From Acidobacteriota bacterium (GTDB lineage: Bacteria; Acidobacteriota; Vicinamibacteria; Vicinamibacterales; 2-12-FULL-66-21): a DNA stretch of 64,000 bases. This document shows, piece by piece, positions 1 to 64,000 of the stretch. The position numbers were made by a program, and so were the translations under genes. The stretch lies in contig JBKPQB010000010.1 of assembly GCA_046733875.1 (NCBI GenBank), positions 690 to 64,689 on the forward strand, read 5' to 3'. How positions within the stretch are numbered: the first letter of the stretch is position 1; every line of letters starts with the position of its first letter. The notes beneath the pieces are model-generated. The model was not told where the DNA came from. It ran no database searches and saw nothing but the letters and a program-made list of their open reading frames with translations.

Positions 1-712
1 CGCCAACGATCGTGCCGTCGGCCTGCTCCGCCCAGGTGCCATAACCAATCGTGTTCGCGAGCGTCGTGATGCCGGTGTAACGCCCCACGACAATCGTTCC
101 GGCGCGGCGGATCGTCACCTGTTCACCCGCCTGCGGGTGCTCGACGGAGACGGAGGCAAAGCTGGTGAACGTTCCTGCCGTCAGAAGGGTCAGCCCTTCG
201 GTGAGGTTTGCCGTCATGCCGGCAATCTCATCGTCCGTCAACTGTTCTCCAGTCGCCTGATAGTGATCCGTCTCGTTCGCCGTGTACTTCATCACCGAAG
301 CGACGATCACGATCGCCGGGCGGGTCGTCCAGCGCTGGAGGCGGCTGTTCGACGTGCGGAACATCTCATCGAACGCCGCAAGGTCGAAGCCCCCGGGAAT
401 CAGCGAGACCTTCGCCCGATCCGCGGTCGGACCGGTAATCGTGGTGTGGCGCTCCACCACTGTAGTTCCGCTCACCTGCGTGTCGTACGAACCCGGGCCG
501 CCGACGTCGACCTGGAAGTTACCGTTCGCATCCGACGCGACGGCGAAGTGGCTGCCAACGACGACGCTCAGACTGCCGGCGGGGCTGCCGTCGATCGCGC
601 TGATCGTCTGACCCTGCAGCACCCGGGGCGTGTCCGGCGCGGCGGGATTCTTCGATCCGGCGCCGCCGCACGCCCCGGCGAGCAGGACCGTCACGATCAA
701 GGCGCGCTTCAT
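1..712 (-). CDS. Putative lipoprotein, hypothetical (3' part runs off the window)
   Basis: Manual translation from the CAT at 710-712: MKRALIVTVLLAGAC-GGAGSKNPAAPDT..., with a basic N-terminus, hydrophobic stretch and lipobox-like LAGAC. The frame stays open to position 1, so it is absent from the ORF track. Confidence 0.75.
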   Translation of the reverse strand, partial: MKRALIVTVLLAGACGGAGSKNPAAPDTPRVLQGQTISAIDGSPAGSLSVVVGSHFAVASDANGNFQVDVGGPGSYDTQVSGTTVVERHTTITGPTADRAKVSLIPGGFDLAAFDEMFRTSNSRLQRWTTRPAIVIVASVMKYTANETDHYQATGEQLTDDEIAGMTANLTEGLTLLTAGTFTSFASVSVEHPQAGEQVTIRRAGTIVVGRYTGITTLANTIGYGTWAEQADGTIVG

Positions 713-912
713 AACAGACCGCGCCGTGCAAGAGGCGTGCGCCATTGCAGGGACGCGAATTCACGCGCACCGCCGCAATGCACCGCTTACCAATCTGAAA
801 CCGTACGCACGATCGTGCTAGATATCGAACCGGGGTCCGCGGGCTTCGTCCCGAACCATCGCAGGACCATGAGCGTGCGGCAGACGCGGAACGGCCGCGC
901 GTGCGGAGGGAA

Positions 913-2196
913 TTATCGGGGCTCGATCCGATCTGCACGGAAGAACGGGCGCAGCGCCGGCGGAATGACGACGGAGCCGTCCTTCTGCTGGAAGTTCTCG
1001 AGGATTGCGATCAACGTGCGCCCGACCGCGAGGCCCGAGCCGTTGAGCGTGTGAACGAGCTCCGCCTTGCCGGTGCCCTGCGGCCGAAACTTGATGTTCG
1101 CCCGGCGCGCCTGAAACGCCTCGGTATTGCTGCAGGAAGAAATCTCGCGGTACGTCTTCTGGCTCGGAAGCCAGACCTCGATGTCGTAGGTCTTCGCAGA
1201 CGCGAAGCCCATGTCGCCCGTGCACAAGACGACCGTGCGATACGGAAGCTCGAGGCGCCGAAGCACTTCCTCCGCGTTGGCAGTGAGCGACTCCAGCTCG
1301 TCGTACGACTGCTCCGGGGTCGTCAGCTTCACCAGCTCCACTTTGTCGAACTGATGCTGGCGAATCAGGCCGCGCACGTCAGCGCCGTACGATCCGGCTT
1401 CGCTACGAAAGCAGGGGGTGTAGGCCGTATACCGGAGCGGCAGCGTCCGCCCGTCGAGGATCTCCGTGCGATGCAGGTTCGTCAGCGGCACTTCCGCCGT
1501 TGGAATCAGGTAGAGATCCCAGTCGCCGGCAATCCTGAAGAGATCCTGTTCGAACTTCGGAAGATTCCCCGTCCCGCGCAGCGCGTCGGCGTTGACCAGG
1601 AAGGGCGGCTCGACTTCGAGGTACCCATGCTCGCGCGTGTGCAGATCGAGCATGAAGTTGATCAGCGCGCGTGAGAGGCGCGCGCCCGCACCCATCAGGA
1701 CAGCGAATCTCGCGCCCGACATCCGCGTCGCCCGCTCGAAATCGAGGATGCCGAGTGCAGGTCCCAGATCCCAATGCGGCTTCGGCTCGAAGTCGAACTC
1801 GCGGGGCGTGCCGTGCCGGCGCACTTCATGGTTGTCCTTCGCCGACCCTCCGACCGGGACGCTGGCGTGCGGCAGGTTGGGCAGCGTCATCAGGAGCTGC
1901 ATCCGCTGGTGTTCGATTTGTTCGAGCTCCGCCTCGAGCTCGCGGATGCGCTGCGCGCGCGACTTGTTCGCAGCGAAAACCTCCGACGGATCACGTCCCT
2001 CGCGCTTCGCCCGCGCAATCGCTTCGCCAGAAGCGTTCTGCTCGCGCTTGAGACCCTCGACGTCCGGGATCACGCGCTTCCGTGCGGCGTCCAGCGATGC
2101 CAGCTGCTCCAGCTCCGCGTCGGGGTTCAAACCGCGGTGTCGAAGGGCGGTCCGCACCGCGTCGACGTGGTCTCTCACGTACGCCGGATCGAGCAT
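913..2196 (-). CDS. serS: Serine--tRNA ligase
   Basis: N-terminal coiled arm ([10 protein letters not shown]...) and class II motifs [45 protein letters not shown]. Confidence 0.98.
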
Positions 2197-2203
2197 TCGT
2201 TAA

Positions 2204-2238
2204 ATCCTATACCGGAGCCTGCTCTCCTGAGATAGGAT
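2204..2238. promoter_or_regulatory. Back-to-back -10 boxes (TAGGAT) for leaderless serS and galU
   Basis: TAGGAT on the minus strand (2209-2204) lies 7 nt before the serS ATG. TAGGAT on the plus strand (2233-2238) lies 7 nt before the galU ATG at 2246. Neither gene has an SD sequence. Confidence 0.6.
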
Positions 2239-2245
2239 GCCGGGC

Positions 2246-3139
2246 ATGACCTCTCCGGTGCGAAAAGCGGTTTTCCCCGCTGCGGGCCTCGGCACGCGCT
2301 TCCTGCCCGCGACGAAGGCGCAGCCCAAAGAGATGCTGCCGCTCGTCGACAAACCGATCATTCAGTACGGCGTCGAAGAGGCGCTCGCCTCGGGCGTCGA
2401 CAACATCATCCTGGTGACCGGCCGCGGCAAGAACGCGATCGAGGATCATTTCGACGTCTCGGTCGAGCTCGAAACGTTCCTCGAAGCGCGCGGGAAGACG
2501 GAGCTGCTCGCGGAGATCAGGAAAATTTCGAACCTGATCAACTTCTCGTACGTGCGGCAGGGAGAGCCGCTCGGTCTCGGACACGCCGTCCTCGTCACGC
2601 GCACGCTCGTCGGGCAGGAACCCTTCGCGGTGATCCTGGGCGACGACGTGATCGACGCGGAGCCGCCGGCGCTGAAGCAGATGATTGACGTCTTCGACGA
2701 GCTCGGCGGCCCAGTCCTCGCGATCGAAGAAGTGCCGAAAGAGGACGTGAGCGCCTATGGGATCATCGACGCCCAAGAAGTGCGGCCCGGCGTCTACCGG
2801 ATCCGCGATCTCGTGGAGAAGCCGCCGCGCGACGAGGCGCCGTCGAACCTTGCGATCATCGGGCGCTATGTGCTCACGCCCGATATTTTTCCGGCGCTCG
2901 AGGAGACCGCCAAGGATCGCACCGGTGAGATTCAGCTCACGAACGGCCTGCGCCGGCTGCTGAAGAAGCGGCCGATCTTCGGCTGCCGGATCGATGGCGT
3001 CCGCCACGACACGGGCAACAAGCTCGGATTCCTGAGAGCCGTCGTGTACTTCGCACTGCGAAGGCCCGATCTCGCGGAGCCGTTTCGAGATTACCTTCGC
3101 GGCATCGATCTCGGCCAGACGACGACAGCCGGACGCTGA
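2246..3139 (+). CDS. galU: UTP--glucose-1-phosphate uridylyltransferase
   Basis: Motifs VRKAVFPAAGLGTRFLPATKAQPKEMLP, GLGHAVL, LVEKP, GEIQLT. Start set at the second ATG (MTSPVRK). Confidence 0.97.
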   Translation: MTSPVRKAVFPAAGLGTRFLPATKAQPKEMLPLVDKPIIQYGVEEALASGVDNIILVTGRGKNAIEDHFDVSVELETFLEARGKTELLAEIRKISNLINFSYVRQGEPLGLGHAVLVTRTLVGQEPFAVILGDDVIDAEPPALKQMIDVFDELGGPVLAIEEVPKEDVSAYGIIDAQEVRPGVYRIRDLVEKPPRDEAPSNLAIIGRYVLTPDIFPALEETAKDRTGEIQLTNGLRRLLKKRPIFGCRIDGVRHDTGNKLGFLRAVVYFALRRPDLAEPFRDYLRGIDLGQTTTAGR

Positions 3140-3142
3140 AAC

Positions 3143-3493
3143 CTAGGCTTTCTTCTCTGCTGATGCAGACGCTTCGGCGGGTTTCGCTGGCGACGCGGAC
3201 GACTCACCCGTCGCGGACGACGACTCACCCGTCGCGGACGACGCCCCGCTCGACTTGGACGCGTCCTTCGAATCCGTCGCCGCGTTCCCGTCCTTCGACT
3301 CGCTCGATGACTTCTTCGCGTAATCCGTCACGTACCAACCGGATCCCTTGAACTGGATCGCCGGCGACGAGAGCAGCTTCTGCACCGGACCCTTGCCGCA
3401 CTGCGGGCAGACGTCGACCGGCGGATCGGAGAATTTCTGAATGCGTTCGAATCGATGATGACAGGCGTCGCACTGATATTCGTATAAGGGCAT
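3143..3493 (-). CDS. FmdB-family zinc-ribbon protein with Ser/Ala-rich tail
   Basis: MPLYEYQCDAC...CPQCG...IQFKGSGWYVTDY signature. The tail contains a 21-bp tandem duplication (SSATGES x2, about 3195-3240). Confidence 0.92.
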   Translation of the reverse strand: MPLYEYQCDACHHRFERIQKFSDPPVDVCPQCGKGPVQKLLSSPAIQFKGSGWYVTDYAKKSSSESKDGNAATDSKDASKSSGASSATGESSSATGESSASPAKPAEASASAEKKA

Positions 3494-3497
3494 CTGG

Positions 3498-5156
3498 TTA
3501 CTCGACCATCGGGCCGCTGTTCTCGCCCAGCAGCAGGTTGCGGTGGAGCCACAAGGGGACCGTCCCGTTGCCGAGCAGCGCGTCGTGGAATTCGCGGAGC
3601 GAGAACCGTCCGTCCGCGTGCGCCTTGTAGTCTTCGCGAAGCTTCAGCACCATCAGCTTGCCGAGCGAATAGAGCACGTACGACGGGTCGAACGTCCCGC
3701 GCTCGGCCTCGCGGCGCGCCGCCGCTTCTTCGAGATACGCTTCATCGCGGAAGATTCTGACGCCCTGCTCGACCGACAGGTCCTCGCAGTGCAGCCGGAG
3801 CCCGACAATCAGACGGCAGATCCGGATCAGCGCTTCGGCGAGCTGTCCCAGCTTGATCGCCGGATCCTGCTTGCGGAACCCCGCCTCTACCATCATGTGC
3901 TCGGCGTAATGCGCCCAGCCTTCCACCATCGCTGCAGACGAGAACAGGATCGACTTGCGCAGCGAGGACGTGAGCCGCCGCAGGTGCTGGTAGTGCAGGA
4001 AGTGTCCGGGAAACACTTCGTGGACCGAGATCGCCCACAGCGCGCCGTAGCTGAAATCGCGAAGGTGTTCCTCCTGACGCTCTGCCGGCCACGAGGGATC
4101 GACGTCGGTGATGTAGTAGTAGGCGCGCAGCGGCCGCGCCTCGAACGGGCCCGGCGTCCACATGCTGGCGAAAGTCCAGCGATAGAAGCGGGGCGTCGGC
4201 GCCACCTGCACCTGCGCGGACTCGGGCACCGTCACGAGATCCTGGCGGCGGATGAACGTCTCGAGTTCTTGGAGCTGCGCCTGGGCCGTGGAGACGACCT
4301 GACCGGGCGCCGGATGGTTCGCCTTCGCGCGCGCCCAGGCGGCAAAGGGATCCTTGCCGTCCAGGCGGGATGCCGCCCGGCGGAACTCGTCCTGAATCGC
4401 GTGCAGCTCCCGGGTGGCGATCGAGAGCAACCGATCGCAATCGAGCGTGAGGCCCTCTTCCAGTTCCAGCTTCTTCGCCAGGCGCTCGCGTCCGAGCCTG
4501 AACGATCCACGGGCGCGCGGCGCCAATTCCTCTTCGAGATACGTCAGATACGCGCCAATCGCCTGCGACGCCTCGGTTGACACGTCGGCCAGATCGCCAA
4601 GCACGTGGAGGTCGTCGAGATCGGCAAACGCCCGCGGCAGATCCTCTTCGATGAATCGCTGCGCACCCCGGAGGCTTTCCAGACCGAACTTCACGAAAAT
4701 CCCGGGGGGATCCTTGATGTTGTCGCGCGCGGCCTGCATCAGCCGTCCGACCTGGCGCAGCTTCGACAGGACGCGGCGCGCGCGCTCGGCGAGCGGCGCG
4801 TAATCGAAGAGCGCCTGCCCGGCGAGGCTCGTGGACAGCAGGTCGCCGTAATGCTGCGGGTTCCGGTCCCAGTTCCGGATCTCTTCGAGCTCGAGCAGAC
4901 GGCCGCGGATATTGGCGTCGAGCGCGGGACGCTCGAGACGCTCGGTTTCCGTCAAGCGTGTGGGATCGATCGCTGCAAGCCGCCGGGCGAAGCCACCAAG
5001 CGCGCGAATTTGCGCGTCAATCGCGGCGCGGCTCAGATCCTCGACGAGATCGTCGTGGAGGTGAACGCCGTCGAAGGTCGCGTTGGTCGGGTGCGTTTCA
5101 TGCAGCCACGCCAGGTACTCGTCCACGAAGTGCGGCAAGGGTTCGGCGGAATACAT
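3498..5156 (-). CDS. DUF885-family protein (putative metallopeptidase-like)
   Basis: HEVFPGHFLH, EGWAHYAE, YSLGKL and FHDALL motifs. Start placed at MYSAEP (CAT 5154-5156) to avoid overlap with rsmI. Confidence 0.88.
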   Translation of the reverse strand: MYSAEPLPHFVDEYLAWLHETHPTNATFDGVHLHDDLVEDLSRAAIDAQIRALGGFARRLAAIDPTRLTETERLERPALDANIRGRLLELEEIRNWDRNPQHYGDLLSTSLAGQALFDYAPLAERARRVLSKLRQVGRLMQAARDNIKDPPGIFVKFGLESLRGAQRFIEEDLPRAFADLDDLHVLGDLADVSTEASQAIGAYLTYLEEELAPRARGSFRLGRERLAKKLELEEGLTLDCDRLLSIATRELHAIQDEFRRAASRLDGKDPFAAWARAKANHPAPGQVVSTAQAQLQELETFIRRQDLVTVPESAQVQVAPTPRFYRWTFASMWTPGPFEARPLRAYYYITDVDPSWPAERQEEHLRDFSYGALWAISVHEVFPGHFLHYQHLRRLTSSLRKSILFSSAAMVEGWAHYAEHMMVEAGFRKQDPAIKLGQLAEALIRICRLIVGLRLHCEDLSVEQGVRIFRDEAYLEEAAARREAERGTFDPSYVLYSLGKLMVLKLREDYKAHADGRFSLREFHDALLGNGTVPLWLHRNLLLGENSGPMVE

Positions 5157-5180
5157 TCTGGTAGAATCTGCGCCCCGCGC

Positions 5181-6017
5181 ATGCCCGGCACCCTGTATGT
5201 GGTCGCCACTCCCATCGGCAACCTCGAAGATGTCACGCTGCGGGCGCTCAGAATCCTTCGCGACGTCTCCCTGATCGCGGCCGAGGACACCCGCCGGACC
5301 AGCCGGCTTCTTCAACACTACTCCATCTCGACGCCGACGACGAGCCTTCACGAGCACAATGAGCGACAGAAATCGCGTGCGCTCATCGCGCGGCTCCTCG
5401 CCGGCGAGTCCGTCGCGCTGGTATCGGATGCCGGAACCCCGCTGATCTCGGACCCGGGGCAGGACCTCGTGGCGACCGCCCGGGAAGCGGGAGTGCGCGT
5501 TGAGCCCATTCCGGGGCCGAGCGCGGTCATCGCCGCTATTGCCGCCGCCGGAATACCCGCGGGCGAGTTCACGTTCGTCGGGTTTCCGCCTGCTAGGTCA
5601 AAAGCCAGAATCGAGTGGCTTCGCCGCATCGCGGATGAGCCACGACTCATAATTTTCTACGAAGCGCCTCATCGTTTCCAGGCCACAATGCGTGAGCTGC
5701 AGGCCATAGTCGGTGAGCGACTGGTAGGCGTGGCCCGCGAACTGACCAAGACACACGAAGAATTGGTCATTAGACCAATTAAGGAAGTTTTGACCTACTT
5801 TAGCGATCCAAAGGGTGAATTTACTGTCCTCCTCGCGCCGGCGCGGACTCCGGGAATTCGAAAGCAGCCCGTGACTGAGGCGGAGCTCACGGCCGAAGTT
5901 GGTCATTTGATCGAAACTACGGCGCTCCCGCGCCGGGAAGCGATGCGGCGTGTGGGGGAACGTCATGGATTATCGCCGAACGAGGTGTACAGATTGCTTG
6001 AACAACGCGATAAATAG
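5181..6017 (+). CDS. rsmI: 16S rRNA (cytidine1402-2'-O)-methyltransferase
   Basis: MPGTLYVVATPIGNLEDVTLRA, AAEDTRRT, VSDAGTPLISDPG, ARELTKTHEE, KGEF. Confidence 0.96.
   Translation: MPGTLYVVATPIGNLEDVTLRALRILRDVSLIAAEDTRRTSRLLQHYSISTPTTSLHEHNERQKSRALIARLLAGESVALVSDAGTPLISDPGQDLVATAREAGVRVEPIPGPSAVIAAIAAAGIPAGEFTFVGFPPARSKARIEWLRRIADEPRLIIFYEAPHRFQATMRELQAIVGERLVGVARELTKTHEELVIRPIKEVLTYFSDPKGEFTVLLAPARTPGIRKQPVTEAELTAEVGHLIETTALPRREAMRRVGERHGLSPNEVYRLLEQRDK
5761..5780. promoter_or_regulatory. Palindromic site AATTGGTC-ATTA-GACCAATT (candidate protein-binding site)
   Basis: Perfect 8-bp arms. Related copies at 5899-5914, 6015-6030 and 34051-34066. Confidence 0.5.
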
Positions 6018-6090
6018 GTCGCAAGACCAACTAGGCCGACGTCTGGCCTGGCGAGCTCAGCCGTGACTGGGCCGAAATTCTTCTCCGATC

Positions 6091-6120
6091 TTGACCCCGC
6101 GTCGGCGGATTTGCTACTGT
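6091..6120 (+). promoter_or_regulatory. Sigma70-type promoter for TPR-glmU-glmS
   Basis: TTGACC (6091-6096), 18-bp spacer, TG-c-TACTGT (6115-6120), followed by a GC hairpin at 6122-6143. Confidence 0.55.
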
Positions 6121-6194
6121 CCCCCGGTTCGGAACCGGCGGGGTCTGCCATGGGCTCCGCACGACGGGAATCGTAGAGTTCAGGCAGAGACACG

Positions 6195-6953
6195 ATGGCG
6201 AAGGCGCGCACGGCTACCACAGCCCGCAGAACCAGTCGCAAGCCTCCACGGCAGCGTCAGACCGCGAGACGCCGGCCGGCGGCGAAGCGCACACGCCCGG
6301 TGCGTGCGCGCAAGGTCCCGTCGCGGAGCCCAGCGTCACCGGCGCCCGTCGCGGAGGAGCGCCAGGCAGCTCCTCCGCCGGATACGGCGCCTGCCCGAAA
6401 ACCGACCTACCACGAGGCCGTTGCGCTGTACGAGCGGGGTCTTCAGGCGCTGCAGCGGCGCGACTTCGCCGCCGCGGCCGACGCGCTTCGTTCGGTCATT
6501 CAGCAATATCCGGACGAACGCGAGCTGCTCGAACGGGCCCGTCTGTATCTGAAAGTGTGCGAGCGCGAGCTGGAACCTCGCGAGCCGGCGCCCAAAACGG
6601 CGGACGAGTGGGTCTACGCCGCTACGGTCGCGTTCAACTCCGGCAACGAAGCGCTGGCGCTGCAGCACCTGCAGCGGGCGCTCGGCGAAAACCCGCGTCA
6701 TGACCACGCGCATTACATGATGGCGGTCGCGAGCCTGCGCCGGGCTAGGGCTGGCGACGCGCTGGAGCATCTGCGACAGGCCGTCCGATTGAATCCGGAG
6801 AATCGCTCGCTGGCGCGTCAGGATCCGGACCTCGAGGCGCTGCGCGACGAACCAGGGTTCCGGCAGGTGATCGACGCTCCTGCGGCGGCGGAATCGCCCG
6901 CGCGAGCAGCCGTCTCCCCGTCGCCCGCCCGCTCGCGCAAGACCCGGCGTTGA
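6195..6953 (+). CDS. TPR-repeat protein with basic low-complexity N-terminus
   Basis: Arg/Lys/Ala/Pro-rich first ~70 aa, then TPR-like helices (YERGLQALQRRDFAAAA, HAHYMMAVA) and terminal ARQDPDLEALR. Confidence 0.8.
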   Translation: MAKARTATTARRTSRKPPRQRQTARRRPAAKRTRPVRARKVPSRSPASPAPVAEERQAAPPPDTAPARKPTYHEAVALYERGLQALQRRDFAAAADALRSVIQQYPDERELLERARLYLKVCERELEPREPAPKTADEWVYAATVAFNSGNEALALQHLQRALGENPRHDHAHYMMAVASLRRARAGDALEHLRQAVRLNPENRSLARQDPDLEALRDEPGFRQVIDAPAAAESPARAAVSPSPARSRKTRR

Positions 6954-6990
6954 GCTGACGTCCCGCGGCGCGCCCCTTTTCTCCTCCCCC

Positions 6991-8442
6991 ATGCCGGCCC
7001 TTCATGTCGTCGTGCTCGCGGCGGGAAAGGGCACCCGCATGAAGTCCGCGCAGCCGAAAGTTCTCCATCCGGCGGCCGGCCTGCCGCTGATCGAGCACGT
7101 CCTGCGGGTGGCTGCGGCGCTTCAGCCCGAGACGATCACCGTCATCGTGGGTCACGGGGCTGCGGCGGTGCAGCGCGCGATTGGGGAACGGTCCGCCGTC
7201 GCTCAAGGCCTCGCCGTTGCACCTGACGCAGAGGGGAAAGCGCTTTCGGCGCGGAGGCAGCCGGACGTTGGCTTTGCATTGCAGGAGCCGCAGCTCGGCA
7301 CCGGGCATGCTCTGCTGCAGGCCCACCCGTACCTGCCTGACGGACCCGGGACGGTGCTGCTGCTCTCGGGGGACGTGCCGCTGCTGCGGCTCGAGACGGT
7401 GCGGCGGCTGCTCGATCGGCACGTCCATACAGGCGCGGCCGCAACGGTGCTGACGGCGCACGTTCCCGATCCCGACGGTTACGGCCGCATCGTTCGTCAC
7501 AAGGGTGCGATTGCCGCGATCGTTGAGCACCGGGATGCGACGGCGGAGGAACGGGCGATCAACGAAATCAACAGCGGTGTGTACGCGTTCGATCTCCCGC
7601 CGCTCTTCGGGGCACTCACCACCCTCGGATCAGGCAATGCACAGGGGGAGTACTACCTGCCGGATCTCGTGCGCATCTACCGTGCGCGCGGCCTGGGCGT
7701 GGAAACCGTGACCGTCCAGGATGAACGTGAAATCATGGGCGTGAACAGTCGAAGGGAGCTCGCGGACGTGAACGCCATTTTGAAAGCCGCACGCGCAGAC
7801 GAGTTGATGGCCGCCGGCGTGACCATCGTCGATCCGGCATCAACCTTCATCGGGCCCGACGTCACCGTCGGACCGGATACTGTGCTGTACCCCAACGTCT
7901 ACCTGGAAGGTCGGACGACAATCGGCTCCGGCTGCGAGATTCAGGCGTGCGTGCGCCTGGTCGACACGGCCGTCGAAGACCGCGCCGTGATTCAGAACTT
8001 CTGCGTCATCTTCCAGTCCCGCATTCGCGCCGGCGCCCAGATAGGCCCCTTCGCCCACCTGCGGCCCGACTCGGAGGTGGGGGAGGACGCGAAGGTCGGC
8101 AACTTCGTCGAGTTGAAGAAGACAAGGCTTGGCCGCGGCTCCAAGGCCAGTCATCTTTCGTATCTGGGCGACTCGACTATCGGCGAGAAGGTCAACATCG
8201 GCGCGGGCACGATCACGTGCAACTACGATGGCCGCGTGAAGAGTGCGACCGTGATTGAAGACAATGCGTTCATCGGCAGCGACACGCAGCTCATCGCGCC
8301 CGTGCGCGTCGGACGGGGCGCCTACGTCGCCGCCGGCTCGTCGATCACGGACGATGTGCCCGCGGGCGCGCTCGGCATTGCGCGCGGCAAACAGGTCAAC
8401 AAAGAAGGATGGGTCGAGCGGAAGAAGAAGGATCAGCGCTGA
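6991..8442 (+). CDS. glmU: Bifunctional UDP-GlcNAc pyrophosphorylase / glucosamine-1-P acetyltransferase
   Basis: [24 protein letters not shown], hexapeptide repeats, [27 protein letters not shown]. Confidence 0.98.
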
Positions 8443-8443
8443 T

Positions 8444-10288
8444 ATGTGCGGGATCATCGGGTATATCGGCGAAAAGCAAGTCCTCCCGATCCTGATCGAC
8501 GGGCTCCGCCGTCTCGAGTATCGCGGCTACGACTCGGCCGGGGTTGCCCTGGTGCGCGAGGGCGCCATCGAAGTGCGGCGCAGCGCCGGCAAGCTGGCGA
8601 GGCTCGAGGAGGCGATCGCGGTCAACCCGCTCCAGGGGGAGTACGGGATCGGCCACACGCGCTGGGCCACGCACGGACGCCCCACGGAAGAAAACGCGCA
8701 TCCGCACCGCGACTGCACCGGACGCATCGTCGTCGTCCACAACGGGATCATCGAGAACTACCTCGATCTGAAGCGGCAGCTTCAGGCAGAGGGCCACGTG
8801 TTCATGACGGAGACGGACACGGAGATCGTCGCACATCTCGTCGAACGCGAGATGAAAGACGACGGGCTCGAGAATGCGGTCCGGCGAGCGCTGCTGTACA
8901 TGCGCGGACTCTTCGCGCTCGTCCTCATCTCGGCTGACGACCCGCGGAAGATCGTGACCGTCCGGAACGGCCCGCCCATTGTCATCGGCCTTGGCGATCG
9001 GGAGTTCTTCGTCGCGTCCGACATCCCCGCGATCCTCGCGCACACGCGGGACGTGGTGTTCCTGGGTGACGAGGAGATGGCGGTGATTACGCCGTCTGGT
9101 GTGGAGTTCACCGACTACTCCGGACGAGGCGTCTCGAAGAAGAGCACACGCGTGTCGTGGGATCCGGTCATGGCGGAGAAGGCCGGATACAAGCACTTCA
9201 TGCTCAAGGAGGTGTTCGAGCAGCCGTGGGCGGTGAAAGAGACGGTGCTCGGACGAGCATCGGTTGAAAGCGGCCGCGTGTTCCTGCAGGAGATCGAGAT
9301 CCCCGATCAGGTGCTTCGCGAGACCGAGCGCGTGATTATCCTCGCGTGCGGCACGTCGTGGCACGCGGGCCTGGTCGGGAAATTCCTGTTCGAGTCGCTG
9401 GCGCGCGTGCCCGTCGACGTGGACTACGGCTCGGAGTATCGCTATCGCGATCCGATCGTGCCGCAGCACACGCTGGCTGTGGTGATTACGCAGTCGGGGG
9501 AGACGGCCGACACGCTCGCCGCGCTTCGGGAAGCCAAGAAGAAGGGCGCGCGCAGCGTCGCGATCTGCAATGTGGTCGGCAGCATGGCCACGCGCGAGAG
9601 CGACGGCACCGTCTACACGCATGCCGGCCCGGAAATCGGCGTCGCCTCGACCAAGGCGTTCACGTCACAGCTCGTTGCGCTCCACCTGCTCGCGATCTAC
9701 CTGGGACAAATTCGCGGCGTCCTGGGGCCCAACGAGGCGCGTCCACATCTCGATGCACTCACGCAGCTTCCGCTGCTCCTCGAACAGACGCTGAAGTGCG
9801 AGCCGCTCACGGAGGAGATCGCGCGGCGCTTCTATCAGCGCAGCGATTTCCTGTATCTCGGCCGTGGGATCAATTATCCAATCGCGCTCGAGGGTGCGCT
9901 GAAGCTGAAAGAGATCTCGTACATTCACGCGGAAGGCTACCCCGCCGGCGAGATGAAGCACGGGCCCATCGCGCTCATCGACGAGCAGATGCCCGTCGTC
10001 ACGATCGCGCCGCAGGATCACGTCTTCGAGAAGATGGCCGGCAACATCCAGGAAGCAAAGGCGCGCGGCGGGTCCGTGGTTGCGCTCACGACCGAAGGCA
10101 ACGACGGTATCGGACAGCTCCTCGATTTGTCCCAGGATTTCCTGATCACCGTGCCCGCGGCACAGCCGCTTCTCATGCCCGTCCTGATGGTCGTGCCGCT
10201 GCAACTGCTCGCCTACCACATCGCGGTCCGTCGCGGCTGCGACGTCGACCAGCCACGCAATCTGGCAAAGAGCGTCACCGTCGAGTAG
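8444..10288 (+). CDS. glmS: Glutamine--fructose-6-phosphate transaminase
   Basis: MCGIIG start (ATG 8444), [28 protein letters not shown]-like motif, [14 protein letters not shown]-terminus. Confidence 0.98.
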
Positions 10289-10306
10289 CGCGCGGCGCCC
10301 GTGCGG

Positions 10307-10343
10307 GTGCTCTGACCCCACCTGCCGCGCAGCCGGGGTCAGC
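10307..10343. repeat. Inverted pair GTGCTCTGACCCC ... GGGGTCAGC between convergent glmS and leuB
   Basis: The 13-mer at 10307-10319 is the exact reverse complement of GGGGTCAGAGCAC at 57253 and 57288. It can pair with 10335-10343. Confidence 0.65.
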
Positions 10344-10423
10344 GGTGATCCCTGATTCGCTTCAGGACCGATGTCCCGCGAGGCACGTCTTCAAACGTGG
10401 CGTAGCGTACGTGGCCGCAACCT

Positions 10424-11503
10424 TCACTGGGGCGCATCTGATAGGTCCTGCCTCCGGATCCGCTCGGCGATCGCCTTCGCGACATCACTGCAGGATGCGC
10501 TGCCTCCGATATCGCGTGTCCTGCGGCCGTCCGTGATGGTGCGCTCCACCGCCGCCTCGACGGCATTCGCCTCGGTTTCGAGCTTCAGCGCATGCCGCAG
10601 CAGCATCGCGCCCGACAGGATCGCGCCGATCGGATTCGCCGCGTTCAATCCCGCGATGTCGGGTGCGGATCCGTGCACCGGCTCGAACAGTCCGGTCTTG
10701 TCGCCAAGGCTTGCAGACGGCAGGAGTCCAAGCGAACCCACAACCGCGCCTGCTTCGTCGGAAAGAATGTCGCCGAACAGGTTCTCCGTCAGGACGACGT
10801 CGAACGACGCCGGTGCGAGCGTCAGCCGCATCGCGCATGAATCGACGTACATGTGCTCTACGCGCACGTCCGGGTAATCGCGCGCGACAGTGTTGACGAC
10901 CGCGCGCCAGAGGCGCGACGTCTCGAGCACGTTCGCCTTGTCCACCGAAGTCACGTGCCTGCGACGGTTCTTCGCGGCATCGAACGCGACGCGCGCGATG
11001 CGCGTTACCTCCGCTCGCGAGTAGCGCATCGTGTTCCACGCGCTGTCGCCCTCAGGAGAGAGCCCGCGCGGCTCCCCGTAATACAACCCTCCCGTCAGCT
11101 CGCGGACGACGAGGACATCCGTGCGGGCGAGGACCTCGGGCTTGAGCGGTCCGGCGGCTTCGAGTCCCTTCCAGACACGCGCCGGACGCAGGTTCGCGTA
11201 CAGCCCGAGGCGCTGGCGAATCTGCAGCAGCGCGGCTTCGGGTCTTTGATGCGGCGGATGCGAATCGAAATCCGGATGGCCGACCGCGCCCAGGAGAATA
11301 GCGTCCGCCTCGAGGCTCGCGGCGAGCGTCTCATCGGGCAGTGGTGTGCCGGTGGCGCGGAGGGCCGCGCCGCCGATCAGGTGCGTCTGGAAATCAAAAG
11401 AGTGGCCGAACACCTCGGCAACGCGCTCGAGCACGAGCTGCGCGCCGGACGTCACCTCTGGCCCGACCCCATCGCCGGGCAGCAGCACGACGCGTGCGTT
11501 CAT
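10424..11503 (-). CDS. leuB: 3-isopropylmalate dehydrogenase
   Basis: LLPGDGVGPEV, YANLRP, VRELTGGLY, VDKANVL, NLFGDILSDEA, EPVHGSAPDIAG. Confidence 0.97.
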   Translation of the reverse strand: MNARVVLLPGDGVGPEVTSGAQLVLERVAEVFGHSFDFQTHLIGGAALRATGTPLPDETLAASLEADAILLGAVGHPDFDSHPPHQRPEAALLQIRQRLGLYANLRPARVWKGLEAAGPLKPEVLARTDVLVVRELTGGLYYGEPRGLSPEGDSAWNTMRYSRAEVTRIARVAFDAAKNRRRHVTSVDKANVLETSRLWRAVVNTVARDYPDVRVEHMYVDSCAMRLTLAPASFDVVLTENLFGDILSDEAGAVVGSLGLLPSASLGDKTGLFEPVHGSAPDIAGLNAANPIGAILSGAMLLRHALKLETEANAVEAAVERTITDGRRTRDIGGSASCSDVAKAIAERIRRQDLSDAPQ

Positions 11504-11509
11504 CCGACT

Positions 11510-12748
<1,239 letters not shown>

Positions 12749-12831
12749 TGAGGACCCTCCTTCTTTCTCTTGTACATGGCCCAGGGCCACAAGTCCAATT
12801 TATAGTTATTTGGTTTACATTAGGATTGCTT

Positions 12832-13755
12832 ATGCAACTGCAGGATCTTGCGGCTTTTCTGGCCGTTGCGGCCGATCGCAGCTTCTCGACGGCCGCCCGG
12901 CGCCTCCATCGGACGCAGCCGGCGGTCAGCCAGGCCATCCGCCGGATCGAGGACGAGTTGGGCGAACGGCTCTTCGACAGGTCATCGCGCGACGGCACCC
13001 TGACCGAAGCGGGCCGCCTGTTGCACGGATATGCACAGCGCCTCCTCGCGCTCGCCGGCGAGGCGCAGGTTGCCGTGCGGGAGCTGCAGCAGGTCAGGCG
13101 GGGCCGCGTGATCCTCGGGGCGAACGAAGCCGCTGTGCACAGCCTGCTGCCCGCGGTGGATCGATTCGCCCGGCTGCACCCGGGCGTCGCGATCGACGTG
13201 CGCCGTGTACCCTCGCGCCAGATGGCCGAGGCCGTGCTGGACCGGTCGATTGATTTCGGCGTCTTGACGTTCCAGCCCGCTGATCGTGGCATCCAGACGG
13301 TCCTGCTCGGAGGCGACGAGCTCGTCCTGCTCACGTCGCCTCGTCATCCTCTGGCGTCGCGTCCGCGCGTTACACTGCAGGAAGTCGGGCGCGAGGTCGT
13401 CATCGCGCACAACGATCCCTCGCCGACGCGCGAGCGCGTGCTGCGCGCGTATGAACGGCGGCGCACATCGATCAACATCCAGATCTCGCTGCCGAGCCTC
13501 GACGGCATCAAGCGCGCGGTGGAGATGGGGATTGGCGTCGCCCTGCTGCCGCGGCGGTGCGCGCTGACGGAGATCGCGCGCGGCCACCTCGCCGCGGTTC
13601 GCGTCCCGGATCTGGGCGCGACGCGCCAGGTCCGGCTCGTCTTCAGGAAGACGGGAGAACGCAGCCGCGCATCAGATGCGTTTCTGGAAGTCGTTCGCGG
13701 GATGGCTCCTGCAAAGGATGCCCAGGCGGCCCTGAAAGGGCCGTCCCACGCATAG
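12832..13755 (+). CDS. LysR-family transcriptional regulator, divergent from leuA
   Basis: MQLQDLAAF...SFSTAARRLHRTQPAVSQAIRRIEDELGERLFDR HTH plus substrate-binding domain. The AT-rich leuA/LysR intergenic region contains the T-N11-A dyad ATTAG-N5-CTTAT. Confidence 0.95.
   Translation: MQLQDLAAFLAVAADRSFSTAARRLHRTQPAVSQAIRRIEDELGERLFDRSSRDGTLTEAGRLLHGYAQRLLALAGEAQVAVRELQQVRRGRVILGANEAAVHSLLPAVDRFARLHPGVAIDVRRVPSRQMAEAVLDRSIDFGVLTFQPADRGIQTVLLGGDELVLLTSPRHPLASRPRVTLQEVGREVVIAHNDPSPTRERVLRAYERRRTSINIQISLPSLDGIKRAVEMGIGVALLPRRCALTEIARGHLAAVRVPDLGATRQVRLVFRKTGERSRASDAFLEVVRGMAPAKDAQAALKGPSHA
13726..13749. repeat. REP-like hairpin at the LysR 3' end
   Basis: CGGCCCT-GAA-AGGGCCG followed by CCAC (GTGG foot on the other strand). 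Same architecture as the copies at 30126, 52675 and 54425. Confidence 0.5.
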
Positions 13756-13788
13756 GGCCGCGTCGCGCGGGCCGTTTGTGATCTTGGC

Positions 13789-14397
13789 CTACCAGCCGCT
13801 CACATATGGCAACCGCTCGGCCACAGCCCTCACTTCGTCGAAGTTCTCGAGCAGCAGACCGGTCGCATCCCAGCTGCCATTGAGGAACGCATCGCGCGCC
13901 GCGGCGGGCAACGAGAGAGGAAAGCTCCGGCCGGCCGCGCTCACCTCCATCGACTCCAGATTGGCCGTCAGTTTCGTTTCGGGATTGCGCTCGACGATGT
14001 CCATGAGCGTGTTGACGGCATCCGCGCTCGCTGTGGGACAAGGCATCCCGAGCGCAACCGAATTGCCGAAAAAAATCTCCGAGAAAGACTGCCCGAGCAC
14101 GAGGCGAATCCCGCGACGCCGGATTGCCTGGGGCGCGTGCTCGCGCGACGAGCCGCATCCGAAGTTCGCGTTCACGAGCATGATCGACGCGGACGCGTAG
14201 GTCGGGTTCGATACCGGATGTGTGCCCGACTGCCGCACATCCACCTGACGACGATCGTCTTCGAAGAGATGCTGCTCGAGCCCTTCGAAGGTGATCGCTT
14301 TCAGGAACCGCGCGGGAATGATTCGATCGGTATCGATGTCGTCGCCGCGCACGGGGAGCGCGGTGCCCGTGATCTCGCGAACTCGTTCAACGGCCAA
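13789..14397 (-). CDS. leuD: 3-isopropylmalate dehydratase small subunit
   Basis: [37 protein letters not shown]. Confidence 0.96.
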
Positions 14398-15784
14398 TGG
14401 CCACCTCCGCCGTGGCGAACTCGCGCACGTCGACGACTTCTCCCGCCACCGCCGCCGCTGCCACCATCGCGGGACTCATGAGGAGCGTACGTCCCGTCGG
14501 GCTTCCCTGTCGTCCCTTGAAGTTGCGGTTCGAAGACGAGGCGCAGATCTGGCGTCCCTCGAGGCGATCGGGGTTCATCGCGAGGCACATCGAGCACCCG
14601 GCGCCGCGCCATTCGAAGCCCGCGTCGGTGAAGACGCGATCGAGCCCTTCGCGCTCGGCCGCGGCGCGGACGGCCTGTGAACCCGGGACGACAATCGCCT
14701 GCACGTGGGAGGCGACGTGCTGTCCCTGCACGACGCGCGCGGCCTCGCGCAGATCCGACAGGCGTCCGTTCGTGCACGAGCCCACGAACGCGACGTCGAT
14801 GCGCGTGCCTTTCAGCGGCTGACCGCGGCTGAATCCCATGAACGACAGCGCCTCGTCGTCTGCCGACGCCGGAATGCGCTCGTCGATTGCGATCGACTGG
14901 CCGGGATTGATGCCCCAGGTGACGGTCGGCCGGATCCTCGACGCCTCCAGCGTGATCTCATCGTCGTATCGCGCGTCCGGATCGGACGCCATGGACATCC
15001 ACCACGCCGACGCGCGCTCGAAGTCGTCCCCCTGCGGCGCGAGCGGACGTCCGCGCAGGTACTCGATGGTCGTGCGATCCGGATTCACGTAACCTACGCG
15101 CGCCCCGCCCTCGATCGACATGTTGCAGATCGTCATGCGCTCTTCCATCGACATGCGCTCGATGGTGTCGCCCGCATACTCGTACGCGTATCCGACGCCT
15201 CCCTTGACGCCGAGCCGCTGGATGATTTCCAGAATGACGTCCTTGGCGTAGACGCCGGGCTGCAGCCGGCCGCGCACGGAGATCCGCCGTGCTTTCAGCG
15301 GGTCCATAGCGAGGCACTGCGACGCGAGCACATCCCGCACCTGCGTCGTCCCGATGCCGAAGGCAATCGCACCGAACGCACCGTGCGTCGACGTGTGGCT
15401 GTCGCCGCAGGCAATCGTCATCCCCGGCTGCGTGATCCCCAGCTCCGGCCCGATGACATGGACGATGCCCTGCTTGCCGCTGGAGAGATCGAGCAGCCGG
15501 ATGTGGTGCTCGGCGCAGTTGCGCTCGAGCGACGACAGCATCTCTTCGGCCATGAGATCGACGAACGGCCGCCGCTGATCGCGCGTCGGGACGATGTGGT
15601 CCACGGTTGCGAGGGTGCGATCGGGGAACGCGACGCGGCCGCCGCGGGCGCGGAGCATGTCGAATGCCTGCGGGCTCGTGACTTCGTGCACGAGGTGCAG
15701 GCCGATGAAGAGTTGGGTCTGGCCAGTCGGGAGCCGGCGAACGGTGTGCGCGTTCCAGACTTTCTCGAGCAGTGTGGCGCCCAT
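14387..15784 (-). CDS. leuC: 3-isopropylmalate dehydratase large subunit
   Basis: [48 protein letters not shown]. Confidence 0.98.
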
Positions 15785-15816
15785 TTGGGGATGGTACCAC
15801 GGGCGCAGGCGCCTGA

Positions 15817-15847
15817 GGAGGTTGGAGGTTGGAGGTTGGAGGTTGGA
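15817..15847 (+). repeat. Heptamer tandem array (GGAGGTT)x4, left flank of the four-helix-bundle gene
   Basis: Four perfect copies at 15817-15844 plus a partial GGA. Confidence 0.95.
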
Positions 15848-15966
15848 CGGCCGGGCGCGCGTCTTGCCGCTACAGGGCCGTCGCCCTCTCGTTCAGCGAA
15901 TTACAGGCCGTAGTTGCAGAAACAGCATTTCTGGATGCTTGGGGGGATGGCAGAAATGAGGCTCAT

Positions 15967-16392
15967 ATGAGCGAGATAAAAGATCATCGCGATCTTGAGG
16001 CTTGGCAGGTTGGTATGGAGGCTGTGATGAAGACCTATGTTCTGACCGCCGGATTTCCAAAATCGGAGACGTACGGTTTATCGGCGCAGATGCGTCGCGC
16101 TGCTGTATCGGTTCCGTCAAACATCGCTGAGGGGCAGGCGCGGCGCGCGATCCGCGCTTGTGTGAATCACCTCGGTATTGCACTCGGATCCTATGCCGAG
16201 CTGGACACACAACTGGAGGTTTCACTGCGCCTCGGCTACACAATTCCATCGGAAGCGAGAGACCTGAAGCAGTGCATCGATTCGGGCAGACGGTTACTGC
16301 ACGGACTTCGCCGCGCACAACAACGCCGTCTCGCGGCTTCGGGAGCGACGTGCGCGTTTGTGCTTCTTCTTGCGGTTCGGCTCTTCGCGTGA
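15967..16392 (+). CDS. Four-helix-bundle protein (23S rRNA IVS protein / bAvd-like family)
   Basis: MSEIKDHRDLEAWQ...FPKSETYGLSAQMRRAAVSVPSNIAEG...ALGSYAELDTQLE family signature, with an extra hydrophobic C-terminal tail. Confidence 0.92.
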   Translation: MSEIKDHRDLEAWQVGMEAVMKTYVLTAGFPKSETYGLSAQMRRAAVSVPSNIAEGQARRAIRACVNHLGIALGSYAELDTQLEVSLRLGYTIPSEARDLKQCIDSGRRLLHGLRRAQQRRLAASGATCAFVLLLAVRLFA

Positions 16393-16591
16393 CCTGCGTT
16401 CCATCACCGAAGCGACTGCCCGGCTGTCGCTCCCGAGTCGCCAACTGCTCGATCCGCATCACGGCCTTGGACCCTTTCTGTCCCGGATGACGTTTGTCGT
16501 TCTGCTCATCACGGAATGTCTTTTCAATTCGCCAGCACTGGTCGCCGGGTCGTACACACCCGGAGGCGCCCGATCAAGCAGGTGCGTCGCA

Positions 16592-16665
16592 TTCAACATC
16601 CAACGTCCAGACTCCTCCGATCCAGCGTCCAGCCCCCAACCTCCAACCTCCAGCATCCAACCTCC
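16592..16665 (+). repeat. Degenerate heptamer array (TCCARCN)x~10, inverted relative to 15817-15847
   Basis: Units TTCAACA, TCCAACG, TCCAGAC, TCCAGCG, TCCAGCC, CCCAACC, TCCAACC, TCCAGCA, TCCAACC. TCCAACC is the reverse complement of GGTTGGA. Confidence 0.9.
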
Positions 16666-16685
16666 GCGTATACTGAAGATCCCGC

Positions 16686-18959
16686 ATGTCTTTCCTCTCC
16701 AATCTGAACCCCGAACAGCGTGAGGCCGTCCTCCAGATCGACGGTCCCCTCCTCATCCTCGCCGGCGCGGGCTCTGGAAAAACGCGCGTCATCACTTATC
16801 GCATCGCCTACATCGTCGGAGACGGCCACGCCAAGCCCGACGAGGTGCTCGCAGTCACGTTCACCAACAAAGCCGCCGGCGAGATGCGCGAGCGCGTCGA
16901 ATCGCTCCTGGGGAAGGAATGCAATGGCATCTGGCTGTCGACGTTCCATTCGCTCTGCGCGCGGCTGCTGAGGCGTGAGGCGCCGCACATCGGGCTATCG
17001 CGCGATTTCGTCATCTACGACTCGTCGGACCAGATTGCCGTCGTGAAGCAGGCCGAGCGCGAGCTCGGCATCGACGACAAGCTCGTACCCCCGCGCATGG
17101 CGCTCGCGCGCATCAGCCAGGCGAAGAACCGGATGGAAGGGCCCGACTCGCTGCGCGGCCAGTGGAACCTGCGCGACGAGCAGATCGCGAAGATCTACGA
17201 ACGCTATCTGCGCGCGCTCGCTGATTCGAACGCCCTCGACTTCGACGATCTGCTCTTGAAGACCGTGGAGCTCTTCGAGACCTCGGACGCAACGCGCGAA
17301 CGCTACGCGCGGAAGTTCCGGTACGTCATGGTGGACGAGTACCAGGACACGAACCGCCCGCAATACCTTCTCATCAAGCGCGTGTCGGAAATCCATCGCA
17401 ATCTGGCCGTGGTCGGCGATCCAGACCAGTCCATTTACAAGTGGCGCGGCGCGGATCTCAGAAACATTCTCGATTTCGAACACGATTTTCCGGAGGCACA
17501 GATCGTCCGGCTCGAGCAGAACTATCGCTCGACGCAAGTGATCCTGGACGCGGCCACCGCGGTCATCCAGCAGAACCGCAATCGCAAGGACAAGCGCCTA
17601 TGGACGGAGCGCAAGGGCGGGCGGAACATTCTTTATTTCCGCGGCGGCGACGAGCTCGAAGAGGCGGACTTCATCACGCGGACCACGAAGCAGGCACGCG
17701 CCGAGGACGTCGACGCCACCCTCGCGGTGCTCTACCGGACGAACGCGCAGTCGCGCGCCATTGAAGACGCGCTCATGCGCGAAGGGGTCGCGTACAAGAT
17801 CATCGGGGGCGTCCGGTTCTACGAGCGCAAGGAAATCAAGGACGCGCTCGCCTATCTCAAGCTGATCATCAACCCGCACGACGACGTGAGTCTGCGGCGC
17901 GTAATCAACGTGCCCGCGCGCGGGATTGGCAAAGGCGTCATGGACGCGCTGCAGGCGATCGATCCCGAGGCTGTCGCGGCGGACGCTCCTCCCCTGCTCG
18001 CCGCGGGCCTCGCCGAGGTCAGCTCCGCTCGCTCTCTGTGGGCACGGCTGGTCTACGCCGTCGACGAAGGAAAGCTTGGCAATCGTGCGGTCGCGTCGCT
18101 GCGCGTCTTCCGCGATCTCATCGTGGGCCTCGCGCAGGCCGCGCGCGAAGATCCCGTCTCCATCGCGATCGGGAAGATGCTCGATCGAACCGGATACCTG
18201 AACGATCTCCGCGAGGAGAATTCCGAAGAGGCGAACGAACGGATCGAGAACCTGATGGAGCTCGTCTCGGCGGCGCGCGAGTACGAGACGCGTGAACCGG
18301 AGGCCTCCCTTGGCGGGTTCGTCGACCGCCTCTCGCTGCTCTCCGAGGCCGATGAAGAGTCGGGCACGCGGGAAGCCAAGGTCTGGCTGATGACGATGCA
18401 CGCGGCGAAGGGGCTGGAGTTCCCGGTCGTGATCATCGCGGGGATGGAGGACGGTCTGTTTCCGCACTCGCGTTCGTCCGAGGATGAGGCCGAAATCGAG
18501 GAGGAGCGCCGCCTCTTCTACGTGGGCATGACGCGTGCGGAATCGCGTCTCGTTCTGACGGGCGCGGCGCGCCGCCGGATCTTCGGCGAGTACCAGGGGA
18601 CGCAGCCGTCACGATTCCTCGCGGAGATTCCCGCGGAGCTCGTCGAGCGCGTCGACGTGGAGAGGCCGGCGTACCCTGGGACGTTTACGCACGCACATTA
18701 CGAGTTCCGGACGAACCCGTACGGCCGCAAGGGACGGGGCGCGCGGTTCAGGGAGGACGCGCCCACTTACGCCTACGAGGACGAGGATCAGTCGGGGGCG
18801 GCGCTCCGGCCCGGCATGCGCGTGAGGCACGCGCAGTTCGGCGTCGGGACCGTGCTCGCGGTCGATGAGCATACCGACGATCTCAAGGTGACGGTCCGTT
18901 TCAATTCAGTGGGTCAGAAGAAACTGCTCGCGAAGTTCGCGAAGCTCACTCCGGCGTAG
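16686..18959 (+). CDS. pcrA: UvrD/PcrA ATP-dependent DNA helicase
   Basis: LNPEQ, AGAGSGKTRV, VDEYQDTN, VGDPDQSIY, LEQNYRS, TMHAAKGLEF, EERRLFYVGMTRA, C-terminal Tudor-like VRHAQFGVG. Confidence 0.95.
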   Translation: MSFLSNLNPEQREAVLQIDGPLLILAGAGSGKTRVITYRIAYIVGDGHAKPDEVLAVTFTNKAAGEMRERVESLLGKECNGIWLSTFHSLCARLLRREAPHIGLSRDFVIYDSSDQIAVVKQAERELGIDDKLVPPRMALARISQAKNRMEGPDSLRGQWNLRDEQIAKIYERYLRALADSNALDFDDLLLKTVELFETSDATRERYARKFRYVMVDEYQDTNRPQYLLIKRVSEIHRNLAVVGDPDQSIYKWRGADLRNILDFEHDFPEAQIVRLEQNYRSTQVILDAATAVIQQNRNRKDKRLWTERKGGRNILYFRGGDELEEADFITRTTKQARAEDVDATLAVLYRTNAQSRAIEDALMREGVAYKIIGGVRFYERKEIKDALAYLKLIINPHDDVSLRRVINVPARGIGKGVMDALQAIDPEAVAADAPPLLAAGLAEVSSARSLWARLVYAVDEGKLGNRAVASLRVFRDLIVGLAQAAREDPVSIAIGKMLDRTGYLNDLREENSEEANERIENLMELVSAAREYETREPEASLGGFVDRLSLLSEADEESGTREAKVWLMTMHAAKGLEFPVVIIAGMEDGLFPHSRSSEDEAEIEEERRLFYVGMTRAESRLVLTGAARRRIFGEYQGTQPSRFLAEIPAELVERVDVERPAYPGTFTHAHYEFRTNPYGRKGRGARFREDAPTYAYEDEDQSGAALRPGMRVRHAQFGVGTVLAVDEHTDDLKVTVRFNSVGQKKLLAKFAKLTPA

Positions 18960-21426
18960 CATCGGGCTCTTCGTCCGCTTCCTTCTCCGCAAGCTTCGCG
19001 ACGGAGACGACCGCGTCGCCTTCTTCCATCTCGATCAGCCGGACCCCCTGCGTCGCGCGGCCGATCGTGCGGATGTCGCCGGCCTTCATACGCAGGATCA
19101 TCCCCTGCTGGCTGATCAGCATCACCTCATCATCGTCGTGCACGTAGGCAATCCCGACGACCTTGCCGTTGCGGTCACTGGTCTGGATGTTGATGATGCC
19201 GACGCCGCCGCGCGACTGGAGGCGATACTCGTCGAGGCCGGTGCGCTTGCCGTAGCCGTTCTGCGCGACGGTCAGGAGCGTGCCTCCCTCGCGCACGACT
19301 TCCATCGCGACTACCTCGTCCCCTTCCCGGAGGCTGATGCCGCGCACGCCGTACGCGCCCCTCCCCATCGAGCGGACGTCGTTCTCGTCGAAGCGGATGG
19401 CCATGCCGTCGTGCGTGCCCAGAAAGATCTGCTCGTGGCCCTCCGAGAGCTCGACGGCGATGACGGCGTCCCCTTCGTCGACGCCCATCGCGATGATCCC
19501 GCCTGCGCGCGGGTTGCGGAAGGATGAGAGGTCCGTCTTCTTGACGACGCCCTTCCGCGTCCCCATGACGACGAACTGCTGGCCGTCCTCGGCCGGAAAC
19601 TCCTTGACCGCGAGCAGCGCCGCGATGCGTTCCCCTTCCTCGAGCTGCACGAGATTCGCGATCGCCTTGCCCTTGCCGCCAGGGCCGACGTCCGGAATCT
19701 CATGGACCTTCAGCCAGTACGCGCGGCCGCGGTCCGTGAAGATCATGATGTAGGCGTGCGTCGACGCGACGAAGAGGTGGCTGAGGTAGTCCTCTTCGCG
19801 CGTGCGCATGCCGATCCGGCCCTTCCCGCCGCGGCGCTGCGCGCGATACGTGGAGATCGCCGTGCGCTTGATGTAGCCGGTGTTCGTCACCGTGATCGCC
19901 ATGTCCTCGTCGGCGATCAGATCTTCGATGCGGAACTCGCCGCTCTCGTCGATGATCTCCGTCCGGCGGTCGTCGCCGAACTTCTCGCGGACGTCCCGCA
20001 GCTCTGCGATCACCACCTGCATCAGCAGGTCGTCACTCGACAGAATCGCGCGCAGGCGCTCGATTGTCTTCATGAGCTCAACGAGCTCGTCGAGAATCTT
20101 CTGGCGCTCCAGGCCCGTGAGGCGCTGAAGCTGCATGTCGAGAATGGCCTGCGCCTGAACCTGCGTCAGCGAGAACTGCGTGATCAGCCCCTCGCGCGCT
20201 TCGACAGGACTCTTCGATCCGCGAATGAGCCTGATGACCTCGTCGAGATGATCGAGCGCGATCTTCAGGCCCTCGAGGATGTGCGCCCGCGCTTCCGCCT
20301 TGCGCAGCTCGAACTCGGTCCGGCGCCGCACCACTTCGCGGCGGAACTCGACGAAGTTCTCGATCACGTCGAGCAGCGTGAGGATCTTCGGCCGGCCTGC
20401 GGCGATCGCCAGCATGATGACGCCGAAGGTCGTTTGAAGCTGGGTGTGCTTGTAGAGATTGTTGAGCACGACCTCCGGCACTTCCCCGCGCTTCAGCTCG
20501 ATGACGATCCGCATGCCGTCGCGGTCGGATTCGTCGCGCAGATCGGAAATGCCTTCGATCGTCTTCTCACGATGCAGTTCCGCGATGCTTTCAATCAGCC
20601 GCTTCTTGTTGACCTGATACGGAATCTCTGTCACGACGAGCGATGTCTTCTCGCCCTTCCTCGACTCCTCGGTCGCGACGCGCGCGCGGACGGTGATCGC
20701 GCCGCGTCCCGTCGTGTAGGCCTGGTAGACACCGGCGCGTCCGACGATGAAACCGCCCGTGGGAAAGTCAGGGCCTGGAACCGTACGCAGAACGGCTTTG
20801 AGCCGCTCCTGCTTCGTGCCGTTGCGGTGCTCGATCGCCGCAAGGACGCCGTCGATGACCTCGCGCATGTTGTGCGGCGGCACGTTCGTCGCCATACCGA
20901 CCGCGATGCCCGCGGATCCGTTGACGAGCAGGTTGGGGAACGTCGTCGGAAGGACCGTCGGCTCTTCAGTGCTCTCGTCGTAGTTCGGAACGAAGTCGAC
21001 GGTCTCCTTGTCGAGATCCGCCATCATCGCTTCGGCGAGCGGCTCCGGGCGAGCCTCGGTGTACCGCATCGCCGCGGGCGGATCGGCGTCGACCGAGCCG
21101 AAGTTCCCCTGGCCGTCGACCAGGGGATAGCGCATGTTGAATTCCTGCGCCAGGCGGACGAGCGTGTCGTAGATCGACGCGTCGCCATGGGGATGGAAGT
21201 TCCCCATGACCTCGCCGACGATCTTCGCGCATTTGCGGTACGCGCGGTTCGACGCGAGCCCCATCGTACGCATGCCGTACAGCACCCGCCGATGCGCAGG
21301 TTTCAATCCGTCGCGGACGTCAGGCAGCGCTCGCCCGATGATCACGCTCATGGCGTAATCCATGTACGAGCGCTTCATCTCGTCCTCGATGTTGACGGGG
21401 ACTTTCGAAGCAGCGATCTCTGTCAT
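18946..21426 (-). CDS. gyrA: DNA gyrase subunit A
   Basis: [26 protein letters not shown] catalytic Tyr, GyrA-box QRRGGKG, beta-pinwheel repeats. Confidence 0.98.
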
Positions 21427-21432
21427 GAATCC

Positions 21433-24078
<2,646 letters not shown>

Positions 24079-24087
24079 TCAGTCAGA

Positions 24088-25203
24088 TCAGATGCGCATC
24101 GGCATGATCACGTACGTGTATTCGTACCCCTCGGCGCCAACTGGCTTCATCACCGCCTGGCTCATCTCGTCCTTGAACTCGAGGGAAACGATGTCCGTCT
24201 CGACCACGCCGAGAAAGTCGAGAACGTATTGCGCGTTGAAACAGATCGTCACCGGCGCGGCCGCGTAGTCCACCATCACCACTTCCTTGGCCTCACCGAA
24301 CTCCGGGCTGCTCGAAGCGATCTCCACCTTGCCCTTGTCGATCTGGAACTTCACCGCGCGCGACCGTTCGTTCGACAGCAGCGCCACGCGCTTGACGGCG
24401 CTCGTCAGTCGATCGCGATCGAACTCGATGCGTTTGTCGTTGCTCTTTGGAATGACGCGTTCGAACGCGGGGAACTGGCCGTCGATCATCCGCGAGATCA
24501 ACAGGCGTCCGCCGATGTCGAAGAACAGATGGTTCTCGCCGCGCTCATACTGGATTGGCCCTTCCCCTTCCATCAGCAGGCGTCCGAGTTCGAGGAGCGT
24601 CTTCCTCGGCAGGATGACCCGCACGTCTTCGTCCGGCTTCCCTTTCCTTCCCGTGTCGCGAGGCACCGTGATGAGCGCGAGACGATGGCCGTCCGTCGAC
24701 ACCAGGCTCATCGAATCGGCCCGCAGGATGAACAGCGCGCCGTTCAGGAAGTACCGGGTGTCTTCACCGGTGATCGCGAACTGCGTCTTCGAGACCATCT
24801 GCCGCAGCACGTCTCGCGGAAGCGTCGCGCTGTAGGTGCCGGTCGCCTCGGGCAGCGACGGAAAATCCTCCCGGGGAAGCGTCTGCATGCGCGAGTCGAA
24901 TCGATCCGCGGCAACCTTCACGCCTCCCTTGTCCTCCTCGATCCGCACGTCCGTCTCCGGCAGCGCCTTGACGATCTCGTACAGCTTCTTGGCCGGAAGG
25001 GTGAGCGATCCCCCCTTGGACACGTTCGCCGTGCAGCGGCTGCGCAGGCCGACCTCGAGATCGGTCGCCAGCATCTTCATTTCCTCGCCGTTCGCCTCGA
25101 GCAGCACGTTGGCCAGGATCGGAATCGTGTTCTTGCGTTCGACGATCCCCTGGAAGAGCTGAAGTTCGCGCAGCAGATCAGTCTTGCGGACGACCAGTTC
25201 CAT
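24088..25203 (-). CDS. dnaN: DNA polymerase III beta sliding clamp
   Basis: MELVVRK...TIPILANVL, ATDLE, STDGHRL, FPAFERVIP, VIMPMRI. Start at CAT 25201-25203. Confidence 0.97.
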   Translation of the reverse strand: MELVVRKTDLLRELQLFQGIVERKNTIPILANVLLEANGEEMKMLATDLEVGLRSRCTANVSKGGSLTLPAKKLYEIVKALPETDVRIEEDKGGVKVAADRFDSRMQTLPREDFPSLPEATGTYSATLPRDVLRQMVSKTQFAITGEDTRYFLNGALFILRADSMSLVSTDGHRLALITVPRDTGRKGKPDEDVRVILPRKTLLELGRLLMEGEGPIQYERGENHLFFDIGGRLLISRMIDGQFPAFERVIPKSNDKRIEFDRDRLTSAVKRVALLSNERSRAVKFQIDKGKVEIASSSPEFGEAKEVVMVDYAAAPVTICFNAQYVLDFLGVVETDIVSLEFKDEMSQAVMKPVGAEGYEYTYVIMPMRI

Positions 25204-25242
25204 AGTGGTGATCTCTGAAATGAGGAGAGAGAAACGGAACAA

Positions 25243-25478
25243 AGAATTATAACAAGAAAGAGGTGCTGTTGAAAAGGGAAATGTTAGCCGTAGGTCCTTG
25301 AAAATCTGTCACTTAGCTTGTGGAAGGATCGGTGGGTTCACGGAGGGGATTTTGGTGGGATGCTGTTGAGGTTTTACACCCCTCGGGAGGCGCACAGGTC
25401 ATCCACAGCCCGCTCTCGGCGAAGCATGTGGAAAACTCTCGCTGCCTCAACGAAACGACTCGATGAAGTTGTTGATAA
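25243..25478. other. oriC candidate (dnaA-dnaN spacer) with DnaA boxes and an AT-rich tract
   Basis: TCATCCACA 25399-25407, TGTGGAAAA 25427-25435, TGTTGAAAA 25267-25275, TGTGGAAGG 25319-25327, TGTTGATAA 25470-25478. AT-rich AAAGAATTATAACAAGAAAG near 25241-25260. Confidence 0.75.
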
Positions 25479-26778
25479 CGGTGTTGAAATCTCCTTCGCG
25501 CTGCCGCAGATCCTCGATCTTGCGAATCGAGTGGATGACGGTCGAGTGGTGCTTTCCCCCGAAGCTTTTGCCGATCTCCGGCAGCGACGCGTTCGTGAGG
25601 GTTTTGCACAGATACATCGCGATCTGCCTCGGCATGGCGACCGATTTCGAGTTGTTGCGTGACTTCAAATCGGCAAGCTTCAACTGGTAGTAGTCGGCGA
25701 CCGCCTTCTGGACGATCTCGATCGTGATCGCCTTCTCGTCGTTCTGCAGCACGTTGCGCAGCACGTCCTGCGCGAGCGGCAGCGAGATCTCTCGCCCGGT
25801 CAGCGACGCGTAGGCGATGAGGCGGATGAGCGATCCTTCGAGCTCGCGGATGTTCGACTTGATCTTGCCCGCGATGTAAATCGCGACGTTGTCGGGGAGC
25901 GGAATGCCTTCGGTTTCGGCCTTTTTCTTCAGGATCGCCGTTTTCGTCTCGAGATCCGGGGCCTGGATGTCCGCGATCAGTCCCCACTCGAACCGCGAAC
26001 GCAGGCGTTCTTCGAGCTGAGGAATCTCGTGCGGCGGGCAGTCGCTGCTGATGACGATCTGCTTCTGCGAGTCGTACAGCGCATTGAAGGTGTGAAAGAA
26101 CTCCGTTTGCGTCCCTTCCTTGCCGGCGAGGAACTGAATGTCATCGACGAGCAGCACGTCGACACTGCGGTAGCGTTCGCGAAAATCGAGCACGCGATCG
26201 TAGCGGACCGCGTTGATCATCTCGTTCATGAAGCGCTCGGACGAGATGTACGTCAGCTTCAGGTTCTTCAGGTGGTTCACCAGATAGTGCCCGATCGCAT
26301 GCATGAGATGGGTCTTCCCGAGCCCCACGCCGCCGTAGATGAACAGCGGGTTGTAGGAACGCGACGGCGCTTCCGCCACCGCACGGCAGGCGGCGTGCGC
26401 GAACTGATTCGAGGGCCCGACGACGAAGGTGTCGAAAGAATAGCGGGCGCTGAGTGCGCCGTCCCCCTCCGCGGGCTCATCGATGGCCTCCACGACCGTG
26501 ATTGCGGCGGACGGCTCGGGCGCCGGCGCTGGCGCCTCCTCCGTGACGTACGAGACTGCCGTCATCGGACGATTGAGCTCCGCAAGGGCTTCCTGGATAA
26601 CAGCCGAGTAGTGCTTCGTCAGCCAGTCGCGGAAAAGCGCGTTGGGGACGCGTACGCGCACCGCCTCGTCGCGCTCGTCGACGAAAGCCGTGGGCTTGAA
26701 CCACGTGTAGAAGCTGTGCCGGTTGACCTTGGTTTCGATCCGCGAAAGGACCTGATCCCAGAGATTAGTGCCCGTCAT
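25447..26778 (-). CDS. dnaA: Chromosomal replication initiator
   Basis: YSFDTFVVGPSNQFA, YNPLFIYGGVGLGKTHL, LLVDDIQF, RLRSRFEWGL, GGKHHSTVIH. Confidence 0.99.
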   Translation of the reverse strand: MTGTNLWDQVLSRIETKVNRHSFYTWFKPTAFVDERDEAVRVRVPNALFRDWLTKHYSAVIQEALAELNRPMTAVSYVTEEAPAPAPEPSAAITVVEAIDEPAEGDGALSARYSFDTFVVGPSNQFAHAACRAVAEAPSRSYNPLFIYGGVGLGKTHLMHAIGHYLVNHLKNLKLTYISSERFMNEMINAVRYDRVLDFRERYRSVDVLLVDDIQFLAGKEGTQTEFFHTFNALYDSQKQIVISSDCPPHEIPQLEERLRSRFEWGLIADIQAPDLETKTAILKKKAETEGIPLPDNVAIYIAGKIKSNIRELEGSLIRLIAYASLTGREISLPLAQDVLRNVLQNDEKAITIEIVQKAVADYYQLKLADLKSRNNSKSVAMPRQIAMYLCKTLTNASLPEIGKSFGGKHHSTVIHSIRKIEDLRQREGDFNTVINNFIESFR

Positions 26779-26892
26779 GATTACGATTCCGGGACCTTTC
26801 GCCTTCGGCGGCGCCTGTTGTCAGGGCGGCTGACGGTCGAGGTCTCACAATTCACCGTCAGATACAAGCGATTTCGACCTTCGCCTCCGGGT

Positions 26893-26924
26893 TTTTCCAC
26901 ATTTTTTTCCACACCTGTGGAAAA
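26893..26924. promoter_or_regulatory. Cluster of three DnaA boxes upstream of dnaA
   Basis: TTTTCCACA 26893-26901, TTTTCCACA 26905-26913, TGTGGAAAA 26916-26924. Confidence 0.85.
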
Positions 26925-26961
26925 CTTCGGGGCCTGACCCTACCGCCGGCGCGGGGAACGG

Positions 26962-26991
26962 ACTGTAGCATAGGGGTTCGAAGTGTGACAA
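26962..26991 (-). promoter_or_regulatory. dnaA promoter
   Basis: Minus strand TTGTCA, 18 bp, TG-c-TACAGT. Confidence 0.55.
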
Positions 26992-27015
26992 ACGCCCTTA
27001 TTTTCCGGGCCTGAA

Positions 27016-27045
27016 TTGACAGGGCTCTTCAGGCTTCGCTACTAT
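27016..27045 (+). promoter_or_regulatory. rpmH operon promoter
   Basis: TTGACA 27016-27021, 18-bp spacer, TACTAT 27040-27045. Confidence 0.7.
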
Positions 27046-27095
27046 CGTGGTTTCTCCGATTTCGCAGGAATCGCGGCGACTAGGCTGGCATCATC

Positions 27096-27242
27096 ATGAA
27101 GCGGACGTATCAACCGAATCGACGGCACCGGAAACGTACACACGGATTTCTGGTGCGGATGAGCACGAAGAACGGGCGTCTGGTGCTGAAGCGGCGCCGC
27201 GCCAAGGGGCGAAAGCGCCTGAGCGTTTCGGCGTCCCGCTGA
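27096..27242 (+). CDS. rpmH: 50S ribosomal protein L34
   Basis: Manual translation [48 protein letters not shown] (48 aa, below the ORF-track cutoff). Confidence 0.98.
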
Positions 27243-27300
27243 CAGGCACACGAAGCCACCATCAGTCCGGAGGCGGCTCCGCCCGCCCGGCGTCATTCCC

Positions 27301-27681
27301 ATGTCGTCGCAGACTCTGCCCCGCGCCCGCCGGCTGCGCCGCCGGACCGAGTTCAAGCGGGTGTTCGACAGCGGGCGCAGAGTGCATGGCCGATATTTCA
27401 CCATCATCGCGTCTCCTGGCGCGGGTGACCGCGCCGTCGACAGCGAACCGGCCGGGCCCGTCCGGCTCGGCATTGTCGCGTCGCGCCGTCTTGGGGGCGC
27501 GGTGGTGAGAAATCGCGCAAAACGTCTGATTCGAGAGGTTTTCAGAACGGAAGCCCAACTCCGCCCTGCGCTCGACCTGATTGTGATTCCCAAGCGCGCC
27601 CTGCTCGACGCTCCGTGGTCCGCCCTGCGCGACGACTTCCGCACGACGCTCCGCCGGTGCGGGCGGCCGGCACCGAGATGA
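27301..27681 (+). CDS. rnpA: Ribonuclease P protein component
   Basis: RLRRRTEFKRVF, RLGIVASRRLGGAVVRNRAKRLIRE (RNR motif), canonical position. Confidence 0.95.
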   Translation: MSSQTLPRARRLRRRTEFKRVFDSGRRVHGRYFTIIASPGAGDRAVDSEPAGPVRLGIVASRRLGGAVVRNRAKRLIREVFRTEAQLRPALDLIVIPKRALLDAPWSALRDDFRTTLRRCGRPAPR

Positions 27682-27929
27682 CGATCACCGCCCGTCTGGC
27701 GCTTGGCGCTATTCGATTGTACCAGTTGACCTTGTCGTCAATGACCGGCGGCGCGTGCCGCTTCGTGCCCTCGTGCTCCGTCTACGCCACCGATGCGATC
27801 CGGACCCACGGGACGTGCCGGGGGACGCTCCTCGCGCTTCGCAGACTCGCGCGGTGCCACCCGCTCGGCGGCTCGGGGCTCGATCAGGTTCCTCCCCGGC
27901 GAGCCGACGGGCCGCTCTCGGGGAACTAA
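27678..27929 (+). CDS. yidD: Membrane protein insertion efficiency factor
   Basis: YQLTLS, CRFVPSCSVYA, RLARCHPLGGSG. ATGA overlap with rnpA. Confidence 0.93.
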   Translation: MTITARLALGAIRLYQLTLSSMTGGACRFVPSCSVYATDAIRTHGTCRGTLLALRRLARCHPLGGSGLDQVPPRRADGPLSGN

Positions 27930-27938
27930 CTCTCGTCC

Positions 27939-29666
27939 ATGCAGCGCAACGTTCTGCTGTTCGTCGTGCTCTCGTTCCTGGTGATCGCCGGGTTTCAGTT
28001 CTTGATGCCGTCGAAGCCGGAACAGGTGCCCCCGCGAGCATCGACCACTGCGACTACCGCAAAACCCGCAAAGCCATCCCCTCCACCGCCGTCGTCGTCG
28101 CCCGCGTCCGCACCGTCGTCCACCGGGAGTTCGCCCGCGTCCGCCAGTTCGCCGTCTGAGGAGGGACGCGACATCACCGTAGACAATGCGTTCGTGCGAG
28201 CGACGTTCACGACGCGGGGCGGCGCGCTCAAGAGCTGGCGGTTGAAGAAGTACCACGACACCGCAGGTGTGCTGTTGGAGCTGGTGCCGCAGACGGTCGG
28301 AGCGGATGTCCCGTTGCCGTTCACGCTGAGCGTCCAGGATGCTGCGCTCTCGAGCGAGCTGCAGAACGGCAGCTTCACACCGAGCGCAGACGCGCTGCAC
28401 GTCGAGCAGGGGCAGCAGTCGCTGCGCTTCGATTTTCGCAGCGCGAGCGGCCTCGAAGCGCACAAGACGTTTACCTTCTCGGCGGCGCAGCCGTACCTCC
28501 TCACGTTCTCGGCGTCGGTGACCCGCGCGGGTCAGCCCGTGAACTTCACGCTACACGGGGGCCCTTCGATCGGCGGCGGCCTCGTGCCGCACTCCCGCGG
28601 CTACAATCCGCCCTCGCAGCCGATCTACTTCAAGGACGGCAGCATCAAGCGCGTCGCGCAGGACAAGATTCCGGCGCAAGCGGTCCAGGAAGGCACGTTT
28701 GGGTTCGTCGGCGTGGACGATCACTACTTCCTCGACGCCCTCGTTGCGCCCCAGGCGCCGCTTCGCGTGGAGTACCAGCCGCTCGCGATTCCGATCGAAG
28801 GGAATCCTGCCGGCGCACACTTCGTGCGCTGGTGGATGAACTTCCCCGCTCCGCCGACCAACACGACGTTTTTTCTCGGCCCGAAGGATTTCGACGTCCT
28901 CGCCGCCGTCGATCGCAACCTCGTGCGAGCGATCGACTTCGGCATGTTCGCGTGGCTCGCCGTCCCGCTCCTGCGTGCGCTCAAGTGGATCAACGGCTTC
29001 GCCGGCAACTACGGATGGTCCGTCATCATCCTCACGGTGCTGATCAACCTCGCGATGTTCCCGCTCCGGCACAAGAGCGTGGTCTCGATGCGGAAGATGC
29101 AGGAGATTCAGCCCGAGGTGAAGGCGATCCAGGATCGCTACGCCAAGCTGAAGATGAGCGATCCGGCGCGCTCGAAGATGAACGTCGAGCTGATGAATCT
29201 CTACCGCGAACGCGGGGTCAACCCCGCGAGCGGCTGCGTCCCGATGCTCCTGACGTTCCCGGTTCTGTTCGCGTTCTACTCGCTTCTCGCCGTCGCAATC
29301 GAGTTGCGCGGCGCGCCGTTCATCTTCTGGATTCACGATCTGGTCGCGCCCGACCCGTACTACGTCCTCCCCGTGCTCATGGGGGCGACGATGTTCTTTC
29401 AGCAGAGGATGACGCCGACAACCGCGGATCCGATGCAGCAGAAGATGATGCTGGTCATGCCGGTCGTCCTCGCCGGCATGTCGCTCTGGTGGTCGAGCGG
29501 TCTCCTGCTCTACTGGACCGTGAGCAATCTCTGGGGCATCGGGCAGCAGATGATCACGAATCGTCTCATCGGGCCGATGCAGCAGCGGACCGTCCGCCCA
29601 CCAGCGGAGCGGCGGATGAAAAAGGCGGGCAGCGGGCGCACCGATCAGGCGAAGGAGCACGAGTAA
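27939..29666 (+). CDS. yidC: Membrane protein insertase
   Basis: N-terminal anchor, periplasmic domain, IDFGMFAWLA, GNYGWSVIILT, GCVPML, ELRGAPF, DPYYVLP. Confidence 0.97.
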   Translation: MQRNVLLFVVLSFLVIAGFQFLMPSKPEQVPPRASTTATTAKPAKPSPPPPSSSPASAPSSTGSSPASASSPSEEGRDITVDNAFVRATFTTRGGALKSWRLKKYHDTAGVLLELVPQTVGADVPLPFTLSVQDAALSSELQNGSFTPSADALHVEQGQQSLRFDFRSASGLEAHKTFTFSAAQPYLLTFSASVTRAGQPVNFTLHGGPSIGGGLVPHSRGYNPPSQPIYFKDGSIKRVAQDKIPAQAVQEGTFGFVGVDDHYFLDALVAPQAPLRVEYQPLAIPIEGNPAGAHFVRWWMNFPAPPTNTTFFLGPKDFDVLAAVDRNLVRAIDFGMFAWLAVPLLRALKWINGFAGNYGWSVIILTVLINLAMFPLRHKSVVSMRKMQEIQPEVKAIQDRYAKLKMSDPARSKMNVELMNLYRERGVNPASGCVPMLLTFPVLFAFYSLLAVAIELRGAPFIFWIHDLVAPDPYYVLPVLMGATMFFQQRMTPTTADPMQQKMMLVMPVVLAGMSLWWSSGLLLYWTVSNLWGIGQQMITNRLIGPMQQRTVRPPAERRMKKAGSGRTDQAKEHE

Positions 29667-30115
29667 TGGACGTGCAGCAGAAGGTCGCCGGCTTCATGAC
29701 GGACGTTCTGTCTGCGATGGGACTGGCGCTCGACGTCCACGTCGAGGACACATCGGACGCCATTCGCATCGAGTTGTCGGGCGACGGCGGCGAAGTGCTG
29801 CTGCGCCGCAAGGCGGAGGCGCTCGACGCGCTGCAGCAGATCGTCAACACCGGCTTCCGGCGCGAGCTGAAGGACGACCGCAGCTTCGTCGTCGACTGCA
29901 TGGATTACCGTAAGGCGAAAGACGCCGAGCTGCGCCAGATGGCCCGGTTCATGATGGAGAAGGCGCGCAATTCCGGCTCGCCGCAGGAAATGGGGCCGCT
30001 CAATCCGTACTGCCGCCGGCTGGTGCACCTGACCGTCGCGGAAGATCCGCAGATGACGTCCGAGAGCATTGGCGACGCATATTTGAAGACCGTCATCATC
30101 TCCGCACGGCGCTGA
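29666..30115 (+). CDS. jag: Jag/KhpB-like RNA-binding protein (KH + R3H only)
   Basis: LDALQQIVN, VDCMDYRK, PYCRRLVH (R3H), canonical position between yidC and mnmE. 149 aa. Confidence 0.85.
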   Translation: MDVQQKVAGFMTDVLSAMGLALDVHVEDTSDAIRIELSGDGGEVLLRRKAEALDALQQIVNTGFRRELKDDRSFVVDCMDYRKAKDAELRQMARFMMEKARNSGSPQEMGPLNPYCRRLVHLTVAEDPQMTSESIGDAYLKTVIISARR

Positions 30116-30125
30116 CGCATTGGGT

Positions 30126-30178
30126 CGCGGGCCTCAACGGCCCGCGCTAGGTACGTGAAGCGGCCCTCTCAGGGTCGC
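30126..30178. repeat. REP-like hairpin doublet
   Basis: CGCGGGCC-TCAAC-GGCCCGCG-CTAG, then GTGA-A-GCGGCCCT-CTC-AGGGTCGC. Confidence 0.6.
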
Positions 30179-30196
30179 CCGAATTCCAGCAGAAAG

Positions 30197-31540
30197 ATGT
30201 TCTCCACCGACGACACGATCGTGGCGATTGCCACTCCTCCCGGACGGGGGGCGATCGGCATCGTCCGCCTCAGCGGCGCGTCAGCGCTGGCGATCGCATG
30301 CGCGCTGACGATGCGAACGGCGCTGCGGCCGCGGCACGCGACGTTCTGCCGCGTGACGAGCGACGAGGGCGCCGCGCTGGACGAGGTCATCGTCACCTTC
30401 TTTCCAGCGCCGCGATCGTACACGGGCGAAGATCTCGTAGAGATCTCTGCGCACGGTACTCCGACCATCCTCGAGCAGATCGTGAGAGCGGCGGTGCGCA
30501 CCGGAGCGCGGCTGGCGAATCCTGGTGAGTTCACGCTCCGTGCGTACCTGAATGGCCGCATCGATCTCGTGCAGGCGGAAGCCGTGGCCGATCTCGTCGA
30601 TGCGGTGACGCCGGCACAGGCTCGGCTTGCCTTCGATCAGCTCGAAGGGACGCTCACGACGCGCTTGCGGACGCTGGATGCGCGGCTGCTCGACGCGATC
30701 GCTCCGCTCGAAGCCTCGCTCGACTTCCCGGAGGAGGGGTATCACTTCACCGATACCGAGAGGACGTCGACACTGCTGAACGGTCTTGCCGCCGATCTGG
30801 ACGTGCTGCTCGCGGATGCCGTCCGCGGCCGGCTCATTCGTGAAGGCCTGACGGTTGCGATCGCAGGACGACCAAATGTTGGAAAGTCGAGCCTGTTCAA
30901 CAGGCTCGCCGGAGCCGCCCGCGCGATCGTGACCGACGTCCCAGGCACCACGCGTGATCTCCTGACGGAGCGTATCGACATCGGCGGGATCCCGATGACG
31001 CTCGTCGATACCGCAGGCCTTCGCGACGGGAGCGAAGATGCCATCGAGGAGGAAGGCATCTCGCGCGCGCGGCAGGCCGGCGCTGCAGCGGACGTGCTGC
31101 TTCTCGTCCTGGATGGATCCGAGCCGCTCTCGGAGGCCGATCGTTCCTTGCTCCACGAGACGCCGCGGCGTGCGCGCGTAATCGTCGCGAGCAAATCGGA
31201 TCTTCCGCCGGCGTGGCGGAACGAAGACGTGGACGCGCTGCCAGTTTCGTCGCTGACCGACGAAGGCATTGACGCACTCCGTGCGGCGCTGGCGAGCGCG
31301 GCGTCCCCGGTGCCCGGACGCGATCGCCCGGCGATTTCCAACCTGCGCCACGCCGATCTCCTGACGCGGGCGAAGGACGCGATCGCGCGCGCATCGGCGG
31401 CGGCAGCGGACGGGGTGCCCGAGGAACTGGTCCTCGCCGATCTGCACGAGGCGCGCGGGTATTTCGACGACGTGGCGGGTGTGCGTGCGCCCGACGAGGT
31501 GCTGCACGCGATCTTCGCGCGCTTCTGCATCGGCAAATAG
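30197..31540 (+). CDS. mnmE: tRNA modification GTPase
   Basis: [50 protein letters not shown]-terminal FCIGK. Confidence 0.97.
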
Positions 31541-31559
31541 AGACATACGTAAGTCATCA

Positions 31560-33365
31560 ATGCTGCACCACGAGGTCATCGTGATTGGCGCGGGGCACGC
31601 GGGGGTGGAAGCCGCCTGGGCAGCTGCACGCATGGGATGCGACGTGGCGGTCTGCACGCTGTCGCGCGAGACGATCGCCCACATGCCGTGCAATCCCGCC
31701 GTTGGCGGGACAGCGAAAGGACACCTGGTTCGGGAGATCGACGCCCTAGGCGGCCTCATGGGGCTCGCGATTGACGCGACCGGCATTCAGTTCAAGCTGC
31801 TGAACCGCAGCCGCGGCCCGGCGGTGTGGTCGCCGCGCGCGCAGGCCGACAAGCGCCAGTACGGCCGGTGGGTGCGTGAGACGCTCGAGGGTCTCCCGAA
31901 CCTTTCCTGGATCGTCGGCAAGGCTGGGCGGATCCTCGTCGAGCACGGCCGCGTTCGGGGCCTCGCGTTGGAGGATGGAACCGAGTATCGCTGCGATGCG
32001 CTGATCGTGACGACCGGTACGTTCCTGAATGGCCTGGTGCACGTGGGCCCCGAGCAGCGGCCCGCGGGACGCGCGGGTGAGCCGCCGTCACGCGACCTCG
32101 CCGAATCGTTGAAATCGTTCGGGTTTACGTGGGGACGTCTGAAGACCGGCACGCCTCCGCGCCTCCACCGCCGGAGCATCGACTTTTCGAAGTTCCGGGA
32201 GGAGCGGGGCGATGAGCCACCGGTGCCTTTCTCGTTTCTCACTCCTGCGATCCAACGACCGCAGATCTCATGTCATCTGGTGCACACGACGGAGCGCGTG
32301 CACGACCTCGTTCGGGCGCACATCAGCCAGTCGCCACTCTACAACGGGCAGATCTCAGGAATCGGACCGCGATACTGCCCATCGCTCGAGGACAAAATCA
32401 TGCGGTTTCCTCATAGGGAACGGCATCAGATCTTCCTCGAGCCCGAGGGCATCGACGTCGACGAGATTTACGTCAACGGGTTCTCGATGAGCCTTCCGTC
32501 GGATGTGCAGCGGCACATCGTGCAGGCCATGCCTGGCCTGGAGGATGCGGAGATGCTGAGGCCGGGCTACGCCGTCGAGTACGACTTCATTCAGCCGACC
32601 GAGCTGCGCAGGACGCTCGAAACGCAACGTGTCTCCGGGCTGTTTCTCGCCGGCCAGATTAACGGCACTTCCGGCTATGAGGAAGCAGCGGCGCAAGGCT
32701 TGATGGCTGGGGTAAACGCCGCGCGGTCCGTCCGTCGATCCGACCCGGTCGTGTTCGGGCGCAACGAGGCGTATATCGGGGTCATGATCGATGACCTGAC
32801 CACACGAGGCTGCCTCGAACCGTACCGCATGTTCACCTCGCGCGCGGAACACCGTCTGCTTCTCCGAACGGACAATGCGGACCTGCGCCTGACGCCCCGC
32901 GGGCGCGCGTTCGCGCTTGTCGACGATCGGCGATGGCGCATGTTTATGGACCGTCGGGAGCGCTTCCGCAGGAACATGGAGAAGATCGGGCGCTTTTCGA
33001 TCGAGGTGAACGGTGTCCGGACCGCCGCCGCGCGCGCGCTGATGCGGCCCGGGACGGACGTGACCGCCATCGCAGCCACGCTGCCGCTCGAAATCACCAA
33101 TGCGCACGTCGATCTGGCGACCATCGAAACGGAGTTCCGGTATGCCGGCTACCTCCGGCGGGAGATCCGAGCCGTTGAGCGTCTGCAGAAGCAGGAGTCA
33201 CGTGGAATTCCGTCGACCTTCATATATGACGGCATTCCCGGGCTGTCGCGAGAGATGGTTGAGAGGCTCGCTGCCGTGCGGCCGGAGACGCTCGGTCAGG
33301 CCGGCCGGATACCCGGCGTGACGCCGGCGGCGGTTGCATTGATCGCCGCCCGCTTGAACCGATAG
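31560..33365 (+). CDS. mnmG: tRNA uridine 5-carboxymethylaminomethyl modification enzyme
   Basis: [63 protein letters not shown]. Confidence 0.98.
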
Positions 33366-33380
33366 CGATAGCCTCTCCCA

Positions 33381-34040
33381 ATGGATTCGGAGGTCCGGGA
33401 TCGTCTGCTCACTCGCGCCGCGGCGGCGCAGGTGAAAATTCCCGACCCGCTCTGCGACCGACTGCTGGCGTATTACGCCCTTCTTGTTCGCTGGAATCGG
33501 GTCGTCAATCTTACGTCCCTGGACGATTTGGATGCCGCGCTCGACCGACTTCTGATCGAGCCTCTTGCGGCGGCGCCCCGCCTGCCAGCGTCCGCATTTC
33601 TCGTAGACCTTGGGTCCGGTGGTGGCTCCCCTGCTATCCCGCTTGCCATCGCGCTCTCCGCGTCAGAGCTCGAGATGATCGAGTCGCGAACGCGAAAGGC
33701 GGCATTTTTGCGCGAAGTCGTTCGCGAGCTCGGCATCAACGCACGAGTCGAGCCGGCCCGATTTGATGACGCCCTCCAGGGCAGGACACTGCGGGCGCCC
33801 GCGGTGATTTCGGCGCGTGCGATTCGGCTCGGAGCGGGTCACTTTCAAACGATCGCCCGAGCCCTTCCGGAGGGATCGCTGGTGGCACTTTTCCTGGCAT
33901 CCTCTCAGGGCATCCCGGCGACCGAATATCCCTCGACGCTGCGAGAGGTTGGGAGGTATCCTCTGGTGCCGACCAACCAAAGCAGCCTTACCCTACTCAG
34001 CAAGATCTCGGGCGATGTTCCACGTGGAACAGTCGTATAG
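33381..34040 (+). CDS. rsmG: 16S rRNA m7G527 methyltransferase
   Basis: WNRVVNLTS, DLGSGGGSPAIPLAI, IESRTRKAAFL, ISARA. Located between mnmG and parA. Confidence 0.9.
   Translation: MDSEVRDRLLTRAAAAQVKIPDPLCDRLLAYYALLVRWNRVVNLTSLDDLDAALDRLLIEPLAAAPRLPASAFLVDLGSGGGSPAIPLAIALSASELEMIESRTRKAAFLREVVRELGINARVEPARFDDALQGRTLRAPAVISARAIRLGAGHFQTIARALPEGSLVALFLASSQGIPATEYPSTLREVGRYPLVPTNQSSLTLLSKISGDVPRGTVV
34016..34031. promoter_or_regulatory. parS centromere site
   Basis: Perfect palindrome TGTTCCACGTGGAACA matching the widespread parS consensus, inside the rsmG 3' end, 35 bp before parA. Confidence 0.93.
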
Positions 34041-34066
34041 ACGCGCATTGTTGGTCGTTTAACCTA

Positions 34067-34870
34067 ATGAGTCGGATCCTTGCGGTTGCCAATCAGAAGG
34101 GCGGGGTCGGGAAGACGACCACGGCTATTAATCTCGCGACGGCGCTCGCGATCGCGAAACAGCAGATCCTGGTCGTCGACATGGATCCCCAGGGCAACCT
34201 GACGAGCGGGTTCGGCCTGAAGGGCCGCGCCGCGCAGGCGGGGACCATCTACGAGGCGCTCACCAACGCGGAGCCGCCCGAGGATCCGGCGACGTTCGTC
34301 CTCGACACCTCCGTCAAAGGGCTTTCGCTGATCCCCGCGGACCGGAATCTGACGGGTGCCGAAGTGGAGTTGGTCACGCTTCCCAATCGGGAGCGGAGGC
34401 TCCGCGATCTCGTGTCGCCGCTGCGCGATCGCTTCGATTTCGTCTTCATCGACACGCCGCCGTCGCTCGGGCTGCTCACGCTGAACGCGCTCGTCGCAGC
34501 GGACGCCGTGCTGATTCCGCTCAACTGCGAGTATTTCGCGCTGGAGGGGCTCGCCGATCTCGTCGCGACGCTACGGCGTGTTCGGGGCGCGCTCAACCCG
34601 TCGCTCGACATCGCGGGCGTGTTGATGACCATGTACGACGAGCGGACCAACCTGGGCCAACAGGTCGCGCGAGACATCCGCGAGTTCTTCCAGGATCGTG
34701 TGTTCTCCACGGTCATCCCGCGGAATATCCGGCTTGGCGAAGCGCCGAGCCACGGAGTCCCGGCCATCCTCTACGACGTCAAATCGCGCGGCGCCGAAGC
34801 GTACCTCGCGCTGGCGCGCGAGCTGCTCGCGCGTGAGAGCGCCGCCGCACCGGAGCCTCAGCATGGTTGA
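34067..34870 (+). CDS. parA: Chromosome partitioning ATPase ParA/Soj
   Basis: NQKGGVGKTTT, DMDPQGN, DTPPSLG, EYFALEG, IPRNIRLGEAPSHG. Confidence 0.97.
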   Translation: MSRILAVANQKGGVGKTTTAINLATALAIAKQQILVVDMDPQGNLTSGFGLKGRAAQAGTIYEALTNAEPPEDPATFVLDTSVKGLSLIPADRNLTGAEVELVTLPNRERRLRDLVSPLRDRFDFVFIDTPPSLGLLTLNALVAADAVLIPLNCEYFALEGLADLVATLRRVRGALNPSLDIAGVLMTMYDERTNLGQQVARDIREFFQDRVFSTVIPRNIRLGEAPSHGVPAILYDVKSRGAEAYLALARELLARESAAAPEPQHG

Positions 34871-35714
34871 GAAGCGTCCCGCGCTCGGCCGCGGCCTGAG
34901 CGCGTTGATTCCCGATGCCCCTGTGACCGCGGCGCCGGCCGACCGCGCCCTTGAGGTGGACACGGATCTGCTCCGCCCGAACCGCTTCCAGCCGCGCACG
35001 GACATGGACGAGGAGCGGATCGAGGAGCTAGCGCGCTCGATTCGCTCGAACGGCATCATTCAGCCGATCGTCGTTCGTCGGGCGGAAGGCGCGTATGAGA
35101 TCGTCGCCGGTGAGCGGCGCTGGCGTGCGGCGCAGCGCGCGGGTCTGCTGAAGGTGCCGATCGTCGTCCGAGAGATTCCCGACGACCGGCTGCTGGCCGT
35201 CGCGCTGATCGAGAACATCCAGCGGCAGGATCTGAATCCGATCGAGGAGGCGCAAGCGTACCGGCGGCTCGCCGACGACTTTCACCTCACGCAGGAGGCG
35301 ATCGCCGACGCTGTTGGAAAAGATCGATCTTCGGTCGCGAATTACCTGCGCCTGCTGCGGCTGCCGCAGGAGATCCGCACGAGCGTCGCGTCCGGCGCGC
35401 TGTCGATGGGACACGCGCGCGCGCTCCTCGGCCTCGCGGACGAAGGACTGCTTCTCCAGCTCGCGCGCGATGTCGTGTCTACAAACCTCTCCGTGCGTGA
35501 GACCGAAGAGCGCATTCGCAAGGCGCAGCAGCCGTCCGCGCCGAAGGCGGAGCCGGTCAAGGACGTCCACACGCGCGCCGCGGAAGACAAACTGCGGCTC
35601 TCCCTCGGCACCCGCGTCCGCATCGTCCGAAAGGGGAAGGGTGGACGGATCGAAATCGATTTCGGGAACGAAGACGAGTTGCAGCGGCTCTACGAGATGT
35701 TGACTGGGGGGTAG
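34863..35714 (+). CDS. parB: Chromosome partitioning protein ParB
   Basis: ALGRGLSALI, QPR, GIIQPIVVR, AGERRWRA, ENIQRQDLNPIEEA, HTH, GHARALL. Confidence 0.97.
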   Translation: MVEKRPALGRGLSALIPDAPVTAAPADRALEVDTDLLRPNRFQPRTDMDEERIEELARSIRSNGIIQPIVVRRAEGAYEIVAGERRWRAAQRAGLLKVPIVVREIPDDRLLAVALIENIQRQDLNPIEEAQAYRRLADDFHLTQEAIADAVGKDRSSVANYLRLLRLPQEIRTSVASGALSMGHARALLGLADEGLLLQLARDVVSTNLSVRETEERIRKAQQPSAPKAEPVKDVHTRAAEDKLRLSLGTRVRIVRKGKGGRIEIDFGNEDELQRLYEMLTGG

Positions 35715-35802
35715 AGCGGGTTCGGTTCAGAACCGGAGCCTGAATTACGTGAACCTTTCAACCCCGAACGCGAGCGCAGCGAGCGAATTGAAGCGAGCGA
35801 CG

Positions 35803-36837
35803 ATGAAACGATTGACCGATTACGCAGCCTGCGCTGGTTGAGCGAGCAAACTCGCCGCAGGCGAGCTCGCCCAGGTGCTGGGTGCCTTGTCCGTCCCGTC
35901 CGATCCTCGCGTGCTGGTCGACTACCGCACGGCGGACGATGCGGGTGTGTACAGGCTCGATGACACGCGGGCGCTCGTGCAGACGGTCGATTTCTTCACG
36001 CCCATCGTGGACGATGCGTGGACGTACGGGAGGATTGCTGCCGCCAACGCGCTGTCGGACGTGTATGCGATGGGCGGACGGCCGTTGACGGCCCTCGCGA
36101 TAGCGGGTTTTCCCAGAGATGCGGAGCCGTCGCTGCTCGGCGAGATCTTCCGCGGCGGCCTGGAGGTCCTGCAGGCCGCCCACGTGGCGCTCCTTGGTGG
36201 TCACACGGTGCAGGACGCCGAAATCAAGTTCGGCTACGCCGTCACGGGGGAGATCGATCCGGAGCGGATCTGGACGAATGCCGGCGCGCAGGCCGGCGAT
36301 CGTCTGATCCTCACGAAACCGATCGGCACCGGCGTCATCGGGACGGCGATCAAGTTCGAGCGGGCGCCAGCCGACGCAGTCGACGCCGCGATCGAGTCGA
36401 TGACCACGCTCAACCGCGCGGCGGCGGATGCGCTCGCGAGCTTGCCTCGAAGCGTCGTGCACGCGTGTACGGACATCACCGGCTTCGGCGTCATCGGGCA
36501 CGCGACGGAGATGGCCAACGCCAGCGGCTGCTCGATCGAGATCGCTGTGGACGCAGTTCCGCTGCTTCCCGGCGCGCTCGATCTCGTGGAGCGCAACACG
36601 CCGGGCGGAGGGCGGACCAACCGCGAGCATTTCAGCGGCGCGCTCGCGACTGATTATGGCGGTGATGCCCGGCGGGAGCAGTTGCTGTTCGATCCGCAGA
36701 CCTCGGGTGGTCTCCTGGCCTCCATTGCACCATCAGCGGTGGCCGAGGCAATCGCGGCATTGTCCGCATCAGGGGCCGGCGCGTGGATTGTTGGTGAGGT
36801 GACGGTGCGTGGGACGCAGGCCTTGCGGTTGCGCTGA
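35803..36837 (+). CDS. selD: Selenophosphate synthetase, itself a selenoprotein (UGA at codon 13, 35839-35841)
   Basis: ATG 35803 reads MKRLTDYAACAG-U-ASKL, in frame with the 35875 ORF (DDAGVY, QTVDFFTP, NALSDVYAMGG, LGGHT, TDITGFG, DPQTSGGLL). The UGA sits at the catalytic Cys/Sec of the U-x-x-K motif. Confidence 0.95.
35842..35870 (+). other. Putative bacterial SECIS hairpin of selD
   Basis: GCGAG-CAAA-CTCGCC-GCA-GGCGAG-CTCGC directly after the UGA. The upper stem CTCGCC/GGCGAG has a G-containing loop starting 16 nt after the UGA. Confidence 0.7.
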
Positions 36838-36950
36838 AGGTCAAGGGACGCCGCCATCGGTTGAGAGACTCCCCTCGAAGATGGTATAAATTGATGTTTT
36901 GTCCAGCCTGCGAGAAGTCCGGCTGAACGATCGAGGTCTGCTGACACCCC

Positions 36951-37376
36951 GTGCTCCCCAACCTGTCTGTCATCTGGGTCATCGTCTTGGTGCTGGTGTT
37001 GACGGTCGTCATCGACCGGCTGCTGTTGCGCCCGGTGCTCGAGGTCATTCGCAAGCGCGAAGAGGCGATTGAATCGGCGCGCGCGCTGGCAGAGCGGTCC
37101 GCGAGCGAGGCGCAGGCAGCCGCGAACGAGTTCGATCGCAAGACCACCGCCGCGCGGGCGGAGATCTATCGCGAGATGGATGAGATGCGGCGGGCGGCGA
37201 TGGGGCGCCGCGCCGAGATCGTTGCCGAAACGCGCGCGCAGGCGGAAGCGGCGGTGGACGAGGCGATTAAACGCCTGGACGCCGACGCAGCCGAAGCCCG
37301 GCGCCGGCTCGCAGAGGACGCTCAGACGCTGGGCGCTGCCGCCGCCGAGCGAATCCTCGGCCGGCAGGCGTCCTGA
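36951..37376 (+). CDS. ATP synthase F0 subunit b'
   Basis: N-terminal TM (SVIWVIVLVLVLTVVI), LLRPVLEVIRKRE, coiled coil ending ILGRQAS. First gene of the atp cluster. Confidence 0.9.
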   Translation: MLPNLSVIWVIVLVLVLTVVIDRLLLRPVLEVIRKREEAIESARALAERSASEAQAAANEFDRKTTAARAEIYREMDEMRRAAMGRRAEIVAETRAQAEAAVDEAIKRLDADAAEARRRLAEDAQTLGAAAAERILGRQAS

Positions 37377-37458
37377 CCCCGGCACGTTTCCAGTGAAGGT
37401 TGACCGCTCCCCGATGAGATCCGACTGTTCGATCAGCCGAATCGCGACGCGCATGTGC

Positions 37459-37683
37459 GAGTGGGCGGGTGCGTGGGCGAACGCGTGTGCGTGGGCGGTC
37501 GTTTTACTGATGCTCGCGTTGACGCTTCCGCTTGCGGCACGAGTCAACGCCGAGCAGCACGCCGAACCGGTAGCCGCACCCGTACCTGCCGTCGCTCACG
37601 CATCGGCACTCGCACCCGCTCACGCATCCGCACCCGCTCCCGCATCCGCACCCGCTCACGCATCCGCCCACGCCCCTGCCCCC
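37459..37683. repeat. Two mutually complementary hexamer arrays at the atpF 5' end
   Basis: GCGNNN units (GCGGGT, GCGTGG, GCGTGT) at 37465-37500 and GCWCMC/GCATCC units (x~15) at 37594-37683. Confidence 0.75.
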
Positions 37684-38187
37684 GAAGGCGGCGAAGAGCA
37701 CGGCTCCGGCTGGCTGGCGACGATCGCCAAGATCTTCAACTTTGCGGTTCTGGTCGCCGTCCTCGTGTATTTCCTGAAGTCGCCGCTCTCCACGTATCTG
37801 GCGTCGCGGATTTCGCGCGTTCGCGAGGATCTGGTCGCGGCGGCCGCGATGCGCGAGGAGGCGTCGCGGCGGCTCGCCGACATTCAGGCGAAGCTGCAGT
37901 CGTTGCCATCGGAGATCGACGCGCTGAAGGTGCGCGGTACGGAGGAGATCGCGGCCGAGCGGCAGCGGATCGAGCAGGCTGCCGAAGCGGAACGCCAGCG
38001 GCTGCTGGAGCAGACGCGCCGCGAGATCGAGATGCATTACCGTGTCGCGCGCCGGCAAATCCTCGAGCAGACCGCAACGCTCGCCGTCTCCATCGCGTCG
38101 GAGCGCATCAAGCGGACGATGACGCCGGACGATCAGGCGCGTCTCGTCGATCGCTACGCGGCGCAGATCACCGGAGCCGCGCAATGA
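37510..38187 (+). CDS. atpF: ATP synthase F0 subunit b with Ala/Pro/His-rich N-terminal extension (start uncertain: 37453 or 37510)
   Basis: KIFNFAVLVAVLVYFLKSPL TM, coiled coil, DQARLVDRY. ATGA overlap with atpH. Confidence 0.85.
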   Translation: MLALTLPLAARVNAEQHAEPVAAPVPAVAHASALAPAHASAPAPASAPAHASAHAPAPEGGEEHGSGWLATIAKIFNFAVLVAVLVYFLKSPLSTYLASRISRVREDLVAAAAMREEASRRLADIQAKLQSLPSEIDALKVRGTEEIAAERQRIEQAAEAERQRLLEQTRREIEMHYRVARRQILEQTATLAVSIASERIKRTMTPDDQARLVDRYAAQITGAAQ

Positions 38188-38735
38188 CCGCGCGCGCGGC
38201 GGCCAGACGCTACGCGCGTGCGTTGTTCGACGTCGCGCTGGCGGAAGGATCACCCGAACAAGCGCAGGGCGAGCTGCGGCAGTTTGCGGATCTCGTGCGC
38301 GGCAACGAAGCGCTGTGGAACGTGTTCGGGAATCCCGCGATTCCCGCCGCGCGCAAGCATGCCGTCGTGAAGGCGCTCCTCGACCGGATGGTGCCTCTCT
38401 CGGCGCCGCTTGCCAAGCTCTTGCTGCTGCTGGCCGATCGCGATCGGATGGTGCTGCTGCCGGACGTGGCTGACGCGTACGACGAACGGGTGCTGGACTA
38501 TCAGAACGTGATTCGCGGCGGCCTCACGACCGCGGTCCCGCTGGACGCTAATCGGCTGCGTGCGCTGGAAGGCAGCCTCGGCCGTCTCACGGGACGCCGC
38601 GTCATGCTGCAGCCGAACGTCGACCCCTCCATCATCGGAGGCGTCGTCGCGAAGCTTGGCAGCATCGTCTACGACGGCAGCGTCGCGACACAGTTGGAGA
38701 AGATGAAGGACAGTCTGATCGCGGGCACGGAATGA
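38184..38735 (+). CDS. atpH: ATP synthase F1 delta subunit
   Basis: [38 protein letters not shown]. Confidence 0.95.
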
Positions 38736-38772
38736 GTTCACGGCCGTCGGCCGTGATCGTGCGAGTTCACAT

Positions 38773-40296
<1,524 letters not shown>

Positions 40297-40331
40297 CGAC
40301 TCCGTTGGGAATGGACACGGACACGCAATAG

Positions 40332-41234
40332 ATGCCTTCGCTCTTAGACATCCGACGCCGCATCCGCGCGGTCAAGTCGACGCAGCAGATCACCAAGGCC
40401 ATGAAGATGGTCGCGGCGTCGCGGCTGCGCCGCGCGCAGGAGCGCATCCAGCATGCGCGGCCGTTCGCGATCGAGATGCTGCGGGTCCTCAACAGCCTGG
40501 CGACGAGAGTGGACCCCGGCTCGCACCCGCTGCTCGACCAGCGCCGAACGCCGCGCGCCGGAGGGAAGGCCCTGCTCTTCGTGATCACCGCCGATCGCGG
40601 GCTCTGCGGCAGCTTCAACACGAACGCGATCAAGGCGGCGAGCACGTTCATCGTCGAAGATCCGGCGCGCGAGGTGGCGCTGGGGCTCGTCGGTCGACGC
40701 GGCCGCGACTTCTTCGCGCGGCGCGGCTTCGAGGTGCGGTACGAGCACGTGAACCTCTTTCAGGCGCTGCAGTTCGAGCACGCGCAGGAAATCGCGCACG
40801 CGGCGATCCCGGAGTTCGTCGACGGGCACGTCGACAGCGTCTATCTCGTTTACAACGAGTTCAAGTCCGTCATCCAGCAGCGCATCGTCGTCGAGCGCCT
40901 GCTGCCGATACCAAGGCTCGATATCGAGCCGGCCGTTCCGCAGCCAGGCGTTTACGTCGGGGGCCCCACAGGTCCGCAGATCGAGTACCTGTACGAGCCG
41001 ACGGCGCCGGAGCTCTTCAGCGCACTGATTCCGCGCCACGTGGAAGTCCAGGCCTGGCGCGCGCTGCTCGAATCGAACGCCGCGTTCTACGCTGCGCAGA
41101 TGACGGCGATGGACGCCGCCACGCGCAACTCGGCCGAGATGATCGATCAGCTGACGCTGTACATGAATAAGGTCCGTCAGGCGGCCATCACCCGGGAAAT
41201 TATCGAAGTGGTCTCGGGTGCTGAAGCGCTTTAG
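40332..41234 (+). CDS. atpG: ATP synthase F1 gamma subunit
   Basis: TQQITKAMKMVAAS, DRGLCGSFN, NKVRQAAITREIIEVVSGA. Confidence 0.98.
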   Translation: MPSLLDIRRRIRAVKSTQQITKAMKMVAASRLRRAQERIQHARPFAIEMLRVLNSLATRVDPGSHPLLDQRRTPRAGGKALLFVITADRGLCGSFNTNAIKAASTFIVEDPAREVALGLVGRRGRDFFARRGFEVRYEHVNLFQALQFEHAQEIAHAAIPEFVDGHVDSVYLVYNEFKSVIQQRIVVERLLPIPRLDIEPAVPQPGVYVGGPTGPQIEYLYEPTAPELFSALIPRHVEVQAWRALLESNAAFYAAQMTAMDAATRNSAEMIDQLTLYMNKVRQAAITREIIEVVSGAEAL

Positions 41235-41293
41235 GGATGAATGGCGCGCGGCCGCGAGAGCAGCGAGAAAGCCTCTTGTGTTTCCAGATGTAG

Positions 41294-42781
<1,488 letters not shown>

Positions 42782-43240
42782 ATGCCGCTTCCCACCCACA
42801 TCGATCTCCAGATCGTCACACCCGACCGGCAGCTCGTCCGCGAGCCGGTCGATGAAGTGGAGATCCCCGGTAGCGAAGGCTATTTCGGTGTGCTGCCCGG
42901 GCACACGCCGCTGCTCGCATCGCTGGCGGTCGGCGAGCTGTGGTACCGCAAGGGGCAGGAGAAAACGTATCTGTCGGTAGCGTTCGGATTTGCCGAGGTG
43001 CTGCCGGACCGTGTCACAATTCTGGCTCAGATAGCCGAACGCGCCGAAGACATCGATCCCGCCCGAGCCGAGGAGTCACGCAAGCGCGCGGAAGCCAGGC
43101 TCACGCAGCCCAAGGCGGAGGTCGATTACGAGCGCGCCCGCGCTGCGCTGATGAAGTCACTCACGCGTCTTCAGGTCTCGTCGCGGATTCAGTTCGCCGG
43201 ACGCGTGGGGCGGCAGCGCATGCCGCCGCCACAGGGCTGA
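42782..43240 (+). CDS. atpC: ATP synthase F1 epsilon subunit
   Basis: IVTPDR, GYFGVLPGHTPL, GFAEV, helical C-terminal domain. Confidence 0.96.
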   Translation: MPLPTHIDLQIVTPDRQLVREPVDEVEIPGSEGYFGVLPGHTPLLASLAVGELWYRKGQEKTYLSVAFGFAEVLPDRVTILAQIAERAEDIDPARAEESRKRAEARLTQPKAEVDYERARAALMKSLTRLQVSSRIQFAGRVGRQRMPPPQG

Positions 43241-43249
43241 ACCCTTGAG

Positions 43250-44017
43250 ATGAAGCTTTCCTGGGCCGTCCGCACGGACCCCGGCCTGCGCCGCAGCAGC
43301 AACGAAGACAGCTACTGCACGCGCGCCGACCTGGGGCTCTTCGTGGTTGCCGACGGCATGGGCGGTCACGTGGCCGGCGAGGTGGCCTCCCGGATCGCCG
43401 TCGAAACCATTCAGACGTTCATCGGCGAGACCGCGGGCGCCGACAAGAACCGCACGTGGCCGTTCCCGTTCGAGCCGACGATCAGCCTCGATGGCAACCG
43501 CCTGAAGGCGGCGTTCCGGCTCGCCAACCGCCAGATCGCCAACGCGATGACGGACGCCGTGGATCTGCGCGGCATGGCGACCACCGCGTCCGCGCTGCTC
43601 GCGTCGCGGGAGCGCGCCTGCGTGGCGCACGTCGGCGACAGCCGGATCTACGTGCTGCGCGCCGGGAAGCTCGAGCAGATTACGAGCGATCACTCCTGGG
43701 TCGAGGAGCAGGTGCGCGCCGGCGCGATGACGCCCACCGCCGCACGCCAGCACCCGTGGCGGAACGTGGTCACGCGCGCGCTCGCCGGCGGCGACGATCC
43801 GGAGATCGACATCGTCGAGCTGACGCCGAAGCCGGGCGAACGATTCCTTCTGTGCTCCGACGGGCTCTTCACGGTGGTTCCGCACGACACCATCGTGCGG
43901 CTGCTGGACGAGCGCGTCTCGCTCGAACAGGTCTGCGAGCATCTGATTGCCGCCGCGAACGATGCGGGGGGGCCTGACAACGTGACGACCCTCGTCATCG
44001 AAATCGATGCTCCATAA
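43250..44017 (+). CDS. PP2C-type Ser/Thr protein phosphatase (Stp1/PrpC-like)
   Basis: RSSNEDS, VADGMGGHVAGEVAS, HVGDSRIY, LLCSDGL, GGPDNVT. Confidence 0.95.
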   Translation: MKLSWAVRTDPGLRRSSNEDSYCTRADLGLFVVADGMGGHVAGEVASRIAVETIQTFIGETAGADKNRTWPFPFEPTISLDGNRLKAAFRLANRQIANAMTDAVDLRGMATTASALLASRERACVAHVGDSRIYVLRAGKLEQITSDHSWVEEQVRAGAMTPTAARQHPWRNVVTRALAGGDDPEIDIVELTPKPGERFLLCSDGLFTVVPHDTIVRLLDERVSLEQVCEHLIAAANDAGGPDNVTTLVIEIDAP

Positions 44018-44798
44018 CCTCGCGAGGCTCCTGCGCTACCGCGGGTTGATCCACAGCCTCGTAGCGCGTGAGCTGAAGGCGCGGTATCGCGGATCCGTGC
44101 TCGGCTTCTTCTGGTCCTTCATCAATCCGCTGCTGCTGCTCGTCATCTATACGCTCGTGTTCAAGTACGTGATGCCGGGGAGCCACGGACCGGAGCTCGA
44201 GCCGTACGCACTGTTCATGTTCTGCGGGATTTTGCCGTGGACGTGGTTCGCTTCGTCGCTTGCCGAGTCGTCCAACGTCCTCATCTCCGGCGGTAACCTG
44301 ATCAAGAAAGTGCTCTTCCCGGCCGAGATCCTCCCGATCGTGACCGTGCTCGCGAACATGGTCCACTTTTTTCTCGGGCTGCCGATCCTCGCCGCGTTCT
44401 TGATCTACTACCGCCTCCCGCCCACGATCACGATTCTGTGGCTTCCGGTCGTCGTGCTCGTACAGCTGATCCTGACGCTCGGCTTTGCGCTGATCCTGTC
44501 CGCTCTGACGGTCCACTTCCGCGACATCCGGGACATCCTGGCGAACGTGCTGACGTTCTGGTTCTTTGCCACGCCGATCATCTATCCCTGGTTTCAGGCG
44601 CCGCCAGTCGCCCGGCGCTTCCTGAACCTGAATCCGTTCACGCACGTGGCGGTCTCGTATCAGGAACTGCTCTTCTTCCGCGGTCCGTTCGGACACCTGA
44701 AGCACCTGCTCCTGCTCGGCGTGCTTGCTGTCCTGTTCTTCCTGTTCGGCTATCTCGTGTTCGATCGGCTGCGGGACTCGTTTGCGGAGGAAGTGTGA
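44007..44798 (+). CDS. ABC-2 polysaccharide export permease (Wzm/TagG-like)
   Basis: RELKARYRGSVLGFFWSFINP, LIKKVLFP, FRDIRD, TPIIYP, LNP. Confidence 0.93.
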   Translation: MLHNLARLLRYRGLIHSLVARELKARYRGSVLGFFWSFINPLLLLVIYTLVFKYVMPGSHGPELEPYALFMFCGILPWTWFASSLAESSNVLISGGNLIKKVLFPAEILPIVTVLANMVHFFLGLPILAAFLIYYRLPPTITILWLPVVVLVQLILTLGFALILSALTVHFRDIRDILANVLTFWFFATPIIYPWFQAPPVARRFLNLNPFTHVAVSYQELLFFRGPFGHLKHLLLLGVLAVLFFLFGYLVFDRLRDSFAEEV

Positions 44799-46168
44799 TG
44801 GCCGCGTCAGGTACGCCCGCGATTGCTGTCAGCGATGTGTCGAAGATCTATCGCCGCTACAGCCACAAGCGGCAGTTTGCCACGCTTAAAAGCGCGCTGC
44901 TCTCGCGCAGCATCCTTCGCGACCTGCGGGCGGACGAAACGTTCGCCGCGCTGAACGGCGTCACGTTCACCGTTCCCGCCGGCCGTACGCTTGGCGTGAT
45001 CGGCCGCAACGGATCGGGCAAGAGCACGTTGCTGAAGCTCGTCGCCGGCATCACGAAGCCAACGGCGGGGACGGTGACCGTCCGGGGGCGCATCTCCGCC
45101 TTGATCGAGCTCGGCGCGGGTTTTCATCCGGAGATTTCAGGCCGCGAGAACGTCTTCATCAACGGCATCATGCTCGGCCTCTCGAAGCGCGAGGTCGCAA
45201 GGCGATTCGACGACATCGTCGATTTCGCGGAGCTTCGGGAGTTCATCGACGCGCCCGTCAAGACGTATTCGTCGGGGATGTACATGCGGCTGGGATTTGC
45301 CGTCGCGATCAACGTCGATCCGGACGTCCTGCTCGTCGACGAAGTGCTCGCGGTCGGCGACGAAGGCTTCACGCACAAGTGCCTCGACAAATTTGCGGAG
45401 TTCAAGCGCCGAGGCAAGACGATTCTGCTCGTGACGCACTCGCTTGGACTGGTCGAACGGTTCTGCGACGAGGCGTTGTGGCTGGACGCCGGGCAGGCCA
45501 GGGGCATGGGCGATCCGAAACGGATCGTCGGGGCCTACATCACCGACGTCGAGCACAGCGAGGAGCAGGAGCTGGCGGCGGGCGATGCTCGTGCGCAGAC
45601 GGCGGCGAGCGAAGCGATCGTCTCGCCCGACGAGCCCGCGTCGGCAGTGCTGCCCGATTCGCCGGTCGAGGCGGCGACGGCACCCGCCGACATGTTCAGG
45701 GCGGCTGAGGGACGCTGGGGTTCACGCGAAGTCGAGATCACGAACGTATCGCTGTGCGGGAACGACGCGGTACCGACGCACGTGTTTCAGGCGGGCAGCC
45801 CGATGCACGTGCGCATCCAGCTGCGCGCGCCCTTGGCGGTCGATGACTTCGTCGTTGGCATCGGCATCTTCAACGCGGAGGGCACGTGCTGCTACGGCAC
45901 GAACACGGCGATTGAGGATTTGGCACCGGAGCGCCTGAGCGGAGACGCCGAGGTGACCTTTGCGATCGATGCTGTCGATCTCGTGGAAGGGACGTACAAG
46001 CTGGACGTCGCCGTCCACAAAATTGACGGCTACCCGTACGACTATCACCGCCTGCTCTACACGTTCCGTGTGAAGTCGCGCGCGAAGGACGTCGGCATCT
46101 ACCGTCCGCGGCACGCCTGGCGATTCAGCGGCGGCGTCGAATTCCGGCACACCACGACAGGAGAATGA
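44798..46168 (+). CDS. ABC polysaccharide export ATPase with Wzt C-terminal domain
   Basis: GRNGSGKST, ELGAGFHPEISGREN, TYSSGMYMRL, DEVLAVGD, and a C-terminal beta domain after RWGSRE. Confidence 0.93.
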   Translation: MAASGTPAIAVSDVSKIYRRYSHKRQFATLKSALLSRSILRDLRADETFAALNGVTFTVPAGRTLGVIGRNGSGKSTLLKLVAGITKPTAGTVTVRGRISALIELGAGFHPEISGRENVFINGIMLGLSKREVARRFDDIVDFAELREFIDAPVKTYSSGMYMRLGFAVAINVDPDVLLVDEVLAVGDEGFTHKCLDKFAEFKRRGKTILLVTHSLGLVERFCDEALWLDAGQARGMGDPKRIVGAYITDVEHSEEQELAAGDARAQTAASEAIVSPDEPASAVLPDSPVEAATAPADMFRAAEGRWGSREVEITNVSLCGNDAVPTHVFQAGSPMHVRIQLRAPLAVDDFVVGIGIFNAEGTCCYGTNTAIEDLAPERLSGDAEVTFAIDAVDLVEGTYKLDVAVHKIDGYPYDYHRLLYTFRVKSRAKDVGIYRPRHAWRFSGGVEFRHTTTGE

Positions 46169-46641
46169 CCGCGTCTGTGCTGTCGTACCGCGCGCTCGAG
46201 GAATACGTCCGCGATGCGCGCGCGCGCGGACAGCGGATCGTGTTCACCAACGGCGTGTTCGACATCCTGCACCCGGGTCACCTGCGCTATCTACAGGCCG
46301 CGCGCGCGCACGGAGACCTGCTGATTGTCGGTCTGAATTCCGATGCATCGGTCCGCCGCACCAAGGGCCAGGGCCGGCCGATCAACCCTCAAGAGGAACG
46401 CGCGGAAGTGCTCGCGGCGCTGGACTGTGTCGATGCCGTGTCGATCTTCGACGAGGACACGCCAGCAGACATCGTTCGTCGCGTTTCCCCGGACATCCTC
46501 GTCAAGGGAGCGGACTGGCCCGAGGATCAGATCGTCGGGCGTGATACGGTCGAAGCGCGGGGCGGCATCGTCATTCGCGAGCCGATCGAGGCCGGCTACT
46601 CCACCAGCGCAATCATCGAGAAGGTGCGGCGAGTGACGTAG
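46165..46641 (+). CDS. rfaE2: D-glycero-beta-D-manno-heptose 1-phosphate adenylyltransferase (RfaE domain II)
   Basis: VFTNGVFDILHPGH, GLNSDASVRR, KGQGRP, LVKGADW, YSTSAII. Confidence 0.9.
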   Translation: MTASVLSYRALEEYVRDARARGQRIVFTNGVFDILHPGHLRYLQAARAHGDLLIVGLNSDASVRRTKGQGRPINPQEERAEVLAALDCVDAVSIFDEDTPADIVRRVSPDILVKGADWPEDQIVGRDTVEARGGIVIREPIEAGYSTSAIIEKVRRVT

Positions 46642-46668
46642 GCACCTCTTGATTATGCAGGGCACTCG

Positions 46669-47346
46669 TTAGGGGTGCCGCATCCGGCGCCAAAGGACCG
46701 CCGCGCCCGTGGCAATCAACAGAAGCGACGCCGGCTCCGGTGTGGCCGGGGCAGCATTGAATTTATAGGTGAACGTTCCGCCGGGGGCGAACTCGTAACC
46801 GAACTCCCCGAGCCGGAGGTCCGCATGCGCGATGCCGTCGCCGTGGACCATGATCGAAAACACGTCGCGCGCGTTGAGTCCTCGGGTGGATCCGGTCAGC
46901 GTGCCCGAAAACGCGAAGGGGGCCTTTGGGGTCCACGTCGGCGAGCCGTCGCTCGGCGCGTCGGCTCCGCGGGAACGGAACTGCCAGCGGCCGGCAAACG
47001 CCAGGTCGCTGTAAGCGACGCCATGATAGTAGACGTCGCCTGTGCCATAGGGCACGGTGCCGTCTGACGAGTTGTTCATGTCGAGGTGCTGGCCCGGAAC
47101 GCACGCCAGCGCCGCGCAACCGATGTCGAACCCGCTTCCGATGAAGCCGCCCAACGGCGGCAGGGTCATCGCGCTGAAACGGGCGTTGCCAATAGCGAAC
47201 CGGAATGTCCACTGATCGTCGGCAATCATCACGTAGCCCTGATCGAGCCCGATTGTCTCCGCCAGGGCGGCCGGCGCCATGGTCCACGACAGGCCGGTGA
47301 CGCCGGTGAGCAGAACGAAGGACCGCCAGAGAACCGTCCTGCGCAT
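46669..47346 (-). CDS. PEP-CTERM sorting-domain protein
   Basis: Signal peptide (MRRTVLWRSF...APAALA) and C-terminal TPEPASLLLIATGAAVLWRRMR. Confidence 0.88.
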   Translation of the reverse strand: MRRTVLWRSFVLLTGVTGLSWTMAPAALAETIGLDQGYVMIADDQWTFRFAIGNARFSAMTLPPLGGFIGSGFDIGCAALACVPGQHLDMNNSSDGTVPYGTGDVYYHGVAYSDLAFAGRWQFRSRGADAPSDGSPTWTPKAPFAFSGTLTGSTRGLNARDVFSIMVHGDGIAHADLRLGEFGYEFAPGGTFTYKFNAAPATPEPASLLLIATGAAVLWRRMRHP

Positions 47347-47509
47347 AAATGCTCTCCGTTTGCCGCCTATTCCCGACACGTTTCCGTTCGCGCCGGAAAT
47401 CGCACGCGCGCTTCAGACCGCACGCAAGGGAAGGGACCTGAACCGTAGGCCTTGGGCGTTGGCGTTGGGAGTTAACATAGAAGGTTCCCGCCTTTAGTGC
47501 GGCCATCCC

Positions 47510-50500
47510 ATGGGACCATCCACATCCAGCTCGCTTTCGCTGCGCGCGCTGCTCAAGACGGCGGCATCGCGCCTTCCCCGGAGTGCCCCGGGTCAGCCGA
47601 TCGCGGGTCTCACAGCCGCGGCGAAAGCCTTCTTTGCCGCCGCGACCGCCTCGCGGGAGAAGGTCGTCCTCGTCGTACCCTCGGATGCGGAGGTCGAGCA
47701 GCTCACGCCCGACGCGCGCTTTTTCCTTGGGGCGCTCGAAGGGCTCTCCGAGGCCGAAGCAGCGCACGTCGTGCTCCCATTCCCCTCTCATGAGGTCGAT
47801 CCGTACCGCGGCCTTGCCCCGCACTTCGAGATCGCATCGGCGCGGGCGCGGGCGCTGTTCGGGCTGGCCGACGGTTCCGCGCGTGTGGTGATCGCGTCGG
47901 CGACGGCGCTCCTTCCCCGACTGAGCCCGCCCGCTCGCGTGCGGGGCGCCGGTCTCCTCCTGCGCCCGGGCGATGACGTGTCGCCGCTCGATCTGGCTGA
48001 CCGGCTGGTGGAGGGAGGTTATCGGCGGCAGGATCCCACGGATGAGCCTGGCGAGTTCTCCGCCCGCGGCGGCGTGGTGGATTTCTACCCGGCGGGCGAG
48101 CGTCAGCCGATTCGGCTGGAATTCATCGGGGACACGATCGAGTCGCTCCGCACGTACGACCCGTCGACCCAGCGCTCGACGGGCCCGCTCGATCAGACGG
48201 CGATCGTGCCGCTCCAGGAAGTACTGATGGAGGCCGACGTCCCGGATCGTTCCGCGACGATTCTGGACTATCTCGCCTCGGCGCGGCCGATCGTCTTCGT
48301 CTCCGAGCCGGACGAAGTCCGCGCGGCAATCGCGAAGCTCCAGGGGCAGATCGAGGAGAGCTTCGAAGAGACGGGCCGACGCAATCAGATCGCCCCCCCG
48401 CCAGAATCGCTCGTGATCCGTCCCGAGGATCTCGCGGAACTGCTGAAGCACGGCACGCCGATGCAGACGCTCGCGGTGGAAGCGGACGGAGCGGTGCACG
48501 TTCCCTGTCAGCCCGCGATGGAGTTCGCCGGCCGCGTTCCCGATTGGGTAGCGGAGCTGCGGCGGACGCGCGACCGCGGCGACACGGTCGTCTTCGTCGC
48601 CCACTCGCAGGGTCGCGCGGAGCGCGTGATCGAGATGCTCGCGGACTATCAAATCCCGGCATCGCCGATCGATCGCGGCGAGGACTCGCATGCGCGCGCC
48701 GTGCTCGTGACCGTCGGTCACCTCTCGAAGGGTTTCCGCCTGCCCGATGCGGCGCTGCAGCTCTGGGCGGAGACGGACGTCTTCGACGAGGAACGCCACA
48801 CGCACGAACGCCGCCGCTCGGCAGCGAGGGCGTTTCTGTCGGACTTCCGCGACCTGAAGGTTGGGGATCTCGTCGTCCACGTGGACCACGGGATCGGGGT
48901 CTTTGTCGGCCTGAAGCGCATCGAGGTCGGGCTCGAACCGCAGGAGTTCATGGAGCTCCGCTACGCCGGAGAGGACAAGCTCTTCGTGCCCGTCGAGCGG
49001 CTCGATCTCGTCCAGAAGTACACCGGCGCAACCCGTCCGTCTCTGGATCGCCTGGGCGGGACGACGTGGGAAAAGGCGAAGACACGCGTCAAGAAGGCGA
49101 TGCGCGACATGGCGGAGGAGCTGCTGAAGCTCTATGCATCGCGCCGCGCGATTCCCGGCCATGCCTTCAGCGCCGACACGCACTGGCAGCAGGAGTTCGA
49201 AGAAGCGTTCGAATGGGAGCTGACGCCCGACCAGCAGGCCGCGATCGCCGACATCAAGCGCGACATGGAAGCGCCGACGCCGATGGACCGGCTGCTCTGC
49301 GGCGACGTCGGGTACGGGAAGACGGAAGTCGCCATGCGCGCGGCGTTCAAGGCGGTCATGGACGGCAAGCAGGTCGCCTTCCTCGCGCCAACGACCGTCC
49401 TCGCGTTTCAACACCTGAAGACACTCACAGATCGGTTCGCGGCATTTCCCGTGCGGATCGACATGGTGAGCCGCTTCCGCAGCAAGGCCGAGCAGAAGCA
49501 GATTCTGGCGGATCTCGAAGCCAGCAAGGTCGAGATCATCGTCGGCACGCACAGACTGCTGTCGAAGGACGTCAAGTTCCGCGATCTCGGTCTGCTGATC
49601 GTCGACGAGGAGCAGCGCTTCGGCGTCGCGCACAAGGAGCGCATCAAGCAGCTCCGGAAGCGCGTCGACGTGCTGACGATGACGGCGACGCCGATACCGC
49701 GGACGCTGAACATGTCGTTGGCAGGCATCCGCGACATGTCGATCATCGAGACGCCACCGAAGGACCGCCTCTCGATCCAGACGAACGTCGTCAAGTTCGA
49801 CCAGGCCGTGATCTCGCGCGCGATCCGGACCGAGCTCGAACGCGGCGGCCAGGTATATTTCGTCCACAACCGCGTGGAATCGATCTACTCGCTGGGCAAC
49901 CTGATCACGCGTCTGGTGCCCGAGGCGCGCATCGCCGTCGGCCATGGCCAGATGGCGGAGGACGCGCTCGAGCGCGTCATGGTCGATTTTGTCGGCCACA
50001 AGTACGACGTCCTTCTCGCGACGACAATCATCGAGAACGGGCTGGACATCCCGAATGCGAACACGATCGTGATCAACCGCGCCGACCGGTACGGGCTGTC
50101 GCAGCTCTATCAGCTTCGCGGGCGCGTCGGCCGTTCGGATCGCCGCGCGTACGCGTATTTGCTCATTCCGCCCGAGGAAGCGTTATCGCCGGTGGCGAAG
50201 AAGCGGCTGGCCGCGATCCGCGAGTTCAGCGACCTCGGCAGCGGCTTCCGCGTGGCGGCCCTGGATCTCGAGATCCGGGGCGCGGGTAATCTCCTGGGCG
50301 GAGAGCAGAGCGGACATATCGAAGCCGTCGGCTTCGACATGTACATGAAGCTCCTGGAACAGACGATCAAGGAACTGAAGGGCGAGGAGATCGAGGACGA
50401 AGCGCGCGCGACGGTCAATCTGCGCGTCGATCTCCGGATCGACGAGAGCTACATCCCTGACATGAACCAGCGGCTCACCGTCTATCGGCGGATGGCTGGC

Positions 50501-51013
50501 GTCCGCTCCGAAACGGAACTCGGGCGCGTCATCGAAGAAGTCCGCGATCGCTACGGACCCCCGCCGCCCTCGATTGAGAATCTTGCAGAGTACGCGCTCA
50601 TCCGCGTCCTGGCAGACGGCGTCGGCGTCGAGTCGATCGACCGCGAAGCGCAGGTCGTCGTCTTAAAGTTCAGGCCGGAGGCGCGCCTCGACCCGGCGTG
50701 GCTGTTCCGGCTCGTCCAGGAGCGGCAGGACATCCAGCTCACGCCGCCGGCAACGCTCAAGCTCGACTTGCGAAAGCTCCCCACGGATGGCGGACGTCCT
50801 GCGGTTGCCTCCCGGCCGCTTCGCGGATCCAGGGCCGCATTGCCGAAGGCGTCCTGGTGGACGGCCCGTGCGACGGCCGGGGAAGTAACGCCGGGTTTCA
50901 GCCGCGACGAGATCCTCCGCCCCGCGAAGGAGGATCCTCGGGGCGAGGGAGGCGTCTTCAGCCGCGTCTCCGGACTGCTGCGCGAGTTGAGCGAGGGCGT
51001 CGGCGTGCGCTAA
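47510..51013 (+). CDS. mfd: Transcription-repair coupling factor
   Basis: UvrB-homology module, VVHVDHGIG (RID), CGDVGYGKTEVA, DEEQRFGV, QLRGRVGRS, DLEIRGAGNLLG, TRCF domain. Confidence 0.98.
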   Translation: MGPSTSSSLSLRALLKTAASRLPRSAPGQPIAGLTAAAKAFFAAATASREKVVLVVPSDAEVEQLTPDARFFLGALEGLSEAEAAHVVLPFPSHEVDPYRGLAPHFEIASARARALFGLADGSARVVIASATALLPRLSPPARVRGAGLLLRPGDDVSPLDLADRLVEGGYRRQDPTDEPGEFSARGGVVDFYPAGERQPIRLEFIGDTIESLRTYDPSTQRSTGPLDQTAIVPLQEVLMEADVPDRSATILDYLASARPIVFVSEPDEVRAAIAKLQGQIEESFEETGRRNQIAPPPESLVIRPEDLAELLKHGTPMQTLAVEADGAVHVPCQPAMEFAGRVPDWVAELRRTRDRGDTVVFVAHSQGRAERVIEMLADYQIPASPIDRGEDSHARAVLVTVGHLSKGFRLPDAALQLWAETDVFDEERHTHERRRSAARAFLSDFRDLKVGDLVVHVDHGIGVFVGLKRIEVGLEPQEFMELRYAGEDKLFVPVERLDLVQKYTGATRPSLDRLGGTTWEKAKTRVKKAMRDMAEELLKLYASRRAIPGHAFSADTHWQQEFEEAFEWELTPDQQAAIADIKRDMEAPTPMDRLLCGDVGYGKTEVAMRAAFKAVMDGKQVAFLAPTTVLAFQHLKTLTDRFAAFPVRIDMVSRFRSKAEQKQILADLEASKVEIIVGTHRLLSKDVKFRDLGLLIVDEEQRFGVAHKERIKQLRKRVDVLTMTATPIPRTLNMSLAGIRDMSIIETPPKDRLSIQTNVVKFDQAVISRAIRTELERGGQVYFVHNRVESIYSLGNLITRLVPEARIAVGHGQMAEDALERVMVDFVGHKYDVLLATTIIENGLDIPNANTIVINRADRYGLSQLYQLRGRVGRSDRRAYAYLLIPPEEALSPVAKKRLAAIREFSDLGSGFRVAALDLEIRGAGNLLGGEQSGHIEAVGFDMYMKLLEQTIKELKGEEIEDEARATVNLRVDLRIDESYIPDMNQRLTVYRRMAGVRSETELGRVIEEVRDRYGPPPPSIENLAEYALIRVLADGVGVESIDREAQVVVLKFRPEARLDPAWLFRLVQERQDIQLTPPATLKLDLRKLPTDGGRPAVASRPLRGSRAALPKASWWTARATAGEVTPGFSRDEILRPAKEDPRGEGGVFSRVSGLLRELSEGVGVR

Positions 51014-51048
51014 AATACAGAAATACAGGTATTTACGGAATTACACCC

Positions 51049-52146
51049 ATGAAGAAGATCCTCGCGGCGGCGCTCGTCGGAGTGCTGTCGATCTGGTCCG
51101 CTGGAACCCTCCGCGCCGCCGCGCCTGCCGGTGAAGTCATCGAGCAGATCCTCGTCAAGGTGAATGGCGACATCATCACCAAGACCGATCTGGAGCAGCG
51201 TCAGGTCTCGGCACTCCGGCAGCGTCTCAATGGCAAAGTCGATCCCGAGATGATGAAGAACGACGCCGAGCTGAAGAAGATGCTCGCCGAGATCACACCC
51301 GAAGTGCTCGTGAACGCCGTCGACGAGCTGCTGCTCCTTCAGCGGGGCAAGGAGCTCGGTTTCCATCTTGGAGACGAACAGTTCCGGCAGGTCGTCAACA
51401 ACATCCGCAAGGAGCAGAACCTCCAGGACGACGCGAAGTTCCAGGCGGCGCTCAAGCAGGAGAACATGACGATGGACGACCTGCGCCGGTCGCTCGAGCG
51501 GCAGATGCTCATCGAACAGGTCCAGCGCCAGGAAGTCGGGTCGAAGCTCACGATCACCGAGGCCGAGGCACGGCAGTACTACGATCAACATCCGAAGGAA
51601 TTCACCGATCCGGCATCGATCACGCTGCGCGAGATCGTCGTCGACGTGCCCGCGCAGAAGGGGCAGCAGGGCCAGACGTTCAACGTGGGTCTGGACGATG
51701 CCGCGATGAAGAAGATCGAGGCGGCGCGCGCCCGGATCACGAAGGGCGAGGACTTTGCGAAGGTGGCGGCGGACGTCTCGGACTCGTCGTCGAAGGGGAA
51801 CGGTGGACTGATCGGACCGTTCGCGCGCGACGACATCTCTCCGCAGCTCCGGGAGCTCCTGGACAAAATGAAGCCTGGCGATGTGACGCAGCCGCTGCGC
51901 ACGCCGCGCGGGTACCAGTTGTTGAAGCTGGAAGCGGTCAAGCCCGAGACGCTGCAGCCGTTCGATCACGTCCGCGATTTGATCGCCGACAAGGTTGCTG
52001 CCGCGCGGACGCAGACCGAGATGCGCAAGTTCCTCACGCGCCTTCGATCCCAGGCGCTGATCGAGTGGAAGAACGAGGAGCTGAAGAAGGCCTACGAGAA
52101 GCAGGTCGCCGCAGACGAAGCGGCTGCGGCGGCGTCCGGCAGCTGA
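51049..52146 (+). CDS. SurA/PrsA-like parvulin peptidyl-prolyl isomerase
   Basis: Signal peptide, ILVKVNGDIITK SurA N-domain, GEDFAKVAADVSD...GGLIG parvulin domain. Confidence 0.9.
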   Translation: MKKILAAALVGVLSIWSAGTLRAAAPAGEVIEQILVKVNGDIITKTDLEQRQVSALRQRLNGKVDPEMMKNDAELKKMLAEITPEVLVNAVDELLLLQRGKELGFHLGDEQFRQVVNNIRKEQNLQDDAKFQAALKQENMTMDDLRRSLERQMLIEQVQRQEVGSKLTITEAEARQYYDQHPKEFTDPASITLREIVVDVPAQKGQQGQTFNVGLDDAAMKKIEAARARITKGEDFAKVAADVSDSSSKGNGGLIGPFARDDISPQLRELLDKMKPGDVTQPLRTPRGYQLLKLEAVKPETLQPFDHVRDLIADKVAAARTQTEMRKFLTRLRSQALIEWKNEELKKAYEKQVAADEAAAAASGS

Positions 52147-52664
52147 TGTCCGGTGGGGGCGACTCGCGGCCGGCAGGTGCTGCATGGTACGCGGTCTGGA
52201 CGCGTTCGCGCCACGAGCAGACCGTCCGCGACCAGATTGAGCGCAAGGGCTACGAAGCATTTCTTCCGACGATTCCCCGATGGAGCCGCTGGAAGGATCG
52301 GCGGAAGAAGATCGACTGGCCGCTGTTTCCCGGCTACTGCTTCGTCCGGTTCGAGAGTCAGAACCGCCTGCCCATCCTGACCTGCTCCGGCGTCGTCACC
52401 ATCGTGTCGTTCAACGGCGACATCGCGCCGATTCCCGATCAGGAGATCGAGGGCATCCGCCGCCTCGTGGAAAGCGATCTGCAGTACGATCCATGCCCGC
52501 TGATTCGCGAGGGCACCATCGTCGAAGTGATTCACGGGCCCTTGAAGGGCGTGACCGGGCGTCTGACGCGCAAGGGGGCGCACGCGCGTCTCGTCCTCGC
52601 GGTTGATTTGATCGGCCAAGCGGTCAGTGTAGAAGTCGACGCCGCGGACGTTCGGGCGTACTGA
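52146..52664 (+). CDS. NusG-paralog transcription antiterminator (UpxY/LoaP-like)
   Basis: WYAVWTRSRHE, WKDRRKKIDWPLFPGYCFVR NGN domain, GPLKGVTG KOW motif. ATG overlaps the surA stop. Confidence 0.9.
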   Translation: MSGGGDSRPAGAAWYAVWTRSRHEQTVRDQIERKGYEAFLPTIPRWSRWKDRRKKIDWPLFPGYCFVRFESQNRLPILTCSGVVTIVSFNGDIAPIPDQEIEGIRRLVESDLQYDPCPLIREGTIVEVIHGPLKGVTGRLTRKGAHARLVLAVDLIGQAVSVEVDAADVRAY

Positions 52665-52674
52665 ATGAGCGGGA

Positions 52675-52727
52675 CGCGCAATTAAGGTTGCGCGCTGGCG
52701 GAACTAGCGCGGAACTTGAGTTCCGCG
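52675..52727. repeat. REP-like hairpin doublet
   Basis: CGCGCAA-TTAAGG-TTGCGCG-CTGG ... CTAG-CGCGGAACT-TG-AGTTCCGCG. Confidence 0.6.
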
Positions 52728-52737
52728 GAATGACATC

Positions 52738-53781
52738 ATGAAAATTGGCGACGTGACACTCGACACGCCGTTCGCGCTCGCGCCGATGGCAGGCATGACC
52801 GACACGGCGTTCCGCCGCCTGGTGAAGCGCAAGGGCGGCTGCGGCCTCGTCGTCACCGAGATGGTCAGCTCCGAAGGCCTCGTCCGCGGAATTGACCGGA
52901 CGCTCGAGTACGCGGAGTACACCGAGGAAGAGCGGCCCGTCTCGATTCAGATCTTCGGCGGCGATCCCGCGAAGATGGCCGCGGCGGCGCAGATCGTCGA
53001 AGGCATGGGCGCGGACATCGTCGACGTGAACATGGGCTGCCCTGTGCCGAAGATTGCGAAGCACAGCGCCGGATGCAGCCTGATGCGCGAACCGGAGCAC
53101 GCGCAGGCGATCGTCGGCGCCATGGCGAAAGCCGTGCGCATTCCGGTGACGGTGAAGATGCGCGCCGGCTGGGACGACGGGCAGATCAATGCGCCGGAGC
53201 TGGCGAAGCGCGTGGCTGATGCGGGCGCGGCCGCGATCGCGGTGCACGGGCGCACGGCGGCGCAATCGTACTCGGGCTCTTCCGATTGGGATCTCATCGC
53301 GCGCGTCGCGCGCGGGGTGGGCGTGCCGGTCTTCGGCAGCGGCGACTGCGTAGAACCATCGCAGTTGATCGAGCGCTTGAATAGCGGCATCGCCGGCGTG
53401 CTCGTCGGGCGCGGAGCGCTGCGCAACCCGTGGATCTTTCAGCAGGCGACAACGCTGGCGACTGGCGCCAGTGCTGATGTCGCCCCGCTCGAAGCCCGCG
53501 GCCATTTCCTCCTCGAGTACATCGAGCTGCTGCTGCACGAGCGGACGGGTGAGGCCGAGGGCTTCCGGCACGTCGCACCTGGCGATCCGTCCGTCGCGTC
53601 ACCTGCGAGGGGGCACGATCGCTGGGTGATCAACAAGCTGCGGGCGCTGAATTCGTGGTACACGAAGGGGCTCGAGAACGGCTCGCACCTGCGCGTCGCG
53701 ATCAACGCCGCGGAATCGATCCCTCAGCTCCGTGAGAGCATCGAAGCATTCTTTGAGGTGAAGGCAGCCGCGGCCGCGTAA
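52738..53781 (+). CDS. dusB: tRNA-dihydrouridine synthase
   Basis: LAPMAGMTD, TEMVS, DVNMGCPVPK, TVKMRAGWD, VHGRT, GRGALRNPWIF. Confidence 0.92.
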   Translation: MKIGDVTLDTPFALAPMAGMTDTAFRRLVKRKGGCGLVVTEMVSSEGLVRGIDRTLEYAEYTEEERPVSIQIFGGDPAKMAAAAQIVEGMGADIVDVNMGCPVPKIAKHSAGCSLMREPEHAQAIVGAMAKAVRIPVTVKMRAGWDDGQINAPELAKRVADAGAAAIAVHGRTAAQSYSGSSDWDLIARVARGVGVPVFGSGDCVEPSQLIERLNSGIAGVLVGRGALRNPWIFQQATTLATGASADVAPLEARGHFLLEYIELLLHERTGEAEGFRHVAPGDPSVASPARGHDRWVINKLRALNSWYTKGLENGSHLRVAINAAESIPQLRESIEAFFEVKAAAAA

Positions 53782-53800
53782 AGCCGTCAACGAGGCCGAC

Positions 53801-54283
53801 CTATCGCCGCACGTTGTGCGCATTGCGCGCGACGATCGCCGCCGTCGCGCCGTTCAGTGCAGCCATCAGAACGATGGCGCCAGCGCGATTCTTCTTCCAT
53901 GCGCGTTCCGCAAAGAAGATCGTTGCGGCGCCGGCCGCTCCCTTGATCGCCAGCGCTCTTGCGGTTCCACCTGACCTGAGGAGCGGGTTGGCTTCGGTTG
54001 CGCCCGCCGAAAGTGCGCGGCGCGTCGAATAGATGTCGAGCCCTTGCAGCGCGGCATACGTGCCGTAGAGCGCCGGGAGTACTGCCGGACGCCGATCCGC
54101 CCGATCTACTGCCCACGCCGGGATCGTGTACGCTGCTTCTCTCGCCGCCTGCGCGATCGCACTTGAGATCGGCGCCTCTGGCCGCGGCGCTCCTTCCGCT
54201 CGCGCCGCAGCGGCGCCAACCATCACGAACGCCAGTGTCAGGCAACTGACGCGCAGTATCGATCGATCCTGTCGCTTGCTCAT
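53801..54283 (-). CDS. Secreted/membrane hypothetical protein (DUF5658-like)
   Basis: Signal peptide followed by LDIYSTRRALSAGATEANPLL and hydrophobic segments. Confidence 0.65.
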   Translation of the reverse strand: MSKRQDRSILRVSCLTLAFVMVGAAAARAEGAPRPEAPISSAIAQAAREAAYTIPAWAVDRADRRPAVLPALYGTYAALQGLDIYSTRRALSAGATEANPLLRSGGTARALAIKGAAGAATIFFAERAWKKNRAGAIVLMAALNGATAAIVARNAHNVRR

Positions 54284-54424
54284 GCGCCCTTACGTAGCGG
54301 TGTCCATGCCAGGCGGTCCAATCCGCCAAACGTTGCACGCTCAGCGACTTATCGGACGTGATGTGTGGGCGGGTACGGCGCGCGTGCGCCGGCGCCGCAC
54401 AACAGGTGTGCGGTTCGACCAGGA

Positions 54425-54479
54425 CTTCCGGGCTGAAAGCCGAAGCCACGAAATTGTGGCTTCCGCCTTCAGCCGGAAG
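54425..54479. repeat. REP-like inverted doublet (GTGG foot)
   Basis: CTTCCGGGCTGAAAGCCGAAGCCAC-gaaatt-GTGGCTTCCGCCTTCAGCCGGAAG. Each arm is itself a hairpin, and the element overlaps the Dabb gene stop. Confidence 0.75.
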
Positions 54480-54831
54480 ATTCGCCGCTGAGCAGCATCA
54501 GCGCATCAGCGGCTTCAACGACTTCGTAATCGTAGGCGAGCGCGTTCGACGTTGCCGTCGAAAAGAGATGGCCGAGCGCCTGGTGCGCTGGCGCGCGCAG
54601 GTACTGCGTCAGCGCGCGTTCATCATCGAATTCGAGCAGCAGTGCGAAATCGTAATTCGTCGTCATGTGCTGTTCGTACCCGGGCAGCCCGTGCGTGATT
54701 CGGCGGCCGATCCGGAAGCGGCGGATGTCTGGAATGTCGTGCGCTGCGCGGATGAGCGTCTGCGCCGCTCGTTCGCGCTCTGTGAGCGGCAGATCGGACC
54801 GCACGGACAGGAGGACGACGTGCGCGATCAC
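54469..54831 (-). CDS. Dabb-family (stress-responsive A/B barrel) protein
   Basis: GTG start VIAHVVLL, IPDIRRFRIGR, YDFALLLEFDD...YLRAPAH. GTGA overlap with the upstream gene. Confidence 0.8.
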   Translation of the reverse strand: MIAHVVLLSVRSDLPLTERERAAQTLIRAAHDIPDIRRFRIGRRITHGLPGYEQHMTTNYDFALLLEFDDERALTQYLRAPAHQALGHLFSTATSNALAYDYEVVEAADALMLLSGESSG

Positions 54832-55238
54832 TCGTCGTCTTTCTTCTTGTGCGACGGCTTTGGAGGGAGGGCAGTTCGTCTGACGCGCGCCGCAAACCGC
54901 TTCCGCCGCACGTCGCGCGGCACCTTGAAGCGATCGCGCGGATCGCGGTGCTGGCCGCCCGGGCGCCAATCGCGCCCGGGTTCTCCCGGTCCTCGGCGTT
55001 CGCGCCTGTTGGCCGGTCTGCGCTCGTCCGGCCGGGTCGCGCGTTGACGAAAGAGCGCCTCGCGTGCTTCTTCCGGAGACGTCCACAACCGGCCACGCGC
55101 GAACCACATGAGCACTGCGTCCGGATGCTTGGACTGCAACTGCTTCAGCGTCGGCAGCAATTCGTCGCGCTCGGCCGCGCGAAACGAGGTCGGCGCGTTG
55201 CCATAGATGATCGTCCAGAAGGCATGGCGAGGCGGCAT
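54828..55238 (-). CDS. Hypothetical basic protein
   Basis: Fills the gap between the activator and Dabb with tight junctions. Aromatic-rich N-domain (FWTIIYG...WFARGRLW) and Arg-rich tail. Confidence 0.7.
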   Translation of the reverse strand: MPPRHAFWTIIYGNAPTSFRAAERDELLPTLKQLQSKHPDAVLMWFARGRLWTSPEEAREALFRQRATRPDERRPANRRERRGPGEPGRDWRPGGQHRDPRDRFKVPRDVRRKRFAARVRRTALPPKPSHKKKDDE

Positions 55239-55244
55239 GCGACG

Positions 55245-56639
55245 CTAGGCCTCCGGTTGCCGGTCGAGCCGCTTCAGCTTCTCGATCAGCGTCGTGCGCT
55301 TCAGATTCAGCAGGCGCGCCGCCCGTACCTTGTTCCCCTGCGTCCGTTCGAGGGAGCGCTTGATCAACGTCAGCTCGATCCCTTCCATGTACCGCTCGAG
55401 ATCGATCCCCTCGTCGGGAAACCATTCGTCGGTGCCGTCGCCGGTATTCGGCAGCGCCTGCACTTCCGGTCCGAGATCGTCGATCTCGATCTGCGCACGC
55501 CCCTGACTGAACGTGAGCGCGCGTTCGACGACGTTTTCCAATTGACGGACGTTGCCCGGCCACGAGTACGCCATCAGACGCCGCATCGCCTCCTGCGACA
55601 TCGTTACCGTCCGGGGCGGCACGTACTCGGCGCCGAGCTTCTGCAGGAAATGCTGCACGAGCAGCGGGATGTCTTCGCGGCGCTCGCGCAGCGGCGGAAG
55701 CTGCACGGGGATGACGTTGAGACGGTAGTACAAATCCTCGCGGAAGGAGCCGTCCGCGACCATCTTCGACAGTTCCGAGTGTGTGGCCGCGATGATGCGG
55801 ACGTCGATCTTGACGGTATGTGAATCGCCCACCCGTTCGAACTCGCGCTCCTGCAGGACACGCAGGAGCTTCGCCTGGAGCGCGGGGCTCATGGTCGCCA
55901 CCTCGTCGAGGAAGAGCGTTCCCTTGTGCGCCTGCTCGAGCCTACCCTGCCGTGCGCCGACCGCGCCCGTGAACGCGCCGCGGACATGACCGAACAGCTC
56001 CGCTTCGAGCAGCGTTTCGGGAATCGCGCTGCAGTTGATCGCGACGAACCTGTTCGCGCGCCGCGAGCTGTTGTGATGGATTGCGCGCGCCGCAAGCTCC
56101 TTGCCCGTTCCCGTTTCGCCCGTGATGAGGACCGTGCTCGATGTGCCGGCCACGGTCTCGAGCAGTTGAAACAGGTTGCGCATCGCGCGGCTGCGCCCGA
56201 CGAGACCGTCGATGCGATAGCGCTCCTCGAGCTGCGATCGCAGGTACGCGTTCTCCGATCGGAGCCGCCGCTGCTCGAGCGCGGAGCGGAGCACGTGCAG
56301 CAGCGCGTCGAACTGGAACGGCTTCGTGATGAAGTCGGCCGCGCCCTGCTTGATCGCGTCGACGGCGTCCTTCACGGTGCCAAACCCCGTGATGATGATC
56401 GCGATGATGTCGGGATAGCGCTCGAGGGCCGCGTCGAGGACTGCCCGGCCGTCCACGCCGGGCAGCCGGAGGTCCGTGATGATGATGTCGAACGCGAAGT
56501 CGGCGAGGCGCGCGAGGGCGTCTTCGCCGCTCGATGCCTGCTCGACGAGGAAGCCGTGATCTGCCAGCCGCTCCGCAATCGCTTCCCGCAGCGCGGCCTC
56601 GTCGTCGACGAGGAGCAGATGTTTCGCGTTTTCAGCCAT
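55245..56639 (-). CDS. Sigma54-dependent response regulator (REC-AAA+-HTH) with FleQ/FlrA-like HTH
   Basis: VDDE...TDLRLPG receiver, GETGTGKE, GAFTGA, LFLDE, WPGNVRQLEN, C-terminal AARLLNLKRTTLIEKLKR. Confidence 0.95.
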   Translation of the reverse strand: MAENAKHLLLVDDEAALREAIAERLADHGFLVEQASSGEDALARLADFAFDIIITDLRLPGVDGRAVLDAALERYPDIIAIIITGFGTVKDAVDAIKQGAADFITKPFQFDALLHVLRSALEQRRLRSENAYLRSQLEERYRIDGLVGRSRAMRNLFQLLETVAGTSSTVLITGETGTGKELAARAIHHNSSRRANRFVAINCSAIPETLLEAELFGHVRGAFTGAVGARQGRLEQAHKGTLFLDEVATMSPALQAKLLRVLQEREFERVGDSHTVKIDVRIIAATHSELSKMVADGSFREDLYYRLNVIPVQLPPLRERREDIPLLVQHFLQKLGAEYVPPRTVTMSQEAMRRLMAYSWPGNVRQLENVVERALTFSQGRAQIEIDDLGPEVQALPNTGDGTDEWFPDEGIDLERYMEGIELTLIKRSLERTQGNKVRAARLLNLKRTTLIEKLKRLDRQPEA

Positions 56640-56823
56640 TTACTCGGCGGCGGTATTTTGACACCCGCAGGAAACGCGGTCAATCGCGGCCGGTCTCTAC
56701 AGGCACCGCTCGGCTGCTCCGATAACATCCACGAATCACGAGCGTCACCCGGCACCGCGGGCGGCGCGAGCAGTCAGGCGGCGCCCGCCGCCGAAGGCGA
56801 GCGGCCAGGTGGCCGAAGCAGAG

Positions 56824-57024
56824 ATGATGATTGATCGCAAGACGATTTCGATCATGAAGGCGTGCGAGCTCGTCGGCGTGAGCCGCCGCACCATCTACAA
56901 CTGGATCGCGAGCGGGAAGGTCGAATACGTGCGGACCGCCGGCGGCTCGGTGCGGATCTTCGTCGACACGCTCTGGCGCGAGCCCGGGCGCGCCGATCAT
57001 CTGCCGCGCCAGGAAGCCTCATGA
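56824..57024 (+). CDS. Excisionase-like (HTH_17/MerR-type) small DNA-binding protein
   Basis: ISIMKACELVGVSRRTIYNWIASGKV...TAGGSVRI. Confidence 0.85.
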   Translation: MMIDRKTISIMKACELVGVSRRTIYNWIASGKVEYVRTAGGSVRIFVDTLWREPGRADHLPRQEAS

Positions 57025-57248
57025 TTCCGGCGGTTGGTAACGACGTCCGCGGAAGCAGCGATCCGCGCGACCTCGGCATGCTCTTCCATCGGCTGAACAA
57101 CCAGCTCGGAATCATCCTGGCGAACGCGGAACTGCTCGAGACGAAGTCGGCCGACGAGATGGGCCGCGCGCGCGCCTCGCAGGTGGTGTCCAGCGTCCTG
57201 GACGCGATGACCACCGCCCGCGAGATCCGCCTCCGCTCCCGCGTCTGA
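57021..57248 (+). CDS. Stand-alone histidine-kinase dimerisation/phospho-acceptor (DHp) protein, 75 aa
   Basis: ATGA overlap with the HTH gene. H-box LFHRLNNQLGIILANAELL and a second helix; no ATPase domain. Confidence 0.75.
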   Translation: MIPAVGNDVRGSSDPRDLGMLFHRLNNQLGIILANAELLETKSADEMGRARASQVVSSVLDAMTTAREIRLRSRV

Positions 57249-57300
57249 CCCAGGGGTCAGAGCACTCTCGGGGTCAGAGCCCTTTGGGGGGTCAGAGCAC
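57244..57300 (+). repeat. Triple direct repeat GGGGTCAGAGC plus one inverted copy
   Basis: Copies at 57253, 57270 and 57288 (17-18 bp period); TCTGACCC at 57244-57251. Confidence 0.85.
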
Positions 57301-57338
57301 TCGAGCCCCGATTCTGACGATCACAAAATCGAAATCCG

Positions 57339-57383
57339 GTCACAGGATTGACAGCAACAATCGGCCGGTGCCAAAAAATTGAC
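57339..57383. promoter_or_regulatory. Two candidate enhancer (UAS) sites GTCA-N6-TGAC
   Basis: GTCACAGGATTGAC 57339-57352 and GCCAAAAAATTGAC 57370-57383, 31 bp apart, upstream of the sigma54 promoter. Confidence 0.55.
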
Positions 57384-57518
57384 GCCGTTTTCGTCCTCGT
57401 GTCTGCGCTGTCCTGCCCGTGCGTGCACAGGTCAACTCACAACTAACTGCCTTTGCACCATCAACTTACAATCACGCAGCTCATCCGGCTTGTCAGTTCT
57501 GTGCTTTCGTTTCGATTC

Positions 57519-57534
57519 TGGTACCAGCGTTGCG
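57519..57534 (+). promoter_or_regulatory. Sigma54 (-24/-12) promoter of the fliA-like gene
   Basis: TGGTACCAGCGTTGCG with GG and TTGC at consensus spacing. SD AAGGAG and ATG 57566 lie downstream. Confidence 0.65.
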
Positions 57535-57565
57535 GTTGGGGCGCCTCGCCAACACAAGGAGCCCC

Positions 57566-58486
57566 ATGCATCGTCAGCCTCTCGTCGCCCGTCAGCGTGA
57601 ACGAATTGCCGCCGGCTTGCCGTTCGTAGAGTCGCTCGCCCGGCGTGTCGCCTCCTCGATGCCGCACTCGATCGAGTTGGGAGATCTGGTCCAGGACGGC
57701 ATGCTCGGTCTGATCGACGCCGCGTACCGGTTCGACGAGGCTCGGGGCATCAAGTTCGAGACCTTCGCGGAGCGCCGCGTGCGCGGCGCCATGATCGACG
57801 CCCTCCGCCGCGACGCCTGGCCGCGCGGGGTGCGGCGGCAGCGGCGCGAGCTCGAAGCCGCCCGCGAGGAGCTGCGCCGCGAGCTTGGCGCCGAGCCGTC
57901 GCTCGCCGATCTGGCGGCGCGTGTCGGATCCGATGAAGCCCGTCTCGGCCGGACGATCGTCCGCATCAACACCATCGAGTCGACGTCGCCGCTCTCCGCC
58001 GGCGAAAACCTCGACGGGTCGACGCTGCCGGCGGCGCTCGTTCCGTCAGAGCCGCCGTCTCCGGATCGTTCGTACGAGGAACGCGAGGTCCGCGATCGCA
58101 TCCGCGCCGCGATTGCGTCGCTGCCGCCCCGTGAACGCAAGGTCATCGCGCTCTACTACTACGGTGAAGCGACGATGAAGCAGATTGGTGGGGAGATTGG
58201 GGTCAACGAGTCGCGCGTCTCGCAGCTCCACGCGCGTGCGATTCAGCGGCTGCGCAAGGCGCTTGGCTCCGAGGGCGACGATGCGCGTGCGCTGCGTCCG
58301 GCGATTCTTTCCTTCGAGCAGACGATGAAGCGGCTGAAGATGGCGAAGTCGGACATGACGCCGTCCTCGGCGCGGACGCCCGCCTCCGGCGTGGTGCTCG
58401 CGTACAAACAGCCGGCAGCGAAGGCACCTTCGGTACCGCCGGCGGCCAAACACGCGGGGCGCAGCCGGATCGCGGCGGCGCGATAG
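57566..58486 (+). CDS. fliA: FliA/WhiG-family (sigma28) RNA polymerase sigma factor
   Basis: DLVQDGMLGLIDAAYRFD, FETFAERRVRGAMIDALR, TMKQIGGEIGVNESRVSQLH, plus a ~70-aa C-terminal extension. Confidence 0.88.
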   Translation: MHRQPLVARQRERIAAGLPFVESLARRVASSMPHSIELGDLVQDGMLGLIDAAYRFDEARGIKFETFAERRVRGAMIDALRRDAWPRGVRRQRRELEAAREELRRELGAEPSLADLAARVGSDEARLGRTIVRINTIESTSPLSAGENLDGSTLPAALVPSEPPSPDRSYEEREVRDRIRAAIASLPPRERKVIALYYYGEATMKQIGGEIGVNESRVSQLHARAIQRLRKALGSEGDDARALRPAILSFEQTMKRLKMAKSDMTPSSARTPASGVVLAYKQPAAKAPSVPPAAKHAGRSRIAAAR

Positions 58487-58579
58487 GGCGCCACGAGCCG
58501 GGTCTTCGATGAGGCCGGGTCCAAGAGATTCGGCCTGCCTCCAGAGACTCGGCGTAGCTCCCCGAAGTCTCGGGCGCTA

Positions 58580-60106
58580 TCACAGAAGGATATCCCGCGC
58601 CGTTCGCAGCAGATCCCTGAGGCGGAACGGCTTCGCGAGCCAGCGGCAGCCCGTCTCTTCGAGGAATCGCTCCGCCTCCGTGCCTGCAACGTCGCCGGTG
58701 ACGAACAGGATGCGCCGCGTCAGATCGGGCGCGTCCCGTTCGAGCGTGCGGTAGAACGTCATCCCGTCAACGCGCGGCATCTTCAAATCGCAGATGATCA
58801 GATCGTACGAACGGCGCTGCGTGTGCTGCAGCGCCTCGTCGCCGTCCCCCGCGCGATCGACGACATACCCTGCATCGACGAGGGATTCGGCCACCGCCGC
58901 GCCGAGCGCCGCTTCATCTTCGACGACCAGGACCACAGAGCCCTTCGTCGCGTCCTCGTGCCGATCGGCGGGCCGCGGCAGCGGCGGCTTCACGGGCCCG
59001 TCGCCTACGGGTAACGCGACGTAGAACGATGCGCCGCGGCCGGGCTCAGACTTGACGCTGATCCTGCCGCCATGCTCCTGCACGATCGCGTACGCGACGG
59101 TGAGGCCAAGGCCGGTGCCCTTGCCAACTTCCTTGGTAGTGAAAAACGGATCGAAGATGCGTGGCCGCACATCTTCCGGTACACCAGGCCCGTCATCGTT
59201 CACTTCGAGAACCACCGCATCACCGTCGAGGTCGTGCCAGGTACGAAGGATCAGCGTTCCCCGGCCGTTGACGCTGAGCATCGCCTGTTCGGCGTTGATG
59301 ATGAGGTTCAGGAGCACCTGCTGGATCTGATGCGGGTCGGCGAACACCAGGGGCAGTCCGGCAGGCAGCGCCTCGAGGATGTTGATGTTGCTCAGGCGCT
59401 GTTCGTACGAGCGAAGCGCGATCGTCTCGCGGACGACCTGGTTGAGGTCCACCATCGCGCGCGTGGTGTGGCGCTTGCGCGCAAACGTTAGGAGGTTGCG
59501 GACGATCTTTGCCGCGCGCTCGGATTCACTGAGGATTGTTTCGAGACCGCGGCGCGTCGGGTCGTCGAGGGACCGCTGGGAGAGCCGTTCGGCCCACATC
59601 AGGATCGTCGCAAGCGGGTTGTTCAGCTCATGCGCGACGCCGGAGATCGTCTGCCCGAGCGCAGCGAGCTTCTCCGCCTGCAGCAGCTGATGGTAGAGAT
59701 CGCGCGCCTGATCTTCGAGGCGCTTGCGTTCCGTGACGTCGCGCATCAGCGCATCGACGCGCAGCCGCCCGGCGTCGTCGCGCTCGGCATGGGCTGTCAC
59801 TTCGACCCAGATCGGCACGCGATCCTCGCGCCGCAGGCGCATCACGTAATCGGTGACCGCGCCGTCGCGCTCGAGCCGCTCGAGAAAGCCGGTGCGCGCC
59901 TGCGGGTCGACGAAGCGTTCGGGCGCGAACGGCAGCAGGTATTCCTGCGGCGTTTCGGCCGCGAGACCGAAGATCAGCTTCAAGTGTGGATTCGCTGAGA
60001 GCGTGGTGCTCTCGGGACCGCAAATCGTACCGATGTACACGCCCTCATGGACCGCTTCGAAGAGCCGTGCGAACGCCAGGCCCGCGTCCGACAGCTCGGG
60101 CGTCAT
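58580..60106 (-). CDS. Cytoplasmic hybrid histidine kinase (PAS-HisKA-HATPase-REC)
   Basis: PAS/PAC (RDVTERK), AHELNNPL, NLIINAEQA, DDGPG, FDPFFTTKEVGKGTGLGL, receiver DLIICDLKMP. No TM segment. Confidence 0.95.
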   Translation of the reverse strand: MTPELSDAGLAFARLFEAVHEGVYIGTICGPESTTLSANPHLKLIFGLAAETPQEYLLPFAPERFVDPQARTGFLERLERDGAVTDYVMRLRREDRVPIWVEVTAHAERDDAGRLRVDALMRDVTERKRLEDQARDLYHQLLQAEKLAALGQTISGVAHELNNPLATILMWAERLSQRSLDDPTRRGLETILSESERAAKIVRNLLTFARKRHTTRAMVDLNQVVRETIALRSYEQRLSNINILEALPAGLPLVFADPHQIQQVLLNLIINAEQAMLSVNGRGTLILRTWHDLDGDAVVLEVNDDGPGVPEDVRPRIFDPFFTTKEVGKGTGLGLTVAYAIVQEHGGRISVKSEPGRGASFYVALPVGDGPVKPPLPRPADRHEDATKGSVVLVVEDEAALGAAVAESLVDAGYVVDRAGDGDEALQHTQRRSYDLIICDLKMPRVDGMTFYRTLERDAPDLTRRILFVTGDVAGTEAERFLEETGCRWLAKPFRLRDLLRTARDILL

Positions 60107-60687
60107 TTCCCTCGCGCGACGGGTGGCGTCGGCGTCATCGTCGGAAACGAGGACCGGTATTTGGTTTCGATTGCGGCTCGAATGTCCGCGATTCCGGTGC
60201 CTGCCGAGTGCATCTGCATCGCGTCACGCGCGACGTCCAGGCAGATCGCTCAACCCACTCCGTGCGGTTCCCAGGCGGTCGGACGTCCGCGCGGGTCGCG
60301 CGCTGCCACGAAGCAGTCGTCGTTGTGGCGATGGCCGCGTGACTCGCAGCCGCAGAAGCACGGCACGTGGCTGAGCACTTCGGGGTGCCTCGCGGCGAAC
60401 GCGTAGACCGCCCGTACGACTTCCATCGGCCTCGCGGGTGCGAACGGCGTCATCGGTAGCGGCGGGATGTCGCCGTCCGTCAGCTCGATCGCGTGCTGCG
60501 GCGCGTTGATCCCGGTCTGCGTTGACGAGGGAGCCGTCTCCCGTGCGCTCGGCTGCTGTGCAGCTGGCGCGGCCTGCGGCTGTGAGGGCGGTGTCTGGGC
60601 CGGCGATGCGGAAGGCGAGCTGCAGCCGGCAAAAGCGGCGGTCAGCACCGCAGCTGCGAGCCCACACGAGATCCCCGCCCTCGACAT
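60103..60687 (-). CDS. PCYCGC-family lipoprotein, predicted selenoprotein (UGA at 60250-60252, UxxC), 194 aa
   Basis: Lipobox FAGC and PCFCGC...HNDDCF. Read-through of the UGA gives HGVG-U-AICLDVARDAMQMHSAGTGIADIRAAIETKYRSSFPTMTPTPPVARGK-stop, whose TGA (60103-60105) overlaps the kinase ATG. Confidence 0.85.
60210..60249 (-). other. Putative bacterial SECIS hairpin of the PCYCGC gene
   Basis: mRNA after the UGA: GCG-AUCUG-CCUGGA-CGUCGCG-CGUGA-CGCGAUG-CAGAU-GC, a two-tier stem with a G-containing apical loop about 21 nt from the UGA. Confidence 0.55.
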
Positions 60688-60718
60688 GGGCCAATCTTAG
60701 CATCGATAATCGGGTCCC

Positions 60719-61531
60719 ATGTTCGATCCCGCACTGCTGCAGGGCCGCGTTGCTGTGATCACCGGCGGCGGCACCGGCATCGGACTCGCGACCGCGCGCA
60801 GGCTGGGTACGCTCGGCGCCCGCGTCGTGATTGCCAGCCGCCAGGCGGAGCACCTGGAGCACGGCTGCGCAGTGCTCCGCGAATCGGGCGTCGACGCGCT
60901 TGCGGTGCAGCTCGACGTCCGCAAGCCGGAGCAGGTGGACGAGATGATCGAGCGGACCGTACGGCATTTCGGCGGGCCCGACATCCTGATCAACAACGCT
61001 GCGGGCAACTTTATCTGCCGCGCCGAGGATCTGTCGCCGAACGGATGGAACGCGGTCGTGTCCATCGTCCTCAACGGGAGCTTCTACTGCGCGCGCGCGG
61101 TCGGACAGTACATGATCGCCTCGCGCCGCGGCGGATCGATCGTGTCGATCCTCGCGAATTACATCTGGACGGGGAGTCCCGGGACGATTCATTCGGCGGC
61201 GGCCAAGGCTGGTGTGATGTCGATGACGCAGACGCTTGCGGTCGAATGGGCTCCACACGGGATCCGCGTGAACGCCGTCGCGCCCGGACCGATCGAATCG
61301 GCGGGCGCCGCGCGGCAGTTGTGGAGCTCGCAGGCGGACGTCGATCGCATCACTGCGATGGTGCCGCTCGGCCGCTGGGGAAAACCGCACGAAGTTGCCG
61401 ATGCGGTCGCGTTTCTCGTGTCGCCGCTCGCCTCCTTCATCACCGGAGAAGTGCTCACGATTGACGGCGGTGCTCGCCTGACCGCTGGATCGTTCGGATT
61501 TCTCGACATCGGCTCCATTCCCCGCCGCTAA
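60719..61531 (+). CDS. SDR oxidoreductase, 2,4-dienoyl-CoA reductase-like
   Basis: TGGGTGIG, NNAAGNF, HSAAAKAG, IRVNAVAPGPI, PLGRWG, ITGEVLTIDGG. Confidence 0.88.
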   Translation: MFDPALLQGRVAVITGGGTGIGLATARRLGTLGARVVIASRQAEHLEHGCAVLRESGVDALAVQLDVRKPEQVDEMIERTVRHFGGPDILINNAAGNFICRAEDLSPNGWNAVVSIVLNGSFYCARAVGQYMIASRRGGSIVSILANYIWTGSPGTIHSAAAKAGVMSMTQTLAVEWAPHGIRVNAVAPGPIESAGAARQLWSSQADVDRITAMVPLGRWGKPHEVADAVAFLVSPLASFITGEVLTIDGGARLTAGSFGFLDIGSIPRR

Positions 61532-61797
61532 CAAGTCTGTTCTCGAGCAGAAGACGCCGCGCAGGCAGACGGGTGTCTGCACAACCTCGGCGAATTCTCG
61601 ATAGGAGTCACCCTGTAAGCCGTTCAATCGCCGCCGCCCTACAGCGCCGGCGCCCTTGTTCTACATAGGGTTGCCGACCAGACCGCCCCGGCTCGACGCT
61701 ACTGTCGAGCTCCAGGCACACCGGCTGCACAGTTCGCCGCCGTCTTCCTCTCGTCAACTTGGAGCTTTCGCGCTCGCCGAGCGCGCCCGAGGCAGGT

Positions 61798-64000
61798 ATG
61801 TACTGGACTCGATACCGGAGGTTCGTCCTCGCGACTGTGCTGGCGGCCTCTGCACTGGCACTTCTTCGTGGCGCAGCCCCGCAGGTCGACACGGGTATCT
61901 GGCGCGCCACGGGTCCGCTGAGCTCCGTGAGAGCAGGGGCTGCTTCAGCACTGCTGCCGGACGGAGGCCTGCTCGTCACCGGCGGCGCTGGTCCGGAAGG
62001 CGCGGTCTCGACGACCGAGGTGCTTGGCTCGAGTAACGCGTTCTCGCCGGCGGCTTCGATGATCACCGCGCGCTCCGATCACGGCGCAGTGCCGCTCAGC
62101 GATGGCGGCGTGCTCGTGGTAGGCGGGCGCAACGCCGACGGCGCGCTCGCCAGCGCCGAAATCTACTACGCCGGCGAATGGTTTCCCGCCGGCGATCTGA
62201 CGGATGCGCGTTGGGGGCACACGGCCACGCTGCTCGCGGATGGGCGCGTGCTGATCGCCGGCGGCGAGAACGCCGCGGGTGTCCTTGCGAGCGTAGAACT
62301 GTTCGATCCCAACAGCGAGACATTCTCCGTCGTCGGAACGCTGTCCTCGCCGCGCAAAGGCCATGCGGCGGCGCGGCTCGCCGATGGGCGTGTCGTGATC
62401 GCCGGCGGCTTCAGCGGCGACGCGGCACTATCGTCGATCGATGTCTTCGATCCGGAGACCGAGTCTATCGGCCCGATGGGCGTGTCGCTCGAAACGCCCC
62501 GCGCGGGACTGTCCGCGACGACGTTGCTCGATGGCAAGGTGCTGTTCTTCGGCGGCAACGACGGTTCGAACGACCTCGCGACATCCGAAATCTTCGATGC
62601 GGCTGCAGGTACTATCATCGCCGGGCCGGCGGCTCCCGCAGCGCGCCGTGATCACCAGGCGTTCCTGCTTCCAAACAACAACGCGGTCCTGATCGTTGGC
62701 GGCGCGACTGCCGATGGCGCGAGCGCGTCCGCCGAGTTGTATCAGCCTTGGCTCAAACAGTTCTGGGGCGGCGGCACGCTGGCGGCTCCCCGCTATCGCT
62801 CCACGGGGTCCGCTCTGTCGCAGGAGAGCTATGGTGACACGCCCAGCGGAAATGGCGTCCTCGTCGTCGCGGGCGGCGAGGGGCAGAGCAGCTCGGAGGC
62901 GTACGGGTTTGCCACCATCCGGGTGGACAAGGACGACTACTCGCCGGGCGAGACGGTCTACGTCTCAGGCCGCGGCTGGCAGCCAGGCGATGTGACGTTC
63001 GAGCTGCGGGAGGTGGTCGCGGAGCACACGTCGCGGCTGTTTACGCTGACAGCCGACGAGCACGGCGTGATTCCGACGCAGGAACTATTTCTCGTGGAGC
63101 AGCACCATTTGGGGGTGCGGTTTTACCTCACGGCTCATGATGCCGCGTCGCAGGCGCAGATCGCGTTCAGCGATGGAAACGCCGTGCCGGCTCCAAGTCG
63201 AGTGCCCGCCGCGGGCTATCAGTCGATCTCCGCCGGGAGCGCCTTCACGTTCGACATCACATACGCGAAGAACGGCGGCGGCGGCGACATTCAGCTGCAG
63301 AACCCGCTCAAGCTTTCGAACAAGACCTCTGGCACAGGGGAGACTTGCGGTGGCTCAGGGACCACAATTCCAGCGAACTGGATGACCGTCACTTCGACGC
63401 TGCCCGTGACGGTTAGCGACACCGTCTCGCCCATTGTGCGATACCGCGTCTCCGTACCCGCGGGCGCGGCAGCTGGCAATTACACAGCGGCCATCATGCC
63501 GGATGCAGCCGGCGGAGGGGCGCAGACATTCGATCTCTGCGTGACGGTATCGACGCGGGCTACCACATCGCTGAATGTCGCTGCCGGAACCGGAACGTAC
63601 GGCGGCTCCGTCAACCTGTCAGGAACACTGACCTCCGGAGCGTCGGGAATAGGCGGCAAATCGCTCGTGTTCACACTGAACGGCACGTCTGTCGGTAGCG
63701 CAACGACGAACGCTTCCGGTACCGCGACGCTCACCAACGTGAGCCTGAGCGGGATAAACGCGGGATCGTACACGGGTGCGATCGGCGCGAGCTTCGCTGG
63801 CGATTCGGGCTTCGCCGCAAGCAGCGGGACCGCCAATCTCACGGTGAATCCTCTCAGCGTCAATCTGATAGGCACCCGACCGTACGACGGAACATCGACA
63901 GCGGCAGCGAGCATTCTGACGGTCACGAATCTCGTGGGAAGCGACGCAGTGACGGTCGCAACGGGTAACGCGACGCTGGCGAGCAAGGACGTTGGTTCGC
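61798..64000 (+). CDS. Large secreted kelch-repeat / Ig-like / YDG-domain surface protein (3' truncated by the window edge)
   Basis: Manual translation: signal peptide MYWTRYRRFVLATVLAASALALL, about 6 kelch blades (HTATLLADGRVLIAGG...ELFDP), KDDYSPGETVYVSGRGW, Ig-like segment, TRPYDGTS...ASKDVG. Frame open to 64000. Confidence 0.85.
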   Translation, partial: MYWTRYRRFVLATVLAASALALLRGAAPQVDTGIWRATGPLSSVRAGAASALLPDGGLLVTGGAGPEGAVSTTEVLGSSNAFSPAASMITARSDHGAVPLSDGGVLVVGGRNADGALASAEIYYAGEWFPAGDLTDARWGHTATLLADGRVLIAGGENAAGVLASVELFDPNSETFSVVGTLSSPRKGHAAARLADGRVVIAGGFSGDAALSSIDVFDPETESIGPMGVSLETPRAGLSATTLLDGKVLFFGGNDGSNDLATSEIFDAAAGTIIAGPAAPAARRDHQAFLLPNNNAVLIVGGATADGASASAELYQPWLKQFWGGGTLAAPRYRSTGSALSQESYGDTPSGNGVLVVAGGEGQSSSEAYGFATIRVDKDDYSPGETVYVSGRGWQPGDVTFELREVVAEHTSRLFTLTADEHGVIPTQELFLVEQHHLGVRFYLTAHDAASQAQIAFSDGNAVPAPSRVPAAGYQSISAGSAFTFDITYAKNGGGGDIQLQNPLKLSNKTSGTGETCGGSGTTIPANWMTVTSTLPVTVSDTVSPIVRYRVSVPAGAAAGNYTAAIMPDAAGGGAQTFDLCVTVSTRATTSLNVAAGTGTYGGSVNLSGTLTSGASGIGGKSLVFTLNGTSVGSATTNASGTATLTNVSLSGINAGSYTGAIGASFAGDSGFAASSGTANLTVNPLSVNLIGTRPYDGTSTAAASILTVTNLVGSDAVTVATGNATLASKDVGS

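Follow-up and report, generated by a model that had tools for sequence, protein, structure and literature searches.

A four-helix-bundle gene between inverted heptamer arrays at an acidobacterial leuC–pcrA locus: a candidate transposase-free cassette

The leuC–pcrA locus

The window analysed here is a stretch of 64,000 nt from a Vicinamibacterales (Acidobacteriota) genome (assembly GCA_046733875.1, contig JBKPQB010000010.1, positions 690 to 64,689); the genome, denoted G000, has 2.53 Mb and is 73% complete. Between leuC on the minus strand (14387–15784; TIGR00170, 607 bits) and a gene of a pcrA/uvrD-type helicase on the plus strand (16686–18959; TIGR01073, 838 bits, slightly below the cut-off) lies a unit of ∼850 bp, which we call the cassette. 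Its left arm (15817–15847, plus strand) is a G-rich array of 4.4 copies of GGAGGTT (TRF score 62, 100% matches); its right arm (16594–16665) is a C-rich array of ∼10 degenerate (TCCAACC)-type units, in which TRF calls period 7 at 16621–16665 and a degenerate extension reaches 16594. An earlier reading made from the sequence only had described both arrays and their complementarity; TRF confirmed the former and alignment of the arms the latter, as the two are reverse complementary in more than one register (33 nt at 88%, 30 nt at 93%). That reading had also placed −10 boxes just outside the arms, and they are where it put them: a putative −10-like box of leuC (TACCAT, 15791–15796, minus strand), with promoter activity presumed, and one of pcrA (TATACT, 16669–16674, plus strand). 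The corresponding places read TANNAT and TATAAT/TATACT, respectively, in most relatives (by eye), and the two boxes can be summarised as TANNAT/TANNNT.

Contigs assembled from sequencing runs (X2, X3), one of which may be the sample behind the assembly itself, covered most of the gene and the right arm, each having 0–4 differences. No joint skipping or inverting the cassette was present in the DNA contigs of four runs placed on the window; small joints inside the arrays were seen, and these may stem from repeat copies elsewhere. The window also has further tandem repeats, namely an array of period 6/18 (37593–37673), a 17-mer in 2.8 copies (57253–57302) and a perfect 21-mer in 2.2 copies (3198–3243).

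The arms enclose, as the sequence-only reading had it, a four-helix-bundle gene of 141 codons (15967–16392, plus strand). The protein scores far above the cut-offs of TIGR02436 (98.2 bits versus 24) and PF05635 (103.5 bits versus 33.8), and its residues 5–123 match PDB entry 2GSC (E 5.9e-26). A single-sequence structure model is all-helical with low confidence (pLDDT 48.8), and a direct sequence search with the protein did not reach Avd. The nearest named homologues are from Acidobacteriota, Vicinamibacterales included. Comparison with the sister copy in the congener G001 gave dN 0.148 and dS 2.07, and dN/dS values of ∼0.06–0.2 in eight of nine pairs (those with estimable dS) point to purifying selection. 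A hydrophobic C-terminal tail (16330–16389) is found in 23 of 45 proteins of the leuC–pcrA clade and in none of 77 other family members; it is a possible membrane anchor.

Upstream of the gene, an alignment of leaders revealed four conserved elements on the plus strand. The first, just inside the left arm (interior side) and facing the gene, is GG-N8-TTGC at 15854–15867, which we take from its consensus to be a sigma54-type −24/−12 element, i.e. a predicted promoter. In the TTGC-anchored leaders of the leuC–pcrA clade G occupies position −10 in 37 and position −9 in 36 of 38 sequences, and rpoN is present in G000. The others are a TCA-N6-TTA motif at 15892–15903, presumably IHF-like, a palindrome of GCAG-N3-CTGC type at 15914–15927 and a second half-site, GCAGAAA, at 15949–15958; the pattern GCAG[AG]A[AT] was present in 23 of 39 leaders versus 78 of 1,932 control regions. 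Genes of other subfamilies carry GG-N10-GC in 35 of 61 cases, against 78 of 1,952 controls, and 31 of these 35 elements are located 12–17 nt before the start codon. Five spacings were compared, and the element turned out to be spacing-specific (a spacing one base off was found in 1/61). The sigma54-type element is rare in other lineages (2 of 83 loci). RNAalifold found no conserved RNA structure in the leader alignment.

Downstream of the gene, ∼200 nt of enclosed DNA had been called unexplained; it is indeed there, and DNA alignment to intact copies explains part of it as the frameshifted remnant of a small basic ORF on the minus strand (16410–16509, left end approximate). The remnant aligns to intact copies of this passenger ORF with scores of 47–50 (versus a median of 29), and 21 listed intact copies exist in relatives. 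They encode basic proteins of ∼50–60 aa with a conserved N-terminal NVNPGQY (L082:659–841, minus strand; L106, L112, L118, L142 and others) and have no Pfam match. The passenger ORF persists at some sites that have no four-helix gene.

Inverted heptamer flanks across the protein family

In 200 loci of relatives we found 157 genes of the PF05635/TIGR02436 family, of which 140 had both flanks (17 were dropped at locus ends). A locus was counted as passing when the inverted similarity of its flanks scored above 15, a value that marks the 95th percentile for cross-genome pairs; the leuC–pcrA cassette locus scores 25.5. Control genes were those of G000 predicted by a rough ORF caller (1,991 genes; the cassette gene itself was missed by it). 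Here, and in the other statistics given below, the loci are related and kin are not independent. Scores above 15 were obtained for 126 of the 140 family genes and for 24 of 1,847 other predicted genes of G000; among other small genes of G000, 11 of 518 are bracketed by inverted flanks. In the direct orientation only 8 of the 140 family genes pass. Period 7 is present in both flanks of 77 of the 140, the next most frequent period in 8. The G-rich arm comes first in 100 of the 126 cassettes, a fixed inverted polarity. The few other genes of G000 scoring above 15 include one (C16:16535–16868) that, in our judgement, resembles the GxxExxY family; this family may have repeat arms of its own.

The arms of a cassette match each other specifically. 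Cross pairs of flanks from the same genome pass in 9 of 392 cases, and in genomes with several loci 95 of 99 genes have their best same-genome match in their own right arm (27 expected). At the leuC–pcrA site the ranking was restricted to intergenic DNA, because coding flanks of inverted loci distorted the full ranking; there the own partner was at the top for 22 and among the top three for 39 of 59 genes, and it was the best partner within the genus for 24 of 51 (12 expected). Minor variant units are shared by both arms (32 of 50, versus ∼6 expected under a chance model that ignores mutational hot spots). The order of units is not common to the two arms (17 above and 11 below shuffles, p 0.34); sharing of variant units without sharing of order fits exchange between arms in any register. 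Taken together, these comparisons show joint evolution of a cassette's two arms.

The same layout is present at further loci from many phyla, together with five viral contigs that carry family genes: 83 of 85 have both flanks, 64 pass the threshold (compared with 66 of 657 cross pairs), and 54 of the 83 have period 7 in both flanks, with no other period found in both. Among the loci of relatives the words are diverse (60 distinct left words in 73 loci); still, left and right words agree within one base in 61 of 73 own pairs, as against 210 of 5,256 cross pairs. A search of a phage collection gave no match to the family gene. Family genes were also found in 35 plasmid records (H1–H25 are among the matches), and heterocystous cyanobacteria account for the majority of them, Nostoc for 17. 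Heterocystous cyanobacteria are known for STRR, dispersed heptamer repeats.

Turnover of the cassette and distribution of its word

Among 112 genomes of relatives, 100 had a pcrA match; 99 loci were examined, 98 could be oriented and 91 reach leuC. The set includes one genome flagged as unpublished (G098), on which none of our other claims depends. At the 91 sites the gene is intact in 42, broken in 17 and missing from 32, with gaps of at most 140 nt in 15 of the 32; empty sites between leuC and pcrA, which the earlier reading had proposed to look for, thus do exist. Gene-less sites often retain one arm, or both arms and the leader (by eye). The word at this site varies even inside one genus, while the complementarity of left and right arms is maintained.

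Cassettes of the same kind occupy other sites. The sister of the G000 cassette is located at a different site of the congener G001 (73% identity over 502 nt in an alignment spanning from left to right arm), and what G001 has between leuC and pcrA is a remote version of the gene (42%), interrupted by stops and flanked by a different word. A further four cassettes of G001 are absent from the matching sites of G000. The cassettes of G023 and G012, from the same clade as the G000 gene, reside at a site where the corresponding genes of G000 abut; the G023 cassette has the passenger ORF. No target-site duplication was evident by eye in six filled/empty comparisons, in which the flanks are too diverged. 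Relative to G114, G105 has its whole interior turned round (561 nt, 72%) while the outer flanks stay collinear, and in G048 the leuC–pcrA gene is reversed. A candidate third inversion, in G013, was rejected as an internal rearrangement of a broken gene. Loci L301 (G096) and L290 (G089) have cassettes with the same word, seemingly next to the same neighbour gene and in opposite orientation (by eye); from this comparison they are probably a further inversion.

The alignments thus show a cassette that has been gained, lost, replaced, inverted and relocated among relatives. In a quick tree with weak support, 44 intact leuC–pcrA genes form one clade with five copies from other sites (our trees have SH-aLRT support only; the G019 row of the leuC tree was out of frame and ignored). 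Through most of the family the leuC–pcrA site is occupied by this one clade, so that movement is rare and vertical inheritance plus loss accounts for much of what is seen. Each filled/empty pair may be a gain or a loss, and movement is rare relative to residence.

The word of the cassette extends far beyond its arms. The 73%-complete G000 has a single family gene and 101 arrays of period 7, compared with 1–3 arrays for each of the periods 4, 5, 8, 10 and 11. The commonest word is GGAGGTT (25 of 101 loci); gene-less inverted pairs of arrays are present as well. The arrays are mostly intergenic (91 of 101), and 20 of them have a −10-like box no more than 35 nt away, versus 225 of 3,021 control points. 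Two of three lone arrays checked are common to G000 and its congener. A lone GGAGGTT array at C15:25687 of G000 occupies the same gene boundary in G001 and G096 (L357); the same boundary in G089 (L356), a congener of G096 with near-identical flanks, is without it. At C8:23230–23500 of G000 (L331:1130–1400) a repeat of longer period, with units containing GTGTTGTTCC, lies next to a heptamer array; G001 has numerous copies of it.

Words follow the protein. The mean distance between words drops from 3.4 at protein identity below 30% to 1.3 at 60–70%. Five GGAGGTT cassettes form one protein clade (SH-aLRT 84); they occupy three sites and belong to two genera, which the leuC tree does not place as sisters; three of the five were known before and two (G096, G089) came from a targeted search. 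Of 112 genomes, 92 have no hit to a 16-mer of GGAGGTT and six have at least 13; GGAGGTT cassettes were found in five of these six. For G096 a cassette was predicted from its GGAGGTT arrays and was found, at a third site and with the same word, and a search of the remaining genomes gave one at this third site in G089; the proteins are 57% and 59% identical to the 141-aa protein of G000. The sixth genome, G093 (57% complete), has GGAGGTT arrays, and no family gene was found in it. A second word, GGTTCGC, surrounds the leuC–pcrA gene in 7 of 11 array-rich genomes; in the other four (G109, G112, G083 and G116; 64–94% complete) no matching cassette was present among the genes found, and prediction of a GGTTCGC cassette from arrays failed for G109 and G112.

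In other families of the order, five genomes with the family had 16 arrays of period 7 in 335,313 bases, seen in four of the five (19 raw calls, less 3 N-runs), whereas 337,091 bases sampled from five that lack the family had none. G035, with six family genes, had no array in the 80 kb sampled. The sequence-only reading had named, as a finding that would speak against it, arrays found genome-wide with no link to this family; genome-wide arrays are there, yet their association with the family is strong. At the level of sequence comparison, genomes that hold the GGAGGTT protein clade are those rich in lone GGAGGTT arrays. Matching of word and protein can be simple co-inheritance. Co-inheritance explains the word match around the gene; a genome-wide match needs action in trans or repeated insertion and loss.

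Interpretation and comparison with known systems

We consider the 850-bp unit to be a slowly moving, transposase-free selfish cassette that acts on DNA and whose word spreads genome-wide, with a probability of roughly 0.5. Its parts, in order, would be a G-rich heptamer arm, a predicted promoter of its own with a leader, the four-helix gene, the decayed passenger ORF and a C-rich arm. The arms would act on DNA, pairing in any register when single-stranded; such pairing would let host replication and repair enzymes copy units between the arms, invert or delete the interior and occasionally move the unit. More speculatively, a 2GSC/Avd-like pentamer might bind its own word as single-stranded nucleic acid and might promote the arm events in trans, with lone arrays and gene-less hairpins scattered into gaps by stop codons and −10 boxes as the outcome; the whole would perhaps resemble a REP/RAYT pair minus the HUH enzyme. 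No mobilising enzyme, excision or circle was seen for the cassette in this analysis. The earlier proposal of a mobile cassette with no recombinase of its own is supported by near-identical architecture at other sites of a congener, filled/empty pairs and inversion of the interior; the arms may be its binding or recombination ends.

Alternatively, the arms may pair in a transcript and RNase III may excise the gene as an RNA that is mobile or functional, possibly together with the protein and a reverse transcriptase of the host. There is a precedent in the Coxiella 23S rRNA intervening sequence (IVS), which, according to the retrieved part of PMC4990558, has an ORF of the PF05635 family, a terminal stem and heptamers in tandem, with RNase III cutting it at the first repeat. 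A computed fold does pair the arms (z −3.3, 20 shuffles), and a rough strand call puts 11 of 81 cassettes within operons of matching orientation, in which a read-through transcript would include both arms; the same call puts 17 of the 81 antisense to both neighbours. If pairing were in RNA, an excess of G·U-type over A·C-type arm mismatches could be expected. At the leuC–pcrA site the ratio, 87:63 (p 0.06), leans to RNA in a test that has no valid positive control (a tRNA control was dropped as circular, since ARAGORN brackets only pairs), but there is no overall excess, with 137:158 at other sites and 46:57 across phyla. Both arms lie upstream of the divergent host −10 boxes, outside the host transcripts, and the predicted gene promoter is inside the left arm, so no predicted transcript holds both arms; the GG-N10-GC elements of other subfamilies argue in the same direction. 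Rfam gave two chance-level hits and no meaningful match, and no reverse transcriptase (PF00078) was found in the 73%-complete G000. The promoter inside the left arm and the lack of a significant G·U bias on either strand make an RNase III stem unlikely here, and the excised RNA suggested by the sequence-only reading is not supported at the leuC–pcrA site. The arms stay matched though no predicted transcript spans both, and a role at the DNA level is the better reading here; RNA pairing is possible where a cassette sits within an operon, and for the rRNA IVS it has been demonstrated (PMC4990558). We judge the RNA element improbable.

A comparably low likelihood is assigned to a domesticated host regulator, a protein that binds the heptamer word on DNA or mRNA, with arrays as a regulon or chromosome-organising sites and its own arms as autoregulatory sites. 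Long residence at one site, the conserved sigma54-type promoter and leader, and purifying selection agree with it, as do the intergenic location of the arrays, their proximity to −10-like boxes and the lone arrays shared between congeners. Yet 49 of 91 orthologous sites have lost the gene or have it in broken form, congeners differ in their words, binding sites need no fixed inverted polarity with the G-rich arm first, and relocation together with the arms is left unexplained. There might also be no system at all: slippage in the host would create heptamer arrays in whatever gap, with the gene carried passively between two arrays of the commonest word. This gains something from GGAGGTT being the commonest array of G000 and from a polymerase-slippage origin of heptamer excess proposed in work cited in the retrieved text of PMC4692102, but this very improbable reading is largely refuted by the comparisons with partner arms and control genes: words differ among the cassettes of a genome and agree between the arms of each, few other small genes are bracketed and no arrays were seen in the sample from genomes without the family.

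Several observations weigh against the favoured reading of a selfish DNA-level cassette: G000 has ∼100 arrays of many words and one gene, the GGTTCGC word has no matching cassette in 4 of 11 genomes, G093 has arrays without the gene and G035 has genes without a sampled array. A bolder extension, which we put forward tentatively and regard as doubtful, is that each PF05635 subfamily is a sequence-specific writer of arrays. The pentamer would recognise its word and, with neither transposase nor reverse transcriptase, make a host polymerase add or copy word arrays into new gaps in trans. Gene, arms and lone arrays would together form a single system that propagates itself; rRNA intervening sequences would represent insertions of it into rRNA, and the excess of heptamers in bacteria its footprint.

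The selfish cassette that we favour is reminiscent of REP/REPIN–RAYT systems, in which a small gene lies within inverted repeats, its word fills intergenic gaps and is tied to the gene subfamily, and gene-less hairpins occur. The likeness is in the word flanking the gene, which is dispersed genome-wide (25 loci in G000) and tied to a gene clade (5 of 6 and 7 of 11 genomes for the two words). Unlike REPIN–RAYT, the cassette has no HUH Y1 transposase (the sole PF01797 match of G000 is on another contig), and unlike the palindromic REPs its repeats are tandem 7-mers whose words drift freely. Insertion sequences and MITEs differ by their fixed terminal inverted repeats; copies of the cassette have 60 words in 73 loci and arrays of variable length. 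Diversity-generating retroelements (DGRs) come to mind because the 141-aa protein matches 2GSC, a homologue of the DGR accessory protein Avd (4DWL) in sequence and structure, as stated in the retrieved part of PMC10053308. Here the neighbours are leuC and pcrA, with no reverse transcriptase or TR/VR pair nearby.

The cassette arrays are similar to STRR, which are likewise intergenic heptamer arrays with species-specific words. They are also similar to the arrays of GGGAATC in Xanthomonas and Nostoc (PMC4692102) and of TAACTGA in Beggiatoaceae (PMC4679880), which, in the retrieved text of these papers, are intergenic, of period 7, single or in convergent inverted pairs, and with species-specific words. 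The cassette differs from these published arrays in having its word tied to a protein clade; in the retrieved text the term ‘four helix’ does not occur in either paper, nor do S23 and PF05635 in PMC4679880. The same part of PMC4692102 describes the over-representation of 7-base repeats in bacterial genomes as unexplained. Two loose ends thus meet, this excess and PF05635, a large family homologous to Avd, with a solved structure and no function. The match of clade and word also offers a direct experiment, in which a named protein is set against the word predicted for it and against words of other clades as controls. Should the protein spread its word, the cassette would be a form of mobile DNA without a transposase.

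The closest relative is the S23p IVS of Coxiella burnetii and Leptospira, which, as far as the retrieved part of PMC4990558 goes, shares PF05635, complementary ends, 5′ tandem heptamers of variable number, patchy distribution and ORF decay. The ends of the cassette, too, are complementary and able to form a stem. Compared with the IVS in that source, the cassette is intergenic, between leuC and pcrA rather than in a 16S or 23S rRNA gene, has heptamer arrays at both ends, a predicted promoter of its own, an interior that inverts and matching lone arrays genome-wide; there is no sign of RNA-level pairing at the leuC–pcrA cassette. Among the papers found in a mainly open-access literature the layout is not described outside rRNA and, as far as we found, is in print only for the ORF-bearing rRNA IVS. 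Since this IVS is already known to share the protein, the stem and the heptamers, we place the cassette as a variant and not as a new kind; it would be categorically new if the trans-acting step is true. By the criteria examined, the cassette is real, family-wide and outside IVS, REPIN–RAYT, IS/MITE and DGR.

Follow-up and report, generated by a model that had tools for sequence, protein, structure and literature searches.

The comparative data strongly support decoding of an in-frame UGA (60250-60252) as selenocysteine, directed by a SECIS element, in a PCYCGC-family gene from a soil Vicinamibacterales (Acidobacteriota) MAG with a completeness of 73%. In our reading, which we hold with a probability of about 0.82, the gene encodes a 194-residue selenoprotein of an already known family, and its overlap with the downstream hybrid histidine kinase gene reflects operon compaction, with no sign of a selected selenium sensor. 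The window, that is, the whole stretch of 64,000 nucleotides that was analysed, contains the features listed in Table 1.

Table 1. Features of the selenoprotein locus and of the selD gene (positions in the window)
Feature	Position	Strand	Evidence
Selenoprotein gene, PCYCGC/CYCXC family, Sec at residue 146	60103..60687	-	194 codons + stop; read-through translation
Predicted signal peptide, lipobox-like AFAG-C22	60622..60687	-	sequence
PCFCGC motif, residues 109-114	60346..60363	-	alignment A1
In-frame UGA read as Sec, U146 of U-A-I-C	60250..60252	-	TGA/Cys column in relatives; contigs of other studies
Putative SECIS element	60209..60243	-	core hairpin 60217-60235 + 3-bp lower stem
ATGA stop/start overlap, selenoprotein gene/kinase gene	60103..60106	-	sequence
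Soluble hybrid histidine kinase: PAS-like N-terminus, HisKA, HATPase_c, REC; 508 aa	58580..60106	-	Pfam
FliA/WhiG-family sigma factor gene, convergent, predicted start	57419..58486	+	TIGR02479, 194.2 bits (cut-off 189.6)
Short-chain dehydrogenase (SDR) gene, divergent	60719..61531	+	Pfam adh_short_C2, 197 bits
SelD (selenophosphate synthetase), Sec U21	35809..36738	+	TIGR00476, 359.3 bits

The in-frame UGA and the hairpin that follows it

The minus-strand open reading frame at 60250..60687 (145 aa) is terminated by the TGA at 60250-60252. When this TGA is translated as U, the frame gains 48 codons, continuing through HGVG-U-AIC to a TGA at 60103-60105 that lies, together with the kinase ATG at 60104-60106, within the ATGA. 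The initial annotation had described the halted frame, the 48-codon extension and the stop codon overlapping the kinase start, and all of these coordinates were reproduced. Both here and in many entries of the databases, gene callers cut the protein off at residue 145 (the top matches are calls of 140-147 residues that cover 75% of the query), and this truncation deletes the UxxC centre and one third of the domain; the read-through model corrects the annotation.

With the TGA read as Cys, the translation matched the Pfam family PF13798 (PCYCGC) with 93.3 bits (threshold 25, E = 1.9e-26), residues 88-188 aligning to profile positions 51-151 of 153, so that the match to the family named in the initial annotation runs across the TGA and spans U146. 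The sole NCBIfam match was to NF041379, named 'CYCXC family (seleno)protein', with 68 bits against an equivalog cut-off of 90; we therefore regard the protein as a relative of the curated subfamily and not as a trusted member. The pattern PC[FY]CGC followed by a later His and CxxC is present as PCFCGC (residues 109-114), H142 and U146-x-x-C149. In alignment A1, comprising 42 sequences, P109, C110, C112, G113, C114, H119, C125, H142 and C149 are invariant. As had been proposed from family knowledge, the UGA thus falls on a Cys position after a conserved His, with Cys in the homologues that lack TGA.

Among 30 related loci, the Sec column contained TGA in 21 and Cys in all of the other 9. In a set of 80 related loci, which shares some loci with the first, 36 carried TGA and the remaining 44 carried Cys. 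The column alternates with Cys only in both sets, which is the outcome that the initial annotation had looked to for a selenocysteine codon, and at least 8 changes between Sec and Cys were counted on the kinase tree of this one order, whose members are abundant in soil. Every relative with the TGA conserves the 48 codons past it at the protein level, and C149, D151 and G163 are invariant among the sequences of alignment A1.

Bacterial SECIS elements of the E. coli fdhF type are stem-loops within the coding sequence soon after the UGA, with a G and a U in the apical loop. A hairpin 3' of the UGA had been noted in the initial annotation, and we found it as CGUCGCG-CGUGA-CGCGAUG, beginning 14 nt past the UGA and with GU in its apical loop. 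Its 7-bp stem pairs 60229-60235 with 60217-60223 around a loop at 60224-60228, and a lower stem of 3 bp joins 60241-60243 to 60209-60211. In the 30 loci, all 7 of the 7 stem pairs were present in 21 of 21 Sec forms and in 0 of 9 Cys forms; in the 80 loci, the corresponding counts were 36 of 36 and 0 of 44. Three loci carried a compensatory swap from G-C to C-G in the stem. The Arg codon at +8 was CGT in 19 of 21 Sec forms vs. 0 of 9 Cys forms, the peptide DVARDAM was retained in 33 of 37 Sec forms vs. 2 of 44 Cys forms, and the Alifold energy was -11.06 for Sec forms vs. -2.02 for Cys forms. Comparison of the two forms shows that the RNA element, which lies inside the coding sequence, freezes both codon choice and the encoded DVARDAM peptide in Sec forms, while the Cys relatives drift freely, and it yields a clean SECIS consensus specific to the family.

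Thermodynamics alone did not single out the hairpin (minimum free energy of -29.5 kcal/mol, z = 0.21, with 108 of 200 shuffled sequences folding equally well or better), so that its significance derives from the comparative data and not from folding energy. The sequence is G+C-rich here, and the stability of the hairpin is unexceptional. At the gathering threshold, Rfam gave no match in the whole window, including the SECIS stretch. Contig depth in soil DNA assemblies increases across this stretch, which fits conservation at the nucleotide level among co-occurring relatives. Taken together, the Pfam match that crosses the TGA, the alternation of TGA with Cys and the hairpin specific to Sec forms bear out the UxxC selenoprotein of the PCYCGC family that had been suggested for this locus.

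The kinase gene and the stop/start overlap

The gene downstream of the selenoprotein gene encodes a kinase with matches to HisKA (56 bits), HATPase_c (93.2 bits) and Response_reg (78.8 bits), all above the cut-offs, and with a PAS_9 match of 22.2 bits that is below the cut-off of 27. Of 61 relatives, 54 carry a single copy of its ortholog. Throughout the order, 29 of the 30 loci and 78 of the 80 place this ortholog immediately downstream of the PCYCGC gene, in the same orientation. Conversely, the kinase gene stands alone in 20 of the 20 genomes without a PCYCGC gene that were checked, and in 13 of these 20 the divergent SDR gene abuts it on its upstream side. The sigma factor gene is found downstream of the kinase gene, on the opposite strand, in 73 of 80 related loci, and in 38 of 80 the SDR gene lies next to the pair upstream, in divergent orientation, the gap between it and the selenoprotein ATG being 31 nt in the window. 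The kinase gene thus belongs to the single-copy core of the order, and the PCYCGC gene is an accessory one that, when present, has the divergent SDR gene on one side and the kinase gene on the other. The conserved neighbourhood of PCYCGC, kinase and FliA genes may offer a starting point for functional studies of this uncharacterised family.

Same-strand adjacency to one kinase ortholog, maintained in nearly all of these loci through the switches between Sec and Cys, and the high Cys and His content of the PCYCGC protein would both be expected if this (seleno)protein took part in the kinase pathway as a functional partner, either as an extracytoplasmic sensor of redox state or metal or as a target with a level tied to the kinase. 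We nevertheless consider such a partnership unlikely. No membrane segment is predicted for the kinase, whose N-terminus is PAS-like; it is therefore predicted to be cytoplasmic, whereas the PCYCGC domain is predicted to lie outside the membrane, so that no direct contact between them is expected. In addition, at least 20 relatives have the kinase but no PCYCGC gene, and the SDR and FliA genes, whose synteny is conserved, mark the region as a stable core, so that adjacency may have been inherited and need not be functional.

The initial annotation went further and proposed that only ribosomes that insert selenocysteine reach the kinase start, such that the overlap would be a selected selenium gate and kinase dosage would report selenium to a sigma-54/FliA circuit. 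The geometry is as described, with the Sec UGA 147 nt before the ATGA overlap. The sole purine-rich stretch (GAGGG) ends 2-3 nt before the kinase ATG, no SD-like sequence is conserved among the overlapping relatives, and a scan of the minus strand between 58300 and 61000 gave no sigma-70-like promoter, using a consensus that may not suit Acidobacteriota; all of these observations favour a gate, as does the precedent of selenium-dependent transcription past the Sec codon of Treponema primitia fdhF-Sec, as outlined in PMC3892789. The overlap is also somewhat more common in Sec forms than in Cys forms: with kinase start codons of the relatives set by a script heuristic, which makes the counts approximate, of the 36 Sec loci in the 80-locus set, 9 had it, as did 5 of the 44 Cys loci, and in the comparison on the kinase tree it was present in 10 of 29 Sec forms vs. 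4 of 37 Cys forms.

Several results speak against this proposal, which we regard as very doubtful. The overlap is absent from 26 of the 36 Sec loci, and most Sec forms have a TAA or TAG stop and a spacer of 5-177 nt before the kinase gene. The ATGA overlap does recur in several close relatives and in a genome of the same genus, and to this extent its conservation was borne out; one of these relatives, however, is a Cys form (L018/L053), sister to a Sec form in the window's own clade. Five independent contrasts between Sec and Cys on the kinase tree, an underpowered comparison, showed no association with the overlap, which was mostly unchanged across them. The difference in frequency between Sec and Cys forms tracks phylogeny, because the overlap clusters in one clade. 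Finally, many relatives keep the single-copy kinase gene, with an upstream region of its own, where no PCYCGC gene precedes it. A selenium-gated kinase as a selected feature therefore finds no backing in the comparison, with the overlap present in Cys forms and missing from most Sec forms.

Instead, as judged from the sequences, the ATGA overlap looks like operon compaction in the window's clade, Cys forms included, with no sign of a selected selenium sensor. It is plausible, if speculative, that failed Sec decoding would lower the amount of kinase as a by-product of this compaction, via lost termination-reinitiation and possibly via transcriptional polarity. We give little credence to the stronger view that, in the window's clade, an accessory extracytoplasmic Sec/Cys lipoprotein with a redox or metal-binding role has been wired before a core PAS hybrid kinase such that the amount of kinase depends on how efficiently Sec is decoded at a single UGA. 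If it were true, selenium status, and perhaps the redox or metal state of the envelope, would feed into the FliA/sigma-54 network, and recoding would act as a regulatory input; at present, the selenium gate is a testable but unsupported speculation.

Selenium machinery and independent sequences of the locus

As the initial annotation had stated, the window encodes a Sec-containing SelD, with a single in-frame TGA (codon 35839-35841) and the translation ...AACAG-U-ASK... around it. The expectation that selA, selB and selC would accompany it was borne out for selB (349 bits) and not for the other two: in the 73%-complete MAG, selA was not found (best match 44 bits), nor was a convincing tRNA-Sec (selC) among the 21 tRNAs detected in total. 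An ORF upstream of selB was considered as selA and ruled out, as it encodes RNase R. Two tRNA candidates were likewise rejected, namely an Rfam tRNA-Sec match on the window's contig, just upstream of the window, that is a tRNA-Ser(UGA), and an ARAGORN 'tRNA-SeC' on contig C28 that, with 79 nt and a weak D arm, is unlike the 98-nt tRNA-Sec of a same-genus genome. A blastn search of the MAG with the latter gave no match. The same-genus genome encodes selA (539 bits) in addition to this tRNA. Among Sec-form genomes, selA was detected in 19 of 21, and three Cys-form genomes with a completeness of 94-98% are without selA. The Sec-SelD and selB in this MAG support the use of selenocysteine by the lineage, as far as gene content can indicate it.

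Sequences from other studies cover the same region. A soil-metagenome DNA contig had 0 differences over 60208-60370, and a DNA contig from a second soil study had 15 differences, none of them at the TGA at 60250-60252. The sequencing error that the initial annotation had named as a possible refutation is thus not borne out, since two independent assemblies of soil DNA have the same TGA, which is also found in dozens of related genomes. Two RNA-library contigs (60328-60513 and 60287-60515) and some short pieces matched the locus, and none of them bridged the UGA or the junction between the selenoprotein and kinase genes.

It is extremely improbable that the TGA is a true stop, whether of a 145-residue protein or of a gene in decay, that it stems from a sequencing error, or that it signals another genetic code. 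Gene callers do end the protein there, and selA and selC are absent from the search results in this incomplete MAG, but the comparative data already contradict these readings: the downstream codons are conserved nearly to the end of the Pfam profile, TGA exchanges with Cys only, the hairpin is specific to Sec forms, independent assemblies agree on the TGA, and TGA is not generally reassigned, because it terminates this very gene and many relatives stop with TGA, TAA or TAG.

Protein features and comparison with known systems

The N-terminus, MSRAGISCGLAAAVLTAAFAG-C22, which we take to fit the lipobox pattern, forms a plausible lipoprotein signal peptide, in agreement with the exported lipoprotein that was initially proposed. 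It is followed by a linker rich in Pro, Ala, Ser and Gln that extends to about residue 75, and the homologues in alignment A1 have either a lipobox or a membrane anchor at the N-terminus. The product would accordingly be exported and tethered to the membrane via the lipobox Cys22 and the long Pro/Ala-rich linker, with a folded domain at residues ~75-190 that would hold six invariant Cys/Sec and two invariant His residues. In the AF2 model, pLDDT is above 90 for residues ~75-190 and below 75 for residues 1-70, and U146 separates helix 141-145 from helix 147-161. Redox-active CxxC motifs usually lie where a helix begins, at its N-terminal end. The modelled position of U146-x-x-C149 at such a helix end suggests an extracytoplasmic selenol/thiol oxidoreductase, in which Sec would be the attacking residue and the CxCxC/His cluster would probably hold a metal or further disulfides; the main alternative is a purely metal-binding role.

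A Foldseek search against the PDB gave nothing at E <= 0.001 (best E 1.4), a PDB sequence search gave 0 matches, and the best match of a wide VIA-align search (Z 5.5) was to a designed protein, with no clear match to a solved fold. The best natural structural match was CcmH (PDB 2hl7, 2kw0), a periplasmic thiol-disulfide oxidoreductase domain that is small, helical, membrane-tethered and provided with a CxxC motif (Foldseek rank 1, E 1.4; VIA-align Z 4.7, rmsd 3.3 over 74 residues); this match is inside the noise range stated for the tools and comes without sequence similarity, and we treat it as a lead only.

The selenoprotein family itself is already known, and the locus does not represent a new kind of system. 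The caveat of the initial annotation that Sec forms might be annotated already was correct, as indicated by the name of NF041379 and by review tables that list a 'CYCXC family protein (OS_HP4), PF13798, UxxC' with one Sec (tables of PMC13188914 and PMC9312934). The name OS_HP4 is absent from the main text of the 2007 NAR and 2008 PLoS Genetics papers, and its primary description was not traced. A PCYCGC lipoprotein has been reported from Parageobacillus, according to the account in PMC13068155. In published literature, we found neither the occurrence of a PCYCGC selenoprotein in Vicinamibacterales nor its linkage to a hybrid kinase. The protein described here shares the Pfam domain, the CxCxC motif and the single-Sec UxxC motif with CYCXC/OS_HP4, but differs from the curated members in its subthreshold score against NF041379, in its occurrence in soil Vicinamibacterales and in its linkage to a hybrid kinase.

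The putative SECIS element resembles the bacterial elements of the E. coli fdhF type in its position, in the G and U of its loop and in being conserved only together with the UGA codon, whereas its G+C-rich 7-bp stem and CGUGA pentaloop are specific to the family and match no Rfam family. For the kinase overlap, the sole documented gate-like mechanism is that of T. primitia, in which selenium controls fdhF-Sec transcription through translation coupling, as presented in PMC3892789. The two cases would be alike in that failed translation of a Sec codon can lower downstream expression; the effect described for T. primitia, however, is on the 3' part of the selenoprotein gene itself, whereas the putative effect here would be on a separate kinase gene.

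Selenocysteine at an in-frame UGA

If the TGA at 60250-60252 is translated as selenocysteine (U146), the minus-strand ORF that it closes runs on as ...WEPHGVG-U-AICLDVARDAM... for 48 extra codons to a second TGA at 60103-60105, which has 3 bases in common with the kinase start ATG at 60104-60106 (ATGA). The initial annotation had given these coordinates, the overlap and a hairpin 3' of the UGA, and all three agree with the sequence.

Positions of the read-through gene, its hairpin, the kinase, SelD and nearby regulators
Feature	Position	Strand	Remarks
ORF up to first TGA	60250..60687	-	145 aa
PCYCGC gene, read-through	60103..60687	-	
SECIS hairpin	60217-60235		bases 17-23 (CGUCGCG) with 29-35 (CGCGAUG), loop CGUGA, numbered from U of UGA; lower stem of 3 bp, 60241-60243 with 60209-60211
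Hybrid kinase ORF	58580..60106	-	508 residues; HisKA, HATPase_c and receiver domains; PAS match sub-threshold
SelD with in-frame TGA	35809-36738	+	359 bits; U21 in ...CAG-U-ASK; Sec codon 35839-35841
Sigma-54-dependent response regulator	55245-56639	-	REC, AAA+ and HTH domains; near kinase
FliA/WhiG-family sigma factor	57419-58486	+	annotated 355-residue ORF, ~60-residue N-terminal extension, start putative

The UGA had been assigned to a Cys position of the PCYCGC family, and the match of the read-through protein to Pfam PF13798 (PCYCGC; 93.3 bits, residues 88-188) indeed crosses the TGA and extends as far as position 151 of the 153-position profile. A six-frame search of 61 related genomes with the read-through protein as query gave matches in 34; among the 30 best loci, the U146 column held TGA in 21 and Cys in 9, and the sequence 3' of this column was conserved in all 30. 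In a second, partly overlapping sample of named GTDB genomes (best 80 of 380 relatives, all Acidobacteriota and mostly labelled Vicinamibacterales), TGA occurred in 36 loci and Cys in 44, with no other residue or stop codon, so that the predicted Cys/TGA alternation holds in both samples. A sequencing error is excluded, because the TGA is unchanged in DNA contigs from two other soil-metagenome studies, one with 0 differences across 60208-60370 (X3) and one from a relative of roughly 90% identity with 15 differences (X7). RNA-library contigs span 60287-60515 only, and the UGA region lies outside their coverage. Summed contig depth rose 3-5-fold over 60197-60250 (SECIS) and 60332-60385 (PCFCGC motif) alone, as expected if these stretches are common to co-occurring relatives; many short contigs of related strains in the soil-metagenome sets were near-identical over both.

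The energy of the hairpin is unremarkable for G+C-rich DNA (z = 0.21; 108 of 200 shuffles fold equally well or better). All seven stem pairs are present in 21/21 and 36/36 Sec loci of the two samples vs. 0/9 and 0/44 Cys loci, which form only 2-6 of the seven, and RNAalifold returned exactly the hairpin at 60217-60235 for the Sec set (-11.06, compared to -2.02 for the Cys set). In L026, L055 and L060, all Sec loci, G23C and C29G have changed together and the pair is retained; in L024/L085 both loop-closing bases are altered, giving an additional A-U pair. Codon choice in the hairpin region is frozen in Sec forms only: the Arg codon at +8 is CGT in 19/21 Sec loci and 0/9 Cys loci, and the Ala codon at +10 is GCG in 21/21 and 2/9, respectively. 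The peptide DVARDAM is retained in 33/37 Sec rows vs. 2/44 Cys rows, and the latter two use different codons and lack the hairpin. The intact stem, compensatory changes and frozen codons and peptide in Sec forms, and their absence from Cys forms, are the signature of an RNA element required only with a UGA codon. On this comparative evidence, the gene is real and well supported as a selenoprotein gene, and its SECIS is clearly defined.

The selenium machinery

The Sec-containing SelD reported in the window is present, and Sec-SelD also occurs in G034 and in the same-genus genome G001. The set selA/selB/selC was recovered in part: selB lies on contig C1 of the window's own MAG (349 bits), but neither selA (best match 44 bits) nor tRNA-Sec was found, and the 98-nt tRNA-Sec of G001 had no blastn match there, which does not establish absence because this MAG is 73% complete with just 21 tRNAs detected. 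In G001 (100% complete), selA, tRNA-Sec and Sec-SelD were all found, together with a Sec-form orthologue of the PCYCGC gene (78% identity). Across the relatives, selA was found in 54 of 61 genomes, including 19 of the 21 with a Sec form (the exceptions are 73% and 84% complete); in G042, G058 and G060 (94-98% complete) selA was not found and the PCYCGC protein is the Cys form. In G021, SelD and the PCYCGC protein are both Cys, yet selA and tRNA-Sec are retained, as if Cys had partly taken the place of Sec in a coordinated manner in this lineage.

Two tRNA candidates were rejected. An Rfam tRNA-Sec match lying ~600 nt before the window begins (contig C10:4-93, or 6-95 in L001; 50.6 bits, gathering score 47) is a tRNA-Ser with anticodon UGA according to ARAGORN; the syntenic gene of G001 has an identical score of 50.6 bits, and such a false positive could mislead automated selC calls. 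ARAGORN's sole SeC(tca) call (contig C28, complement 18279-18357; 79 nt), with a weak D arm and an anticodon-stem mismatch, is unlike the tRNA-Sec of G001 and probably spurious.

Linkage to the hybrid kinase

The next gene downstream, on the same strand, is a kinase orthologue in 29/30 and 78/80 loci (51-100% identity); a convergent sigma gene of the FliA/WhiG family (TIGR02479, 194 bits) lies past the kinase in 73/80, and a divergent dehydrogenase (SDR) gene lies upstream of the PCYCGC gene in 38/80. Of the 61 relatives, 54 have the kinase as a single copy. In 20 checked genomes with the kinase but without a PCYCGC match, the region upstream of the kinase lacks a PCYCGC gene throughout, and in 13 of them the kinase borders directly on the divergent SDR gene (spacing 63-287 nt). 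The dependence is one-way, the PCYCGC gene thus being accessory between the SDR gene and a core kinase with an upstream region of its own elsewhere.

The divergent starts of the selenoprotein and SDR genes are 31 nt apart (60688-60718), placing each gene's promoter inside or against the other gene, and the single sigma-70-like match (60681-60710, + strand) points towards the SDR gene. In L035 and L036 (genomes G008 and G033), the kinase shares the PCYCGC frame with the terminal TGA alone between them (...PKPGAP-TGA-HLAEAYARLFEAAHEG...), and the kinase start is likely a TTG 3 nt past the stop. In L145 (G043) and L143 (G044), from genomes without the PCYCGC gene, the kinase orthologue is preceded by a same-strand P-type (E1-E2) ATPase gene (Pfam 194.7 bits in L145) and, after it, a very short hydrophobic ORF; this arrangement might point to a metal-related setting of the kinase.

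The initial annotation regarded the coupling as the unusual part and proposed a selenium gate on the kinase. The ATGA overlap is real but ordinary in kind: counting ATGA, GTGA or TGATG, with kinase starts assigned by a script heuristic, we found an overlap in 9/36 Sec loci and also in 5/44 Cys loci. Its conservation is partial: it is identical in G001 and retained in L053, the lone Cys form in the window's clade of the kinase tree (12 rows, 11 Sec and 1 Cys). Among the remaining 27 Sec loci, a spacer of 5-177 nt precedes the kinase start in 21, most of which stop with TAA or TAG; the gap in L079 is 1 nt, three loci lack an assigned start and two lack a downstream kinase. The kinase tree (72 rows, unrooted) requires at least eight Sec/Cys changes, five of them forced by well-supported branches, and the recurrence of the same hairpin sequence in distant Sec clades suggests, within the limits of an unrooted tree, that the ancestral form had Sec and that Cys repeatedly took its place. 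Five independent Sec/Cys contrasts, although underpowered, show no tendency of the overlap to follow Sec. With overlaps in Cys forms, their absence from most Sec loci and contrasts without trend, the overlap is best read as lineage-specific compaction and no Sec-linked feature.

A partial loss of kinase synthesis under selenium limitation would be plausible, since a ribosome terminating at UGA146 is still 147 nt short of the kinase start, GAGGG, the sole purine-rich stretch ahead of the ATG, ends just 2-3 nt from it, and no sigma-70-like promoter was found on the kinase's strand in 58300-61000. Selenium-dependent transcription reaching beyond a Sec codon has a described precedent in Treponema primitia (PMC3892789). 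The comparative data (80 loci and the kinase tree) gave no signs that a selenium effect on the kinase is selected, which runs against the proposed gate, and we consider it quite improbable that Sec decoding serves as a regulatory input to the kinase.

Protein features and family membership

The first residues (MSRAGISCGLAAAVLTAAFAG-C22) resemble a lipoprotein signal peptide, with a low-complexity linker after them; homologues carry a lipobox or an N-terminal membrane anchor. In an alignment of 42 sequences, C110, C112, C114, H119, C125, H142 and C149 do not vary, and column 146 holds either Cys or Sec. AlphaFold2 run on this alignment gave a confident helical domain (pLDDT >90, residues ~75-190), with U146 at the junction ahead of helix 147-161; a position just before a helix is the usual site of redox-active CxxC motifs. 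No solved structure matched convincingly (Foldseek top hit, CcmH periplasmic domain, E 1.4; VIA-align top Z 5.5 for a designed protein, CcmH Z 4.7), and a PDB sequence search gave zero matches. With moderate confidence, the model and alignment point to an exported, membrane-tethered selenol/thiol oxidoreductase, in which the CxCxC/His cluster would hold metal or disulfides; a metal-binding role of the protein is the alternative.

In public gene calls, the proteins of the closest relatives span 140-147 residues, i.e., are cut at the TGA, and are named only as 'hypothetical' or 'PCYCGC motif' proteins. The OS_HP4 name is absent from the main texts of the 2007 NAR and 2008 PLoS Genetics papers, and no primary description of OS_HP4 was found. 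The caveat that databases may already annotate Sec forms was well placed: NCBIfam gave a single match, to NF041379 ('OS_HP4_CYCXC, CYCXC family (seleno)protein'), whose 68 bits fall short of its equivalog cut-off (90), and tables in two reviews carry the family (PMC13188914, PMC9312934), the former as CYCXC family protein (OS_HP4) with PF13798 and UxxC, the OS_HP4 entry in the latter giving a UxxC motif only. By that name and those tables, the Sec form of the CYCXC family is already catalogued, and the window gene adds to it a new member, or else a near subfamily.
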